Assembly: GCA_946965045.2 (NCBI GenBank)
Contig: OX337230.1
Coordinates: forward strand, 1,612,001 to 1,676,000
Length of the DNA stretch: 64,000 bases
Source of the DNA: Epithemia pelagica
Taxonomy: Eukaryota > Protista > Bacillariophyta
Reading direction: 5' to 3'
The position numbers and the translations under genes were made by a program. Below the pieces are notes generated by a model. The model had not been told where the DNA came from. It worked only from the letters and a program-made list of their open reading frames with translations, and searched no databases. How positions within the stretch are numbered: the first letter of the stretch is position 1; the number at the start of each line of letters is the position of its first letter. Of this stretch, positions 1 through 64,000 are shown piece by piece.

Positions 1-1270
1 TCAGGTTTTCCTTTGCCCAGCATTCAAACTTGACCTTTGCTTCAGGTATGTGAACGAATAAGACGGGCGATGGCTCTTTCCCAATATGAACGTGGTAGTT
101 GGGATGAGGGAAACTGTCGTTTTCCCGAAAGTACCTGTGAAAATGAGCAATGGTCTTGGGATGTTTTTTTACTTTTTCACCATAAATCTGTTCCATTTTG
201 CTAATGGCTTTGCTTATGCAGTTCAGCCATGTACGACCGTGTGGCATATCAAGCAACGCTATCTTATAAGAAAGTTGTAAATACGTTGCCTTGAGCAGTA
301 CCCTCTGTTGCTGTTCCTGGTTGAGGGGGAAGATGTCTCCCTTGTTAACCACATTCGGAAGTGCCTCCACGTTGGAAATGGCCCTCTCAAGGGTTTCTAT
401 CCATCGCTCAAGATTTCGTTTTGACGATCCTGGAGAATCGCATTTGCTGGTAAAGAGCCTACGGTTCCTTGGCTCATCAAAATAGGTGCTTTCCATTTGT
501 TGCGATAGACCTTGGATCATCTCACTCTCGAAAACTGAAAAACCAATTGGCAAACTCTGTGGATGGTCATGGCCGATTTCGTCTGTGGCCAATTCAGGAT
601 GTTGGATTGCTCCAACAAGCACCTGATTTGTGTTGTCGTGAGGTGGTGACGTTTGCATTTCGGTAGGGCTGTCTCCAATTTGTGGCGGTTGACCATGTTG
701 CTGCGTTGCAGTGCTCTTGATTGCTGGTGGAGTTGAAGTGTTTCTTGCTTGCTTGGATGTATTTAGCGTGCCTTCACGCAACCCTGGTGACTCTTCGTTC
801 CTTCGCTTCGTTGGCTTCGCTCGTCCCGACCGCCGAATCACATTCTCGGCTGCAGCCTCCAGCCATTCTTGATGATCGTCCAACATCACTTGCAGGGTTG
901 TTGTGTCTTTAGAGATGTAATAGAATGTGAAGCGTTCCCTTTTGATCGTATCTCTGTAGCGGTAGAAGCCATACTTGTTTGGCTTTTCAACATCATCGAA
1001 ACACATTGCAATGCTTTTTTCTCTTCGGAAAGCACGGTTCATTTCCAGCACAGACAATCCTGGCAACCAAGTGTTCATATATCCTACAAGCTCGACATCT
1101 TGGAACCACTTGTTGCAGAATCCAAACACGGTGGGTGAGCACTGCTTCCGAAACAGTTCAACAATCTCGTTCCCAGAAAAAATTCGTTCAATCCGAGACT
1201 GTGCTGCGTGAGGTGAGTCCGATGATCGTGTCATTGTGGATGATGTCGATGCGTTGAACTGTTGCCCCAT
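1..1270 (-). CDS. Putative DNA-transposon transposase, N-terminal part (3' end runs off the window start)
   Basis: Hand translation gives an uninterrupted minus-strand ORF from ATG 1270 to the window edge (423 codons, absent from the ORF track because it has no stop). It ends in ...FHRYFRENDSFPHPNYHVHIGKEPSPVLFVHIPEAKVKFECWAKENL, which resembles the pre-catalytic region of diatom IS630/Tc1/mariner-like transposases (recalled, not searched). No DDE domain is visible in the window. Confidence 0.45.
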   Translation of the reverse strand, partial: MGQQFNASTSSTMTRSSDSPHAAQSRIERIFSGNEIVELFRKQCSPTVFGFCNKWFQDVELVGYMNTWLPGLSVLEMNRAFRREKSIAMCFDDVEKPNKYGFYRYRDTIKRERFTFYYISKDTTTLQVMLDDHQEWLEAAAENVIRRSGRAKPTKRRNEESPGLREGTLNTSKQARNTSTPPAIKSTATQQHGQPPQIGDSPTEMQTSPPHDNTNQVLVGAIQHPELATDEIGHDHPQSLPIGFSVFESEMIQGLSQQMESTYFDEPRNRRLFTSKCDSPGSSKRNLERWIETLERAISNVEALPNVVNKGDIFPLNQEQQQRVLLKATYLQLSYKIALLDMPHGRTWLNCISKAISKMEQIYGEKVKKHPKTIAHFHRYFRENDSFPHPNYHVHIGKEPSPVLFVHIPEAKVKFECWAKENL

Positions 1271-1392
1271 TGGGGGTGGTTCAAGTAAACCCTAAAGCAT
1301 CCGGATGCAGCTCGGCAACAGTTGACAGACGGACCATACTCGGATCCAAGATTACACTCAAGACTAAAAACTATGTTGTCTTGCGCAACCAC

Positions 1393-2685
1393 ATGAATAT
1401 TAGGTATCCTCGCTCTGGATACCCACATGGAGTACAGCACGAATATCATGGTGGCAAAGCATTTGGACGCACACAGAGAATCAATCCTGGCTCTGTATCT
1501 GGAACCCAAGTAGGTATCCAAGACAATGATCATGGCAACGCAACTGGGGCAAAGCTGGGAGACAATGGCAACCCAATTGGGGCAGAGCTGGGAAATCTAT
1601 CTGATCACTTGGCTAGACCTAAAGTGAGAGTTCAGAATGATGGAATAGAGATGAACCAAGATGATGGTTCTTGTAATATCAAGAATGAACAAATCATGGG
1701 TAACCTTTCATCTAGCTATGCTGGCAATGGAGTCAACGAAGCCTTGAACAATCCTAAAGCTAGGAGTAGCTATAATGGCAATCAACTTGGAGCCAAGATC
1801 GATCACACTAGTTCTAGCTATTTAGCATCGCTTGGAGAGAAGCTAGTTCTATCTAGATCAATCTCGCAACCAAAATGCAAAGAGGGGGTGACAGTTCCAA
1901 AGAATTCCCCTTCAGCAGCAAATGGGAGAGCACTAGTTCTGGAAAAAGACCTTCCAACATCAGAAAGGGGGGCAATATGTTTGGAAAAAGACCAACCGGA
2001 TGAACACGGACAGAGAGCTACTTCGCACTATGTTGACTACCCAAATAGAGTCGAATGGGGAGAAGTAAACTATGATGGCAATGGAAGTGGAGCTCAGAAG
2101 GGATATCATCGTTGTGATGATGATTTTATTGATGGAGAAGACTCAGGAATGGAGGATTATTTTGATGAACATGATATTAGCCATGAAATCATTTTTCTAG
2201 ACGATCATGATGGAATCAGCAATGGCTACATTATCAATCTCCTCTTCATCCACAAGATGAAACATAGAGGACGATCACTACCTTTTGTGACGACAAATTC
2301 ATCAGAGGCATGTGGAGGCAAACACATCTATCATAAAGGAAATGATGGACTTAGATTTGGCATGCCATGGGGAGACAATATGGGGAGAAATTTAAAGAGT
2401 TGGAGAAAACTAAGTCCTAGGGGACCTATGGTTTTCTGTGTCAATGCTAGCATGACTAGCCGAGCTATGCGTTCAATGACAAATGTTCATTATGGACGAG
2501 AAATTGGGGAGAAATCAAGATTTGTTGTAAATTTGGTGTGTCAATTTGATTTGGTGTGTAAATCTGAATCAAGGGGAGTCGCACAAGTTATAGGTATCCG
2601 ATCGAGTCGTCTCGATAAGGAGTACACCTTCTTGTGGTTGATTCACTTAACACACCGTAGACAAGACTCGAACTTTCATAACTAG
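1393..2685 (+). CDS. Orphan G/N/D-rich ORF (430 aa), probably transposon-internal
   Basis: Long open frame (1270-2685, first ATG 1393), divergent from the transposase-like ORF. No recognisable domain, short degenerate repeats (GAKLGDNGNPIGAELGN / NGNQLGAKID), CpG-poor. Confidence 0.35.
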   Translation: MNIRYPRSGYPHGVQHEYHGGKAFGRTQRINPGSVSGTQVGIQDNDHGNATGAKLGDNGNPIGAELGNLSDHLARPKVRVQNDGIEMNQDDGSCNIKNEQIMGNLSSSYAGNGVNEALNNPKARSSYNGNQLGAKIDHTSSSYLASLGEKLVLSRSISQPKCKEGVTVPKNSPSAANGRALVLEKDLPTSERGAICLEKDQPDEHGQRATSHYVDYPNRVEWGEVNYDGNGSGAQKGYHRCDDDFIDGEDSGMEDYFDEHDISHEIIFLDDHDGISNGYIINLLFIHKMKHRGRSLPFVTTNSSEACGGKHIYHKGNDGLRFGMPWGDNMGRNLKSWRKLSPRGPMVFCVNASMTSRAMRSMTNVHYGREIGEKSRFVVNLVCQFDLVCKSESRGVAQVIGIRSSRLDKEYTFLWLIHLTHRRQDSNFHN

Positions 2686-3512
2686 TTCTCTAGGTATGCT
2701 ATAGAAGACGAGATTGGCGCCATTGACCATGACGGGACTACCAACATTGGCTTACGAGCTCGTACATGTGAGAATCAAAGATACATGTGAGAACCTGTGG
2801 TCATTGGGAAATGGACAATCATCCAAGGATACGTACAGGATACGTAGCCACGGTACATTAGAGATATGACCCAGTAGATCCTCGTAGCCTTAGTACATTT
2901 GGGAAGAAATGCACGTAGGATCTCTGTACCCAGTACTGGGGATAATAACCTAATGTGGCAGCAAAGACAGCCATGGGGAAAGACATACAAATCTAGAATA
3001 AAGCTCACAATCTAAAATCTCACCATTCATCACATCTCTTTGTGTCCTACCTACTCTCCTAGTAGTTGTTGGCCTTTTCCTTGACCCGTGAGGAACTGGC
3101 TACGTAGTTGGTGACTCCTGATTGTCCTCTTTGCTCTCTGTCTGCTGAGGCTTTGGTACAGCCTCTAAAACCTAACACTCACCACATTCCTGTTTGGGCA
3201 GACGCCCTTTAACCTTTGCGACCCGTACTTGTAGTTCGTAGAGATACCAGAATGAACTCGAATGAAAGATGACACCCCTCCTTTTCTTGTCCACGAAGGG
3301 CAACGTGGAAGCCGTCGGATGGCTCTGTCACTTCTCACGAAGAACAGAGTCCGGAGTCTACAATAGCCACAGACAGACAGACGATCTACTGTGGTATAGT
3401 AGTTGGGTGTTTGCTAGGTTTTTCGGTGAAGATCGACTTTTGACTTTTGGCTTTTGGCCCCCCGTCGACGTCAACGCGTCAATCCTGTATAAGTCTTTCG
3501 CGGCGGCGGGCG

Positions 3513-5267
3513 ATGGAAGTTGCCGCCACCACCAACAACAATGGCAACCTGGAGAAACTTACACTGTCTGGGAGCTTGAGCAGTGACAAAAAGATTATGG
3601 TGACAAACGACGAGGATGAAGATGTGGATCCTTCTAGCAGTGACGCGCAGAGTTCTTCGACGGGGGTTGTGGAAGAATCGGTAACAACAAGACCAACAGC
3701 CGCCCCAGAGGCATCCAAGGTGTTGTTTGTGGGGGGACCGACGGAGGAAGCCGCGTTTTGTTTGTTGGATGGATTTGTGGATGATCCATCCAACGGCAGA
3801 GTCCCATTCCGGCTACCGATTAATCGACTACCGGCAAGCTTGGGCCGCACTCATGTGCCTACGGAGAATGCCCAGAATTTTTTTGGTTTGGGCAAGACCG
3901 TCAAAGCACTCTCTCGTCTACAATGCAAAATCGAGTATCGAAACAAGCAGGGAACTATTGAACCCTTGGAAGATCCGTCTTTGAATTCAACACCCAAGCT
4001 AGAGACGTCGAAACTCACAAAATTGTACAATCCGTCCAAGGTAAAAGATTTGGATGAGGAGGAGACTGGCTACTTTGTGGTCACATGTTTGGGCAAAAAT
4101 CCCATCAAGGTAAACGGACAGAAGGTGGAGCAACATGAATCTTGTATTCTAGTTCATGGGTCGGCCATTAAGATTTCGGCCTTTAGTTTGTACTTTTTGC
4201 TACCGGAGGAATCGGACGACGAAGAGCTGCGAACTCTGGAACTCCCCGCACCCACGTCGCCGGATGGAACGACGGTTCCCAACAAAAAGCGTTCACGCAT
4301 CGCCATGGAAACAGGCTCGTCTTCCAATGTTGTGGAACCTGTCACAAGCTCGAGTAGTGCTGCTGCTTCAAGTACGGGTGGAGGAGGACAGAAAAAACAG
4401 GGGAGAGGCAATGCCTGGACTTCCATCCAAGAGCAGCTGGATGCAATGTCTACCGACGATCTGTTGAGCCAATTGAGTGCAGCCTTGGACAGGGGTATTT
4501 GGGATCGTCGATGTCAGTTCATGGGTGCCACTGTAGCGTATCGTGCCGTCAGAGAAGCTGCATGGGACCCTGACATTCAACAAAAAGCCGCCGAGGGTGG
4601 AGTTTCCAAGGCCGAAGTTGTAGAATGGATACACTCGTCAGAACGCTTCATGGATTGGGCCTCCATTATGAAAATCAAGTTGGAACCCAAGAGTTATCAG
4701 TCGAGTATTTCCAAAGCCATGACACGTGCGGGGTACGAACGAATCAACAACAAGAATTTCGGTCGACATGTACGATGGTACCTACCGGCTAATATCCATG
4801 ACAATCCGAATCGGGAAGAAATCGAGCGAAATTCACGCAAAAAGAAAATGGATAAAGAAGGCAATAACGAAAAAGAGGCTGACGACGAGGAGGAAGAAGA
4901 TGGCGCCGAGAATGAAGAACGAAATGAGGATGTCGAAAATGAACAAGAGTTGGGGGATGGTCAGGAAGATGAAGATGGGAGTGAGGGAGAAGATGTGGAC
5001 AACAACGAAGAAGGATCAGGCGACGAGGGGGCTGACGACGACGTTGCTGATCACGATGATGAAGAGGAGGAGGAGGATGCAAAAGGCGAGAACAAGGATG
5101 CCATGGAAAAGGAGGAAACGACCTGGATGGACCAAGAAGACAACGACGATGAAGTGGTGGATGACGACGAAAACGCGAACGGGCACGAAGACATAGACGA
5201 AGAAGGAGATACATCCAATCAAGACGATGATGACGCCATCAACAAGACTGAAAAAATGGACACATAG
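3513..5267 (+). CDS. FHA-domain nuclear protein with long acidic C-terminal tail (584 aa)
   Basis: FHA-like motifs GKTVKALSRLQCKIEY and GYFVVTCLGKNPIKVNG...LVHGSAIKISAFSLYFLLP, basic NLS-like PNKKRSR, about 120-aa D/E-rich tail. Confidence 0.65.
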   Translation: MEVAATTNNNGNLEKLTLSGSLSSDKKIMVTNDEDEDVDPSSSDAQSSSTGVVEESVTTRPTAAPEASKVLFVGGPTEEAAFCLLDGFVDDPSNGRVPFRLPINRLPASLGRTHVPTENAQNFFGLGKTVKALSRLQCKIEYRNKQGTIEPLEDPSLNSTPKLETSKLTKLYNPSKVKDLDEEETGYFVVTCLGKNPIKVNGQKVEQHESCILVHGSAIKISAFSLYFLLPEESDDEELRTLELPAPTSPDGTTVPNKKRSRIAMETGSSSNVVEPVTSSSSAAASSTGGGGQKKQGRGNAWTSIQEQLDAMSTDDLLSQLSAALDRGIWDRRCQFMGATVAYRAVREAAWDPDIQQKAAEGGVSKAEVVEWIHSSERFMDWASIMKIKLEPKSYQSSISKAMTRAGYERINNKNFGRHVRWYLPANIHDNPNREEIERNSRKKKMDKEGNNEKEADDEEEEDGAENEERNEDVENEQELGDGQEDEDGSEGEDVDNNEEGSGDEGADDDVADHDDEEEEEDAKGENKDAMEKEETTWMDQEDNDDEVVDDDENANGHEDIDEEGDTSNQDDDDAINKTEKMDT

Positions 5268-5545
5268 ACACCTAGCCGTACATGTTTCGGGTACCTGTAA
5301 GAAATGCGTAGTAAAGACAGGTAGGAGCTTGTCGTTTCTACTTTGCTGCCGAAACGTCAAAACAGAATGAATCCATCCATGGCTACTTTGTCCATAGTCA
5401 AGTGTCGAAAAAAATAAGGGCAGATGATGATGATTCTCTCATCGTCCACTGCGTACCAACATATCCAGTACGGATCACTTGTAGTTCTTGCCTAGACCAC
5501 ATTGTCGGAGAATAAATGTACACTGGAAAGTCATGCAGTGGTCGT

Positions 5546-6712
5546 TCAAGCTAATGTAAGCGTTGTGACCCATACATCTGTTCGTGGTTGGTGGAAATGG
5601 CAAGGAAAAAGGATTGGAGGCAATGATGTGATCTCTTCTCGTTTGCTTCGAATGTGCCGATCCGCAAGTGCCTGCTCCAACATACGATAGGTTTCCAAGT
5701 TGCGCCTGGTTGTTGCCAAAATCGCCTGCTTTGGCTTCTTCCCTCGCGTCTCTTTGCGATTGTCGCATGACGACAAAAAGAAGTAGATTGTGTTGACCAA
5801 GCTTGTGAGCACAGATCGATCGTAGGCAACGTCCGCGGCAAGAAGCACGTCCGATTTGGACAGCAAGCGCTGGGCGCATTGATGTTGTTCGGTTTCACTA
5901 GTTTTGTTGTCGTCATCTTCGTCAAACCATGTCCAATCTAAACACCCAGCTTCCAAAATTCTACTGGTGTGGTCCAGTGGAGCTGTCAGATCATGCCCTT
6001 CCGCGAGTACTTTCTGTGTTCGACATTGCGCAAGCCATACTTGATTCATATCAATATTGTGTTGTAGATTTTCCAGGCAAATGGGAGTCAAGTCTGTGCA
6101 ATACATCCCTTGTATTTTGGAACACGCTGCGAGGGCAAGTGCCGTCGCTCCAGTGCCAGATCCAAGTTCGACCACGTATTGACCAGAGAGCCGACTTGGA
6201 TGGGCCACAAGGTATTCCGCCAAAAAAGCACCCGCCTCCCATAGACGAAGGGCAACATCGTTGTGTTTCGGATACACTTTAACACGAAGAGGATGATCTC
6301 CAGTGCATGTGGATTTCTGTTCTGCTGTTTTCTCCTCCGAGTCTAGAGGCATCCAGAAGGACAGGTAGCAAGAGGTGTCGAGTTCGGTGGTAGTTGTGGA
6401 GGACCCAGGATCGTTTTGTGAAGACGAGAACGAGAGGACTTGTAGCAAGACCTCCATCAATACTTCCGACTCTAGATTTTCATCTCCGACCCTCTTGACA
6501 AAAAGTTTGACCAGGTGAGAAAGATACGACTTGGATGGACTGTACGGATCGTGCCATGCTCTTTGGACTGCCGCAGCAAATCTATCTTGCTTTGTGGCTG
6601 CTTTCATATCGTCACCGCCCGTTAAAGCAACTTGAACAACGCAAGGGGCGGGTGCCATTGCGTAGATACACGCCTCCAGGGAGAAAGACTCGAAAGGTTG
6701 ACATTCTTCCAT
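5546..6712 (-). CDS. Class I SAM-dependent protein-lysine methyltransferase (Methyltransf_16, EEF2KMT/FAM86/METTL21-like), 388 aa
   Basis: LRLWEAGAFLAEYL, motif I VVELGSGTG, post-I YCTD, LENLQHNIDMN, LDW and DVLLAADVAYD family motifs. Confidence 0.85.
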   Translation of the reverse strand: MEECQPFESFSLEACIYAMAPAPCVVQVALTGGDDMKAATKQDRFAAAVQRAWHDPYSPSKSYLSHLVKLFVKRVGDENLESEVLMEVLLQVLSFSSSQNDPGSSTTTTELDTSCYLSFWMPLDSEEKTAEQKSTCTGDHPLRVKVYPKHNDVALRLWEAGAFLAEYLVAHPSRLSGQYVVELGSGTGATALALAACSKIQGMYCTDLTPICLENLQHNIDMNQVWLAQCRTQKVLAEGHDLTAPLDHTSRILEAGCLDWTWFDEDDDNKTSETEQHQCAQRLLSKSDVLLAADVAYDRSVLTSLVNTIYFFLSSCDNRKETRGKKPKQAILATTRRNLETYRMLEQALADRHIRSKREEITSLPPILFPCHFHQPRTDVWVTTLTLA

Positions 6713-6932
6713 TCCGCATCAGCTCTCTAGAAAGTGATGGTCTGATCTTCCTAAAGATCTTCGTTGTTTTGTCATTCAAGTTTTCAGCGACTGCGTTTTT
6801 TGTTCGCATTTTATTCGGGTTTGAAAATGCCGTTTTGAAAATTTGCGCAGGTTTGCCGAATGCCGATTCCGAATTGCGTGCATGTTCCATGGAGGTTCAA
6901 TGCTCTCGTCCACTTTTTCGAAACCATCGAAG

Positions 6933-8306
6933 ATGGAGAGCAACCCTGATTCAGAGTCGTCGTCGAGTGTTGAACCACTGTATATCACCGTCGGACCACC
7001 CGCTTGTGGAAAATCGTATTGGATAGCGGCTCATCGGTCCAGTGGGAAACCAGTTCGAGACATTTGCTTGGATGACCAACCTGATGTGTATATTCCTATC
7101 AAGAGTCAACACTTTTTGCGAAGTGATTCGTCGTCTGTCCCAAGACAGCAGTCCGATGACGATACCAAACGTTTGAAGGAGTCTTGGTTCGGACGCACCC
7201 TACGGCAGCGAATTATCGAGGATAATATTGAGTTAAATCTCATCGCGCAGCGATGTGCTGGTCAGTTGAGTAAGGACGAAATGCGAGATTCCTTGTCAAG
7301 TCACATTAAAAGAGGAAGCAACAACCATAATAGCCCTCTGCCGCCTCTGAGTGCCCGCCTTATTCGCTCGGCACTGGAGTGTTATGAGGCAGTGTTGGCC
7401 GAAAAGGGCGATAATCTTGCTCTCCCAGACACGACAGATCTTTTCATCGTAGAAGGCATCTTCAAAACGCATCCAGTGTCCAATCAAAGCGCTTTGGATG
7501 CCACCCATGCGACCTTGTCTTCCGTACCCTCTAATGAGCCAACGTCATGGGGCAACACCAACACCAAAGCTACGGACTACCGACAAGCTTTGCTTGCAGC
7601 CGCGAAACAAGGACGTCCGGTATACTTTGTGGTGTATAATGCTTTGGACGACCTCGATCGATCTCGTACAAACGGAAGGCAGTCAGAAACTCCAACGAGA
7701 ACCATGGAAACGGACTTAGAATCGATTGGTTTCGAGGGGCTGTTGAGACGGAACTTGACCCGCTACTTAGAGTCTGGTCGCTACGTTCCCATCCGCGTGA
7801 TTTGGGATATGCTTCATCGAACGAACTTGTTACTCAAAGACGTGCTACGGAATGCGCCTCCGTCTCATCGAGTGGAACGTTTGCAACGTGACCAAGCCCT
7901 GGTGGCCCTGTCTGGATTACAAATGATGGACAATCGTGCCATCCGGAAGCAGCAGCATTCTCCACGGCGCCCAGTCCAGAATCATGCTTCATCTCAAGGT
8001 TGCTCGCATTCACGTGCACGATATTCCAATCACGGTCGACATTCAAATAGTCAGCCGAATAGATGGAACCGAGGATCGGGACGTGGTTTTGGTGGAAACA
8101 GAAACAACCACCATCCGGGACAAATCCTTTCGGAAGGTCGGGAGACCTCTCGTTTCCATGAATCCGCGCCACGAAGGCCGCCAGGCAACTACCCTGGACG
8201 ATCCCACCAAGGCTTTCAGTCCTCCCATAAGAATGAGGTTTATAGGAGAGGACCAACAAAGGACACGAGTGGTGTTGAAGTGTCATCGAAACGATTTCGT
8301 TATTGA
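6933..8306 (+). CDS. P-loop kinase-like protein (AAA_33/polynucleotide-kinase-like) with R/G/N/S/H-rich C-terminal tail (457 aa)
   Basis: Walker A ITVGPPACGKSYW, WGNTNT (cf. DNTN of PNK-type kinases), LLRRNLTRYLESGRYVP lid-like segment. Divergent from the methyltransferase across 220 bp. Confidence 0.6.
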   Translation: MESNPDSESSSSVEPLYITVGPPACGKSYWIAAHRSSGKPVRDICLDDQPDVYIPIKSQHFLRSDSSSVPRQQSDDDTKRLKESWFGRTLRQRIIEDNIELNLIAQRCAGQLSKDEMRDSLSSHIKRGSNNHNSPLPPLSARLIRSALECYEAVLAEKGDNLALPDTTDLFIVEGIFKTHPVSNQSALDATHATLSSVPSNEPTSWGNTNTKATDYRQALLAAAKQGRPVYFVVYNALDDLDRSRTNGRQSETPTRTMETDLESIGFEGLLRRNLTRYLESGRYVPIRVIWDMLHRTNLLLKDVLRNAPPSHRVERLQRDQALVALSGLQMMDNRAIRKQQHSPRRPVQNHASSQGCSHSRARYSNHGRHSNSQPNRWNRGSGRGFGGNRNNHHPGQILSEGRETSRFHESAPRRPPGNYPGRSHQGFQSSHKNEVYRRGPTKDTSGVEVSSKRFRY

Positions 8307-8598
8307 TTGGCATGCAAAATCATGTTTTGACATGTTCTGCGACTTCTGTGAGACCGAGGATGGTCACGAAGAACTGTACGAGTGCCCGATGAAGGAGATA
8401 CAGTCTCGCATTGCAATCGCCCAGACCAAGGCACTGTTTCTCGAGAGCAACAGAGACAAGCCGAATGAGCATGCTTGATTGGGCTCCATTTGTGGGTGAC
8501 CAAATGAATGGTACACGAGTGGCTACCATGCTTTTCGAAGCGATCCCTCAATCGGCTAGCTCTTGTCCTGGGGAATCAGTTTTATTAATGGAACTTCA

Positions 8599-8710
8599 TC
8601 CTAGGAGTAAGTCGACCGAGGAAACCAGTAGGAGTAATTCCTAGGAGTAGTCCCCAGCGCTACCTAGGAGCTAGGAGTAGCTTTTCATTTTTCAACCTCC
8701 TACTCCTAGC
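8599..8710. promoter_or_regulatory. Cluster of CTAGGAG(TAG) motifs upstream of the HSP90-N/DUF2009 gene
   Basis: CTAGGAG at 8601, 8641, 8664 and 8671, and inverted CTCCTAG at 8703. Regulatory role is inferred from position only. Confidence 0.35.
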
Positions 8711-8876
8711 AAATCCTTCCATTGTAATTTTTGAATTTGAATTCAAACATCTAGCCTGGAAACCCACGGATCATGGATGACGAGAAAGAGAGATCGGCAT
8801 GGGAAAACAACATTTGAGCATCATAATTTACCTCGGCTTGTTTGCTTGAAAACCTTTTCTCACGTTTCTCTTAGAA

Positions 8877-11626
8877 ATGAATGATGCAGCGGAAACGACC
8901 ACAGAAGCAAGTTCGGCCGAGAGCTCACCACTTCATCCCTCGGTAGGTCAGCCAGAATCAGGCGATCAACCACCAGTGTCATCCGATCCAGGAGATGCAA
9001 CCGGCCTTTTTCGGCACGATGTGAAGGATGCATCATACCCTCTTCCAGAACCCTTGTCACGGAGGCTTCGAAGAGGTGTACTATTGAGTGGTAATAGTGG
9101 GTCATCAAAGAAGGTTTTACGAGAGGGAATATCGGAAGCCCTGACCTTGCTGGTGGGAAACTCCATCCAAGCGATCGACCAAATGTACTTTGCCGCTCCT
9201 CCGCGTTTTCGGAAGCATCCAGCGTTTCAACATCGATTGTGTCTTCGTATACGCACGGATAAAGTGGCAAGAACTCTCTCACTGACCGACCTCGGAGCAG
9301 GGATGACTCGTGCGGACCTTATCAACTCACTTGGCATTGGTAGAGCGGGACTTGGAAGTAAGCCGTCGTCATCCTTGTCAAAACCAGGCGCTACACAAGG
9401 GTCAAACGGAGAAAATAATTCGGAAGATCCGTTGGACACAACAGATGAAGAGGAGTTTGAGTATTCGGATGCTCCAGATGACGAGGAGGAGTCCGAGGAA
9501 GAAGATGATGACGAAGATGGAGAAATGGAGGAAGACGCGGGCGAGGAAGAAGATGACGGCGAGAATGATCAAGTGGAAAGTGAAGAGAAAAGATCGGATA
9601 GTGAAGCGAGTGACGAGGTCATCGACTGTCGCTCGTCCGAGATTGGAGGTTTTTATGCCGCACTCTGTGGCTTAGGTGTCGGAATACGTGTGGGAACCAA
9701 GTCCAAATTTGACGACTATTATGAGTTTCAAGTTGGCATCATGCCTGACGATGATGAACGTAATCATGCCGACTCGGCTTTTGATTCGTTTCGTGTGAAA
9801 CGTCCCATGGATGAAGGCAGCAAACTCACAACAGAAAAGGGTTTTGACAAGTTTCATCATGTGCGCGGTGATTCAGGGACGTGTGTCACCATCAGACTGA
9901 ACGAAGATGCAATTGCCAATGGGCTTCTCGATGAAACCAATCTGAAAACCATCATTCTTAAGATTGTTGAAACAACTCAATATACAGTTGCATTTTCAAG
10001 TGACGAGCAAGCTGAAGAAATCATCCAAGCTTCTGCCAAGGAAGCTGAAGCAGTACGACAGTTTGAAAGTTCAGAGAACGATGTTGATGCTGTGGAAGGC
10101 GTTGCAAGTATAGAACTTGGAACAGCCGATGCGCGAGATGATGACACGTCGAGAGAGTACAATAGTGTCAGGGAGAGGGCCAAATTTATTCCATTGCGTC
10201 TCACTCTGCGTGAACGCAAGATCCTTCGTCTTGTGGAAGCGTCGATGCACTGCTGTGACTACACAAGTTCGGTTGACCGCCCTTTTCAGAGATCTGTCCG
10301 TAGAACTCATGAACAGCTCAAAGGGATAACTGCTGTCTTGCGAGGCCTCGTCACTGCTTGTGACTACAAGGCAGGACAAAAGCTCCTGTTGGACGATGAT
10401 TATGCTGAACACGAGCAGACTTTTCGACAAATGTTTGAAATCGCACGTCGTCACAAGATCATGAATCCGGAGAAAATGAGAACTGAATATGGAAAACTGA
10501 TATATCTGTTGCAAGATGCTGTTTCACCTTCACTGGCTCCTCATCTGGGCTTCTCTGTAAAGGGGCCGATTGAATCGGTCTACAAGTTCTTGGAGGAACG
10601 TGGAGGACTTGATCTGTTATCAGACAAATTTATTGAAACGGCTACTGCGGAAGTTGTGGCTGGTAAAAAGTCTCGAGCGGTAATCGACAAGGAAATTAGA
10701 ACGAAAGAACGTGCGGTTGCCATCCTCAAAAAGAAGTATGCTACCCGGAACCTGAGTCCTGACGATATTCACCAATGTCTCTATTCCATTGGTGACAACG
10801 ATTCCTTTTTGAACAGCAATCGCGTACCCATTGACAAAGTGATCGACTATCTCACAACTCATTTCTCCCCAAAGGAAATCGAGGATGGATACTCCCTGAG
10901 CATTGTTAGTGGAGAAGATGGTGCTCGCCTCTCTCACAGCCATGAACGCCAATATTACTTCGCGCTACAAAGCCTCACACTTTGGCGAGATATCATTGAC
11001 GACATGTTCCGATTGTGGGCTATGGCGGAAGATGATCTACTTAGCGAATCTGTCACGTACTCTCTTCAGGATACGGGACAGGGAATGCAGAGAGTCCAAC
11101 AATGTCCCAGAACCTACAAGGCGATGCAAACTATTCTGACACGAGTTCAAGGCAAGGTGAATCATTGGGTTGGGTCCAGTGTGATACACATGGGAGACCA
11201 CAATGTACCGAACGCTCTGAGCTTCATTGACAAGTACACACAAGGTAGGCATGCTGATTCGTCTTTGTTTGAGATTCTTCAAAGCTGCGACTGACGTTTT
11301 ACTTCTGCATTGCAGTCCCTAGAATTCTGGGTCCAATTGTGAGTTGTCTGGAGAGTCTAGAGAAAATATGCGAGAAAGACGACGGTGTCCGGAAAATGGT
11401 TGACAGTGGATTTGGTGGAGTGGAGAAAGTGCGTCAAGATATTCTCTATGATTTCTTCAAATCAGCATTCGACGGATCAGGCGCAGACAACTTTTACGAT
11501 GCGGGTAGTTGTATAGATGGCCGAATGACTAGTGCTTGGAATTGGTGTTCTCAGCTACAAGAGAAACCATTCTATCCAATCTTCAAGCTCACTGGATTCG
11601 TTGGATTTGATGGAGAATTCAAATAG
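8877..11626 (+). CDS. Fusion of a degenerate HSP90-type GHKL N-domain and DUF2009 (UPF0652); 2 exons: 8877-11244, 11316-11626
   Basis: HSP90-like LVGNSIQAIDQ, RTLSLTDLGAGMTRADLINSLG, GGFYAA, GTCVTIRLNED. DUF2009 motifs AKFIPLRLTLRERKILRLVE, HSHERQY, DTGQGMQRVQ, WVGSSVIHMGDHNVPNALSFIDKYTQ|VPRIL. A 71-nt GT-AG intron restores the frame. Confidence 0.8.
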
Positions 11627-11654
11627 AGGAAAGCAGTCACCAAATCAGGTCTAT

Positions 11655-12374
11655 TTAGATTGCTCCAAGCAAATCTTTCTGTAGAACGATTGTTTTCCCT
11701 GGTGTTTCTAGTGGATGCCAATGTTCCGAGTAGCCCAGTTTGGCATACATTCGGGAGGCTATGTCGTTGGTACGTTCCACTCGAACGAAGGCCTCTCGTT
11801 GTTCCAGTTCCAAGCAAAACTCTTCGCACCGCTGAATAAGCATTTGCGCAATCCCTAATCTGCGATAACCTGGTGCGACGCACAGGTCAGACAGGTAAGG
11901 TCTTGGATTGTAGACATACGACGTGGGCCGATTTGGCTTTCTGGCATCAATATCACAAAAGCCAACCACTTCGGTCTTTGGTTGGTCCTTGCATTCATCC
12001 AGTGTTGTTGCTAGGGCCACAAACATGCGATGTCGAGCACGTTCGTAAGGAAAATTTTGCTGCAGTCGATTCAGCTCACCCAGCCTATAAAGTGGCTTGG
12101 CAGGACCAACTGCAGTCTCGTAAAAGCAACTCATGATCAAGTCAGCGACTGAGCCCATTTCACCATAGTTTGGATCTCGTATTCGTATTTTTGGAGAAGA
12201 TGTTTGCTCATTGTTCGAAGATGACGATGACGAGGTCAACGAATCCTGCATGAAAATCGTGCTTGTTGATCTTGTTGTTCTCCAGGAGACCTTTGGAGGT
12301 TGCGGCGACCATGCTGCTGTGAAAACAGCTGCTGCAAAAATACAAGCCAGCGCAATCAATCGACTCATCCACAT
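11655..12374 (-). CDS. GNAT-family acetyltransferase, probably plastid-targeted (239 aa)
   Basis: Signal peptide ending TAA-WSP (ASAFAP-like) followed by an S/T-rich transit-like segment. GNAT motif A YLSDLCVAPGYRRLGIAQML, motif B N..A..MY.KLGY. Confidence 0.8.
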   Translation of the reverse strand: MWMSRLIALACIFAAAVFTAAWSPQPPKVSWRTTRSTSTIFMQDSLTSSSSSSNNEQTSSPKIRIRDPNYGEMGSVADLIMSCFYETAVGPAKPLYRLGELNRLQQNFPYERARHRMFVALATTLDECKDQPKTEVVGFCDIDARKPNRPTSYVYNPRPYLSDLCVAPGYRRLGIAQMLIQRCEEFCLELEQREAFVRVERTNDIASRMYAKLGYSEHWHPLETPGKTIVLQKDLLGAI

Positions 12375-13169
12375 ATCTAAACAATCCCACTCTTTTTATT
12401 GTCTTCGGAGATCTGGAACATCGGGAATTGGGGATATTGTCGTGAGCGATGGCCATTGTATGTTTCCTCGTGGAAGTGCGTACTTAGCACCTACGCTCCT
12501 ACAGGGCTCTAGCTACTCTAGGGGTAAGTACAGTAGCGAGGAGTACCTAGTTCTAACGTAGTACCTACCTCTAGGTGGAGGAGAAAAGCTACCCGTAGCC
12601 CTACCTAGGAGCACTAGGTAAAGACGGGATTATCGCTTTCCAAATTCCCATCCTCCTATTTTCGTCGGGTGAGTGCAAAACAATCAACAAGGGAGCGGAT
12701 GTTTCCCGTCCTTGTCGTCCATCACACTTCGATCGTATGGTATTCAGCAAAAGAGCTATCTAGTCCTGAGAGCACTTAATATCATGTTGACACTGATCAT
12801 AGCCAGATTGCCAAGAAACATAAGATCTCAACCAGTCTTCTGACTCTGCGATACCATTTTATGGCCAATGCTCGTCCCAAATGCGACGCCGTGGATTAGG
12901 ATGTAAGAAACGGCTTGTTGAAAGAGCGGAACAGTAGACTCCCCTGAGTAACAATATTTCTCATGTGAAAAGGATTCGTTCCCCACTTGCAAACTCTTAT
13001 CCTCACACTGGAACCATGATGCAAGGATCATGATGCGGCAGGCAAGTCAAAACAGCCTATCCATGGGCAGAAACCGCAAAAGTCATCATACTGTAGTGGA
13101 GGCATACTTGGGCTTACAAAGAGAGCAATATCAGACTTGACGGTGAGGCCGATCCCACATAACCCGTTC

Positions 13170-14502
13170 TCACGATGGAGTTTCGTCCACAGGCGGAATT
13201 TCATAGTTCGGTGATTCTTCAACTGTTTGAGGTTCATCGCCTGAAATGCGACGAGAGGAACCGCTTGAATCGGAAGAATTCTGTGCACTACTCGACCCGC
13301 CACTGATTTTGGTACTGCATTCGTCGTTCGGAATCGGCTCATCTCCGGGTACTCTAGATATGGGACATTGCTCCGAAGAAGTCCCGACCAGAGTCTGAAC
13401 ACTGGATCCATCGTTCTTTTTCAAAACTCGGTCGTTTTCCGAAGTGCAGCTTCTTTTCCTTTCCTCCCTGTCGGAGTGGGCATCGACAGGATACCAAACT
13501 GCTTCCACCAGCGTCGAAAACCGCGAGATGCTGGTCTTTTGGCGAATGGCCAGAAATCGTGGTCGAATAAAGATGAGAAAATTGAACAATCCCTGAATGG
13601 GCAAGAAGGTTACAGCCAGAGCGGATATCCAAAAGTTCTTGTTGTAAAATCTGTCCTCCGCCTCGTGGATATCTGCAACATTGCCAACAGTTGCCCAGAA
13701 ATAGCAGTTCACCATGGTGAATCCAAACAAGAAGCATTGTGTAACTACCATCCGGGATCACCGTTCAATGGTGTCATTGACTCCTCCGTACCCCAACGCG
13801 TTCTCGAAAACAAAGCGTCGGCTTTGTCGATATCTCCACCACACCGTTCCAGCCAGAATCGAGATGAAAAATGACAAGCAAGCATGTCAATGCTACGAGT
13901 GGCACAACCAAGAGCCACTGACCAAACAGGCGAACATGATCACCCCCACGTTCACAGTCTTCATCTGCGGAGAATTCACATCCCAACGGAACTCCTGCTA
14001 CCCAGCAAAATGTCCCAGCAGGATTGAAAACGTCTAGTGCAAGTCCAGTAATGGCTGTTCCAAGGTAATATCCATTCGCAAGAAAATGCATGAATGGTTC
14101 AACCCTGGTAGATATGAATTTCTCTCTTAGACCGTATCGAACGACCAAAACAAAATACAACATCAACATTGTATTGTAGAGAAACGAACAAGATCCAAGC
14201 TGAAGAAGAAACGCCTGTGTACGACAAGTTGATCTGTTGCCGTAGGTCCGAACCCCTGGGAGATCGTACTCCAACTCTCGGGGCAACGGAAGTGGACCAG
14301 CCGTAAGGGCGATTGAAAGAATCATGTCCATCGTGGAAACACCCAATAGCAGGCGGTGATAAGTTACAAGCGGGGCACCTCCATAAGTGGTTCGGAAGAT
14401 CGTGAGAATAGTGAGGAATGACCCAACGATCGACAACGGAGCGACGGCGCATGGCATGTAGGCAACATATTTGACTAGTTGTTCATGAGACATGAACACC
14501 AT
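13170..14502 (-). pseudogene. Disrupted 7TM GPCR-like gene (diatom Git3/CAR-like family)
   Basis: TM1-5 lie in ORF 13774-14523 (YHRLLLGVSTMD, GNRSTCRTQAFLLQLG, FCWV) and TM6-7 in ORF 13170-13751 (FLPIQGLFNFLIFIRPR). Joining them needs removal of one base in the 5-A run at 13867-13871 and passage through an in-frame TGA at 13758-13760. Confidence 0.75.
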
Positions 14503-14980
14503 CGTTCCATGCGAACCGTGCAAAATGTCGTGAAGGTTACGAGTAATCTATGCTGGAAAAGTACAGATATGAGAAAGAGAAGAATCACAAAACAAGAAAA
14601 CTCTCTATCAAGCATCTTTCTTTCATGGGAGTTCGTACCAGTTCCAAACTGAACAAAGCATTTGAACCGGCAGGTCTTCGCCAGACATTCGGTCCCTTGT
14701 CGTTGTGGATGAGTTTGTAGTGATATCGAGTGTGCGGTTGTTGCTTTTATTGGTAAGACGTTGTTGGTAATCGACAAGTTATAAGCCAGGTATATGGAGT
14801 TTGGTTTCAGAACTCAGTTTGGAGAGGGATCATGGACAAGCAAGAAAGTATTATCATGAAAGATGAAAGATGGGCGACAGCAGCATCTACAAAGAGCAAC
14901 AAAAACAACCAAGAGTAAAAGAATCATGTTGCCAATTTATTCAAAATCTTTAAATTTTCTTGTTCTCCATTGTCCATCTA

Positions 14981-15200
14981 TCCCCTAGCGGGATAACGAG
15001 TCCCGCTCGTGAATGGGTAGAGGTACATTCGAATTCAGTGATGAATCACGATCAACCAGGACTCACTATTCAGCTAGAGGGAGTAGTTGTCAATCGAAGG
15101 AGTATTATTTTTCCGGAAAAAGTGAGTCTACTCTCTAGCGGGGGTGGTTTTGAGGTTGGCTCAGAGAAATTACACCCTATAAGCCATTTCCGCTAGGGGG
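14981..15200. mobile_element. Putative 220-bp MITE with 13-bp imperfect TIRs and TA flanks
   Basis: Left TCCCCTAGCGGGA (14981-14993), right TTCCGCTAGGGGG (15188-15200), with a 10-bp perfect core CCCCTAGCGG. TA at 14979-14980 and 15201-15202. Confidence 0.5.
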
Positions 15201-15886
15201 TAAAAGTGAGTCATAACTTGCTTAACACTTGTTCGCGTCGCCGTCGGTCGAAAAGTACCCAAATATTATGAATTTTATTATTGTATTATGACACAGACAC
15301 ACCAACTATTCAATTTCCGGCAATGGCGTTGTGAATACTCGTAGGGTAGCTATGGTAGCTCCGTACTAGTACGGTAGCTAGCTAGAGGCACCGCAGCGTT
15401 CGCCTAAAACAATATCCGACCCTTAATTACGAACACCAATGGCCTAGGTCGTGAATGAAGCCATTATCGCATTGCACTCTGAATTCAGCAACTCTGAGGA
15501 CCTTCAGGACGGCAGCTTCATGTTCGGGTACTAGATCGTCTGCTTAGTTATGGAATCCTGTGAGAATACCATGTTTTAGAACGTCGTGCTTTCCATTCTC
15601 TTCTCTCCATATCTTTACCAACTCGATCAGGGAAGCATCAGTTCTCGTGCGAAGTCGTTTGCTAACTTCTACGAAACTGCGATGATTTAGTGCTTTCGAG
15701 GTGCAGCTTCCGTTCTTTTCATCAATGCCACTCCATCTGAACACGCTCGATTGTCAATTCAAAGTTTGTTGCGTCTCAACTGTATTCTCAGTCATAGGAG
15801 ATACACCTATGAACCACCCATAGTATCGAAGTAGGCTGCTTGACTACACTCCTTGTGCCTAATGCGCAATTCGTTCCAATCATCTT

Positions 15887-18370
15887 TCAGCCCCAGTTCA
15901 TGTGGGACATCATCTGGACAACCACTTTCTGTGGTCCCACTTCATCACGATCAACGCGCCCGTGACTAGCTTCGACGGAGTTAGCCGATTGATTTCCTTG
16001 CGCCGCTTCGTCACGCCCGTTTTCACTATCGATAGACGTACTGTTCTCACCCTGACCCTGCGGCGCTTTCGTGTCCGTTTCAGGGTCGTTGACTACCTCG
16101 TGAAGTCCGTTTGATTGAGATTCTGAAGTTGAATCCGACTCATTTTTATCTTCTTTCTTTTGCAGATTCAAAAGAAGCGGTGGTGACTGAAATGGAATAC
16201 TAGGGCGAATTGGGGCCTGTGGCTCCGGGTTCTCTATTGCTCTGTCTCGGTCCCTGCCGTCCGCTGTAACATATGACGTCCATGGAGTGGACGTTGCCGG
16301 TTTGTGTCGTCTTCGTAACGAGAGAAGACGTAGGGGATTCCACGCCATCTCAGCAATTATATTGTGGATACGCTGTGGAAGTGCGGGTTTCATTACCTTC
16401 AGAAATACGCGGTTTTGCCACCCAGGAGTAGATTCCGTATCTCCTCGAAGGGTAGCTCGAACGGCCATTTCAGCCACCTGTTGAGGGGTTTTCGTGTAGA
16501 ACGGTATCTTCCAACAGAGTGCCTCTTCGGATTTGCTGCGGGTCTTAAAGTCCGTATCGCGCACGGCTCCCGGCATGACGCAAGTCACTCCCACACCGTG
16601 CGGTTCCAATTCCTTGGCCAGGCCAAGAGCAAGGCTATTCTCAAAGGCCTTGGTCGCCGCATACACAGCAACGGTCGGTAGGCCGGCTACCGCGCCACAA
16701 ATCGAGGAAAGCATCAACACTCTCCCTCTTCGTCGGATTTTCATTTCTCCGCCGTAGAGATGAATCAGAGTTGAAGCTGACAGAGCATTCAGCTGTATCA
16801 TCTCGTGTAGTTCACGTAGCGGAAGGTCACAGGAGGGCCCTTGTAAGCTAAATCCTGCATTGTTCACCAGCATATCCACCGCAAGACCAGCTTTGGTTGT
16901 TGTATTGAAAATGCTTTCAGCCACATCGGGTTTGGACAAGTCTGCTTGTAGCACACAACATTTTACGCCATAACATGCTTCAATATCATATGCAAGCGAG
17001 GTGAGTCGGTCAATGTCGCGCGCTACGAGTATAAGAGGTATTTCATATCGGGCAAGTTCGACAGCAATTGCCCTGCCGATACCCCTTGAAGCCCCTGTTA
17101 CCAAGGCATAGCCCAGTTTGCCATTAGTAAGCTCAACCAAACTCTCTTCTCTTCTCGGTTGCTTTACCTTGGCCTTTCTTTTCAAAGATTGTAGTGCGAG
17201 AAGTTCATTGTATATGGCCAGGCGTCGCGCATTTTGTCTTTCTAGTCGTCTTTGTGCGCGGACCCTCCTCCATTCTCGAATGGTTGTCGTTACGTCAATC
17301 GTTTTGGGGGCTTTGCCTACCAACGAATGCCAGTGCCGTCGCAGACGAGGCGGAACATACATGGCATCTTCTTCTGATGTGCCCACTCCTGGGACTTGAA
17401 GATCGTGATGCGATTCATGATCCATTATTGGCATCACCGTTTCCAACATTCTTTCGTCCGCAATCTCTTCGGGAAGGAACGGAGGTAGAACCACCCTGTT
17501 TAAATCTCTGTACGATGGTTTGAGTGGCAATGGCGCTAATCGACGTCGGTGGTTGAGTTCATGATGACTATAAGAAAAAATGGCCAATGCAAAGCCAGAA
17601 AGAGCCACATTTCTAGCAAACGGACTGGATATAAGGGGAATGATTCTGCGGTATGTCACCGTTGACGCTCCTCCATTTGAAAGGGCTTCAATTCTCTGAG
17701 TTTGAGGAAAGGTGGCCAACAGCAGAAATGGCGGCGCAGCGGGGGGTAGATGAAACCACATTTGACTCGACACCTGCCGTGCCTTGTTCAGTCCAACACG
17801 AGCTGAAACGCGTGTCAACGACCAAAGCAGGGACAATCGTGATGGATCTGGAGCGGTTGCAAGGTCATCTGTATCCTCGTTGTCGCTGTTGTCGTCGGAG
17901 GAAGAAGTTAATAAATTGAATGGCCAAGGTGGCCACATCTTCGCAGACTTGGCCGCCACAAGTTGGACTGTCATCGGAGAGGTATGGTTCGAAGAGGATG
18001 TTGGAAGCACGGGGGCAAACTGTATTTCCGCTTCCATGTTTCGGAATGCAACTCTAGTTGTTCGCAAACAATTTTGAGCGTTCAAACAATGGTCATGGTC
18101 ATTAGGATTCTGGGATATGGAACAAGAATCAGTTGTCCTATCGGCATCATCATCTTCGCTCAAGCCGGATGTTTGACTCAGTTTATCAGCAGTATCTTCC
18201 GAGCCGTCTTTCCGCGACCGTTCAAATATACGTCGTCTTGGTTTGCTGAAAGAGGATCTCTCGTGAGCCCACACCGAAAAGGAGAGCAGCAACCCAATGA
18301 ACAATGCTGTGAACATCGGACGAGCAAACTCACTTGTGATGTGGCTTGCAACAGGAGGCCTCCGTCTCAT
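15887..18370 (-). CDS. Short-chain dehydrogenase/reductase (17-beta-HSD/ketoacyl-reductase-like) with about 420-aa N-terminal extension
   Basis: ALVTGASRGIG (TGxxxGxG), LVNNAG, catalytic S and YAATK. N-terminal hydrophobic signal-like segment and an internal hydrophobic segment. Start codon uncertain. Confidence 0.85.
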   Translation of the reverse strand: MRRRPPVASHITSEFARPMFTALFIGLLLSFSVWAHERSSFSKPRRRIFERSRKDGSEDTADKLSQTSGLSEDDDADRTTDSCSISQNPNDHDHCLNAQNCLRTTRVAFRNMEAEIQFAPVLPTSSSNHTSPMTVQLVAAKSAKMWPPWPFNLLTSSSDDNSDNEDTDDLATAPDPSRLSLLWSLTRVSARVGLNKARQVSSQMWFHLPPAAPPFLLLATFPQTQRIEALSNGGASTVTYRRIIPLISSPFARNVALSGFALAIFSYSHHELNHRRRLAPLPLKPSYRDLNRVVLPPFLPEEIADERMLETVMPIMDHESHHDLQVPGVGTSEEDAMYVPPRLRRHWHSLVGKAPKTIDVTTTIREWRRVRAQRRLERQNARRLAIYNELLALQSLKRKAKVKQPRREESLVELTNGKLGYALVTGASRGIGRAIAVELARYEIPLILVARDIDRLTSLAYDIEACYGVKCCVLQADLSKPDVAESIFNTTTKAGLAVDMLVNNAGFSLQGPSCDLPLRELHEMIQLNALSASTLIHLYGGEMKIRRRGRVLMLSSICGAVAGLPTVAVYAATKAFENSLALGLAKELEPHGVGVTCVMPGAVRDTDFKTRSKSEEALCWKIPFYTKTPQQVAEMAVRATLRGDTESTPGWQNRVFLKVMKPALPQRIHNIIAEMAWNPLRLLSLRRRHKPATSTPWTSYVTADGRDRDRAIENPEPQAPIRPSIPFQSPPLLLNLQKKEDKNESDSTSESQSNGLHEVVNDPETDTKAPQGQGENSTSIDSENGRDEAAQGNQSANSVEASHGRVDRDEVGPQKVVVQMMSHMNWG

Positions 18371-18516
18371 CGTGGTGATGTTTGAGATCACAAAATGGAA
18401 AGATTGATGATCGACTTTGATGGATGGATGTAGGCAGCCCACACCCCACATCGGCAGCGCCAGCGCGAGAGAGCTATGGTGGCTATGGGGAAATGAAGGA
18501 GTGGAGCTACGTCTAG

Positions 18517-18532
18517 CTACTCCTAGGAGTAG
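18517..18532. promoter_or_regulatory. Perfect 16-bp palindrome CTACTCCTAGGAGTAG upstream of the SDR gene
   Basis: The sequence is its own reverse complement, about 150 bp upstream of ATG 18370. Function is inferred. Confidence 0.4.
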
Positions 18533-18686
18533 AAGTATGACATACTCCTACATACTGTATTATTATTTCTACGGGACATAGGTTATCATGGTGATGTGTT
18601 CCTATTCAAAACACTGCGGTGTCGTTATTCGATGATCGACTTTCCATTCTCCTTTGTCTTCTGAACCTCAAATGAAAGCATTCTTC

Positions 18687-20100
18687 TTAGTCTTGTTGGA
18701 CTCTCCCTACACCTTTCAACAGCTTGGTTGCTCGATTGAGTCCTTCCTCCTCAACAAACCCTCGGATCCATGGTCGAATATAATCGTCAGTTTGACTTTG
18801 AATATGTTTGACCTTGTTGTATTGCTAGAAGGAGGAAACCAGAAAAATTAAACATCGTCAGTAACCCAAAAGACATTCACCAACCACTGTTGTCTCGTAC
18901 CTTGACACTTCGTTCATTTCCTTGCCTCGAATCGTCTCGGAAGGAGTATTGTTTGAGCGTTCCAAGATAATGATTGATCACCAAGACTTGCTCTGATTTG
19001 CGAATATGAAGTCGACGATGACTACATATGGACCGGATGGGTCGGTGAATGGAGTCCACTGGTTTTAGATCGTTCCATGGAACACGGGACAAATCAATCA
19101 GTACTTTGGAAATCCGATTGACGCCATAGTCATTGGGATGAGCGTGCGTGCGCCAGTGCAATGTTAGAAAGTTATTACCATCCAAAGCCGGAGGTACACG
19201 GGCCTGAACGGATGCAGAGGTACTTTCCACGGCGCCAAAGCGGATGCGCGGAATTTGAATGCAAGGAGTGGTCCAGTTGGAGTGCGAGAAGACTGGTTGG
19301 CCTTCTTTGTTTCCCTGTTCTACAGAGGGTGACCGAGTCTGGAGGTGTCCCAATTCGGACTTGAGAAAGGTCAGTACAGAACCTCGTTGAGAAATTGGAG
19401 GGGCTAGTTCCTTGATGGATCTTCCATTGATGGTCTCAGGTTTGGCGTAGTTCAAATAGACAAATTCATCGCTGTCTGTCAGCAACACCCAATCCCTATT
19501 CCGTTCTTTGAGATGCTTCATACACTTGTAATAAAAGAGACGCTGTCGGGCCCGATGCTGAATCAACGTATCTCCAATCTTGTCGCGTCCAAAATAGTTG
19601 GCCACATAGTCTTGTGCTTCTTGTTGCTCCGTTTCGGACATGTACTCGCGATCGCCCCACTGCACAATGGTAATGTTTCGATTCCTCCATCGTTTCAATA
19701 TAGGAGTCGGAGACGTTTTGCTCCGCGGGTCCACAGCTATGACCAAATACCGCAATGGCAATGTGTGATAATGAAAAGCAATCCATTCGATTAAAAAGTG
19801 ATTGTCATCCATCACAAGCAAGCATGCCGACATACCATTGTCGTAGGAAGACGAAGATTGAGGTACTGTTTGGTTTCGTGGTTCGACGACATTGTTTGGC
19901 CGCAACGGAGCTGGAATGTTCTCATGACGAGAATGCGAGTGTTGGCGAAAACCATCGGATGAAGTTATTAGGCTGGGGAACAGCCTCACGTTCAACCAAA
20001 CATAAAGAGATGAAACCAGCAGAACGAAGCCCAGCAGCCGTCGCGCATTCAGTTTGGTAATGGATGCAGCATTTCGACTTGTCCTTTGCAGAGAAGTCAT
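18687..20100 (-). CDS. GT92/DUF23-like GT-A glycosyltransferase, type II membrane; exons 20100-18901 and 18824-18687
   Basis: N-terminal TM, SACLLVMDDNHFLIEWIAFHY, DxD motif TDSDEF, CIQIPRIRFG, INHYLG. A 76-nt GT-AG intron (18825-18900) yields the conserved-looking tail IRPWIRGFVEEEG. Confidence 0.7.
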
Positions 20101-20289
20101 GAACGTCTATGGTACCTGATGCCTCATGTCTCGAGCCCAAACTTCTTCGAAATTGTGTAGGGTGTAGGGTGGCATCTAACTTCTAACCCCCGATTAAAGT
20201 TCAGTCGTGCGGCTTTAATTCTCCCCCTAACAAATTTGGGGGTGGCTCACTAGACAGATTTCTGTCGACGCAAGAGTCTACAATCCTCC

Positions 20290-22848
20290 ATGGTGAACAA
20301 TGCAAGCGACGACTGGGCTCAAGGCTTTGAAGAGGACCACCGTGACAGCCATGTGCTACCTTCTTTCCCATCGATTCGTTCAAAGACCCTGTTTAATCTT
20401 TATGGACAAACTGACGACAATGACAAGGAGGCTCTCACTGACACCAAATCCAACCTTTCAAAAGAACGACGTGACAAGTCCTTGAAGGGTTCTGTGGACG
20501 AGGCAATTCTTCCTTTGGTGAATTTAATAAATCTCCATTCGTCCTTTGCCACATGTTCATCCTGTTCCGGAAGAATCTCGCTCTTTGATCCTGGATTAAG
20601 GAATGACGATCTCACGAATAATACATCGGACGGAAGAAGCATCTCCAACATTACAAGCCCCTCCACCCAGACGGACCCTGGCGACGAGCAACGTGTCGTA
20701 GATTCTGGAAGTGGGAAGGGATCATATGGGGGTTGGATATTTGTTTCTCATGATTACATCAAAACGGAAACTCTTCTTGAGGCGCTTTCCAATACCAGCA
20801 CACAACGACGGGCAACTTCCGAAGCCACGAGCCATTCGATCATGACGTTACGCTTTGAGCCCATGATTCTTCATGTTGCTGCTGCGAATGTCGAACGGGG
20901 ACAACAACTACTTCAACTTGCTCTTCAATTGGGTTTTCGAGAGTCCGGTCTGGTTGTTACAACGACGCGTGTGACGGTTGCCATTCGAGGATATTCCTTG
21001 GCCTTGGCCATTCCGTTGGCGCGATCGGGTCCACTAGAACTTTCAACAGAGTACCTTGACTCGTTTGTACAAGAGGCCAATGCACGATTGACCAAAAACC
21101 TGAATCGAATCCACCAGCTACAAAATGGGTTTCTCCATGAGTTCTTTCATCGAAAAAGGTTACGAATGTATGTCGATACGTTCGACAGTTTGCCCACGCT
21201 CGGGCTATGGGGACACGCAAGTGTAGTATTTCAACCTACCTCAGGGTGCGAAATCACTGTTTTTGGGGGCTATGGTACAGGACCATATTCGTTGCAGAGT
21301 GGGCCCCGTAGATCCAACAAAGTGTACAAACTTGTGCAAGATGGGGAACACTGGGCCGATGCATGGGAAGAGGTTTCTGTCGACCAGTCACCAAAATTTG
21401 CTGAAGGAACGCGACATATTTGCCATAGTGTTGAGTCAAAACAATGTTCTTTTGGGCCTCGCGAAGGATTGAGAGCCATTGTCTGGGACGACCGACAAGG
21501 CAAAACAGAAGATGCATCTGGTGCGGTTGCCTTGCTATTTGGAGGTCGAACCAATCCATCCAATCCTCTACAGGATCTCGTAATCTACGACCGTACACTC
21601 CAGTCATTCTTCAAGCCTGCTGATGTTCGAGGAAAACCGCCATCACCCCGATGGGGTCATAGTTGGACTCAACTGAATGGCAACCAATCAGGCAGTTGTC
21701 AGGACATTGGATTTCTGGCGGGTGGTCGCAACGAGTCGGCTACCTTGTCAGACGCATTCATTCTTTCAATTGTCACAGAGGGAGATACGGTATGCCATTT
21801 CTTGTGGACGCAAGTTGAACTGGACACATGGGTACCTCGTCCAAGATTTCACCATACTTGCACGTCTTCCAAGGATGGAAAAATCATAATCATGGGTGGA
21901 CTTTCCAGTTCAAATCACCTTCTGGGCGTAGATGAGTATCACTTGGAAAACCACGCCTTTGGGGAGATGCTGCAGGTGGACGAGAACAAAACCTGTGTAC
22001 AGGATTTGTCGTCGGTTCACCTGGCTCCAATGTTTGGTCAGTCTTCGTGCGTCCTGTCCGCGTCACCCGTCATCCAAGATGACGTGTTCGTTTCCATTGG
22101 AGGATTATTAGTACATGGCAGTGATGGTGACGAGTCTGAATCATTGATTCAAGCATTTGTCCTTGAAAAAGGCATGCACCACACGAAAAATATGGACTGG
22201 ACGATACAACCAGTTCAAGTAGTGGTAAAAAATACGGCAAATGTAAGTTTTGGGTCCCTCATCCATGCCTCGTGTCACCCAATCCTTGGCACCAAAGATG
22301 ATCCGGAGAGCAAGGCGATCCAGTACATGGCAGTGATTGGTGGTGGTGTACAGGGATTTGCCTTTGGGCCACAGTTTGCGGATTCCTTCTTGCTCTCAGT
22401 TCAGGTTTGCGAAGAGGGACAGACTGCAACTGGAGATGTTCGCAAACCTGTAGCCGCACATAGAAAAAGTAAAACTGACAGACCGTCAAGCATGTCTCCA
22501 AAGGAACCTTCCTCTTCGGCTGACCAGGAGACGGATGTTGTGTTCGTGTTTAAACGGGATGCAAAGAAGCTTCGTGTAAAACTAGAGCAAGCTGGTTGGC
22601 TTGACAAACGCTATCGCATGACGCCTGCAGCACCAACCGATTCCGATGAGGCAAACGTCGACAACTTTCGAGATTATATTGCCGTTCCCATCATGCCACA
22701 AGCACGATCCGTATTGTCGCAGGATGAAAGAATTATTGGAGTTCAAGGAGAAGCATCTACCGGAGATGATTGGCATTCCTTGGTCCATTCGGTTGGAACG
22801 CGGAAAATGCCATTAAGTACAGCTAACTTCGCATCACAGCGAACTTGA
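20290..22848 (+). CDS. TYW3: tRNA wybutosine-synthesis protein: TYW3 methyltransferase plus Kelch repeats (852 aa)
   Basis: DKSLKGSVDEAILPLVNLIN, TCSSCSGRI, LRFEPMILHV, LGFRESG, then Kelch blades (FGGRTNP, PSPRWGHS, RPRFHHT, IGGG). Confidence 0.85.
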   Translation: MVNNASDDWAQGFEEDHRDSHVLPSFPSIRSKTLFNLYGQTDDNDKEALTDTKSNLSKERRDKSLKGSVDEAILPLVNLINLHSSFATCSSCSGRISLFDPGLRNDDLTNNTSDGRSISNITSPSTQTDPGDEQRVVDSGSGKGSYGGWIFVSHDYIKTETLLEALSNTSTQRRATSEATSHSIMTLRFEPMILHVAAANVERGQQLLQLALQLGFRESGLVVTTTRVTVAIRGYSLALAIPLARSGPLELSTEYLDSFVQEANARLTKNLNRIHQLQNGFLHEFFHRKRLRMYVDTFDSLPTLGLWGHASVVFQPTSGCEITVFGGYGTGPYSLQSGPRRSNKVYKLVQDGEHWADAWEEVSVDQSPKFAEGTRHICHSVESKQCSFGPREGLRAIVWDDRQGKTEDASGAVALLFGGRTNPSNPLQDLVIYDRTLQSFFKPADVRGKPPSPRWGHSWTQLNGNQSGSCQDIGFLAGGRNESATLSDAFILSIVTEGDTVCHFLWTQVELDTWVPRPRFHHTCTSSKDGKIIIMGGLSSSNHLLGVDEYHLENHAFGEMLQVDENKTCVQDLSSVHLAPMFGQSSCVLSASPVIQDDVFVSIGGLLVHGSDGDESESLIQAFVLEKGMHHTKNMDWTIQPVQVVVKNTANVSFGSLIHASCHPILGTKDDPESKAIQYMAVIGGGVQGFAFGPQFADSFLLSVQVCEEGQTATGDVRKPVAAHRKSKTDRPSSMSPKEPSSSADQETDVVFVFKRDAKKLRVKLEQAGWLDKRYRMTPAAPTDSDEANVDNFRDYIAVPIMPQARSVLSQDERIIGVQGEASTGDDWHSLVHSVGTRKMPLSTANFASQRT

Positions 22849-22940
22849 GAGATAGAGAATTGGTATAGAATCGAACTCGCTGATTCAACATATCTCTATC
22901 GCTACCTAAATCGTCTCATTTTCTCTGTCTATTCGCTCGT

Positions 22941-23633
22941 CTACACTTTAGAGCGATTGCCTTTCAACAGGACCCCGGCCACAATAGCCGCAATAGCTGC
23001 AGCAGTGGCTGCGATTACCCCATTGCGAAGGAATGAGTTTGATTCACCTGAATCATTGGGCTCTTCTCCTTGTGCCAATGCCCGAGGTTTCTTTATATCT
23101 GGTTCTGGTTCATCGTTTTCAGAGACTTCATAAGAACGCTTATGCTCTGGATATTTCGGTTCGACCGAAAACACGGAGAGAAATTTGGAAAAGGGATTGG
23201 GCTTGACCGTGGCCACTCCATCTGGAATCGTAGGTTCATTTGGATTCACGAATCTGTGACGTCGGTCTTCCAGACGTTTCTCTCTTCTTGCTCGTTGATT
23301 TTCTTGCATTGTTTCCAGTCGTTCCTTTTTCTGCTCTTTCATCTTTTCTAATTCCTGTTCTCGAGCCATGGATGGACTCTCGTGTATGGGAAGAGGAAGA
23401 TCGCGAGGGACAGACCGTCGACCCCGCTTGCGCTCACTGTCTTCGTCGTCCTCATTTTCTTTCTTACTCTCACCTTCCGGCAACACTAACGCATCCGGTG
23501 AAAAAGTAGGTTTTACAGCCTTCACAATGCGCCGAGTGGTCGTTCCTGGAGAAGTGGTGAGACTCGCCGTCGAGTCCCGAAATGTGGCGTTGTCCCTGCC
23601 GTTGTTTTGCTGTGAAGAAGCTTCGTTTCCCAT
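22941..23633 (-). CDS. Hypothetical charged protein with N-myristoylation-like start and C-terminal membrane anchor (230 aa)
   Basis: First ATG gives MGNEASS. Charged E/K/R-rich middle. C-terminal GVIAATAAAIAAIVAGVLL followed by KGNRSKV. Confidence 0.55.
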   Translation of the reverse strand: MGNEASSQQNNGRDNATFRDSTASLTTSPGTTTRRIVKAVKPTFSPDALVLPEGESKKENEDDEDSERKRGRRSVPRDLPLPIHESPSMAREQELEKMKEQKKERLETMQENQRARREKRLEDRRHRFVNPNEPTIPDGVATVKPNPFSKFLSVFSVEPKYPEHKRSYEVSENDEPEPDIKKPRALAQGEEPNDSGESNSFLRNGVIAATAAAIAAIVAGVLLKGNRSKV

Positions 23634-24063
23634 GCTTCCCGTACAAGCTTGGTTCCTATAGATTGGCGACCCAGTTGACGGCACAGAACGTAAGAGACAC
23701 TCTGAGTCCAATTTCCTGCGGCTCAAGCTTCAAAGTCCAAGAGTGCTTTTCTCTGTGACAAGGAGTGACAACAAGAAAAATGACATGAGGTGTACTATCG
23801 ACAAAAACAAACCCACATATAGATGTAATAGATACGGCCCACTATCCTCGCTATATTGGCGCAATCGCTCGTCGTCGTGCGCCTGTAACGGTTTTTTAAT
23901 CCCCATCGTGACTCGAAACCAGACATCAACATCCCACGACTAAACAAGGGGCGAGATTCCCCGGGATCATTCCCATTATTGTTGGAGAAATATACGGAAC
24001 GGGAGCCGTGAGTCTCATTTTTTGATAGATGACTTGCTGCGAGGGTCTTTTTCGATTGCGACA

Positions 24064-25293
24064 ATGGTTCGATTAAATGTATTCTTCGTAATCCATGGCG
24101 AAGAGGAGGTAGGATACCAGTCCAATCGGTTGGACTTGCCTCACATGAGCTCGCTTAAAAGTCCCTCTCTTGACGTTTTGGACGATCTCACCGAGAAAAT
24201 TGATCCGGCTTTGACCGAAGACGGTTACAAACAAGTCGAAGATAGCTTTCGAGCCATGGCTACAGCTTTTCGAGAATCTGGAGAAAAACGAAGGATAGCA
24301 TTAATCTCCGAGCCATTTCGTCGTTGTACGGCCTCCGCACTCATGATCTCAACATCGGGCTTTGAACCACAGGAATGGTCGGATTGGGGCCTGACATGCC
24401 CCAAAACGCAGTCGGCCCCCACAGCCATTCCTATTGTGGTAATGAATGGCTTAGCTGATGCCAACCCAGGAGTCCGACAAATGGGAGGACAAAAAGTTGT
24501 CATTGATGGCGGTCTCATTCACTGCGCTGCCGAGTTTTGGAACAAGGCCTATAAAAAAGATCCCATTATGGGTGTTGTACAACAAATGAAGGATGTCGTT
24601 CAGGAACGAGTACAAGAATGGCTCAACGCAGCCGTTGCAATCAAGGATATGTCAAAATATCGCTTGGCAGCTGATGTCCAGTACTTGAGATTCGAAAAGA
24701 AAGGAGATCCCTATAGCCTGACACCACTTAGTTTGAAGTTCAGTATTGACAAAGATCTCTTGAAACCCAGCAAAATATTGGATCCTCACCGCTCAGGAAC
24801 CTATAAATCCAAGTTACCTCCACTCCCTGACTCTGTTTCACAATCCACACTGGACCGTGCAGTGGAGACGGCACGAAAATGTGGCTGCGACACAATCATT
24901 ATGGTTGTCACGCACGAGTTAGTACAAGAAGTCTTGGACGAACGAATGGACCATGAAGTTGAGATTGACTTACCACCAGGTGCCATCTTATCCATGGTAG
25001 CCAAAACTAAGAAGGAAGGAATCAGCTGGAAGCTGCACGCCCTGTCCTTTTCTGGTCAATTCACAACCGAGTCCCTCCCTCCCTACAATGGTCCCATTGA
25101 TTCGTCCAAGGAAGCCCCACCTGAGTTTCGAAAGGCCATGGAGAAAGCGGGAGACGAGAAATGGGGATCCTTCCCTCCTCCGCCCGCCGAAAACGTTCCT
25201 CCCGCCTATCCTGAAATCCCGCCCTTTTCCCGATGCTTGGAGAACCAAGAGCCAACGGCCAAATGGGCATGGGTTAACATGCCAAAACAGTAA
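24064..25293 (+). CDS. Histidine phosphatase (PGAM-fold)-like protein with degenerate RHG motif (409 aa)
   Basis: N-terminal VFFVIHGE (RHGE-like), LTEDGYKQ, ISEPFRRCTASA (SSPFxRCxQTA-like), IIMVVTH. Confidence 0.55.
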   Translation: MVRLNVFFVIHGEEEVGYQSNRLDLPHMSSLKSPSLDVLDDLTEKIDPALTEDGYKQVEDSFRAMATAFRESGEKRRIALISEPFRRCTASALMISTSGFEPQEWSDWGLTCPKTQSAPTAIPIVVMNGLADANPGVRQMGGQKVVIDGGLIHCAAEFWNKAYKKDPIMGVVQQMKDVVQERVQEWLNAAVAIKDMSKYRLAADVQYLRFEKKGDPYSLTPLSLKFSIDKDLLKPSKILDPHRSGTYKSKLPPLPDSVSQSTLDRAVETARKCGCDTIIMVVTHELVQEVLDERMDHEVEIDLPPGAILSMVAKTKKEGISWKLHALSFSGQFTTESLPPYNGPIDSSKEAPPEFRKAMEKAGDEKWGSFPPPPAENVPPAYPEIPPFSRCLENQEPTAKWAWVNMPKQ

Positions 25294-25440
25294 ACAAAGA
25301 GAGCTGCACCATCTTTGTGCTTCTAATGTTATCAATAATCAATGTCTTCGCGATCATGCTATCTTCTATCTGCTATCTTCCTGTCCCCCTCAACATTTGC
25401 TGTGCAGCTTGCGGCGTTTCATTCGCTCTTTGAAAGCTAC

Positions 25441-26202
25441 TTATGAGCTCGATTCAACATGTGCTTCTCTCACTTTTGGGCCGCAGTTATCATCTCTCTT
25501 TGTTTGATTGATTTTCGGACGGAACTCTGGTATTTCAATGTATTTGGTTGCTTCTTGCACTTGATCTGGATTGAGTTTGCTAAGTTGAGCGAGATTATAC
25601 TTTTGATCAGGGGTCAGTTCAGAGTGCACTTCCACAGATCGTTTCCATTGCCCCAATCGGGCCTCGGATACTTCCAAATAATGAAGGATCATGTGTACAA
25701 CAACTGGTTCTGGTACTCGTTTCACTTTGCAGTTCTCTTCATGCTCAAGATCATCTTGACTGAAGCAGTGAAATGTGGCGCGGTTCTTGCTAACCAAGAG
25801 TCTTACCATTTTCCGCACCAGCTTATTTTTGTGGCTCCGCGAAAGAAAACTATGCCCTGTCTGGCTGTCACGACAACCTACAACAGCAAGAGTCTCGATA
25901 ATGCATACCAGCTTTCGGTTGGACTCTTGAAATTGCTTTTTGGTATGGACGAGCATTGGCGTGGATGACAAGGGAAGCAATACCGTCAATGGCTGAGATG
26001 TTTTGCTCAGAACCTCTCTCAGTAACTCTTCGACCTTTGATAATCGGTGTCTAATAGAGTCTTTCGAGGGAAAATGAGTGTCCTTTCGAATGTTGGCAGG
26101 AGCAGTTTGACTTATGGCGGGACTCCCAGGGGAAAGAAGCTCTTTCGCATGTGACGATGTGTCGCTTCTCTTACAATACGTCATGTGACACTTGGATATC
26201 AT
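25441..26202 (-). CDS. Hypothetical protein (5' end uncertain)
   Basis: Open frame of 253 codons from the first ATG, no recognised domain. Upstream short ORFs do not join cleanly. Confidence 0.35.
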   Translation of the reverse strand: MISKCHMTYCKRSDTSSHAKELLSPGSPAISQTAPANIRKDTHFPSKDSIRHRLSKVEELLREVLSKTSQPLTVLLPLSSTPMLVHTKKQFQESNRKLVCIIETLAVVGCRDSQTGHSFLSRSHKNKLVRKMVRLLVSKNRATFHCFSQDDLEHEENCKVKRVPEPVVVHMILHYLEVSEARLGQWKRSVEVHSELTPDQKYNLAQLSKLNPDQVQEATKYIEIPEFRPKINQTKRDDNCGPKVREAHVESSS

Positions 26203-26743
26203 GAGTAGTCTTGGCACCAATAAACACAGTCAGATGTATACGTTATGGCTTGCTTTGTTGTTGTCGTTTGAGTGCATGCGTGTTCTCCAGGAAAATGATA
26301 CCTTGTTATTCCAGAGCCTGATATGATTCTTTTTCGAATGGTTGAAATCCTCTCTACGTTGTTGTGTCATGTGATGATTTGGTTGTTTTTTCTCTTGCGG
26401 GGCTGATCTTGGATCGGAGGCTTGTTGCGAGGCCTCTTTGCGCCATGGTGAATGTGAGAGGAGGCGCTTTTGATACGAGACGGAAGCGGAAGGGAGTCGC
26501 TCTGCGACTGAATCCGCGCGCATGCATGGCATCGAATTCCGATTCTTGAATGACATCATTGTTAGTCGCTCTTTGGGGCACACGTAAGCTTCATTTTTTG
26601 AGAATTCCGGTGTTCAAAGGAGAAGCGAGCGATCATTGAGATCAAGCGAACGCGTCGTCCTTGATGACAGGCCATCACAACGCATCAACTTGTGTTCTTC
26701 TTGGAAAAAATTTGGTTAATGACAGCTGCTGACCAAGACAAAG

Positions 26744-28090
26744 ATGGAGGTAGAGACGAGAAGGCCCGCATTGGCAATCCGCCACGATCCTGAAGACACA
26801 CAAGAGCACTGGAATCCTGTGGAGTTTCTGGCGCAGTGGATGAAATATCGATTTGAACAACTTCATGATCGTGATGATAGCACCAAGTCGTCGACTGTTG
26901 GACACATTGTCGACCGCCAGTCGTCCAGAACTAGAAGCGATCATCGAGATAATCACGTTACGCTGTACTTTGACGAGGACAAACTGTCGACAGTTGCGGT
27001 TCTATCGAAACCACCAGAGACCCTTGCAACCTATTTTCGTGGAAGAGTGGAAGAAGGATCGGCAAGCCAACGATCAGTTCTGTACTACGAACTCGACGGG
27101 TTCGTCAGGGAAAATCTCAGCAGCCTTCGGAAGCAACATGATTTAAATGAAGATTGCATACGAACTGCTGTCGGCTCGCTTGAAGCATCTGATAGGGCTC
27201 ATCGGAAAGTTTTGGACGAGGATAGAAGACGTGAAATGCACGCTCGTCGTGCCGATATGGGCAAGTGTTGTTTTGAACAGGTCATGGAGATTGTTCGAGT
27301 TCATTGGTTGAACGATGACTTGGATGCACTCTCTATTTATTCTCTCGGCCAGGCCAGCCAGGCGGCAAGGCTTATTGCAAACAGGATAGCAAGCCACCGT
27401 ATGCAGTCACTTTCCGTGAGTGTCACTCCTTATGTTGACGGAGCGTCGTTGTCGGGATATTCAACCTTTGCTAGGTCCAACTCGACATCACTGGTGGCAC
27501 ACTTGGAATCGGGACGAGCTGTGGAGTATCAGAAGTGCCAACCAATTTCGTTGGTCCATGAAAGTAACCATCTAAGCGACATAGATTCGTTGGTGTCCTT
27601 CGCTCCTTCGGACTCGGAATCGAAAGCAATATCTTGGAGCTGTGAGGAGCTAGCATTGGGTAACCTTCATTTGCTGGGAAACCTGCATCTTGAAGCAATG
27701 GAGTATGCGGGCCAGAAATTCACCGTTTTCTGTAAACTGGCACCAGCTGATGTCTTTGATGGACAAGAACGCATCCTCATGTCTTCAGTACGACTTGAAG
27801 CAAATCCTCGTCCAGGAAAATGCCAGTGGTCCCCTTCCGATTTGGTGAACTTTGAGGCTGAGGTTCTCAAAAGCCAGATGAAGCGACTAGATGATGTAGC
27901 AACTCTATATTCTGGACAAGCGAGGATAACATCCGTTTTGATTAGCTTCCTTGCATTGGTCCAAGCAGTTGCTCGTCAACGTCTCAGCACAGTAAAGAGG
28001 GAACTGGATTTGATCAACCAGACCCGTCCTCTTCTTGATCACGAAGCCGCATACCTCAGAATGGTGCGTGAAGCTGCCAACAGTTGGTAG
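26744..28090 (+). CDS. Hypothetical protein (448 aa)
   Basis: Long ATG-initiated ORF with globular composition. Only a weak F-box-like segment (EIVRVHWL...LSIYSLGQAS). Confidence 0.55.
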   Translation: MEVETRRPALAIRHDPEDTQEHWNPVEFLAQWMKYRFEQLHDRDDSTKSSTVGHIVDRQSSRTRSDHRDNHVTLYFDEDKLSTVAVLSKPPETLATYFRGRVEEGSASQRSVLYYELDGFVRENLSSLRKQHDLNEDCIRTAVGSLEASDRAHRKVLDEDRRREMHARRADMGKCCFEQVMEIVRVHWLNDDLDALSIYSLGQASQAARLIANRIASHRMQSLSVSVTPYVDGASLSGYSTFARSNSTSLVAHLESGRAVEYQKCQPISLVHESNHLSDIDSLVSFAPSDSESKAISWSCEELALGNLHLLGNLHLEAMEYAGQKFTVFCKLAPADVFDGQERILMSSVRLEANPRPGKCQWSPSDLVNFEAEVLKSQMKRLDDVATLYSGQARITSVLISFLALVQAVARQRLSTVKRELDLINQTRPLLDHEAAYLRMVREAANSW

Positions 28091-28443
28091 TTAGTTGGAG
28101 TACTTTGAAAGGATTTGCAGGAACTTGTGAATCCTTGCTCTTTTTGGCCATCAGCTGAAGCAGATCAAGTTTTAGATAGAGTGTCTTGTATCTCTGACAT
28201 GTGTTGCATTAAGGAAATACCTTTTCCGGAAGCCCTACATTGTTGCATGTGTCTGTCCTTATTGAGTCCAAGTATCTGTTTAGTTGTGATGTGTCGTATG
28301 GGCTTTCTATCACCCCTATGCATTTGTTGATGCTTTCTCGAAACAACATTCATTCAACATCTTGAGGTCAGATCTACGTAGAGGCAACCAATCATCTAGA
28401 ATATTACTGACGCTTGACTCAAACTGATGACTATATCTTACAT

Positions 28444-29673
28444 TCAAAGAATGCAACACGTGGACTTCTGTACAACATCAAGCTCTCGACGAGCCTCCAG
28501 AACACGATTTCGTGCCAGCGCTTTCCAATCCGCAACGGGCCAAGGAACATCTCCCACTGGTATACTAGAAAGCTGGTCGTGGCGAATACGCCAATGTGTC
28601 AAAAAGTTGCACGGACCCTCGCAGGACCATGTCTTGGTTCCAAATTCACCTGGTTTGGGCTGGTATTGGTACATGGGATGTGGAATTCTCTGGGCTCCAT
28701 GACACTGTTTGCATTCATACAACAACGGGTTGGAGTTCCCTAGGAAGCAGGCATCGCATACCTCGCCTCGATCTACAATCAGGCTCCGGTATTGATTGCA
28801 GGCTGCACATTTGCCTGACTGCTCCAGAATCGATACATCCAGATGTAATGGAGCATTTCCGTCTGGTGCTTGAATAGAGATCCAAGAGCGGCATCGAGGA
28901 CAACGTCCAACACGGTTGATGCCGTCTGATGTGCGATGCGTCAGTAATATGACACAAGCGGAGCATATGTTGAGGCTCTTCGAATCCGGTGACGTGCCAC
29001 AACAAGGCATTGACACAAAAGATAAATTGTTTGTTGAAGTTGGGAACGCCTCGCCCAGGCATACTTCGCATTGACTGTTCCTTACTCCACTCTCGCATGC
29101 CATTTCAGACCCGACAGCCTCAGCATTACCGGTCCTCGCGTCGACTGCCTTGTGCTCCCCTTCTTTGGTTGGACTCGAACCCGGGGAATTTACCGGACCT
29201 GCACTCTGATCGAGTTCTCCGCTATCGGAACCACAGAGAATAATGTTGAGCAAGTCTATGTCATTCAGTGTCTCCGACGCGGTTGTCAATGGGTTCTGGT
29301 TTTGTTGCTGTAGTTGGTTCTGTTCCATTGCTTGCAATCGAATGAGCGAAGCCTCTTTTGTACTGAGAAAAGGGCCAGCATCTGGAACAATGCGATCAAC
29401 TAAAGAGACTGGCTTTTGAGACATGTGCTCGTGGTCATTTTGCAGACTCACACCTTCAACGCAGGAAACAAACGAATCTTGAACTTCTAAAACTGGTTCA
29501 CAATCCACGGCACTGGTATCATGCTGCCAGGAGACATGTTCGTCCGATGGAACACAGGGCACGAGATCTGAGTATTCGTTGTCATCTTCCGTCGAAAGCG
29601 TATTATCGTGTGACTTTTTATTGAGGACAACATGATCCGTCTTCGTCCTTGTCGCAAGTTCCATCATCCCCAT
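28444..29673 (-). CDS. RING-variant zinc-finger protein with a second Cys-rich domain and C-terminal CaaX (CCIL)
   Basis: CEVC...PCC...CSAC...CPRC (eight-Cys RING-like), then CAAC/CDAC/CKQC/CEGPC with RIPHPMYQYQ, terminal CCIL. Confidence 0.7.
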   Translation of the reverse strand: MGMMELATRTKTDHVVLNKKSHDNTLSTEDDNEYSDLVPCVPSDEHVSWQHDTSAVDCEPVLEVQDSFVSCVEGVSLQNDHEHMSQKPVSLVDRIVPDAGPFLSTKEASLIRLQAMEQNQLQQQNQNPLTTASETLNDIDLLNIILCGSDSGELDQSAGPVNSPGSSPTKEGEHKAVDARTGNAEAVGSEMACESGVRNSQCEVCLGEAFPTSTNNLSFVSMPCCGTSPDSKSLNICSACVILLTHRTSDGINRVGRCPRCRSWISIQAPDGNAPLHLDVSILEQSGKCAACNQYRSLIVDRGEVCDACFLGNSNPLLYECKQCHGAQRIPHPMYQYQPKPGEFGTKTWSCEGPCNFLTHWRIRHDQLSSIPVGDVPWPVADWKALARNRVLEARRELDVVQKSTCCIL

Positions 29674-30195
29674 GATCCACCTAGCAGTTTGAGAAATCAA
29701 CGCCTCCTGTGACCACCAAAACTTTATTGGAGGGTTGATTGGTTGCGCACCGTAAATTTGTGTGTACGGAATTGCAAGCAAGTTGCAAAATTGCCTCACA
29801 CGAGAAAACGCCACACCATCTAATGGAATCTTCCCCCCACGGGAACGTGGCCGGATTTAGAAAACATTGGTTGGAGCGCGCGTTGCAGCTGGAAGGGCAT
29901 ACTTAGGATGACATAGGGCCATACTATTGTACGAAGAATACCATTGATATTCCAAATTCCTAATACACAATGCCCCATTTTAAATAAATCCCGTGATCTT
30001 CCCATTGAAGTTCTTCTTATAGTCGCATCCGTTGAGAGTCACTCATTCATTATTGCCACTCGGATAAGGAAGGTCTGTTGGGTTAACGGTTCTAAACACA
30101 GGAAGCTACCCCAACAAGCACACAGACTACAGCGAGGCTACCATAAACTACTCATGCCCTCGGGCCTCGGGACGAATTTGTTCATTGAGACCAAC

Positions 30196-30209
30196 TACTC
30201 CTAGGAGTA
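30196..30209. promoter_or_regulatory. 14-bp palindrome TACTCCTAGGAGTA in a divergent intergenic region
   Basis: Second copy of the 18517 palindrome, between the RING and cereblon starts. Function is inferred. Confidence 0.4.
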
Positions 30210-30623
30210 CTTTTCTAGGTAGACGTCTTCGTAACGTGGGCTCCTTGGTCTATCGATTGAATCATGGAGGAATTCGGTTTGCAATCAACCGCTGACCAAG
30301 AATACGAGTATGGGAGGGAGCACCAATCTCGTTATTCGTGACGCGATGTTCGTTCCTTTGCGTCCGCTCGATATCAACGCTCTGCTCTTGCAAAGAGTAA
30401 CATAGTAGATATGATTTCTTCGATTCTCTGCCATTGCCAATTTGCCATGGATGGTTGATGGTTTTCGCTTTGAAACACTTCGTTCCTTTCTATTCTCCCT
30501 CTAGACTACCTCTAGCTACGATCAAATTAGTCGCGTCTAATACGCATTTCGGTCGTCTTAAACGCTGAAGCATCATCACCCCGTCAACAAAAGACACAAA
30601 TCGTTCTCGTCTGTACATGAAAA

Positions 30624-32705
30624 ATGGATCATGATCGCCATGCAATCGAAGCGGAGGAAGATGGGAGCAATTCATCTAGAGGAATGCAAGTGGAAGGGAT
30701 AAGTGACGATGTGATGAGAACGGATGACGAGAATGACGAGATGGCAACCAGTCCTCCTCCCGCGAGAGAACATTCCTATTTTCCAGGCGCTTCGCATCCC
30801 TTACACAGTGCAACCGTGACGAACCTACCTACCGGTGTCTCCTCCAATGTCATGAAGTCAAGATCTCTGTTCTCACGTGCTAGATGCGAAGAATTGTTTG
30901 ACTTGGTCGTCATTGAACTACCCGGTGTTGTGCTTGTTCCAGGGATGACAATCCCCCTTCGATTGGAGGAACCAGGTTCGTTCGAATCATCCTCCGGTTT
31001 CTGGATGCTTCATCGCCAGATTCAAGACAGCCGGAGAGCACCAGGTCAAGCAGATACAGTCCAGGTAGGAGTGTTGACCAGACTGGATCCATCGGAGGAG
31101 ACAGGTGAGTTGCTTTCAACAACGCGTGGTGGCAGAGTTGACAGCAATCAGAGCATTCGGCGGAGAAGATCTTCTTGGATGAGACGAAGATTTGGACCCG
31201 AACGATTGCGTCGATTTTCGGAACAACTCATTCAAGAAATGGGTGATATTCAAGCCTTCTTGGAGGAGGTTGAATCTGTGGATGAGGCTTTTGGGGCTGA
31301 CGATACAATTCCACCACAACCTCCTCCAGAACCGCGAACGCGCAGACAACGCAGAACCACCTTTGACAATCGCCGGGTTGTTCAACGAGAAATGGGTGAC
31401 AACGACAACGGTGAGGACGACGAAGGTCCATCTGAAGAAACATCTCCTGGCGAAGTAGCTTTCCTTCACCGCCGAAGATCCTCATCTCGAAATAACGGAA
31501 ACAACAACAACAACAGCGCGGTCAACCGACAGAGCGATCCCTATGCTGATCGGATTGGCACTTTGGCTACGGTGACATGTACCCACGGCGATGAGGATGA
31601 TGTGCTGGGAAGACGAAGTGTTGATTCTATGGGGAATGGTCCCCGTTCACGAGTATCGCTGCTTCTAACAGCGGTGGGGACTGGTAGATTCCGCATTCCT
31701 TGTCGCGACACTGCTCGAAACGAAACATCTACTTCACGTTCGGCAGTTGATTCTGTTCACAATGACCCATTCAACCATTTACGAATATTTGTTAGGACGG
31801 TGCAGGAGTGGTCCGAAGAACGAATTCCGGCGCTTCCCTTGCATGGGAGTTTTCCTGTTGTCTCTGCAGGTCCACGAAGGAAATATGACATGGCAACTCT
31901 TGCGTCAGTTTCGGCATGGCCTGAGCACGTCTATCGCAGTCATTGGCCGTGGAATTTGATGCGTGCTCTTAAAAGACGGATGGCTGCAGTGCCAACTTTG
32001 AAGGAGATCCTTACGACTCAAGAAGAGAATGTCCCTGACGACCCATTCCGTTTCTCTTACTGGTTAGCCATGAACCTTCCGCTCTCGGAACACGAGCGAT
32101 TAAAAGTTCTACAATCTCCCACAGTGACTGAAAGGCTACGGTGGTTCTTATGTCTCGCTCTGTTTGATGTTGTGCCCCCAGAAGATGAAGACGACGGACG
32201 AAACCAGGACGACCTTGCGGATGCCAGCGATTGCAAGGATTTTATTTGCAAGTCTTGCCAAATCCCTATTGCCCAGGCCAGTCATTTGTTTACTCTGGGT
32301 GGTGCAGAGGGAACAGTCGGAAACTACGTCAATGAATTTGGTGTCGTTCATGCAACAATGACCGTGCGTCAAGTTGACCAGAACGAAGTAATACTCACTG
32401 GGCGACCAGAAACGAAAAACTCATGGTTTCCTGGGTACGCATGGACCATTATGAGTTGTGCTCTCTGTTATTCACATTTAGGCTGGAAATTTACACGGGC
32501 CGGAGACAGCACTCCAGTTTCTACCATGCGACCAGAACTATTTTATGGATTGTCAGCCAGCGGAATCACGCTAACGACCAATATGCACCGCCACAGACAA
32601 GTCCCATCTTCTCGTCATCATCCATCTGATCGTCGACGAGCCACTGCACGCCGAACCCAAGGTACTGCTGTGAGAATGCCGACTCCAACCAATGCAGGTA
32701 CATGA
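30624..32705 (+). CDS. CRBN: Cereblon homolog (LON-N domain plus CULT domain), 693 aa
   Basis: LPGVVLVPGMTIPL, FSYWLAMNLPL...ERLKVLQ. CULT CKSC, YVNEFGVVH, SWFPGYAWTIMSCALCYSHLGWKFT (three Trp and four Zn-binding Cys). Confidence 0.9.
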   Translation: MDHDRHAIEAEEDGSNSSRGMQVEGISDDVMRTDDENDEMATSPPPAREHSYFPGASHPLHSATVTNLPTGVSSNVMKSRSLFSRARCEELFDLVVIELPGVVLVPGMTIPLRLEEPGSFESSSGFWMLHRQIQDSRRAPGQADTVQVGVLTRLDPSEETGELLSTTRGGRVDSNQSIRRRRSSWMRRRFGPERLRRFSEQLIQEMGDIQAFLEEVESVDEAFGADDTIPPQPPPEPRTRRQRRTTFDNRRVVQREMGDNDNGEDDEGPSEETSPGEVAFLHRRRSSSRNNGNNNNNSAVNRQSDPYADRIGTLATVTCTHGDEDDVLGRRSVDSMGNGPRSRVSLLLTAVGTGRFRIPCRDTARNETSTSRSAVDSVHNDPFNHLRIFVRTVQEWSEERIPALPLHGSFPVVSAGPRRKYDMATLASVSAWPEHVYRSHWPWNLMRALKRRMAAVPTLKEILTTQEENVPDDPFRFSYWLAMNLPLSEHERLKVLQSPTVTERLRWFLCLALFDVVPPEDEDDGRNQDDLADASDCKDFICKSCQIPIAQASHLFTLGGAEGTVGNYVNEFGVVHATMTVRQVDQNEVILTGRPETKNSWFPGYAWTIMSCALCYSHLGWKFTRAGDSTPVSTMRPELFYGLSASGITLTTNMHRHRQVPSSRHHPSDRRRATARRTQGTAVRMPTPTNAGT

Positions 32706-32846
32706 ATGCTTTCGGTACAGTTTTCAAAGAAGGTGATAACACTTTGGACACGAACTTTGTGAAGAGCTTCAATCGGAGGTTTGAACAACTTGCATTTTCG
32801 TATCATATACATACATGAAAGAACGATCACTGTGATGATCGGAGCG

Positions 32847-34059
32847 TCAGCTTCCCGTGTCAGCAAGTGCCTCGGTCTCTTGAGACGAGAAAACAACATG
32901 AACAGGTTCATTATTGGTTTCTGGATAGAGCACATAGTGTTGAAAACAAAAGATGACATCAAACACAATGGATGCTTGTCCCAAAAGCAGTTTGGGAATG
33001 TTGCCGGTGAGACCCGAGAAATCATCCAGAGCCACACAGTCAAGAACAAGTTGAAGATTGGATAAGAGACCACCCGTCAAGTCCAGTAGTATTTGCCAGA
33101 TTGACTACACAGATCGAGGTTCAAAGGCGTGTTAGAGAGAACAGGAGGTAGTATGAGTTTGAAGAGGCATTTTTCAACAAGACGGATGTACTTACCCAAC
33201 CTCTGGTAGATCGTCGTTTCCAGTTTAATATGACCTGCGGCATATACTTGACCAGTGTCACAATGATTTTACAGAGAGATAGAACATAAATATAGTCCAG
33301 CCAATTGAAGAATGAATTGTCCAAGGCACTCAACAAAGCACCCACAACACCGACAACGACGAGGGTCCCAATTAAAGCCAGAATAAAGGGTGACATTTGA
33401 TGGGGGTGGATTCCATCATAGCACAAAATTTGAAACAAGGTAATGCACGACAATGTCAAGGCATGGATCGCAAACGCAACATCATTGGATTGGACGGGGA
33501 TTTGAGCATCCTGACCATAGCGTTCGCGATATAACGCTTGCACAGAAGAACTTCCATAGAGAGCCAAGTTAAAGATGGAGTAATAAGTAAAACCCAAAAC
33601 ATTGAGGGAGCAAAATTCAACCGAGAGGCCCGATGTCGTTCTCCTCCGGAAGTTTGTAATGACTTGTGGGTAAAAGCTAACCGACCACGCAAAGAAATAG
33701 GTGAAACCCAAGCAGGAGGATACAGTAGCATAACTTTCCGTCGGAAACTTGGAGTCTTTGGGCATTACTAGCCCCAGGAGCGATCCACAGAAGAAGATAG
33801 AGATCAACCCCATTATGATGGAGACAGCGTTGCCTTGCTCGTCAATAACTGGAGAGAGCAGAAGCGTAAAGATCTGGCGAACGGAAATTGATGGTCCGTT
33901 GACATAAGATGAATCATGATCTTCTTCCATTTCTCCAGTAGGCCCGACGCTGGCTTCGGAACGGTCAGAGAAAGAGCGGATGTGTTCTTCGCCGGATTCT
34001 TGGAGCAGAGGAGTCTCCCTATCGGAATCACCCGGTAACACCGTATTTGATACGGCCAT
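32847..34059 (-). CDS. CTNS: Cystinosin (PQ-loop lysosomal/vacuolar cystine transporter); exons 34059-33196 and 33104-32847
   Basis: YFFAWSVSFYPQ, SGLSVEF..LNVLGF, VQSNDVAFAIHA, KYMPQVILNWKRRSTRGW|SIWQILLDLTGG, FDVIFCFQHYVLY. 91-nt GT-AG intron. N-terminal ETPLL dileucine-like signal. Confidence 0.9.
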
Positions 34060-34316
34060 GGTTGTTTTGTCACGATGGTGATGAAGCACAAGAAAAGAGG
34101 ATCGGAGTGCGACCAAAGACTGACAGACGGATGGACCGTTGGTGGTTCTTGTGTTCTGTTGGAGCTTCGTACAATAGGAACGCAACATCATCAATCATCA
34201 TATCCAAATCCAAAATCCAAAGATCTCTTTGGATCACGGAACACGCACGAAATCCTTTTGTTCCCCTATTTACCATCGTCTCACTTTCCTGTTGCGGTTT
34301 GAAGAAGAGAGGCGAA

Positions 34317-35477
34317 ATGGGATTCCTTAGAGCCTTGGTGAGATTCACGTTCACTCGGATTGTTCCAATCTGTGTTTTGCTTGCAGCCCTTTTTCTGCGA
34401 TGGCTGAACACTTCCACGCCCATCCCAGAAGGCAAGTTCTTTGCCACAATTTTCCCTATTTTGAAAGGGATATGGCCGGCCACCATTGTGGGTCATGGGA
34501 AAATGCCGGGGACGCCACCAGTGCCAGATGATATGACACCCGAGCCTCGTCCTGAAAATGAGGTTTTGTTGGAACTTCCAGGAGGGCATCAAATTCCGCA
34601 AAATGGAATTGGAATGTGTTGTCGGCCAACGGCATACGATGACGTTCTCGTGGAACGAACGGTCCTCTGGTTCCTTTTGCTGGGGGGTCGTCATATTGAT
34701 GGTGCTCACATTTATCTCAACCACAAAGCGATTGGCAAAGGCATTAAAGAAGCCATTCGGCGAGGTGTGCCACGAAGTGAAATCTTTTTCACAACCAAGT
34801 TGTTCCCTACATTTTTTGGATACAATTCGACCTTGGAAATCGTCCCTACCTGGCTCAAAGAAACTGGATTGGACTATATCGACCTTGTTTTGATGCATGC
34901 TCCTATTCATCCAGCAGACGCACTTCTAGGAACATCGAAGGAGTGTAACAAGCTGCGATTGTCCAAGAAGAAATGTCGCCAAGTGACGTGGAAGGCCTTA
35001 TCTGAACTACGCGCACGTGGTGTCATGCGCAATGTCGGTGTCAGCAACTTTGTGGCCAACCAACTCACGGATTTAACTGAAATGGAAAATGTGGCTCCAA
35101 TCGCCAACAACCAAATCATGTTTAACCCTTTCCTTTCCAATGACTGGCTGGAAACAGTGGAGTTTTGTCACGAACATGGGATTGTGATTACTGGGTATAA
35201 TAGTTTGGGAGGAGCCTTGCAGCATCACGAAGCAAAAACTGTCGAGACCCTCACTAAATTGTCCGAGAAATATAAGAGAAGCGTGGCCCAAATCATGCTG
35301 CGATGGGCCATGCAGAAAAATGTGGTTGTGATTCCGGGAACAGGGAACCCGAATTATATGAGGGAAAATTTGTCCATTTATGCTTTTGAACTGTCTCCAG
35401 AAGATATGGATTCTATTGATCGACTCAGGAAATCTGAAGAATCGGGGAAGTTCATGTCCACGCCCAAGCTGGAGTAA
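34317..35477 (+). CDS. Aldo-keto reductase with N-terminal membrane anchor (386 aa)
   Basis: GRHIDGAHIY (D,Y), EIFFTTKL (K), LDYIDLVLMHAP (H), VGVSNF, NNQIMFNP, AQIMLRW. Confidence 0.9.
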   Translation: MGFLRALVRFTFTRIVPICVLLAALFLRWLNTSTPIPEGKFFATIFPILKGIWPATIVGHGKMPGTPPVPDDMTPEPRPENEVLLELPGGHQIPQNGIGMCCRPTAYDDVLVERTVLWFLLLGGRHIDGAHIYLNHKAIGKGIKEAIRRGVPRSEIFFTTKLFPTFFGYNSTLEIVPTWLKETGLDYIDLVLMHAPIHPADALLGTSKECNKLRLSKKKCRQVTWKALSELRARGVMRNVGVSNFVANQLTDLTEMENVAPIANNQIMFNPFLSNDWLETVEFCHEHGIVITGYNSLGGALQHHEAKTVETLTKLSEKYKRSVAQIMLRWAMQKNVVVIPGTGNPNYMRENLSIYAFELSPEDMDSIDRLRKSEESGKFMSTPKLE

Positions 35478-35745
35478 CTGAACTTGGAGAGTGCGCTTAC
35501 TAGAGATAAGACTAGACTTGATTTACAACTAGCAGTCCTCTGTTGCATCAGCAATATTCAAAATCGTCTCAATGATTGAGGTGCCGCTTCGTTTACAGCA
35601 CCATATCATTTGTGCCCTAAACAGACGACGATGATGATACGGAACTTCACAAGAGGTACTAAAATCAAGCTTTGGATAAGTCAGCGATAAAACAGCCACG
35701 AGTGATGCATAGAGAGGGTGCTATATGGCTCCCACTACTACTCTA

Positions 35746-37171
35746 CTAGTAGGGAGGTGAGGAAATTCCAGGTTTTGAGCTCGGTGCAATAAGAACATCA
35801 TGAAACAAACACCCTCCCAGTCGTTGTATATCATCCAAGTGCCAAACTTGTGCACATTTCTGTTGAGCTTCTTGGTATAGAGGGGAGAAAACCAGTGACA
35901 AAATATATAGAACCAGAAGGCGATGCATCCACAACAATACATTGGAACAAGTGCAACAGGCCCCTCCATCCTCGACACCCTGATGGTTCTTTTTTTTGCG
36001 GAGAGACTTCCGTTGCATGGTAAGACAGGCGAGCTGGCTATCGGCGGAGGCGCTTCTGGCATGAATCATGACACCATCCTCTTCTTCTCCTTGCAGCAAG
36101 GACGGAATGGAAGAGAAGGGTCGCGTGGCGATGCAAGTTACTGGTAGGTCATGGACTTCCGGGAATTTTTTGAGTTGTTTCCAGGCCTCGACGCTCCATA
36201 ATATTATGGATCCATCCACACTTCCTAACGCCAATAGCGATAAGTCTGCCGACAAGGACATGGCTGATATTGGACAGTCGCTACACTGATCTTTGGATAC
36301 ACAGGCGAACTTTGTAACTCCATCTTGGTCCTGTTGCTCCTCCCATTGCGCCAAGTACGCTTTCCCCCGACGTGCGGACGCAACAGTGTAGCACAATCTA
36401 CCTTCCATATCACCAAAGGCACAGCCCCGAACCAAGATTTGAACAGCGCGCTTTGGCTTGGGTTGTTTCGGATCGGCCGGAACCGAGCAACGCAAACCAG
36501 CTATCATGTTGCCATCCTCCCAAATGCAAGCGGTTCCATCCTTCGAGGACGATATTACGCGACCCAGTTTGCGAATTGCATAATCTAGAGCGCACACAGC
36601 ATTTGTATGTCCATCCAACACGTAAAGAGGCTCAGTTTTACCGAACTCGTCATCAGAAGTGTCATAGATTAGGACCTTCCCACTTTCACATCCTAAGGCA
36701 ATTTGGCTCCCAATAGAGTTGGCAGCAACGGCGAGACAACTTTCATTCGCAATGGTGATCGACTCGTAATTTTCCTCCATTCCTTCGTCCTCGAGATCCA
36801 CGCCATATCTTCGAATTTCTGATCCCAGCCCTACCATCAGCCAAAGTTTGCCGGAGATGGGATTCTGATAGATACGAAGAGATGAGGCTGCATTGTCACC
36901 GGTTGATAATTGACGCGGTCCATTCTTTTCTCCAAATATGACGACGCTGTTTTTAACACCAGTTTTGGCTGAACCTCCACCTCCACAATAGGCAATAATC
37001 GATCTTCCACCTTCCGATGGCTCGGCAAACCAACTAATTGCAAAAACAGGGAAAGCTTTACAATGGAGGAGGAAACTGTGAGACCTAATCCTACGCCTTT
37101 CCTAGTCATCAGAGGACGCATTGGCGCTCACCTAGCGGTTCAATGCGGCTTGGTGCAGATGGAGGAGGCAT
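35746..37171 (-). CDS. SEC12: SEC12/PREB-like Sar1 guanine-nucleotide exchange factor (WD40 plus C-terminal TM); exons 37171-37132 and 37055-35746
   Basis: The in-frame region upstream of the ORF-track start encodes FPVFAISW...GGGGSAKTGVKN (Sec12 K-loop). WD40 blades (HTNAVCAL, GSVDGSIILW, HDLPVTCI), TM near the C-terminus, 76-nt GT-AG intron. Confidence 0.85.
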
Positions 37172-37683
37172 GGTGCTTGGTGCTTCGTCTCGATTTTGTT
37201 GTGTTGGAAAAACCACAAACGCAAAACGCCGACTACTCCTAATATTTTGAGTCATGGCTTTTGAGTCGTGTGCTAGGCGGTGTTATGGTATCTACCCCGC
37301 GAAGCCAAAGCATCTCCGTTCCACTTCTACTTCTAGCCCTAGGAGTTTGATCTTGCTGACAATCCATGGACATGAAACAATCACGACACCGTTTGTTCCA
37401 TACAATGTGCATGTGCGAATGACATTGTACTATTGGTTTTGGTTATCTATGCTGTAAAAGCCAAGTCTCTACAAATCCAAACAAGAGTGGCCATTCCATT
37501 CAGAGAGTACAAGTTTTGTCACCGCCTGGGCACCTGGGCACGGATACATAGCGCCTCGATACTCCTAAAAATGTCAATACGTCCTTTCTCCGAGTTGCCA
37601 TTGATGCTTCCATCATACAGCGGATTGAGCTGTTTCCTTCTTCCACGATTGCAACCATTTGGAACGCAGCCACGAACGTGTTG

Positions 37684-38985
37684 TTACCATTGTCCCAAAA
37701 CATCGAGAGCCTCGGCAACCCCATCCCGCGTCAATTCAAGCCGTCCCTGAGTTGCCAATAATGCTTCGTTGACAGCGGATATAAATTCGTCTCCTCCCTC
37801 GATTCCGAGCATTTGGAACGCATCATCATACACCCAAAACATTTTGTAATCGTGGGTGGGATCTTTCTTCAAACAGTAATCAGGACCCACCATGCCATGG
37901 TTCAGGAGCAGTTGGTGCAAGATCAATGACTCTTTTTCGGATACAAAGCTGATACGTTTTGACAGAAACGTGGGTGTGATTCGTTGTTGTGATGCCCAGA
38001 CATAGCGTGCAAGGTCATCTTGAGAACCTTTGTTTTCCTCCAACACTTGTTCAATCTCTCGCTTGAAAGGCTTCTCGTTTTCTTGTACAATAAAGACAGT
38101 TTTGATTCCAGGATTCAGTTTAGACCCAACATTTTCAACAATAATTCCGTCCAATGGAATCGGTTCTCCATTGTCACCCATGGAAGCTTCAAATGCCTGT
38201 GGTAAGTGTGAAGCAAGGACATTCGCGCCAGCGGAGGACCCAAAGGCCAATAGTTTCATGCGGCTGTTCGAGGAAGTTGTAGCGAGTTTTTGAATCCGGG
38301 AATGAACATGTTGAAGCACTTGCGCAATGCGTGGTGCATCTGTAGGAGCCCAGCATCCACTTGGACCTTCCGGCAACGCCACAACCATCATCCCACGGTC
38401 GAGTGCCAATTGACGGATGGCTTGAGATTCCGGTGAACGAAGAGTTAAGGAAGGAAACCAGTCATGAACTTTGTACCCGCATTCATGAGCCAAAAAAATA
38501 ATGGCGCTGGGAGACTTGATTTGGGGTAGTTGAAAGTAAAACTCATTTCCAGAAACCTGATCCTTTTGAACAGGGTTTCCGGCTTTCGCAATTTTGATCA
38601 AATGACGCAGCAAGTCTTCATCTGACATTGTTGTCCAATCCAATGATTCAGAAGAAAAGAAGGGTGACTTCGCTTGCTCAACAGTACCACCATTGGCCAT
38701 TGAGTCGATAGCAGCCGTCCCCTGTCCAATTGCATTTGTGCCATGGTGTGGAAGGGGACCACGCAAGAACGTGTTCAGTTCCCTTTGGATACTTGTGTAA
38801 TGAGACAGTAAAGCCTGTGAGGAACTGAAACGGAGTCCACCAAAGCAAAAAATGACACCGGAGCTGACAATGCCGGCAAACACAACACGGAGAGCAAACT
38901 TTCGGTCCGGATTTGAGTTCTGAAACTGACGTTTCTTCTGGTAGAACTTGTGGGAATACAAATCCATGGCGAGTTCTTTGTCCAT
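37684..38985 (-). CDS. Type II membrane alpha/beta-hydrolase-fold-like protein (433 aa)
   Basis: N-terminal TM, IIFLAHECG...DWF, nucleophile elbow LLAFGSSAGA (GxSxG). Confidence 0.55.
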   Translation of the reverse strand: MDKELAMDLYSHKFYQKKRQFQNSNPDRKFALRVVFAGIVSSGVIFCFGGLRFSSSQALLSHYTSIQRELNTFLRGPLPHHGTNAIGQGTAAIDSMANGGTVEQAKSPFFSSESLDWTTMSDEDLLRHLIKIAKAGNPVQKDQVSGNEFYFQLPQIKSPSAIIFLAHECGYKVHDWFPSLTLRSPESQAIRQLALDRGMMVVALPEGPSGCWAPTDAPRIAQVLQHVHSRIQKLATTSSNSRMKLLAFGSSAGANVLASHLPQAFEASMGDNGEPIPLDGIIVENVGSKLNPGIKTVFIVQENEKPFKREIEQVLEENKGSQDDLARYVWASQQRITPTFLSKRISFVSEKESLILHQLLLNHGMVGPDYCLKKDPTHDYKMFWVYDDAFQMLGIEGGDEFISAVNEALLATQGRLELTRDGVAEALDVLGQW

Positions 38986-39147
38986 CGTTCTGGATAGTGT
39001 CGTTTACTATCGGCGAAGAGCTCAAGCGCTCAGAGTGCTTCAACTTTTTTGTGAGACCAGTTTTCATGCCTCCAGGTTTGTGTCGAAAAAGGAAAAGGGG
39101 TTGGGTTTTGACAACATTAGATGGTGTTCGATTGTCACGAACGTTCG

Positions 39148-39262
39148 TCAAGCAAGATGGGTTTTGTTTTTGTTTTGTATCGATGTCCATCCCATCACAT
39201 CCATCAAGCAAGATGGGTTTCGTTTTTGTTTTGTATCCGTATATCGATATCCATCACATCCA
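39148..39262. repeat. Imperfect tandem duplication, 56-bp period
   Basis: TCAAGCAAGATGGGTTT(T/C)GTTTTTGTTTTGTATC at 39148 and 39204, with CATCACATCCA repeated downstream of each. Confidence 0.8.
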
Positions 39263-39781
39263 CATGCTCTCGAATTATGAGACTGAGACCTTCCCGCATT
39301 TCTTGAGCTACCCAACCAGATTTCATGCACGACATCAAAAATCTGTTAAGTCAGGTAGCTACTCGGACATTTCACGAGCAAGACTAAAAGATGATTGGGA
39401 ACTCCACGGGACCCACCCTATCTATTTTTGAGCCAGGACCAAAACTACTATGAAACACAAAAACTGCAATAGCGCGACATGCGTGTCAATTGGATCCGGA
39501 TGCCGAACCCCAATCCGAGCTGTGGGTGGGAAAAGCTAGGCCCACCAAATTTTGGTGAGCAATCCCAAATTGTAGTGCCGTGGCAGTCGCCCGGCGCTAC
39601 CGATTCCCGAAGGATTTTCGGCACGATCGGCTTCACAAGATTGTGAACGGAGACTTTTGGGTGCCAAACCACCAGCCAAACAAGGCGAGAGGTACCGACA
39701 ACTTATTTCGCACACATACACCCACGTCAAGGTGTGTGATGTTGAGATAGTCGTAGTAGAGATCTTTGCGGTGCATTGAAA

Positions 39782-40855
39782 ATGGTGCGATTCGCAAGAT
39801 TTCGGACGCGATCGGTACCTCGTTCATCGCTTCCGGTGAGGGGTCCATCCTCTCATGCGCCGACCAAGCCAGTTCCGGCACCCTCAATAGACGAAGGAGA
39901 TGAAGAAGAGGAAGTTGTGGAGACGAGAAAATTGAGTGATCTGAGCGTGTTGATCGATAGGCAACGGGAGCTTGCCGTCGAGGAAAAAGAGCTTCAAGCA
40001 ATTGTGAGCAAAGTTGATTCTGCTCATGAACGCGATCGATATCATATTGACGATGAAGAGGACATCAATCTCAACGTCAATATTGTTGTGGCGAAGAACA
40101 GAACTTCCAGTAGCAAAAACTCGGTCACTCGGCCAGTCAGGGCCCGTACCAACAGCCTCAATAAAGGGAGCGAATCCCGGAACAGCAACAACAAGGAGCC
40201 ATTGTGGAAGCGTAGATTAAAGAAAGTCAAGAACGAAGAAAACAATGCACCTGATGAAAGTCCGAGCAGTTCGCCTAAAGGAGCAACGCACTCACGCCGA
40301 GCCGTATCCCCAAATCAGTCATCTCGCGTCTTGGATACTGCGAATATGCCAAAGTCAGCTACTGAGCAACAGCTGGAATCTCGATTCCCGGAGACGCCGA
40401 CAAGGAAAGATGATGAAACTGAAGAATCAAATGAAGATCAAAAGGATATTTACAACCCGACGAAAACATCTCTGGCCGACGCTGAACCCACGGCAGATGA
40501 CTTTACATTAGCAACGCCTTCCGTGTACACCGAATCTACAAATCCGGTTTCTGTGGGAAGTCCCAGGATAGACGAAGAGGATGACGACGACGATGATGAT
40601 CGAAATCGTCATGGGCGGTATCAACAGAATCCTGATAGTGTAAGTAGTCTAGGGGACGACGAAGTGACAATGGAAGACAGGGCACAATGTTCAGTTGCAC
40701 TCCTTGCAAATGATGCCTTTACGTCAGCTGCAATCATGATATTACAATGCAATGAACAGTGTGCCGACGAAGGCTTAATACAAGGGGACAACTACAATAA
40801 CAGAAGGGGGAAGAGGGGCAGGCGTAGACATAATGGACATTTGGAGAACAAGTGA
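39782..40855 (+). CDS. Hypothetical low-complexity S/E/D/R-rich protein with short coiled coil (357 aa)
   Basis: Long ORF with disordered composition and LIDRQRELAVEEKELQAIV heptads. No catalytic domain seen. Confidence 0.45.
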   Translation: MVRFARFRTRSVPRSSLPVRGPSSHAPTKPVPAPSIDEGDEEEEVVETRKLSDLSVLIDRQRELAVEEKELQAIVSKVDSAHERDRYHIDDEEDINLNVNIVVAKNRTSSSKNSVTRPVRARTNSLNKGSESRNSNNKEPLWKRRLKKVKNEENNAPDESPSSSPKGATHSRRAVSPNQSSRVLDTANMPKSATEQQLESRFPETPTRKDDETEESNEDQKDIYNPTKTSLADAEPTADDFTLATPSVYTESTNPVSVGSPRIDEEDDDDDDDRNRHGRYQQNPDSVSSLGDDEVTMEDRAQCSVALLANDAFTSAAIMILQCNEQCADEGLIQGDNYNNRRGKRGRRRHNGHLENK

Positions 40856-42812
40856 AAGGACACCTGTGCGGCGCTCAACTTCCTAAAGATGCACTTCCAT
40901 GCTTTGTACCTTGTTTCATCTCCCTAGTATCTTTTTATCGCCAAGTAAAAATATTACAGGCGTAACTAGAAAACGAGTTAAATTCCTTGACGATTAGGTC
41001 TGATGTCCTCACAGTCCTAGGGACCATAAACTGGTTTTGTGAATGACGAGACGACCGTTTTCTATTAGTTGTCGAGTGAGCAAAACAGTCACTACTTAAA
41101 GAAAGAACTTTTTATAACTGAAAAGGCTCGGCAATATGTGCATTCGAGAAGGGTTGGGAGTTGGGGCCAAGCAACTGATGGAGAAATGATACCATTACAA
41201 GTCCCGATGGAACATCGATACACGTATTTCGTTGCTGTGCACCAGCACATCTTATGCTCCAGCGAAACAACTTTGATTGACACCGAAGTTTCATTTCCTT
41301 CCGACCAAAGGTGTCAAGAATCAACCCAACAACTCGGATGAATCTGTAGAAAAATGATCAAGAGAGAAATGCGACTGAGCTTTCACGAACAACGAACAAC
41401 GAAATCAATTCATGTCGTCTATGCGGGTGGAATGATTGTCATCCGAGAATACGTCAGATCATGGAAGGCCACTTCGCAGCCTCCTGGCATTAGAGGTGTC
41501 AGATTGTTTGTATTCAAAAGTATGTCGTCCTTGACTCAAACCACAGTAACGAAGAACAGCTCCACATTGACGGAAGTTACTCACGCTGGCCGATAGATTA
41601 GGAATTAGGCTGGAAAGACCTTAGCTCTCCCGTTGGCATACAAGTACTGAGAATTTGTTGAGAGCACATGTGAGGATAACTGTTGGTCTTTCCACATCCT
41701 CATTCTGCCACCATGGTTAGTTTTCCGTCTCCTTGAAGTCCACCGCCGGCCCCTTGTCGATAAAGATCCCTCCACTGGCGATCAAGGATCAGATCACAAT
41801 CATTTGGCTTGTGTCATCTACACCATCGCACTTTAGCGAACTTGGAACTTGAAACCGTCTCGGGCCTCATTGCCATTGTGTGGATGTTGTGGCTGCGTCG
41901 TGGATGCGGGGGTCAGACAATATGACCAGGACCAAAAAAGTCTTAAATGCGCGCGTGCCGTCTGATCATCCCGCTCTGTAAAAGATCGTGATCTTTTGGG
42001 GGTAAGGTTATATCAAATCCCTCCAAGATGAAGATTCTCGCAAGCATATTGCTTCTAATGGTCTTCTTGCGGAATTGACACAAGGATTCTTTTCACAAAG
42101 GTTTGTGAAGATTTAGAAGATCCCAGCCAGCACGTCAAGAAACCCGCCCAGTCGACCTTCCAACCATGGATTGGAGGCTGAAAAGACGGATTATGGACCT
42201 TTTCAAGATGAAAGACCCTGGTTTTGCCGCGCAAAGAAATTTCATCGTCGTATAAGCTCTATTATCGAGTGTATGGCCCCCCCCCAGAGCAGCCAGACCC
42301 CTATGGTCATTGCTCATGGATGACCATAAGTTTTGGGAAGTACATGTTTAGAATGCGATTTTATCGACAAGTTCAACAGCAGGAATCGAAGGATGATGGA
42401 ACAAGTTGTAAATGACCCGTTGGATAACTGTCTCTTCATAATTAAGGTCATTACCTCCTCAGTTTTTGTACCCAATTGTTCCGCTCTCAGTTGCGGAAAA
42501 AGTGACGAGCCAAGGAATTTTTCCAGGTATGTTCCCATGTCTGTTTCCGATGTTAGGTACAGTGGAGATGTTGGCCACAATCTAACAGGTGATCTAGCTT
42601 TATTTTATCATTAGCTATTTCACCAACCAGTTTGTGTTGGAATTGGAGCATGTTCTTCGCAAAAATCATTACATTCATTTATTTGTTTGGTCATTCCTTT
42701 GGTGCATGTCTGGCGTGTGAGTGCCTGAGACAATCAACAACACAAGGTAGTGCGAAGACTGTCGGGTGTTGTTCTCCGGTGTTGTGCAATGCAATCAAAG
42801 TTTTAGCTTAAC

Positions 42813-44436
42813 CTATGCCCGCGATGGGTCGTTCAAGTTCAAAGTTTCAAGTAGATGATCCCATCCACTCTCAAGGTCTCTGAGGATGGAGATAAAATGG
42901 TGAACGCCGTTGCAGCCAGTTTCTACGGATGCATACAAGTTGGATGGAACAGTGCACATTGCATTTCGGGGCTCTTGCAAGCTTTCCACATCAGCTTCCA
43001 CACAAGGTCCAAACAGCAAAAGGATCGAAGGAAAACAGCTTGCACCACATGAACCCTTCTGACCTGCACTTGTGTACGCCGAAGAGGTCCATGGTATTGC
43101 TGACGCTACACTACAGGTCTCTTCTCCATCAGAAGACATGTCATCAATCGATTGCTCGGTGTATGTCCGCAATCTCGCTGATTCTGCATGGTCGTTATCA
43201 GTGGTGGGATTTCCGATTTCTTGTAGGTATGGAGCGTTCATGTGACTCAATAGAATTTCAAAAGGCGGCACATGGTCCATTGTAGCCGTCATAAGAGTAC
43301 GGGTGGTGAAGCTATGATATTTTCCATACACTGATGAATATGCTGCCAAGACCTAGAGAGGAGCAACCGCATAAAATGATGCTAAGTGTTAGGCAATCAC
43401 AATGCTGAAAACAAACACCTGGTGGACGTACCGCTGCTTTGGGGGTGGGAAAATCAGTAGGCACTTTTGCACTGTTGTCTAGAAATGAGATTTGATAGGC
43501 GATTTGTCTCTTTATCCACAGCAATCCGGAAGCGGCGGAACGTTCCGCAATGAAAGGTCGTCTGGGATGTCGATTTGAGTTAATTTCATATTGTAAAAGT
43601 TGAAGCAAAGTGGGACTTGCCAGAGGTGTGTCCTGCGATGACGAGTTCGCTTGTTGAGACTCTAGCATTTCATGGACCGTTGTCTCAATTTTACGCAGGT
43701 TTTGTAAAAGATCATTGTGAGCCATGGCAATACCGAGGCGATACGTTGTATACCCATTGTTGGGACACCCCCGTATACTTCTCCAATCTGCATAGATCCT
43801 CACTGCTGCACAGAAAAGCAAGGCATCCATACTTTCACTCGTAGAATAAGGAGGAACTTGTGACAAAACAGTTCCTGGTCCTCTGGACGATACAGTAGCG
43901 CAATCAAGCGTATGGATTACGTGTTTTACGGAAGTGCGTTGTGTTGATGTGTCAAGGAAATTTTCGCGATCAAAACCAGCTTGATTTGCTGTCGATGCGT
44001 ACAAAAAAACGTCCGCCACATCACGAAGATTCATTGCAGAGACTGTCTCTCGTGAGAGAAAACTCTCCTCTGCACCCAAGGAGATGGAACGCTTGGAACA
44101 GCTCTGTTGATCCTGAAGATGGTCATCGATTTCACGACTTTTCGTCAAAAAGACACTTGATGGAGGGCGTACATGGGGAATCCAGCAAAATGTGCTCGAT
44201 GACTGCCTCGTGGAACCTTGATCCCTGTGATTGATGGCAGAAATGCAGAAATGGTACCTGCAAAAGAGAACCTGGTATCCAGATACAAGAAAGGCTTCTA
44301 TGAATGATGCATTGAGAAAGAAACATTTCCAGATCTCCCGTATGATGGCACTCAAAATTTCCCAAGGATTGTACAGCTTCAGGTGGTCCGAGAGGGCTCG
44401 AACAAGCCACGTCATTGTGCCCAGTTCACAGGGCAT
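42813..44436 (-). CDS. Glycolipid-transfer-protein (GLTP)-domain protein; intron 43353-43431; 5' end uncertain
   Basis: SAASGLLWIKRQ and, across a 79-nt GT-AG intron, KAA|VLAAYSSVYGKYH, matching the GLTP LLWLxR and AYxxxLxxYH motifs. Confidence 0.6.
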
Positions 44437-44446
44437 GGTAGTATTA

Positions 44447-44620
44447 AGAACTCCCTATGTCTAGTCCCTTTTGAGGAGGGTCGCCCGGCGCGGAGGGTAG
44501 AATGACGAGGAGGGAACACGTCGAGGAGGGCGCATGCCCGTCGAGAAGTGTTCCCGACGAGGAATTCTCCCGACAAGTAGGGCGCCCGACGAGAAGGGAC
44601 GGCCAGGCATAGGGAGTTCA
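44447..44620. mobile_element. 174-bp cassette bounded by inverted repeats (MITE-like or recombinase-site-like), TA-flanked
   Basis: GAACTCCCTATG (44448-44459) and its perfect reverse complement CATAGGGAGTTC (44608-44619), extendable to 21 bp with 3 mismatches. TA at 44445-44446 and 44621-44622. GC-rich interior with repeated GAGGAGGG and CCCGAC motifs. Confidence 0.6.
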
Positions 44621-44633
44621 TAAACTTACTCCC

Positions 44634-44662
44634 TATCAGACTATGAAAGTAGTGAGTCTCAC
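44634..44662 (+). repeat. Left terminal inverted repeat of the YR element
   Basis: TATCAGACTATGAAAGTAGTGAGTCTCAC. Confidence 0.9.
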
Positions 44663-44884
44663 GCGGGTCCATTTAACAAACTAGACATTACCAGAAATGT
44701 CGCTGAGACAGCCTACGACAGGGGCACTAGTAGCAAGATTTCAAACCATCCGTTGTGACTATTACTTAGGCCCCCCGATCTCGTCGACGTTCCTTCCCTC
44801 TCGTTCTCGAAAATCAGGAAGGAAGGAAGACCATGAGATTGTGCTTTCGACGGCTCCATCCTACCTAAACCAGTGTTTTGAACC

Positions 44885-45265
44885 ATGAATGTTATAGACT
44901 TAGTAACTAGTAGTGAGGAGAATGACTCATCCAGCTCGTCGGATTCCTCCACCTCGATGATGTTCCTCTTCGAGGATGACAACATGTGGAACTGGAACCA
45001 CGAGTACGTTCCGAGGGTCCTCGAGTGCACTGGAGAGTCTGAGGAGCACAGTCTCTCCAGTGACCCTTGGATCCTCGAAAAGGGCTATCGATGGTAAGTT
45101 TTTTGTTTGATTGTTGCATTGTTGAGGCTGTTTGATGGCCGGGAAGATGATTTTTGGCCATGGTGGTCTTCCTTTTCCGTCGATTTCTTCCTGGTCGCAC
45201 TTAGCGTTTCCAGGCTCAACGGATTTGAATCCTTCTCTCACTTGTCACTTTTCCTCGGATTATGA
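44885..45265 (+). CDS. Possible spliced upstream ORF (89 aa, acidic/Ser-rich); exons 44885-45093 and 45205-45265
   Basis: Strong donor TG|GTAAGT at 45094 and acceptor CTTAG at 45204. The spliced frame stops at TGA 45263-45265, overlapping the recombinase ATG at 45262 (ATGA). Confidence 0.35.
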
Positions 45266-48148
45266 AATTGAAAAGCACCACTGTGAGGAAGACCATGATG
45301 AAGACTCGACAGACGACCCGCCGAGCCGCAGCGGCGGCAACCACTACCACATCGGAGAAGGAGAACATCACACCTCCGCCGACGACGACGATTGCGGGCA
45401 ACAAACGGCCCTCGTGTGCAACGGAAGGTGTGGATGACCCTTCCACCTCCATTCCTCTCTCGATCAGCATTGCTCGACCAGAACAAGGGTAAGTCTGTTG
45501 ATTGTTGCTTGGTGGCTTCTTGATTGTTGCATCGATTTCGTTCTTTGCTAACTCGTTGATTGTTTTGTTGTTCACAGGGGACGCCGCCCTCCGTTGGAGC
45601 CACGACCTGGTGTTCATCCCAACCTTCCCGAAGCTGCCGCGGCTTCCACCAACACAACCGGAACCCAACAACCCAACTCGTTGGCCACCAGGTATGTTGA
45701 TTGTCGCGTTCATCATTGTTGGTTTGCTCGTTGTTTGTTGCGTGTCATGTTGCATTCGTTCTGCTCTAACCGGTTGATTGTTTTGTGTCAGGAACGAAGA
45801 GCCTACCACCGTTGTTGTGGATTCTCTTCCTGACATGGTGAGCTCTCCCATGCGTCAGGTCATGGAGCTCCGACTGTCCTCCCACCTGATTCCTCCATCG
45901 TTGGACGTCATCGCCGCTGCTTTTTCGTCGCGGACCGATCTGGTCGTCGACGAGGCGACCAACAAGATCATGATGGTGCACCAGACCTCCAATACCGTGC
46001 CCAGTCTCCACGACCGCCCGAACGACCTTGCCGCTCTTTCGCGCTATGCCTTGTTGTCCAAGGATGCGCTCGGCCCGAACACTGGGACTCTTCGCAACTC
46101 GTCGCTGAACACCAAGAGCTACGAACGGGAAAAGAAGCAGAACTTCAAACGCTTCCTTCAGACTCTTCAGCAACACCACGAACTGGACATCCTGGTCCAC
46201 CTCTTGCCCGATCCGACGAACCCCAAGAAGTTTACTCTTCGTTTCTTCCTCTTGCTCCGAGGAACGAAGATTCCCGAGAAGGAAAATACCCTGAACCTGG
46301 CAATGTCGCTTTTTGTGAGTACTTTGAAAACGAAAAAAGGCAAGGTGTACCAACCTGCTGTGATCAAGAAGTTTGTTGATCAATGCTTTGCCGTCTTTCG
46401 AAGCAACGGTATTGAGTACTCTGTACCTGATTTGCGTTCGACGAAAGGATCTTTTTTGGCACAGTGCGCGGACATCTTTCGGGTGGAAGCCGAAAAAGAT
46501 CCAGACTATGGACGTCGTCCGAACAAGGCGATGGTTTGTATGAACGACGAAGAACTTTTCCGAACGCAAGCCGATCCTCCGATTGACTGGATCAACATCC
46601 CCGAAGACTGTCTACGTTGTGTGGTCTACAAGGTTTCTCGCCTGACTGGAACGCGTGGTGGGGAGGTCAGTCGCTACTTGTTGTCGTTGATTGTTATTGA
46701 AACGTCTCTCACTCATTCGTGTTTTATTTGTAGACCTACTTATTGAAAGCGGACGAAGTGATTCACATTCCGGCCCTGCCGGATTCCTACGGTGAAGAAT
46801 TGGCTGGGTTGCCGGCATTCCAACTGAAGGAATGCGACCGAGAGAAGACGTCGGGTCTGACTTTGGCGAAGCCGACTCTTCGTGATGACGAAGATCTCGT
46901 AGTAAATCTTATTGTAGACGATCCGAACGACGAGTGGAGTACCTACAAACTCCTGAAGCACTGGATTGATCGCGGATTGCCGAGAGGATGGAAAGGCCCG
47001 CTCTTTCTCAATATTGCTTCGCAGAAAGAGCGCGAGTCTCGTCCTCGCGGGGACGACTGGTGGGCTGGTACAAAGATGGTTCCGGACACAAGCAAGGCTG
47101 CCAAAGAAGAATACGAGAAAGCCCGAAAGTTAGGTCACAACGTCACTCCCCCCATGCGTCCGTCTGGTCAGTTGGGCAAGAACTGGGCCAATCAAAACGC
47201 GAAGATCTTGTTCCGGAGGTGCGGCCACGAACAGTGGCAGAAGGCCACTTCCCGCACTGGTCGTCGTACTGGTATCTCAAACGTGGCAGAATCCGGAGTT
47301 CCTCAATTTTTGGTGAACAAGTTCGGACGGCACAAAACGGATCGTGCCAGCTTCAAGTACCAGGAGTTTACGTCGTCGACGTTCTCCAAGGCCGTCAAGG
47401 CCAACTGGTACAAAGGGTCTTCCACCTTGCCCACATCTCCAACTGGTAAGTACTTTTGTTTGATTGTTGCTTGTTGCGATTTGTGTCTAACTCGTTCTTC
47501 TTTGTTTCTTCAGTTGCCAAGAAACAGAATTCTGTCGATGCAACAGAATCTGCCGTTGCAACCCCCGCCACCAACGCCATCGAGCCACACAAATCAACGC
47601 CGCCACCGAATTGTGATACATTGAATGCAACTGGTTTGGAGGCCGATTCGAAACCGACTGCTAAAGCGATTCCGCCTCTGCTGGAAAATTCACCGTTCTC
47701 TTCATCGGCTTTGCCATCTTCGTCTGTGTCTCCCAAACCGAAGGTACAGCCACAGGCTGTCAATGGCGCTCCTTCGTATGGTTTTGTTACGCAACAACCC
47801 GGTCAGGTGATTTTACAACAACCTCAGCCAATGATGATGCAGCCTCAGCAGCCGTACATGATGCAACAACAATTTTGCCAACCCCCCTTTCCGATGCAAC
47901 AGCAACCCATGATGGCCCAATCCATTTTCCCTTATGGCATGAATGGTATGATGCCCATGAATACCATGCCCATGAACACCATGCCCATGAACAGCACGCC
48001 CATGAATAACATGCCCATGAATGGCTTGGTTGCCCCTATGACCATGACGATGCAACCCAACATGGCTCATCAACAGCCTTTCCAGTTCATGGGCCAATCT
48101 CCCATGGATGCTTCTTCATCCAACCATGAAAAGAAGAAGAAGGATTGA
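45262..48148 (+). CDS. Tyrosine recombinase, 853 aa; exons 45262-45488, 45578-45691, 45792-46665, 46734-47445, 47514-48148
   Basis: Four GT-AG introns (89, 100, 68, 68 nt) join five ORF pieces in frame (2562 nt). Box I LTGTRGGE, box II TSRTGRRTG, then GVPQFLVNKFGRHK...ASFKYQ (R...RxxR...H...Y). C-terminal Q/M/P-rich tail. Confidence 0.8.
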
Positions 48149-48547
48149 TCAATGAAAGAAACCTGAGTAGTGGTTTGATTGGTGAGTCTCATCCTGTTTT
48201 TGTTTGTTTGTGTTACGTTTTCCTCAACTTTGTGCTTCTGTTCCACAGGCAGTCTTCCATTCGTCCACGGTAGTCACTACTACTGTAAGTAGCTGCTACA
48301 CACTCTTCTCTGATTGATTGTTGCATTTCCCATTCTCACACAATCTTTCTTCTTCTTCATTTTCCTTTGCCTCTGCTTTGGTCGTTCTGTTTCCTTTCTC
48401 GTTCCGTTGGTTTCGTCGTGTCGGTTTTTCATGGTGCCCTTTTCTTCCTTGGTTGGCTCGCCCCGCTCGTTTTCGCGCGATTCGCACGAATTTTTGGTAA
48501 TTACTACTTCCCGCTCCTACAATAATATCGTACTCTAGTATAAAAAT

Positions 48548-48576
48548 GTGAGACGAACTACTTTCATAGTCTGATA
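48548..48576 (-). repeat. Right terminal inverted repeat of the YR element
   Basis: GTGAGACGAACTACTTTCATAGTCTGATA. The reverse complement differs from the left repeat at 2 of 29 positions. Confidence 0.9.
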
Positions 48577-49196
48577 TGGGGTTAGTGGTCAAATTCCCTC
48601 CATCGAGGCAGGGGTGCTGCTGGCTTTGGCTGTGAGGGTACATTTTGCCTGGGGAATCATCTAATTCGTCCATCGACCAGGTGCTGCTGATTCAGAGGCA
48701 TCCAACTGGACGTTGCCGTGGGGACTCCTGATGGTTGTAGGATCCGTGTTCGAGACCTATGCTCTTTCTCTCCTCCACTCAGCAAAAAGTGAGCATAATG
48801 TGGAGATGGTTTCATCACTTTCCCAACATGAAATCAAAAGACATAAATGAAGATGATTCCCGCTCGTGAAGGTTTCTTCCGCGACTGGTAGCAGATTAAC
48901 GTACGAGAGCGAACGCGACATAGGGCGACATATCTACTTATCGCAAGTTATGACCATAGAGAATACACTACTCATCGCTCTTAGGAGGTTCCACGAGGTC
49001 CACAGCATAGAGCTCATTGGAGAAAATTTAGCCTACTCTTTGACGGACGATAGGGAGACGAGGTTTTACGTGGAAGTCGTCAGTCGCTCATAAGACATAC
49101 GATCGCGCTTCACAAAATCGCGCCATCATAACAAGAGCCAGCCAGCCTCCCTCCACTTGACTCGATTTCGTTCTGTTGTACCGATCAAGCTTGACC

Positions 49197-50176
49197 ATGA
49201 CATCCTCCAGTTCAAACCAGTCCAAGTTTCAAGCGCATACATCACCCTCCCCCACATGTGTACGATCGTTTCCCACGAGTGACCAGCCAGAAATTAAAGA
49301 GCACAGTAGCATGGTCAGCCCAGTCCATTCCCCCAAAGATACCAAGCAAACCAACCACCTCGAAGTCTCTCCATCATCCCAAAATAAAGACCAGGAACTC
49401 CGCTCGCTGTGCGTAGAAAAGTGTCGTGACATTATTTTGGATCTGATGCATCCCATGAATCGTTTGTGTCAGGCTGTCAGAACGGCTAACCATGCGTCAG
49501 TCCCGTCGGAGGATGCGTTGGACGCCATGGCCCAACTGTTTTCTGGATTGTTGCTCTTAGCCAAGACGATGGGGGTGAATTTGCGGGATGCCATTCACCA
49601 CAAAATGGATCTGAACAAGCAAAAGTATCCAGTGAAGCTCTGCAAGGTTTGTCGAATTTCGGATCGATACGTCAAAGTCCTTTGTCAAAAGTCAAGCTCT
49701 CACCGTTTTCTTCTCCACAGGGTCGAGCGGGAAAGTATACTGATTACAGTTCGTCTACAGGTATAACTCGGTTGCAGGGACAATCACTATTGTCAACGTT
49801 TGACCAACATGCCAGGGACAACCATACTGAAGACTCGACGACGCATGAACGTATTCAGGAATGGTGGCACGAGGCCATTGCAATGGTTGTAGAATTCCGT
49901 CAAGAGCGAGAGTAAAGTCAATTTCATACTCCTCGCAACATTGTTTTGGCCATGATGGGGGAACTGGGAGAACTAGCCGAAGTGTTGCAGTTTGAAGGCG
50001 ATGAGGTGGAACAGATCAAGTTGAAAAGTTTTGACAATTTGCGGAAGGAAATGGCTGATGTTGCCATTTATGCGTTGAGCCTGACTTCGGTCCTGTCGTC
50101 CTTGTCATTGAAACAAGAGGTCCCGACAGGAGGTGATCCGGCAGACTTTCAATCCCAACTGCTTGATCGAATTTAA
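49197..50176 (+). pseudogene. DCTPP1: dCTP pyrophosphatase 1 (MazG-like, two-unit) with in-frame stop; intron 49647-49720
   Basis: GVNLRDAIHHKMDLNKQKYP...K|GRAGKYT, then EFRQERE*SQFHTPRNIVLAMMGELGELAE...EMADVAIY. TAA at 49913-49915 sits at the conserved Trp of ERxWxQFH. Confidence 0.75.
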
Positions 50177-50661
50177 CTTGCCAGCTCCTCCAATGAGATG
50201 GGGGTCGCTGTCAATATGACATGAAGAGACAGGATTTTTGTAAGATGAGTTTGTGGACTGCATTGATTCATACCGTCTCGAAGGATGAGCTTGTTGATGC
50301 AGTATTTGTAGTATAAATGGACGAGGATGCTACGACGCCATTGTAATTCTAGCCATATATCGTCCCTTTCCTACTCTCTCTTTGCAAGAGGGATGGGAGT
50401 TCCCTAGCTAGAGTAGTTGGAACATGTGGGTAGCTCGCGGACAGCCAGCAGTCGCGTTTCCGTAAAATTCGTGGACTGGCACGCTTTCAACCGGGTTTTG
50501 CTGTCACACAGAAAAGTCGAGCGTCGATTCGCCGTTGCTTGTTTCGCAATCACAAAACCATCTCTACTTTTGTTGTCGTGTCCAATACGGATACTATCTT
50601 CTTGGAGAAGGAGAGAGATTGACCGTTGGCCTATCTAGAAGTAGGAAAACGAAAAGCGAGT

Positions 50662-53600
50662 ATGGACAAAAAGGCAGCGAGTGGCGATATGTCGAGCAAT
50701 AGCTCTGGAAATATCCACCACCAGCATCAAGGACATGAACAGCCAACGCGAGCATCCCGTCCACAAGGAGTTCATGCTGTTGCACGTGCTTCTCGCGAGA
50801 ATGCTGCTGAAGGGGAAGGCGAAGGTACTGCTGGTGTCGCTGCAGCTGCACCATCACAAAAACGACCTGCACGCAGCACTTTTCGAGCACCCCCTGGTCG
50901 TTTGCCCGAATCTGGCCCGGAAGAAGCCGCCGCCGAAACCGTTGCGAATGAGAACGCTGGAGCGCAAGAAGAAGAGCGGAGTCCTCTACTGTCGTCTTTG
51001 TTGGAGCATTTGGTGGAACTAGCCCACCAAGCTGGTTTTGCGGAGGAATTGATTGAGGTTTCCAAGGCTCGATTGCTTCTGGAAGCCACTGCTGGTCAAG
51101 TCCCTTTGGCGGCTCAGTTATATTGGGATGATGTTTTGGCAAGAACCCACAATCAACAGCAACGGCCACATCCTGGAAGCCGAGGCTCTTCTCGCCCCAA
51201 TCCTCCGCCGCCGCCTCCTCCTCCCATGGCATTTGGTGTGGCTGCTCCTGCCGCCGCAGCGGTAGCCCCTCCACCTCCTGTGGAACAAGCACCACCCGTT
51301 CGTCAACGGTCGCTGAGACGCCGGCTGGAAACGGATTATGAACATTTGCAGCAAAAACAATCAAAACATGCCCCTCGCGCTCACGGGAACAATTCACTAC
51401 ATAACAACGGTGAACTTGCCAATAATGACAACAACAATCATAACCCAGCGCCACCTGCTGAAGAAGCTCATCCACCGGTGTATTATCGCAGGAGGCGTGA
51501 TCCACCGGCCTGGATGGCACCCGGATTGTCAAATGAAGAACGTCGACAGCTCATGTTAGCACCGCAGCAACCTGTTCGGCGAGTGCGGACGGTTCCTACT
51601 CGACAAGCCGCAGTGGCGGCGGCCCAAGCCATTGCCGAACAAGAGCGCATTTTCCATCAGCGGTATCATCGTCCTCGTTCGGAAGAAGAGATTCGCGATT
51701 TTGAACAAGCTTGTCGACAAGAAGAAGCAGCGCGAGATGGATTGGAAAATCATTTCAATGATCCTGAAGATGATGATGATGACGAAGAAGACGAGGACGA
51801 AGACGATATCCGTCATGGACATGCGAACCGTCATGGAGATGTACTTGCCAGAGGGGCCGCCGAGGAACAAAATGACAACCCAATTGAGGAAGAGGACGAA
51901 GATGAGGATGGCCCTCGACCTCGCCTTATGGTGGCTCGCCGTATGGAGACGTCCGTATCTGTTTCAGACGATGAAGCTGCTGCTGAAATATTACGAACAG
52001 TCGACGGAGTTCAGAGGCGCGTTCGTCGGAAACCTTTGAAAGGTCGTAAACGACCGTCGTCTTCGTTTGATGATGATTTGTCCTTGCAGCGCAAACGAAG
52101 TCGAACTTTGGAGCTTGGAGTCAACGACGACGGCAAGAACATGGAAGAAAATGGATACCTTTCCGACAATGATTGGATTTGGGAGTCCCTCTCCTCGAAC
52201 TCCCGGAATGTCATTACTCCAGTAGCTCCTATGGACTTTTTGTGGGGCATTTCTGCGGAACCGGTTGCTCGCGGAAGCGCCAATGATGACGATCAAGAAG
52301 ATGGTACAAAGAAATCCGATTCAAAGGATAATTCTGCTGGTATTTCGAATGATTCCGCTGGTTCTAACAGCGGGGAGATCCAGATGGGTGACGTTGTGGT
52401 TGTGGACGTAAACGAATGCTCAGGTGCAAGGGAAGTGAGTGCCCGTACCCAAAGTGGTGGTGATAAGAGCGGCAATGACAGCAAGGACAAGTCGGAGCAT
52501 GGTCGTAAGACCGATGAAAATGAACCAATGGAAGAGTCTTCGACGGGTGATGGTGATGGGCATGATGAGAACGAGATTAATGATGAAGATGACGAGATGG
52601 ACGAAGAAGAAAAGGGAGCTACCATTCCCGTTACATGGTTACGTGCAGGGATTGGATTTGCAGACGATTTATTCAAACGAGGCTTGAGCTGCAATGCCCC
52701 CAATGAAGATGATATTGCTTACCTACAATGGAAACAGCAATTGCCTGCTTCCAGTTCTCTTGCAAACAGTCGGAGACGAGGGGGAAGAAAGCAACGAATC
52801 ACTCGACCGCCGTATCACTGCCCTTCCGTTACGTTGCTTCCTGCTATTGTAACCGCATTGATGCACGCTGGGGTGACAGTTGTCAAAGAGACGAACGCCA
52901 CGGCACCACGTGTTACCTGTCAGACAACGCAGAAAGCATACCATCTTCTTGATGAAAAGACTCGAAGGCGAGAATGGGAACAGCGGTTGGTCGATGCTTT
53001 GACGGCTCTTTTGGTTATTGCTGCCCAAGCATCGAAACAACGCAAGACCAAAGCCCTTGAACGAGCACAGCGAATGGAAGAGTGTCAACGTCAACAGGAG
53101 CAACAGAAGCGTCAGGAGGCGACACCAGATGAGAACCGTACTGAAAACGTGTCTTCGTTGCCAGCTGAGAAGAAGAAGGACTCCCCGGTTGCAGTTGCCC
53201 TGGAGAAGACACGGCATGCGATCAGCATTAACGATGATCGAGTCGCCACCACTTCGCCTTGCGGGGCATCTGCGAGATGGCAGAAGCTTCACTCGAAGCT
53301 GCAGCTTTGTCCAACCTGTTGGTGGCAAAGGATAGATCCCAACAGTGCTAATTTCCAGGCCCCTACGAGCAATCATGGGCACATACTACCCACTGCTGAT
53401 GAACCTTTCACAATTCCCATATCGTATACTCATATTTGCGATTTGCGGTCCTACGTGAAGTCAAATCTGGATGCATTCATGGGAACCGGTGGCTGTGCGC
53501 TCTTTCTGGAAACCATTCTTCGTATTCATGGAAAAGGAGCCGTGCAGCGGATGGTTCATTTGGCCAGGGACAAGGAGTTCGATAATTGTAAGAGTGACAA

Positions 53601-54642
53601 GAAGAACGCTGAGGAAAATTGCCCTACAAAAATCCCACCACTGTTGCGCTGCAATTGCCTGGAAAGGTACCAACGAACGCAACAAAAACAACGCATTTCG
53701 TCATGGCCTGGTGCATCCAAAACCGCATATGAGCAAGCGCATGAGGAAAGCGAGGATCCCTGCAATGACTGTGCGTCGATAGAGCTGATTAGCCTACTTC
53801 TCACCGGGAGAGTTTATAGTAGCTGGAAAGGCTGGTCGACCAGCATGGCCCCGTACGCAAGGTTGGGTATTGGGGTCTTGACTGATCGACCTGGGGAAGT
53901 AGGTCGGGGTTTAACTCGTCCGGAGAAACCAGTTTGGATCGTCAAGGGCCCATCGCAGTATTCTGTTTTGTTTTTGAATGAACGCAATAGCTCTGGTGTA
54001 TTGGACGAGTCTAAAAGCTTTGTAGTCAACATGACGCATTGGAGCTGTTGGTATGATGACCAGGGGGAGGACAATGATGATCAAGAAGACGATATTCCTA
54101 ATCATGTATCAGAGACGAAGTTTCGTTTTACCGGGGGGAAAGATGAAAGTAAATCATCGGACAAGTTACCTTTGAAAGCTGTGCCACACTCAGACCTCAA
54201 AGTACAAGCGTCGGAAGGTCCCTTGAAACACGTTGGCGTGGACAAGAACCGGAGTCGAACTCTTGCGTTGCTTTCCGAGCGACGCAAAAAGGAGAATCAC
54301 GCATTCTCGGAGCGTAGTTGTTCTGAACATGTTGGGAACGAGCACCTATTCACAAAAGAAGATCTGGACCGCGTCAGCGTTCATCCTGAAGACCAACGTT
54401 ATTACGACAACTTTCGATTGTGGAGATACGACATTGTTCCAAGACAAGGTAACGACGATGAAGATGCCGACGCCAAGAAACCTCGAGGAGAACACTGGAC
54501 TCCATTCCATCGTCTCAGCGACTACGACAAAATGCTGGTAGAGACCAAGCTCGGGCCCAAACTAGCTGTTGTTTTGAGGACACGATGGCCTGGAGCACGG
54601 ATTGACCGTATGGAACCTTTGAAACCGCTGCCTCTTGTTTGA
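50662..54642 (+). CDS. UBA-like domain plus MINDY3/4 (DUF4205)-like deubiquitinase fold, apparently catalytically dead (1326 aa)
   Basis: UBA-like ARLLLEATAGQVPLAAQLYW. MINDY-like blocks GGCALFLETI, CASIELISLLLTGR, IGVL...EVGRGLTRPEKPVWIV..SQYSVLF and C-terminal LRTRWP. Confidence 0.7.
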   Translation: MDKKAASGDMSSNSSGNIHHQHQGHEQPTRASRPQGVHAVARASRENAAEGEGEGTAGVAAAAPSQKRPARSTFRAPPGRLPESGPEEAAAETVANENAGAQEEERSPLLSSLLEHLVELAHQAGFAEELIEVSKARLLLEATAGQVPLAAQLYWDDVLARTHNQQQRPHPGSRGSSRPNPPPPPPPPMAFGVAAPAAAAVAPPPPVEQAPPVRQRSLRRRLETDYEHLQQKQSKHAPRAHGNNSLHNNGELANNDNNNHNPAPPAEEAHPPVYYRRRRDPPAWMAPGLSNEERRQLMLAPQQPVRRVRTVPTRQAAVAAAQAIAEQERIFHQRYHRPRSEEEIRDFEQACRQEEAARDGLENHFNDPEDDDDDEEDEDEDDIRHGHANRHGDVLARGAAEEQNDNPIEEEDEDEDGPRPRLMVARRMETSVSVSDDEAAAEILRTVDGVQRRVRRKPLKGRKRPSSSFDDDLSLQRKRSRTLELGVNDDGKNMEENGYLSDNDWIWESLSSNSRNVITPVAPMDFLWGISAEPVARGSANDDDQEDGTKKSDSKDNSAGISNDSAGSNSGEIQMGDVVVVDVNECSGAREVSARTQSGGDKSGNDSKDKSEHGRKTDENEPMEESSTGDGDGHDENEINDEDDEMDEEEKGATIPVTWLRAGIGFADDLFKRGLSCNAPNEDDIAYLQWKQQLPASSSLANSRRRGGRKQRITRPPYHCPSVTLLPAIVTALMHAGVTVVKETNATAPRVTCQTTQKAYHLLDEKTRRREWEQRLVDALTALLVIAAQASKQRKTKALERAQRMEECQRQQEQQKRQEATPDENRTENVSSLPAEKKKDSPVAVALEKTRHAISINDDRVATTSPCGASARWQKLHSKLQLCPTCWWQRIDPNSANFQAPTSNHGHILPTADEPFTIPISYTHICDLRSYVKSNLDAFMGTGGCALFLETILRIHGKGAVQRMVHLARDKEFDNCKSDKKNAEENCPTKIPPLLRCNCLERYQRTQQKQRISSWPGASKTAYEQAHEESEDPCNDCASIELISLLLTGRVYSSWKGWSTSMAPYARLGIGVLTDRPGEVGRGLTRPEKPVWIVKGPSQYSVLFLNERNSSGVLDESKSFVVNMTHWSCWYDDQGEDNDDQEDDIPNHVSETKFRFTGGKDESKSSDKLPLKAVPHSDLKVQASEGPLKHVGVDKNRSRTLALLSERRKKENHAFSERSCSEHVGNEHLFTKEDLDRVSVHPEDQRYYDNFRLWRYDIVPRQGNDDEDADAKKPRGEHWTPFHRLSDYDKMLVETKLGPKLAVVLRTRWPGARIDRMEPLKPLPLV

Positions 54643-55126
54643 GAGTCAGCATCGGAAAGAATGTCCAAATCAACTGAGACCGTTGTATGTGCTTCTCCGG
54701 TCAACCTGCAGTATGACGACCGCTGTAACTACTAGTGGGTAGTATGTAATATGATGAAATTGCGGTTAGATTGATCTGTCGAAACGCAATGCCGTATTCG
54801 CTCGTCACTATGGATTGAGTAGATTCTAGTAGTGTCTTGCTTCAGTGTGTGTGAGATAGGAGTACAAGAAGCCAAGAGTATTTTTTGTCCCGTCGCCCGT
54901 CGCATTCATTGGTGCGGTTTCGTGTGCCTTGATGGGTGTGGCCAAAGCGGCCGTTCAAAGAGGAGGAAAAGAGAGTCTACTCGGGCGATAGCTCCGGATA
55001 GCTCCACGAGAAATTCCTCAGTCGCTGATGGTGTGGAGGTCGCGTTTACGACCACGTATGCAACATCCGACGTCACGAACCCCTCTAATCTCAAATCTCA
55101 AAAAGTCAACTTTCGCGTTCTTCACC

Positions 55127-55822
55127 ATGACAGGCGCCGGCATACTGATACTTCGTCTTGCTGGATTGGGAGGGTTTTCATATCTTGTATCGTGCTTCTG
55201 TTATCCGCATCGGAGTACAAGAAGATATACGTTCTGTGATTCTTCACTGTACGGCGAAAATTTGGACGAGACAAAACAGACCTTTTCGGTTCATGTTTCT
55301 TATGACGAACGTTCTGCACAGAAAAGTCAACGAGAGTATGGAGAACCCACAAGCATTGATATCTCTATTGAAGAAGGTGAAACCATTTTGTCTGCTCTTG
55401 AGCGAGCGTCTAGTCCCGGCGTTGGAAAGCTAACAGGAAATATATTTCCACCTGCTTCCGATTGCCGACGAGGAAATTGTATGACGTGCTCGGCAAGGCA
55501 TGATAACGACAGCGAGGTTTCCCGAGTCGAGTCTCTGAGTAATGGGTTGTCGCCTCATGTAGCGCAACAAATTGCTGATCAAGGATACATTCTTACTTGC
55601 AGCAGTACAATCACCGGTCCAGGAGTCTCCTTAAAACTGGGCCAAAACAATCAACTTTGGGACTATGTTTATAGACAACGTTTAGAATCTCAATCGACTC
55701 AGACAACGGCTCATGCAGCCATGGCCAAGGCTATTCGATTAAGTGCGGAACGAAACGTTGGAGAATGGAAAGAACAAACGGAGAGAGTGTACGAGGCCAG
55801 TACAGCCGAACAGGACGACTAG
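55127..55822 (+). CDS. 2Fe-2S ferredoxin-domain protein, probably plastid-targeted (231 aa)
   Basis: IEEGETILSALE, DCRRGNCMTC, GYILTCS (four Cys). Signal peptide ending VSC-F. Confidence 0.8.
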   Translation: MTGAGILILRLAGLGGFSYLVSCFCYPHRSTRRYTFCDSSLYGENLDETKQTFSVHVSYDERSAQKSQREYGEPTSIDISIEEGETILSALERASSPGVGKLTGNIFPPASDCRRGNCMTCSARHDNDSEVSRVESLSNGLSPHVAQQIADQGYILTCSSTITGPGVSLKLGQNNQLWDYVYRQRLESQSTQTTAHAAMAKAIRLSAERNVGEWKEQTERVYEASTAEQDD

Positions 55823-56100
55823 TTGTTCTCGTTTACAATACCATCTATTTGTTAAGGAGCTCTGCTGTTGAATGTTCGTTAACGCTGGAGGATTCCCCGG
55901 TACTCAACTCGATTGCAGCGAATATAGCTTAGAAGGGTGCTTCTATCAGTTGCCTGGTTCCACGCCTTTCCTTCGGAAGGAGAAATTCAGTGAGAGCATC
56001 GCTATGTACAATATTGCTTAGTAGGAGTCGGGAAGTAACGATCAAGTGAATGTTAAAGCTGTGCAACAAAGTTTAACAAGGTGCCTCTAGAGATAATTAC

Positions 56101-59100
56101 CTAGTCCATCGCGAATGCCCAGCGAGGTTCATGTCGTGGTTCCACTTCATTCTTTAAGTTAACGACGCGTCCATAACCACGAGGCATTTCATCGTGAAGA
56201 GCCTTCTCCAACGATGATCCTTTCGTGAATGATTTCACAAACTTTTGGCCAAGCTTGGAGTCCTCAACATAAGTGAAGAGATTAATGTCCACATGGTCGC
56301 GTCCATTAAAAAGGACGACGAAGTTTCCTCCATTCCATGAATCAACGAAAACACAGCCATCACCAAGCTCAAGAAACTCGTCAGGTTCAGATTCAACATT
56401 GATGGCATGCATGGCATCATCCAGCAGAGATCGGATGCCCTCACATGTCAGTCCAGTTCGGTCTTTATTTTTTTTCTGATTGATCTCAAGTTGAAAAAGA
56501 TTTTGATAACCCGTAGGCTGTTGAGTCTTCCATTGTTCGTACGGGGCAGTTCTGTCGTAATCCGTTGCATTGAAGAACTGGGAAGGTTTAAAATTGTGCT
56601 GCATTTCATATTCCACGCCGCCTACATGACGAATGTCACTTGTTAGTCCAGTGTACTTTTCGATGTTAGAAGCGGCTTCCTTCAAATGCGTAATAAAATG
56701 TTTGTCTCCCGAACTGAATGTCGTCATTTCCAAGAAACGTTCAGAGTTGTGGAAGAGAACAGAAGCTTTGAACCCTGGCTCGTTGTCAAAAAATTCACGG
56801 AAGTGATCGACGAAGATTCTTCGCCAGTCTTCTTCTTGCAGAGATATCGCAAGAACCATAACATCGTTCAAGAACAAACGGTTTCGGTCCGGTGCACTCT
56901 TTGCTAGACTCTGCACGATTTGAGCACTTTCTCGAGAGGCGGTTGTATCAACGATCACAGTCCCAATACTTTTGCCTGCAAGCATGGTATAGATATCCTT
57001 TTCGCAATTAAACATTTTCTTCGCTTCGTCAAATTCATCTTCAGTTCCAGAGAGAGGACAAGCCCAGATGGGAAAGACCTCACCGATTCCATCGTGCTCC
57101 CGTAGAGCACTGAGAGTGCTGCAATGTTCACCCTCGGCACCACAGAGAACTACGGCATTTGCTTTTGAGTGGCGTTGAAGAGAACGGATGCTTTCTTCAA
57201 CCACAACTCGAACTGAGCTTTCCCCAATTGAAATATCACCTCCCTGTTTTGATCCCATTTCGTCGCAGTCCTGCGTGAATTTGGGTCCCCGACTCATGTC
57301 GTCCTCTTTCCACGTGCTTACTCCAAACATCCCTCCACCAGCAATTCGAAAGGAAGAGGACGATTGGGAACTGCTGCCAACTGCGGTCAAAAGAGATTTC
57401 TTTAAACTTTCTTGTTTGCCGAAACTGCTCCACATGTGAATATCAAAAGCACAATAGTTGTTCTCAGGCCAGGCCCTGGCAACGACATATCCCTCGCGAA
57501 GCACCATAGTGACAATCGGACCATGACCTTCGACATCCAAGGATTTTGCTGACACAAGATTCAGTCCCTCAGCTTCAAGAGCGGGGAGGAGGATGCTCTT
57601 GACCGCATCGGAAGTTGACAGTTGCGCAGTGGTGTTCTCGGCCTCAACAATCATCGCAACACCAGGACTCCTTTCTTGATACTCAGGTACCTCATCGTCG
57701 TTGTCTTCTTTGCAGTAGCGTTCGAAATCTGGGTTTGTCATGTAATCATGAACCAACTCAAAGTCATGGTCCACCTCCATAACAGGTCTGTGCATCGTGT
57801 GAACCTTATGATCTGTCAAGGTTTTTTGGATGAAGTCAATTTTATTACTAAAGTGCAGAAAACAAAAGTAAGTAACCAGGACCTGACAATGAAAAGTCCA
57901 TGTTTCTTGGGTCGTACCTTCCCAATACCAAACATTGGGAGCACACCAAGGGGACATCATAGTAGTGCAGCTGGATTGTATGATGGAATACTCGGCTCAA
58001 GTTCTCAAAATACATTTCGTTCTTCAGGAAAATTCCTTCAGGTTTGAGCAACAAGGAGAGCGCCGACATGATATCAAGCCCTTTTGTGACTACGAAACGA
58101 GTACGTATATAGACCAGTCAGTCGATGCAGGAAAAGGGAAAACAGTGAAGAATTCCAAGTGCACGTACCCGTATTACTCATAATGGTTTCACTCAAGTCG
58201 ACCAAAACCATGTCAAAGGTGCCAAAGTAATCCTTTGGAAGCATGAGCAAACTCTTGGCTGCGTCACCGTACCACCATTGTACCCGGTCGTCATCCCAAT
58301 GTGGCTGCGTGCCAAAGTACTTGAAACTATTTCGTGTAACCTTTTGATCAATTTCCAATCCCACCACAAACTCCAAAGATGGGTATTGTAAGGCTTCGTG
58401 AAGGATCATGGAGTCCCCACCACCGATAAAAATGATGCGTTTCACAGATTCCAAGAATCGAGCTGTGTAGTGTACCACGGGTTCATGGTAATGAGGGCGG
58501 TATTTCGTGCAAATCTGATAGATCCCGTCTAATCGAAAGTACAACAAGAGAACGTGAAATACATGTGAGAGATACATGCAGGTCCAAGCGAGAGGCTTGT
58601 GACTTAACGAACTTACCCAAACTGAAGCACATGTCTTTGTTGGCAGGATCCTCCAAAAAGACGATTTTCTGGTACGGCGACTTAATCTCCTCCAGATTTT
58701 TATAGTGGGAATGATCCAATTCCTTTTGCTGGTCGCATGTATCGGTCGAATGGAAGGAATCATCAAATTCTTCGTTCAGTTCACTGTAGCGGCCCACATG
58801 TGCTTGGCACGTGTCATCGGACACAGAACAATGTCCAATATTGGATTCGTCAAGAGCTAAGGAAATGGCCAGTGAGACAGCTTCATGATAATCGACAATG
58901 GTGTTCCATTCGTGTTCCGGAATATCCGATGGAGGAACTTCCAGATAGGAGGATGCAAACTGTGCCAACCGATTCTTCTCTTTTTGGAACGCTTCGATTT
59001 GTTGAAGGTTCTCCATGGGCGGACTATGCCACTTGAGAATGAGCTTTCCAGGGGTCTTTCTCCTTTCGTTCAAGGAAAAGGAAATCCGCTGGCGCCTGAA

Positions 59101-60000
59101 ATCCCACACTTGAGGATACGGTTCCACAATCCCGCAATCTCTCAGGAGATCGGGTGTATTTTCATTAAAGTCAGTAAAGATTTCTTCCCCAGCACTAATG
59201 GGGCGAGATGCCTTGACAACGACTTCGTCCACACCATCATCATCGATATCGAGAGCATTGTGATCAGTGTTGTCCCAAAATCCCCTGCGTGAGTTCAAAA
59301 TGTCAAGAAGAGGAACAAGATGCCCATTCCAATCACGTTCCACGACAAGCATGGCGGCATGATCGGCCATTGGATCGTCGCTCCCTCCGCATTCTTGCTT
59401 CCATTCGTTCTCGAGCCATGTCACTGGATCTCTGGGTGGCAGCATGGATCCAAGCAGGTCTACCAGCAATTTCTTTCCACTGGGAGACCATGAGCTGGGA
59501 AGTAGTCCATGAGGAAGGTTCTTGAGAAAGTTGACATAGGGCGCATAGGCCGAGGCGTTGCCCAGTTGAAATTCTCGGATCAAGGACCGAACAGTTCCAC
59601 AGTGCATACCATCCGCAACTTGATCATCGCCAATGGCTGCCGAAATATGACATTGCTTGGGAATTGAAAAGATTGTTTCCGACTTGGCGATGGCTGCCGT
59701 TGCAAAGACGCCATACGGGGCCCTGGAGGGATCCACTACGTTGCTGTCCTTCTTTCGGCGGATTTCAACATTGCCATTGACAAAACCACCATTGGCCCGG
59801 ACCCAGTCAATTTGAGGCTGAATCAAATCCACATATTGACCTTCCTCTTGACACGTGTTGCTGCCATCGCAGGTGCCAGCCTCCGTCTCAAGTTCAGCCG
59901 TAGTGGACGACAAGGGTGTCGCAGCCGTCTCGCTTGCGACCGAGGCCAAGGGAAAACCAGCAATGACGAAGCAATGAAGCAGAAGCGCAAGATTCTTCAT
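56101..60000 (-). CDS. Signal peptide + SET + aminopropyltransferase + AdoMetDC-like fusion (putative long-chain polyamine synthase), 1220 aa; exons 60000-58617, 58528-58169, 58089-57918, 57847-56101
   Basis: Three GT-AG introns (88, 79, 70 nt) join four ORFs in frame (3663 nt). LSMT-like SET (GVFATAAI, PLLDILN, ISAGEEIF). Spermidine-synthase motifs YHEPVVH, GGGDS, EID, GDA, DLSE. AdoMetDC-like MVLREGYVVARAWPENNYCAFDI and GCVFV...GRDHVDINLF. Confidence 0.85.
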
Positions 60001-60256
60001 CGTCTCTTGACTTCTAGAAACTCGCTTCTCTTTTGCACGGACAACAACAACAACAAAGAAACCAAAGTCCTTCTTCTTCTCGTCTAGGTAGGTCGTTCGA
60101 AGAACTCGAACTCTCCAACTCAAGCAGGGGAAACAATGATCCGTTATGGTCTCCTCGCAAACAGTTGGGTCTGAATTTTTCCATCCCACAAACAAAATCA
60201 CAATCCCAGAAATAGGAATAAAAGTGTGCCCAATAGGGACTGAAAACCTGCGAGCA

Positions 60257-60382
60257 AGGCGCTCCGCGTGCGCCACTGAGTCTTGGGACTTGTGACAAGT
60301 AGCTAAGTTTATTAGCGTATAGAGGCGCTCCGCATGCGCCACTGAGTCTTGGGACTTGTGACAAGTAGCTAAGTTTACTAGC
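60257..60382. repeat. Tandem duplication, 66-bp period, in the upstream region of the polyamine fusion gene
   Basis: AGGCGCTCCGC(G/A)TGCGCCACTGAGTCTTGGGACTTGTGACAAGTAGCTAAGTTTA(T/C)TAGC at 60257 and 60323 (58/60 identical). Confidence 0.9.
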
Positions 60383-62480
60383 TATAGCTATACGTTGCTC
60401 TTCTTCTTACACCCTTGACGACCATGGAACATGGACGACCATCTACCGTCATGGTACTCCAAGGAAAATCCTTACCGTATGCACTTCTCATCATTCTCTA
60501 AACAACTGCTATATGGATCCCCAAAAAGAAGCAACCAATATTTTCCATTCGCAGGCTACTCCAAAGAAACAAGAGTAGCATAAAAAGCTACAGTTGCGTC
60601 CAAGCTCGATGAGTTTCATTATCACTATTGTGCATCAAAGTCCCATAAAAGTTCGATAGCAGCTTGAAAGCCTTTCTTCATTGTCTTGAAGGATGGAGGA
60701 TATGACCAATTTTCACTTCATTGTCGTCATTCCATGATACAACTCTCGTTGTACCCGACCTACAACAGTAAAAATATCCAGAAGTCTTTCTCGATCGAGA
60801 AACGAAGCATGAGCATGTCTACCTGAGTCACGACTTCTTCAGCGTGTGTTCTCTATTCCACCTCCTGCTCTTGCATTGACCCAGCACTTTTTGCTCGCGT
60901 GTGCTCGTGTTGTCATTGCGAATGGCATCACAAATAACAATACTCGAACCATTTCCATATCCCTGGTAGTAACAAGAAAACGTTGAAAAACTAGGTAGAG
61001 CCACTCAATGAAAGTTTCTGTACGTGTAATTTGAAGTCGATACACTACTGCGGTGAAAGAGAAATGCTGTCCACTTTTGTTCTCTCTGAACATCATTGGC
61101 ATTTCCGTAGCATATCGTCACACGTGCATTCTTCACTGATTTCTCGCTATGTTCCTTCTTTTGATCGGATGCTGGGTGAGTGTGAATCTTTCTTTTTGTC
61201 CCAACTAAAATGACAGCATCCAGAATAAAGATTGGAAAATGCGAATTTGGAAATGGGATATGGGTTATGCATCGCACTTATTCGTGTCATAGTGAGAAAA
61301 AGTGAGGTCAGTGATCAATGATCAATCATTGTCAACACCATGAACGATTATAGCCAAGAAAAGTGGCAAATAAAAAGTTGTACTCCCTCTGGAAACCCTT
61401 TGTTGCACCAATTGGTTTTTGGTTATTTTAGTCGCATTAAAAATTCACGTATACTCCAGTACAAACCTACAGGAGGACGGCTGGCTCATTCGGAGTATCA
61501 AAGTCTAAGAATAATATGGGGGATCATATAGAATGACATGCGCGCATCTACACTACTATACGAAAAGTACAAAATATTTGGCGACGGAAGTCAAAGCACC
61601 TCAGAAAAAGGTGCCCTGATTGACCATGGTGATGAGGGTCAAAATGGCCCGACCACAGCATTGTGCCGGCAACTCTGGTCCCTTTGACACTCCAATAGAG
61701 CGTCCTGGCCCTCGCGCTCTCCTAGGAGGCATATAAGGATCAACCGGTACGGGATGAAAGTACTTGTAGGTGCTACCAATTCGTCCCTTTTTTGATCACA
61801 GGTGGTCAGGAATACGAGATCGAACATATAAATTATATACCGAAATGTTCGTACTAAAAAAAGCTATAAGCCGATATAATTTTTTTGACCAACGGACATA
61901 CGCCCATGAAATGACGCAATTCCCCTTTTTTTGGTGCAACAAAGGGTTTCCAGAGGGAGTAGGTCATAGGTATCATCCAGTCATTTGTCATTTCAAAATG
62001 TCACTGATGTCAAACAAGATATACATTATTATTGCCCTGAATATTTAACAATATGGCCCATATCTATTAGGCTATCCCCCCTTCCCCCAAAGCAATACGA
62101 GTACGAGTGCGAGTACACTCGAGAGTACAATAAAAATGATTAGGAGTAATGAATCGCGTTGGGCCTGACATATCGGAAGGTATGAAACAGCCCATATAAA
62201 TAAAATAATACTACGAGTCTTCGAGTACTCGTACTACGAGAGTAATTGCAATGTTCCGAATTGAGAGCTCCGAGAATGACAACGGATACGATCCAGAACC
62301 TAGCGGTCTCTGTCCCATGGCTGACCGCAGGACGGCGTCTCAAATCCCAAGTCATCCCAGTGAAATTCGAATTCATTGACTCGATCATTCAGGTTCCAGG
62401 GACGGCCCATTGGAGGCGGAGTTTCCAGCAAATGCCTGCTGTTGACTGAATCGATTTGCAGCGGATGGATGGACGAATGA

Positions 62481-63398
62481 ATGAATGAGTTGCGGATGAT
62501 CTCCAGCTTCAATCAGCCAATGTCCGTGCCGCGACGGTGTGGAACAAAAGTCGTCGAGTTGGAAAAGAGGGTTTCATTTGCTATTGATTCTCCTATCCAT
62601 TGCGAGAGGGAAACTGAAAGACACGAGCTTGGTTCCCAGGTGGATTGTGAATTGGAAAAGAGGGTTTCTTTTTCGATTGATTCTTCTATTAACAGGGATT
62701 CTTCGCGAGTTGATCGTTTCCAGGTAGAATGTGCTCCTGGGAAGCTAACAGAAGACTCGGGTCACATATCGGAGGCTTCCTATGATCTTGCCTGGGACCG
62801 AGACCGGGGTTGGTCTCGGCGACGAGTAACCAACATCACAGAAAGTGATCATAGTTTACCGTTGGATGTACTAAACACTCCCATTCACGATGATCTCTCT
62901 GACAGGTATGTTTGAATGCCGCTTATAACAATATGAGTGAGCAAATCAAGTGTAGTATTGTGCTCATGAAATCTCTTTTGCTTTGTCGTTATGGGCAAAA
63001 GCATGTTGGAGGATATTGCCGGTAATGACGATTTTGCTCAGTGTTCGTTCGAGATTGATGAACTCAATGTTTCTAATGAGCTTCTGAGTTCCATGCCTTC
63101 TCAGTCCCCTTTGCAAGAGCTGAAACGAGGAGCCTTCCAGACTGGGAAAGGAGACAACGACATGAGTTTGCGGAGAAGAAGGAAAACATCTTTAGATATA
63201 ATGACAGAGAGTGAGGCGCAGGATGCACCCATAATAAAGTCAAAGAAGACTGCACTCTCAGATAGCGATGCCAAAGAAAAGCTGAAAACCGACCCACAAG
63301 TCCTTTTCATTGGAGAAATCATCCAGTCCCTGCGGATGATAAGTGATGATGAACACTCCTGCAGTTCAGACTCAAAAAGGCACCCTGAGGGAGGATGA
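62481..63398 (+). CDS. Hypothetical S/D/E/R-rich protein, possibly two exons, with duplicated KRVSF motif
   Basis: ORFs 62481-62915 and 62991-63398 with a good donor AG|GTATGT near 62906. The only in-frame acceptor found is a non-canonical AAG (63001). Internal 93-bp repeat. Confidence 0.3.
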
Positions 63399-64000
63399 AT
63401 GGATTGGTTGCTATTATGTGCATTGTCCAGAATCAAGATAGGTAACGGGACTCTTGTGATGACGCGGCCCTGAATGCTTGTGCTCCCCATTTGAACAAAG
63501 CCAGTGTACGCTGACAGAGGCAGCGAGCATACGGAGGGTAGCGCTTCTCAAAGGAATATGATGCAATGCAAACACAGGACATCAATGAATGACACAGAAA
63601 CGTGGTCGACAGTCGACCCAAACCGACCACATGATTAAGGTTTTTCGGGGGATGCCACCACAAAGTTTTGAGGGGCTGTTTAGTATATAATGCATTTTTA
63701 ATACTTTAGCGGGGAGACATTGAAACAATAGAGTCTAGTGGTCTATACTATGTCCGTCTTCTGGTTGTGTTGAGTGAACTCATGTGACCCTCATGATCCG
63801 AGAAGAGGTTATTGTGTTCCACAAGTCTCGGCTTCTGGAGCATTTCTTGCATGGAAAAATAGAGGCAGAGTGTTGCCGGGGTGTCGAGTCATGGACGGTC
63901 GTTCGACGCGTTGAAAGATGCGCAAGTTCCTGATCATCAACTGACTTCTTTCACCACAACCTTTTTTCGTTCCGATGTGAATTTATGCTCTCCCTTACGA

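Follow-up and report, generated by a model that had tools for sequence, protein, structure and literature searches.

An HSP90-type N-terminal domain, predicted to be a pseudo-ATPase, is fused to DUF2009 in diatoms and Parmales

Introduction

The N-terminal domain of HSP90 is among the best-studied ATP-binding and drug-binding modules and is rarely met outside HSP90 itself. A gene of the diatom Epithemia pelagica (assembly GCA_946965045.2, contig OX337230.1) raises the question of what such a domain does at the head of a DUF2009 (PF09418) protein. The gene lies in a window of 64,000 nucleotides (positions 1,612,001 to 1,676,000 of the contig), and all coordinates given here are positions in that window. 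A preliminary description, made from the sequence, read the gene as an HSP90 N-domain relic fused to an uncharacterised DUF2009 domain and as a probable pseudo-ATPase chaperone module. Both domains were already known and do not amount to a new kind of system; no published description of the HSP90-NTD/DUF2009 fusion was found in the literature.

Gene Structure and Expression

The gene has two exons, and its two domains are preceded and separated by less ordered regions:

8877 to 11244, + strand: exon 1, encoding aa 1-789 and one base of a split Val codon (ORF list; GT donor at 11245-6)
11245 to 11315, + strand: intron of 71 nt, GT..AG, joining the exons in frame
11316 to 11626, + strand: exon 2, encoding the last ~100 residues of DUF2009 (PF09418 positions 366-455, E 4.1e-41; frame check)
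8877 to 9023, + strand: disordered N-terminal extension, Ser/Pro/Thr-rich, aa 1-49 (pLDDT below 50 in most of aa 1-45)
10011 to 10175, + strand: linker, aa 379-433, with a long helix at aa 379-402 and acidic, disordered sequence after it (secondary structure and pLDDT)

Exon 1 starts at the first ATG of its ORF, and exon 2 ends in a TAG stop codon at 11624-11626. A single uninterrupted ORF of 805 codons (8877-11294 in the ORF list) carries both domains. The intron lies directly 3' of a KYTQ motif, at a site common to many diatom homologs, and more than 25 homolog gene calls read through into unrelated sequence right after this motif (KYTQG...). The extension at aa 1-49 shows no conservation in a family alignment of 31 sequences.

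A spliced contig from run X5 joins 8764-11242 to 11314, skipping 71 nt, and thereby spans both domains (8764-11800 minus the intron). The run carries no RNA label, and we take it to be RNA because both the intron and intergenic DNA are missing from its contig; the contigs are assembled and are compatible with shorter isoforms. The identical 71-nt-skipping junction was recovered from a marine metatranscriptome (X1). In other diatoms, Aulacoseira included, the MMETSP data contain full-length fused transcripts with complete ORFs. The locus is thus one expressed gene encoding a two-domain protein of ~892 aa.

The preliminary description had placed DUF2009 in the same exon as the N-domain and had argued from this against a merged gene model. 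The two domains do share exon 1, although the last ~100 residues of DUF2009, with the proposed catalytic Cys, are encoded in exon 2. The conclusion itself stands, given the shared exon, the spanning spliced contig and the full-length transcripts of other diatoms.

The N-Terminal Domain Resembles the HSP90 N-Domain

The first of the two domains is the following:

9024 to 10010, + strand: HSP90-NTD-type GHKL (Bergerat-fold) domain, aa ~50-378 including a disordered insert (phmmer, profile, Foldseek and VIA-align)

When aa 1-433 were searched against the PDB with phmmer, 143 distinct sequences were matched at E<=10 (best E 4.6e-7), and the best 60 of these 143 are all HSP90-family N-domains. A profile built from the 31 family sequences reached E 5.4e-16 against the PDB, with three collinear segments that together cover the whole NTD; the best 60 listed matches are again all HSP90-family, and all are of the eukaryotic cytosolic/ER type. 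Pfam reports only HATPase_c_3 on the N-domain, below threshold (E 0.14). Pfam alone thus misses this domain, and sequence and profile searches of the PDB together with a fold search were required to find it.

Structure comparison led to the same family. With the AlphaFold model as query, the top 50 Foldseek matches are all HSP90 NTDs (E 7e-12, target-normalised TM 0.71-0.76), and a Bergerat fold is predicted. VIA-align superposes the model on the HSP90α NTD with Z 18.0 (195 of 208 residues aligned) and on HtpG, TRAP1 and GRP94 with Z 17.0, 16.8 and 16.4; the model of a homolog, P0003, gives the same result (Z 17.7). Scores outside HSP90 are lower, at 11.5-12.1 for MORC/SMCHD1 (MORC 12.1), 11.1 for topoisomerase II, 9.2 for MutL and 8.8 for sacsin (5v44), and the structural matches fall in the order HSP90, MORC, SMCHD1, topoisomerase II, GyrB, MutL and histidine kinases. 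The evidence from fold and that from sequence overlap in part, because AlphaFold models use the same alignments that show the homology. Sacsin, MORC, MutL and GyrB were considered as nearer relatives and ruled out by their lower Z and by the listed sequence matches, all of which are HSP90; the Pfam SACS family has no match in the window protein at E<=1.

Taken together, the sequence searches and the predicted fold indicate that the N-terminal domain derives from the ATP-binding N-domain of HSP90, as the preliminary description had proposed by eye for the N-terminal third of the protein (PDB E 4.6e-7, profile E 5.4e-16, Z 18.0). As to the donor paralog, sequence favors the eukaryotic cytosolic/ER forms, and the Z of HSP90α, HtpG, TRAP1 and GRP94 differ by no more than 2 units. 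The likeness includes the HSP90-specific N-terminal strand and helix of the Bergerat fold (Z 16-18, up to 203 residues aligned, 17-27% identity), the RELISN-type helix with its Mg-ligand Asn, the DxGxGMT loop, the GFY(S/A)A helix and the (R/S)GT strand. Unlike HSP90, the diatom protein has neither a middle or C-terminal domain nor an MEEVD tail, and its N-domain is fused to an unrelated enzyme domain. Pfam found no HSP90 middle/C-terminal domain (PF00183) in the window protein, P0003 or P0048, whereas true HSP90s from the same search do have it; the earlier claim that none follows the N-domain therefore agrees with the Pfam result.

Residues Kept and Lost in the N-Domain

Five segments of the domain can be set against their HSP90 counterparts:

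9144 to 9161, + strand: motif I, TLLVGN (RELISN in HSP90), aa 90-95 (phmmer and profile alignments)
9285 to 9308, + strand: motif II, TDLGAGMT, aa 137-144, the DxGxG adenine-binding loop with D138, G140, G142, M143 and T144 (alignments)
9336 to 9644, + strand: acidic disordered segment in place of the ATP lid, aa 154-256 (pLDDT below 50 in most of aa 165-243)
9642 to 9662, + strand: degenerate G2 box, IGGFYAA (GQFGVGFYSA in HSP90; profile alignment)
9873 to 9887, + strand: SGTCV strand (RGTKV in HSP90), the third collinear segment of the phmmer and profile alignments

In motif I the catalytic Glu of HSP90 (yeast E33, human E47) is replaced by L91 (codon 9147-9149), and the Mg-ligand Asn is kept as N95 (codon 9159-9161). 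The preliminary description had noted this replacement with retention of the Asn and DxGxGM, and the alignments place all three accordingly (L91, N95, D138). N95 is invariant among ~100 relatives. At the catalytic position the same relatives have Gln (33), His (20), Glu (~12), Asn (9), Ser (6), Leu (4), Phe (4) or other residues, Tyr included; with ~12% of relatives carrying Glu there, some members could retain weak hydrolysis.

The adenine site is far more constant. Motif II is invariant in the 31-sequence alignment and at least 99% conserved in the ~125-150 sequences that cover it, a few of them true HSP90s. Across ~100 relatives the pocket residues N95, A99, D138, G140, G142, M143 and T335 are almost invariant; T335, which corresponds to human T184 in the adenine pocket of HSP90, is present in 110 of 111. 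L152 and F259, which also line the adenine site in HSP90, stay invariant, and the equivalent of human N106 varies freely. Over the whole N-domain, 33 columns are invariant across the 31 species-level sequences. Retention of the conserved pocket residues for folding alone is conceivable.

The phosphate loop and the lid fared differently. Only the last Gly of the GxxGxG G2 box survives, so that two of the three glycines are gone; the residue at the site of human G135 is Ile, Leu or Val throughout the family, whose members conserve G257, G258, F259 and Y260. The acidic segment of 103 aa (42% D/E; 45% over aa 161-256) sits where HSP90 has its lid, after the post-DxGxG helix and before the GGFY motif. 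The acidic insert of roughly 70 aa at 9410-9620 noted previously does interrupt the lid region but is only the core of this segment. The lid-replacing segment is hypervariable and for the most part acidic in the family; in 91 relatives it is 11-180 aa long (median 94), the shortest (11-27 aa) including Parmales proteins. The catalytic Glu that is no longer conserved, the lid that is deleted or exchanged for a disordered acidic loop, and the single remaining Gly of the G2 box all set the domain apart from HSP90.

Judged from alignments and models, the N-domain appears to have lost the catalytic Glu, two phosphate-loop glycines, the lid and the middle and C-terminal domains of HSP90 and to have kept the fold and the adenine pocket. 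The label of predicted pseudo-ATPase fits its sequence. The term "relic", in contrast, is misleading, as the pattern of conservation indicates an N-domain under purifying selection since the diatom-Parmales ancestor, with a nearly invariant adenine pocket. The family would offer a natural "minimal" HSP90 N-domain, in which it can be seen what the fold does without lid, catalytic Glu and middle domain.

The DUF2009 Domain

The larger part of the protein is occupied by the second domain:

10176 to 11244, + strand: DUF2009 (PF09418), aa 434-789, the first 356 profile positions (Pfam E 9.9e-144)
11510 to 11512, + strand: codon (TGT) of Cys855 (spliced-model numbering), the proposed catalytic residue (matches the published signature)

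Exon 1 scores 480 bits and exon 2 scores 142 bits against PF09418 (cut-off 25), covering profile positions 1-356 and 366-455, and DUF2009 domains from across the eukaryotes share 55-83% identity with this one. Although the preliminary description called it uncharacterised, a 2025 study of Plasmodium falciparum PF3D7_0811400 reported DUF2009 as a non-canonical E2 (PMC12007708), and the Pfam entry, following that study, now names it so. In the Plasmodium protein the signature FDGSGX7GSCIDGRLTS surrounds the catalytic C572, and C572R abolished both labelling by the Ub-Dha probe and ATP-dependent loading of ubiquitin; an N-terminal module of five short helices is required for Rbx1 binding and dispensable for labelling by the ubiquitin probe (PMC12007708). 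Formation of an E1-dependent thioester with ubiquitin has been reported for this Plasmodium member only. The diatom protein resembles it in its full-length PF09418 match, in the Cys signature (FDGSG-x7-GSCIDGR(L/M)TS) and in having a variable module before a conserved DUF2009. Exon 2 encodes FDGSG-ADNFYDA-GSCIDGRMTS, and the motif (FDGSG-x7-GSCIDGRMTS) is present in all complete homologs.

The E2 assignment comes from one study of one Plasmodium protein, and this study and its preprint are all that our literature search returned on DUF2009. The fusion provides independent comparative support and a handle for a domain whose functional data come so far from that source. Unlike canonical E2 enzymes, the window protein has no Pfam UQ_con match, and in a search made with the large full-length P0003 model the DUF2009 part lacked a UBC fold and matched nothing in the PDB above noise (Z<6). 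By sequence, the PDB holds no solved relative of DUF2009. The full-length homolog model reaches pTM 0.73 despite ~140 disordered residues, a weak hint that the two domains may pack together.

Distribution and Origin of the Fusion

A survey of the architecture, as the preliminary description had suggested, found the HSP90-NTD and DUF2009 layout in all diatoms and Parmales sampled (more than 40 proteins) and a B-box instead in Ectocarpus and Fibrocapsa. When 1.84 billion representatives were searched exhaustively with a profile, 62 clusters were returned at E<1e-30, with true HSP90s beginning only at E~1e-11. The clusters examined are fusions or exon-sized fragments of gene calls, the short ones ending in intron read-through, and neither stand-alone copies of the N-domain nor HSP90 intermediates were found among the 1.84 billion representatives.

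In the DUF2009 tree, the proteins bearing the N-domain group in a single clade (SH-aLRT 100), within which Parmales are the sister of the diatoms. This clade adjoins a group of brown-alga, Tribonema and Chrysoparadoxa sequences, whose Ectocarpus member has a B-box. Our own scan placed a B-box at the N-domain position in Ectocarpus, Fibrocapsa and Balamuthia, and precomputed Pfam annotation places one before DUF2009 in fungi. Among DUF2009 relatives generally, the HSP90-NTD derivative seen here contrasts with the five Rbx1-binding short helices in Plasmodium (PMC12007708) and with an ANCHR-like B-box in brown algae, raphidophytes, fungi and Amoebozoa. From the tree and the domain content we conclude that the fusion has a single origin, in the ancestor shared by diatoms and Parmales, and that the HSP90-type domain there displaced the B-box zinc finger found ahead of DUF2009 in the other eukaryotes examined. 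The position before DUF2009 evidently works as an adaptor slot whose occupant can be swapped (B-box, helices, HSP90-NTD), and the fusion would serve as a clean synapomorphy of the diatom and Parmales clade.

Proposed Role of the N-Domain

We propose, with a probability of about 0.7, that the N-domain is a non-hydrolysing, HSP90-derived adaptor or regulatory head on a ubiquitin-pathway DUF2009 enzyme, with a single origin in diatoms and Parmales. Such a domain would not hydrolyse ATP; as the enzyme's head it would recruit partners or play a regulatory part and could position or gate the Cys855 site of DUF2009, while its conserved pocket may still bind adenine nucleotide or a similar ligand. The preliminary hint that DUF2009 works in chaperone or proteostasis pathways gains independent backing, since DUF2009 is a reported non-canonical E2, and the hint now points toward ubiquitin conjugation. 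An adaptor or regulatory role seems likelier than the chaperone module first suggested, because the N-domain appears to have replaced a B-box. A stripped HSP90 N-domain would then have been under selection throughout diatom and Parmales history as the head of an enzyme of the ubiquitin pathway that has hardly been characterised.

Several other accounts were weighed. The domain might be a pure structural scaffold that binds neither nucleotide nor small ligand, its pocket being kept for folding or as a protein-protein surface. With the lid and phosphate loop gone, most contacts to a triphosphate are lost, and the replaced B-box is itself a protein-interaction module; the invariant residues, however, are exactly those that line the adenine site of HSP90 (N95, A99, D138, G140, G142, M143, L152, F259 and T335). 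With these invariant and the human N106 equivalent free to vary, folding alone is hard to accept as the explanation, and we consider a pure scaffold unlikely. Rather unlikely, in our view, is a ligand- or partner-gated switch on what would be a new class of ubiquitin-conjugating enzyme. Here the pocket would sense nucleotide (energy or stress) or dock factors that normally bind the HSP90 N-domain, such as the SCF-linked co-chaperone Sgt1, and the acidic loop would engage a cullin-RING ligase much as the acidic tail does in Cdc34. If this were true, parts of the chaperone system would in diatoms be linked straight to the transfer of ubiquitin. An N-domain that has stayed an active ATPase, its catalytic base provided by some other residue or a bound partner and its ATP-driven clamp or chaperone cycle feeding clients to DUF2009, would account for the invariant Mg-ligand Asn, DxGxG loop and pocket Thr, for the Gln, His or Glu at the catalytic position of most relatives, and for a fold nearest to true HSP90s. 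Yet that position is unconstrained (Q/H/E/N/S/L/F/Y and others, with Leu in this genome), the lid, which closes over ATP in HSP90, is absent or swapped for a disordered loop of 11-180 aa, two of the three G2-box glycines are gone, and the protein lacks both a dimerisation domain and the middle domain that would provide the catalytic Arg, all of which makes this account very improbable.

Two further accounts concern the rest of the protein. DUF2009 might be an enzyme other than an E2, for whose chemistry the GHKL-derived domain supplies or senses nucleotide; the single study behind the E2 claim, a DUF2009 model with neither a UBC fold nor a solved structural relative, and the weak resemblance to adenylosuccinate lyase mentioned in PMC12007708 would be compatible with this. 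We judge it improbable, as C572R kills Ub-Dha labelling and ATP-dependent ubiquitin loading in the Plasmodium protein (PMC12007708) and the Cys signature is perfectly conserved here. Moreover, most eukaryotes checked have a B-box instead of a nucleotide-binding domain, and delivery of nucleotide by the N-terminal module is therefore no general requirement. As for a gene-model artefact, either two merged genes or an N-terminal part that is untranslated leader or pseudogenic, nothing favors it beyond the general risk of reading eukaryotic DNA without transcript data. Its chances are close to nil when set against the uninterrupted 805-codon ORF with both domains, the one spliced contig across 8764-11800, the same architecture in more than 40 diatom and Parmales proteins with complete transcript ORFs among them, and the 33 invariant N-domain columns in 31 species-level sequences.

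Comparison With Other HSP90-Like and Ubiquitin-System Proteins

The proposed adaptor or regulatory head has partial parallels in known proteins. Sacsin also carries, in its SRR, an HSP90-like GHKL domain outside HSP90 within a proteostasis protein, together with ubiquitin-system and chaperone modules. That domain has been reported to hydrolyse ATP. Sacsin nevertheless differs from the diatom protein in its distance (Z 8.8 vs 18.0 for HSP90), in the missing Pfam SACS match and in its partner domains. CHIP/STUB1, whose TPR repeats bind the tails of HSP70 and HSP90 and whose U-box makes it an E3, likewise joins chaperone-system parts to ubiquitin transfer in one polypeptide; the analogy is functional only, as CHIP has no chaperone-derived domain and no homology to the diatom protein. 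MORC and SMCHD1, which are active dimerising ATPases, share the GHKL fold and some HSP90-like features (Z 11.5-12.1), but they are clearly farther from the diatom N-domain than HSP90 proper and their accessory domains differ.

Gene structure and expression

The gene that joins an N-terminal HSP90-like domain (N-domain) to DUF2009 (PF09418) coincides for most of its length with a plus-strand ORF (8877-11294 in the window ORF list) and is interrupted by a single intron:

8877-11244, + strand: exon 1, ORF, followed by a GT donor at 11245-6
11245-11315, + strand: intron of 71 nt (GT 11245-6, AG 11314-5)
11316-11626, + strand: exon 2, joined in frame to exon 1, TAG stop at 11624-6

The spliced product has 892 aa. 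Pfam places DUF2009 at aa 434-789 (E 9.9e-144) with a second match in exon 2 (E 4.1e-41), and reports a sub-threshold HATPase_c_3 match in the N-terminal part (E 0.14). In line with the preliminary description, Pfam detects neither an HSP90 middle nor a C-terminal domain in this product. The intron directly follows the KYTQ motif of DUF2009, a placement that many diatoms seem to share, and over 25 homolog gene calls made without regard to introns (P0002, P0011, P0013, P0017, P0020, P0023, P0025, P0032, P0034-P0036, P0038 and others) run into unrelated read-through straight after ...FIDKYTQG.

A 3,567-nt contig from sequencing run X5 (same organism, library kind unrecorded) covers 8764-11242 and resumes at 11314-11800, omitting exactly the 71-nt GT..AG intron; X5 behaves as an RNA library, because intergenic positions 8663-8763 are uncovered. 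A 219-nt contig from X1, a 2016 marine metatranscriptome, carries the identical splice junction with zero mismatches. Complete fused ORFs are also found in transcript assemblies of other diatoms, namely P0003 (896 aa, MMETSP) and P0304 (859 aa, Aulacoseira subarctica, MMETSP1064). Thus, the possibility that transcripts encode DUF2009 only is contradicted by the spliced contig (8764-11800) and by these fused ORFs. Since the RNA evidence consists of assembled contigs, shorter additional isoforms may exist beside the fused transcript.

An HSP90-type domain at the N-terminus

Searched against all PDB chains (phmmer), aa 1-433 yielded 143 distinct matching sequences (E<=10, best E 4.6e-7), and the best 60 of these 143 are all HSP90-family N-domains. 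With a family profile built from an alignment of 31 homologous N-domains the E-value improves to 5.4e-16. The profile alignment comprises three collinear segments that jointly cover the HSP90 N-terminal domain (NTD): the first runs from the RELISN helix to the DxGxGMT loop, the second holds the GFYSA helix and the strand after it, and the third is made up of the RGT strand plus the final helix and strand.

An AlphaFold2 model built from the same alignment has a core pLDDT >90 (pTM 0.67). The top 50 Foldseek matches of the modeled N-domain in the PDB are all HSP90 NTDs (E 7e-12, target-normalised TM 0.71-0.76). A second structure search, independent of Foldseek and run against 48,161 PDB representatives, ranked the HSP90α NTD first (Z 18.0; 195/208 residues aligned, 25% identity), followed by HtpG (17.0), TRAP1 (16.8), GRP94 (16.4), MORC2 (12.1), SMCHD1 (11.5), topoisomerase II (11.1), MutL (9.2), sacsin SR1 (8.8) and histidine kinases (~5). 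The match is replicated (Z 17.7) by modeling the natural homolog P0003, which served for the full-length fold, the two exons of the window gene having been searched separately. The fold evidence partly depends on the sequence evidence, because the models come from the same alignments. Sequence searches, profile searches and predicted fold all agree in assigning the N-terminal third to the HSP90 type, with a Bergerat fold as far as prediction tells, as first proposed from the sequence by eye.

Ahead of the GHKL core (window 9030-9075, aa ~52-66) lies a motif, (A/S)-(T/S)-Y-P-L-P-x-P-L-x-x-R-L, that is kept from Parmales to pennate diatoms, with Y54 and L60 nearly invariant. In the model it makes up the first helix and the strand at the N-terminus, which HSP90 exchanges between protomers.

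A preserved pocket and a degenerate catalytic apparatus

We counted residues across ~100 family members aligned to the profile after removal of true HSP90s. Nearly invariant are N95 (human HSP90α N51, Mg ligand), A99 (A55), D101 (D57), D138 (D93, adenine) and T335 (T184), as well as G140, G142, M143, T144, N150, L152, F259, Y260 and V337; judged by alignment, this set is essentially the adenine pocket. The motifs named in the preliminary description are in place: TLLVGN at aa 90-95 (nt 9144-9161) has Leu instead of the catalytic Glu and retains the Asn (N95), and TDLGAGM at aa 137-143 (nt 9285-9305) keeps DxGxGM. The catalytic position is unconstrained across the family (Q 33, H 20, E ~12, N 9, S 6, L 4, F 4, Y 3, others), and only the last Gly of the GxxGxG phosphate loop is kept, the human G135 position being I, L or V.

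HSP90 has a lid of ~29 residues, whereas the equivalent segment here (post-DxGxG helix to GGFY; 91 members) ranges from 11 to 180 residues (median 94) with an acidic fraction of 0-48%. It spans just 11-27 residues in the shortest members, Parmales proteins among them, and 103 residues (42% D/E, predicted disordered) in E. pelagica, where the acid-rich stretch noted earlier has its core at nt ~9410-9620. Taken together, the missing lid, the absence of a conserved catalytic base, the degenerate phosphate loop and the lack of a middle-domain Arg make conventional GHKL hydrolysis appear very unlikely. The conserved pocket suggests that an adenine-type ligand may still bind.

Acid-rich low-complexity insertions occur at aa ~120-175 in P0048 (Tetraparma), aa ~36-55 in the homolog P0045 and aa 154-256 in the window, so that three different surface loops of the HSP90-like domain are affected in different lineages. 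Such a pattern points either to an acidic disordered appendage being selected for or to mere tolerance of expansions.

The DUF2009 domain and a possible mode of action

DUF2009 is exceptionally well conserved, with diatom, fungal and amoebozoan sequences 55-60% identical. We found no solved relative by sequence, and in the full-length P0003 model, within which the comparison was made, the DUF2009 part had no PDB match above Z 6 and no UBC fold. The domain was initially described as uncharacterised, a view now superseded: Pfam names PF09418 "non-canonical E2". The Plasmodium member PF3D7_0811400 was captured with a ubiquitin activity probe and showed ATP-dependent ubiquitin loading that was abolished by C572R; its N-terminal helices are required for binding the RING protein Rbx1 and dispensable for probe labelling (PMC12007708). 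The E2 assignment is thus reported from one study, of the Plasmodium protein. The published signature, FDGSGX7GSCIDGRLTS (PMC12007708), corresponds to FDGSG-ADNFYDA-GSCIDGRMTS in E. pelagica exon 2 (Cys codon 11510-11512, residue 855) and is present in all complete homologs.

The product is a two-domain protein, conserved and expressed: an HSP90 NTD that keeps its pocket but looks unable to hydrolyse ATP stands ahead of DUF2009, which is intact and retains the Cys signature. In DUF2009 proteins the N-terminal position, filled by a B-box in most lineages checked and by Rbx1-binding helices in Plasmodium, would be an adaptor slot, and we infer that the HSP90-derived domain takes this role in diatoms. 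It could recruit partners or gate the proposed catalytic Cys855 without an ATPase cycle, perhaps responding to adenine-ligand binding. The P0003 model reaches a pTM of 0.73 despite ~140 disordered residues, a weak hint that the two domains may be packed in a fixed arrangement.

Among the alternatives, a ligand-free scaffold is the least improbable, being compatible with the catalytic losses and harder to square with the nearly invariant pocket; we consider it unlikely. That pocket, Mg ligand included, could also serve an active non-canonical ATPase, a reading that the absent lid and unconstrained Glu position render quite improbable. Only slightly better are the prospects of DUF2009 being some other enzyme, set between the lack of a UBC fold in the model and the conserved Cys signature. 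A gene-model artefact is negligibly probable in light of the fused transcripts. The adaptor role remains our preferred reading.

Comparison with known families

On sequence grounds the N-domain is a descendant of the HSP90 NTD and presumably works like it, but the protein cannot be counted as an HSP90, since it lacks the catalytic Glu, the lid, an intact G2 box and both the middle and the C-terminal domains. It is a full member of PF09418. The nearest precedent is sacsin, in which an HSP90-like domain is reused in a proteostasis protein, although it is structurally far more distant; CHIP offers a functional analogy only. Public databases already contain the architecture, labelled "hypothetical protein" or automatically named, and within the library searched we found no description of it, either in the papers mentioning DUF2009 or through HSP90-like and GHKL terms. 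The fusion combines known kinds and is no new type of system. It is solidly real, defines a clade of diatoms and Parmales and is open to experiment, its functional role being inferred.

Distribution and origin

A word-based search with the N-domain returned 49 proteins, 48 of which carry PF09418 by precomputed annotation (P0043 excepted). An exhaustive profile search of 1.84 billion representatives gave 62 clusters at E<1e-30, rising to 122 at E<1e-10; each family match inspected proved to be either a complete fusion or a fragment the size of an exon that runs out into intron sequence, and no stand-alone N-domain copy or intermediate was found among them. True HSP90s appear only from E~1e-11, aligned solely to profile positions ~58-136. 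Members include pennate diatoms (Amphora, Fistulifera, Mayamaea), the radial centric Aulacoseira, and Parmales (Tetraparma, two Triparma species).

The N-domain is absent from DUF2009 proteins of Ectocarpus, Fibrocapsa, Tribonema, Chrysoparadoxa, Ochromonas, fungi and Balamuthia. In Ectocarpus, Fibrocapsa and Balamuthia (Pfam scan), as in the fungal matches (precomputed annotation), DUF2009 is preceded by an ANCHR-like B-box; the Tribonema, Chrysoparadoxa and Ochromonas proteins show PF09418 alone. In a DUF2009-domain tree, all 23 N-domain bearers group as a single clade (SH-aLRT 100) with Parmales sister to diatoms, adjoining brown algae, Tribonema and Chrysoparadoxa (joint branch SH-aLRT 84). 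The simplest history is a one-time swap of the B-box for an HSP90 N-domain copy in the ancestor of diatoms and Parmales; the lid was lost first, and the disordered acidic loop then expanded, mainly in diatoms. Sequence matches favour eukaryotic cytosolic and ER HSP90s as putative donor paralogs.

Neighbouring genes and variants

Two further genes flank the fusion:

6843-8306, + strand: ORF of 487 aa with P-loop GPPACGKS and an Arg/Gly/Asn-rich tail; AAA_33 match (E 1.4e-5) just short of the Pfam threshold
11655-12374, - strand: GNAT acetyltransferase gene (Acetyltransf_1, E 1.7e-12, Pfam), convergent with the fusion gene

The upstream ORF is a separate gene, because no X5 contig covers 8663-8763 in the interval between them. 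Downstream, the stop codons of the convergent genes lie 28 nt apart (window 11624-11657), so their 3' UTRs must overlap; the X5 contig extends ~600 nt past 11800 into the GNAT neighbour, which fits assembled overlapping convergent transcripts. Same-organism runs differ at single bases (8944 T>C, 10883 G>A, 10952 A>G), probably as allelic or strain variants, and at residue 23 the database protein P0001 and the window disagree (Val versus Ala), in agreement with the change at 8944.

Follow-up and report, generated by a model that had tools for sequence, protein, structure and literature searches.

A young, polymorphic tyrosine-recombinase transposon of Crypton type with a palindrome split between its ends

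The interrupted host gene and the recombinase gene

The window, the whole 64-kb stretch of DNA that was analysed, carries on its minus strand a host gene with a GLTP domain (43312-44436; Pfam GLTP, E = 6.5e-6), the 5' end of which is interrupted by an insertion. The inserted DNA is very probably an autonomous 4,144-bp DNA transposon of Crypton type, located at 44439-48582 and followed by a second TAGT at 48583-48586. In the empty allele a minus-strand ORF runs in frame across the insertion site from 48673, giving a read-through of 411 codons, and a 2422-nt contig of run X4 spans this empty site.

The tyrosine-recombinase gene of the element lies on the plus strand (45262-48148) and encodes 853 aa. 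According to the ORF and splice model and the family alignment it consists of five exons (45262-45488, 45578-45691, 45792-46665, 46734-47445 and 47514-48148). Removal of the four GT-AG introns (89, 100, 68 and 68 nt) restores one frame of 853 codons, as a sequence-only reading of this DNA had proposed. Transcription and splicing of the gene were seen in RNA-like contigs of run X4, from which introns 1 and 2 are removed. A further GT..AG intron of 67 nt is located in the 3'UTR (48182-48248, plus strand), where an X4 contig stops at 48182 and resumes with CAGTCTTCC..., corresponding to 48250 onward. Upstream of the main ORF, tblastn points to a probable additional 5' coding exon of 70 codons (44885-45093, plus strand), in which a SIM-like VIDLV motif is followed by an acidic/serine tract and a GTAAGT donor. 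The encoded peptide is 43-89% identical in L002-L006 (tblastn). Judged by sequence, this exon would be spliced to the main ORF through an in-frame acceptor at 45275 or 45287.

In the family alignment the residues R, K, RxxR, H and Y were found with the Cre-like spacing of 23 and 9 residues, corresponding to R402 (46654-56), K443 (46845-47), R579 and R582 (47253-64), H605 (47331-33) and Y614 (47358-60). The first position of the R579-x-x-R582 motif is Arg where the canonical His is expected. The predicted catalytic set thus appears complete, with Arg replacing the first His. That the protein is a tyrosine recombinase, as had been suggested, is borne out by structure: a model of the homologue P0014 (residues 190-730, pLDDT 75.7) matched Cre with E = 1.6e-4 and a probability of 1.00 (Foldseek), and also XerH, Tn1549 Int, Flp and QRICH1. 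In AFDB the same model matched DUF3504, ZMYM, KCTD1_15, 'Tyr recombinase' and GCR1-like proteins, the nearest structural neighbours being the Crypton-derived DUF3504, ZMYM and GCR1-like proteins. An alignment of the window protein with P0014 covers residues 151-630 (E = 2e-52). Because window exon D folded poorly on its own (AlphaFold, pLDDT 44.7, unusable), a Cre-like two-domain fold of the window protein is deduced from this 26% identical homologue and the alignment. When ESM features of exon D were compared, 61 of the 100 best matches were Phage_integrase sets.

Pfam gave nothing above threshold for the exon pieces, the full-length relatives or any of the 23 alignment members; sub-threshold matches in relatives were to DUF3504 (5e-4) and Phage_integrase (0.1). 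A profile search of PDB sequences retrieved no recombinase, and a profile search with alignment A2 against a set of 5.8 billion proteins returned nothing. The nearest full-length protein relatives came from the diatom transcriptomes of Entomoneis paludosa and Cylindrotheca fusiformis. The other ORFs and pieces of the element contain no DDE, RT, RH or MT domain by Pfam, in agreement with the earlier view that the repeats enclose a recombinase gene alone. Every copy has its introns, so that an RNA intermediate is excluded.

Element boundaries, copies and the empty allele

The sequence-only reading had placed an element at 44634-48576, with true terminal inverted repeats and a TA as crossover core or duplicated target. 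The tyrosine recombinase of this description stands, while the ends have to be redrawn: direct TAGT repeats bound the unit, the TA lies inside the inverted repeat, and the left arm of the latter is subterminal. The real unit extends from 44439 to 48582, or to 48586 with the second TAGT, as defined by a second copy and by the empty allele. The second copy (L001) differs from 44439-48586 at 2 positions in 4148 bp and has unrelated flanks. In empty-site contigs of runs X1, X2 and X4, position 44438 is joined to 48583, so that 4144 bp are skipped and TAGT is common to both sides. The site observed in these contigs reads ...GGGCATGG-TAGT-GGTCAAAT..., and the empty site predicted earlier, ACTCCCTATGGGGTTAG, was wrong. 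Basically, the empty allele is a clean site with a single TAGT, whereas the filled allele has a TAGT on each side of the element. Word depth was 70 at the empty-site junction versus 138 in the flank. The insertion is therefore likely to be heterozygous and present on about half of the chromosomes, a state that is likely but unproven because word depth is not copy number.

Among diverged families, eight left ends start with TAG(T)... and eight right ends finish with ...TTAG(T), all of them in unrelated flanks. The terminal repeat TAG(T) bounds every copy in five families, with TAG instead of TAGT in some. Together with the empty-site contigs, these other copies identify the left TAGT (44439-44442, plus strand) as terminal direct repeat and crossover microhomology. 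At one locus (L003) a 382-bp derivative and a full copy are arranged head to tail with one TAGT between them in common, and the sequence of this junction is that expected for a circle junction. A back-joining or circle-junction contig was not seen among the assembled contigs, which drop rare forms.

The motif TATGG near the right end had been named as the terminal motif of stramenopile CryptonS. Indeed, it is the usual terminal direct repeat of oomycete CryptonS, and most members of CryptonS, a group with terminal repeats of 5-6 bp, carry it (PMC3212892). It is not the crossover here: at 48575-48579 it is situated 4-8 nt inward of the right TAGT, and other families have no left partner for it. 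A crossover at TATGT...TATGG was considered and rejected; other families do not conserve the left motif, and it is to TAGT that the empty site maps. CpG richness, also emphasized earlier, does not distinguish the element (observed/expected 0.99, versus 0.90 in the window).

The suggestion that the element is young and potentially active agrees with the near-identical second copy, the polymorphism and the transcribed and spliced gene. Alignment of the ends of genomic copies, a check that had been recommended, showed a multi-copy element with TAG(T) at its ends and unrelated flanks. Several near-identical as well as diverged copies in unrelated surroundings, plus presence/absence polymorphism, support a young, multi-copy, expressed and polymorphic tyrosine-recombinase DNA transposon with an intron-containing gene.

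Inverted repeats, cassette and the joined palindrome

The 29-bp inverted repeat reported earlier was recovered exactly (44634-44662 and 48548-48576, 27/29 identical). It is contained in a repeat of 39 bp (44624-44662 and 48548-48586, 34/39 identical), which runs outward through the TA. In the 64-kb window the 20-nt core of the 29-bp repeat was found in the two arms and nowhere else; the number expected by chance is 0. The left arm (IR-L, 44624-44662, plus strand) lies 185 bp inside the left end and matches the reverse complement of the right end at 34 of 39 positions. The right arm (IR-R, 48548-48586, plus strand) is exactly terminal and contains the right TAGT, as shown by the repeat alignment, the copies and the empty site. 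The two arms co-vary in each family: identity was 31-34 of 36 positions within a family (in four of the five families) versus 22-27 of 36 between unrelated families.

Between the left TAGT and IR-L, within the mobile unit, lies a left-end cassette (44443-44623, plus strand), an imperfect palindrome of 181 bp whose centre is GCATGC (44532-44537). Repeats of the type CGA(C/G)GAG follow one another in it about 16 bp apart (44506, 44522, 44542, 44555, 44571 and 44587), each of them on the gene strand. Folded as single-stranded DNA, the cassette reached -44.1 kcal/mol (z = -4.07). Families with recombinases of 58-73% identity have almost the same cassette core. Only three compensatory pairs were found in the inner cassette, where covariation is uninformative because the region hardly varies. 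When the element ends are joined, one palindrome of about 265 nt results: the outer arms of the cassette extend the symmetry of IR-R and IR-L, and the joined ends fold as one continuous hairpin in every family. A palindrome that is split by integration and becomes whole once the ends are joined is an end architecture of which we found no description. The sequence-only reading had not spotted that inverted repeat and hairpin cassette, lying side by side, make up this palindrome.

The order cassette, IR-L, gene, IR-R is found in five diverged families of the genome and also in L008 and L009, whose proteins are 24-42% identical. In L010/L011 (29% identical) the search revealed only a repeat-bearing hairpin upstream of the gene and no IR-L/IR-R pair. 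Two of these three distant relatives are on metagenome contigs. Alignment A1 found no relatives in metagenome and viral contigs, and an exact search of metagenome contigs with the cassette core gave no match. Rfam returned no RNA family for 44300-48800, which indicates that the cassette does not correspond to any known small RNA gene or target. The cassette was also considered as a separate repeat hosting the element; this was rejected, because right flanks are unrelated among copies and each cassette co-varies with its own element.

Relation to known elements and a proposed route of mobility

No class of eukaryotic DNA transposons is less well understood than the Cryptons, reportedly treated by Goodwin et al. 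in 2003, whose ends are notoriously difficult to establish. The element described here has a recombinase with a Cre-like fold, no RT or DDE domain, short direct repeats as microhomology, no TIRs at its true ends and a clean empty site. The combination typical of Tc1/mariner elements (TIRs at the true ends, a TA duplication and a DDE transposase) was not found, nor was that of DIRS/Ngaro (RT/RNase H, a methyltransferase and an RNA intermediate). The element is thus of the known Crypton type, young and still mobile by cut-and-paste through a tyrosine recombinase.

Cryptons have terminal direct repeats of 4-6 bp reflecting microhomology (PMC3212892; PMC13465315), and Kojima and Jurka (2011) saw no conservation at the nucleotide level between Cryptons of different species (PMC3212892). 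Shared with Cryptons and CryptonS are a sole tyrosine-recombinase gene, a length of 3-5 kb, short terminal microhomology repeats without target-site duplication, and low-copy autonomous elements accompanied by short non-autonomous derivatives. The TATGG near the right end likens the element to CryptonS, and its host may likewise be a stramenopile. In contrast to CryptonS, its repeat is TAG(T), of 3-4 bp rather than 5-6 bp, and not the TATGG of most members. It further differs from Cryptons and CryptonS in its conserved 39-bp inverted repeat with one subterminal arm, in the 181-bp repeat-bearing palindrome and in the Arg at the first catalytic His. The one diatom member of CryptonS, CryptonS-1_PTri, has 4671 bp and the terminal repeat CTGTAAG (PMC3212892). 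CryptonF-1_cRei, a Crypton that is active in mutation-accumulation lines of Chlamydomonas, is excised cleanly and prefers 5'UTRs (10.1101/2022.05.23.493040). Like the present element, it has a terminal motif matching its target (CACCG/CAYCG there, TAGT/(G)TAG here), leaves one motif behind on excision, inserts at gene 5' ends and occurs in more than one copy despite its cut-and-paste logic. It belongs to another Crypton group and host, and the text consulted describes no palindromic or repeat end module for it.

That the mobile unit is 44634-48576, a new recombinase family with true 29-bp TIRs, Tc1/mariner-like ends and TA as crossover core or duplicated target, is extremely improbable. The inverted repeat itself was confirmed and is far from random, and a TA adjoins its 29-bp core on both sides. 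However, the near-identical copy and the empty allele move the left boundary to 44439, 195 bp further upstream, the repeat goes on for 10 bases past the core and through the TA, and the contigs have no joint or loose end at 44634 or 48576. A genuine TIR and TA element, the nested pogo-like DDE_1 transposon with 29-bp TIRs and TA in L002, looks quite different. Inverted terminal repeats have been reported for other recombinase-encoding elements, namely MarCry-1_FO (16-bp TIRs, TA TSD) and CryptonF-2_PI (602-bp TIRs) (PMC3212892 Additional file 1). Unlike both, the present element has direct TAGT repeats at its true ends and one internal arm; moreover, the TIRs and TA of MarCry are owed to a fused mariner DDE transposase, which is lacking here. 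We also consider it very unlikely that a DDE transposase acted in trans with a 4-bp duplication at TAGT, the recombinase gene being cargo or a resolvase. Formally, a single TAGT in the empty site combined with two flanking the element is the pattern of a 4-bp TSD, and DDE transposons exist in the genome. Yet the true ends are not mutual inverted repeats (TAGTATTAAG... versus ...GGGGTTAGT), the element has no transposase ORF, and the head-to-tail pair abuts with one common TAGT. The flanking TAG(T) is constant in all copies and sometimes only TAG, as fits an element-specified microhomology and not an arbitrary target duplication. Almost no weight is given to a DIRS-like or other retro-derived element that lost its reverse transcriptase, or to a domesticated single-copy host gene. 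The inverted repeats and internal complementary region loosely recall the ITR and ICR of DIRS (PMC13465315), but introns are present in all copies and RT, RH and MT domains are absent; domestication is excluded by the several copies in unrelated flanks and the presence/absence polymorphism.

A Crypton in which the cassette is a mere promoter or regulatory region without part in recombination, the 39-bp repeat alone holding the sites, is possible, if rather unlikely. From the cassette to the start of the gene downstream the distance is always 100-400 bp, integration does not separate the two, and the repeats of the cassette are all on the gene strand. On the other hand, the crossover lies exactly at its outer edge, its outer arms continue the IR symmetry into one palindrome in every family, and the gene-less 382-bp derivative retains it entirely. 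The cassette and the right end exceed the body more than 10-fold in word depth, suggesting many short derivatives that keep both.

For the Crypton with a recombination module at its ends, the following cycle is proposed. By an exchange at its two TAGT repeats the element would be released in circular form by the recombinase, and re-insertion would take place by exchange of the circle junction with a (G)TAG(T) target. The short repeat being microhomology, the target site would not be duplicated. In the circle IR-R would abut the cassette and IR-L, yielding the palindrome of about 265 nt with the crossover about 90 bp off its centre, and core-like half-sites ATATGGGGTT and AACTCCCTAT would flank a TAGT-containing spacer. 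Half-site symmetry about TAGT is weak in some families. Conservation suggests roles for the palindrome and its repeats: the module may be the attP-like region of the element, the 39-bp arms and 16-bp-spaced CGA(C/G)GAG repeats being putative sites for the recombinase or an accessory protein, and it may also serve the neighbouring gene as promoter region. Lambda-type integrases, with a complex attP of core and arm sites by int, and Cre/loxP share the Cre-like two-domain fold, inverted half-sites about a short spacer and a repeat array beside core and recombinase gene. In contrast to them, the element is nuclear and eukaryotic, with an intron-containing gene, a target of only about 4 bp and an att-like region that is one palindrome as a whole.

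The element supplies ends exactly defined by an empty allele, an evidently recent copy that is apparently heterozygous, transcribed and spliced, and an apparently complete catalytic set with Arg for the first His. Its conserved DNA module persists between relatives at only 24-29% protein identity. Joined ends plus a TAGT target form a concrete substrate, and the recombinase a concrete protein, for a first biochemical reconstitution of a Crypton reaction; for work on diatoms they could also be turned into a site-specific recombination tool native to eukaryotes. A tempting misreading is corrected here, as inverted repeats in a subterminal position can look like TIR/TA ends. A bolder and improbable extension is an undescribed Crypton lineage, of diatoms and the hosts of the metagenome contigs, defined by a conserved attP-like palindrome of about 265 bp with 16-bp-spaced CGA(C/G)GAG repeats that integration splits asymmetrically; here the palindrome might be a folded substrate (a cruciform or hairpin, as in integron attC) or the replication origin of the excised circle. 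An origin of this kind would account for the increase in copies of a Crypton that moves by cut-and-paste.

Ends of the element and the empty allele

A query with exon D (46734-47445), the fourth exon of the recombinase gene, retrieved six ORF-sized relatives, all from a single ENA assembly. One of the fetched loci (L001) carries a near-identical copy in unrelated flanks, with 2 differences in 4148 bp compared to window positions 44439-48586. The match starts 195 bp left of the left repeat proposed in the sequence-only reading and ends 10 bp right of its right repeat. In copies that have diverged further (catalytic exon 58-73% identical), 8 left ends all read TAG(T)A... and 8 right ends all read ...GTTAG(T), again with unrelated flanks. 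Contigs assembled from four public sequencing runs (X1-X4) were placed on window 44000-49000. X1, X2 and the RNA-like run X4 each contain a contig in which 44438 is followed immediately by 48583; 4144 bp are skipped, and the four letters TAGT fit either side. This join is the decisive result for the boundaries. The empty allele therefore reads ...GGGCATGG TAGT GGTCAAAT... and not ACTCCCTATGGGGTTAG, as had been predicted. In DNA-like runs the depth was 70 at the empty-site junction and 138 in the flanks; thus, the insertion is probably heterozygous. Presence or absence of the element is precise at TAGT, and the terminal microhomology is specified by the element. The ends initially proposed, TIRs plus TA around a tyrosine recombinase (YR) gene, were wrong: the L001 match and the empty allele place the left end at 44439, bounded by TAGT.

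On the empty allele, a GLTP-domain ORF of the minus strand continues in frame across the insertion site, and a 2422-nt contig of X4 covers this site. Hence, the element interrupts a transcribed host gene in its 5' part. Only one allele of this GLTP-domain gene (minus strand, 43312-44436 and 48583-48673) carries the interruption, and the X4 transcript contig derives from the empty allele.

Inverted repeat, cassette and split palindrome

The inverted repeat itself was confirmed. Positions 44634-44662 match the reverse complement of 48548-48576 at 27/29 positions, and the 20-nt core occurs at these two sites only in the window (0 expected by chance). At full length the repeat has 39 bp (34/39 identity). 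The right arm (IR-R, 48548-48586) is exactly terminal and includes the right TAGT, while the left arm (IR-L, 44624-44662) is set back from the left end, by 185 bp in every family. Arms match each other at 31-34/36 positions within a family (four of five families) versus 22-27 between unrelated families. The 181 bp between left TAGT and left arm (cassette, 44443-44623) are imperfectly palindromic around GCATGC (44532-44537); their fold energy is -44.1 kcal/mol (z = -4.07). The cassette core is nearly invariant among families, and CGA(C/G)GAG-type repeats recur within the cassette at intervals of ∼16 bp, each on the same strand as the gene. Once the ends are brought together as in a circle, IR-R, cassette and IR-L constitute one continuous ∼265-nt palindrome in every family, which integration splits asymmetrically at TAGT. 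Inverted half-sites ATATGGGGTT and AACTCCCTAT flank this TAGT with a 9-bp spacer; the symmetry is weaker in other families.

We propose that the element would be excised as a circle through exchange between the two TAGT repeats and would re-insert at (G)TAG(T) targets. Split palindrome and repeats could provide an attP-like platform for binding and might function as the promoter, too. No circle junction was seen in the assembled contigs of the four runs over the element region.

The layout of cassette, inverted repeat and gene was found again in another family of the same genome (L008) and in L009 (24% identity), a metagenome contig whose gene lacks introns. Two further metagenome contigs (L010 and L011, 29% identity) show it in part, with only a repeat-bearing hairpin upstream of the gene. 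A 382-bp gene-less, non-autonomous derivative (L003:2970-3351; left 218 bp plus right 85 bp) keeps both ends; a full-length copy (L003:3348-7931) adjoins it head to tail, with one TAGT shared between the two. L006 has a second left end, located 58 bp beyond a right end where the contig stops. Word depth over the element ends exceeds that of the body more than 10 times. Because word depth does not equal copy number, this is no more than a hint at many short derivatives.

The recombinase and its gene

Profile searches yielded 121 relatives, the full-length ones from transcriptomes of the diatoms Entomoneis paludosa and Cylindrotheca fusiformis. Residues 151-630 of the window protein align with the Entomoneis protein (E = 2e-52). 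Structures were compared using an AlphaFold model of this Entomoneis homologue (pLDDT 75.7). In the PDB, the model matched tyrosine recombinases only: Cre (E = 1.6e-4, probability 1.00), then XerH, Tn1549 Int, Flp and QRICH1, which is Crypton-derived. Its matches in the AlphaFold DB were recombinases of the Crypton type and proteins domesticated from them: DUF3504, ZMYM, KCTD1_15, 'Tyr recombinase' and GCR1-like proteins. For exon D of the window itself, ESM features pointed to Phage_integrase sets; an AlphaFold model of exon D alone was unusable. The alignment places the catalytic residues at R402, K443, R579-x-x-R582, H605 and Y614, with 23 residues from R to H and 9 from H to Y. Spacings in Cre (R292, W315, Y324) are likewise 23 and 9. 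The catalytic set appears complete in a Cre-like recombinase family. The usual first His of the R-H-R-Y tetrad is Arg here (R579, 47253-47255) and Gln or Ser in relatives; HGLR is kept in a distant relative, and the DUF3504-like relative P0121 has His.

As first read, four introns restore the frame: five exons (45262-45488, 45578-45691, 45792-46665, 46734-47445 and 47514-48148) and four GT-AG introns give an open 853-codon frame. Introns 1 and 2 are absent from X4 contigs exactly at the predicted sites, and these contigs revealed a further intron in the 3'UTR (48182-48248). The gene is transcribed and spliced. Pfam gave no match in any piece of the gene or in antisense ORFs, so the reported absence of DDE or RT holds. 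The retained introns show copying at the DNA level.

All families conserve the protein sequence of a 70-codon ORF (44885-45093), which opens with MNVIDLV and an acidic/serine tract and runs up to a GTAAGT donor. This ORF is probably an additional, spliced 5' exon, whose start resembles a SUMO-interaction motif (SIM). Some oomycete Cryptons carry Ulp1-type C48 SUMO proteases (PMC3212892), so links to SUMO may recur among Cryptons. Between 44458 and 45210 (5' non-coding region plus upstream exon), the element shares 85-89% DNA identity with L003:3366-4637, while the recombinases of the two families are only ∼48-63% identical in protein. The DNA identity suggests that families have exchanged modules or that the 5' region is strongly constrained. 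At 45073-45152, contigs of X1-X3 (depth 290-520) replace or skip 78 bp with ends CT..AT, not an intron; therefore, other element copies differ there.

Relation to known Cryptons

The transposon is real and evidently active, although the grounds for flagging it, TIR plus TA with a YR, are wrong. As a Crypton, it belongs to a known kind of element, with a conserved end module as variant feature. Cryptons are defined by a YR only, 4-6-bp terminal direct repeats representing microhomology, and true ends without TIRs (PMC3212892; PMC13465315), and the element agrees in all three. It also behaves like an active Chlamydomonas Crypton, for which clean excision and 5'UTR preference are described (10.1101/2022.05.23.493040). 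TATGG had been named as the terminal motif of the stramenopile group CryptonS. This is correct for most CryptonS, but here TATGG is internal to the right end and does not mark the crossover; the sole diatom CryptonS listed, CryptonS-1_PTri, has 4671 bp and CTGTAAG (PMC3212892). Kojima and Jurka reported that no nucleotide sequence was conserved between Cryptons from different species (PMC3212892), and the literature searched contained no description of a long, conserved, repeat-bearing palindrome at the ends of a Crypton. The element is of value because its ends are exactly defined, it shows signs of recent activity and its end module is conserved.

Genuine TIRs with a TA duplication, in contrast to the Crypton ends, are present in a pogo-like transposon (L002:1684-3846; DDE_1 gene, 29-bp TIRs, 93% complementary), which is inserted in the left-arm TCTAGT of the cassette of that copy.
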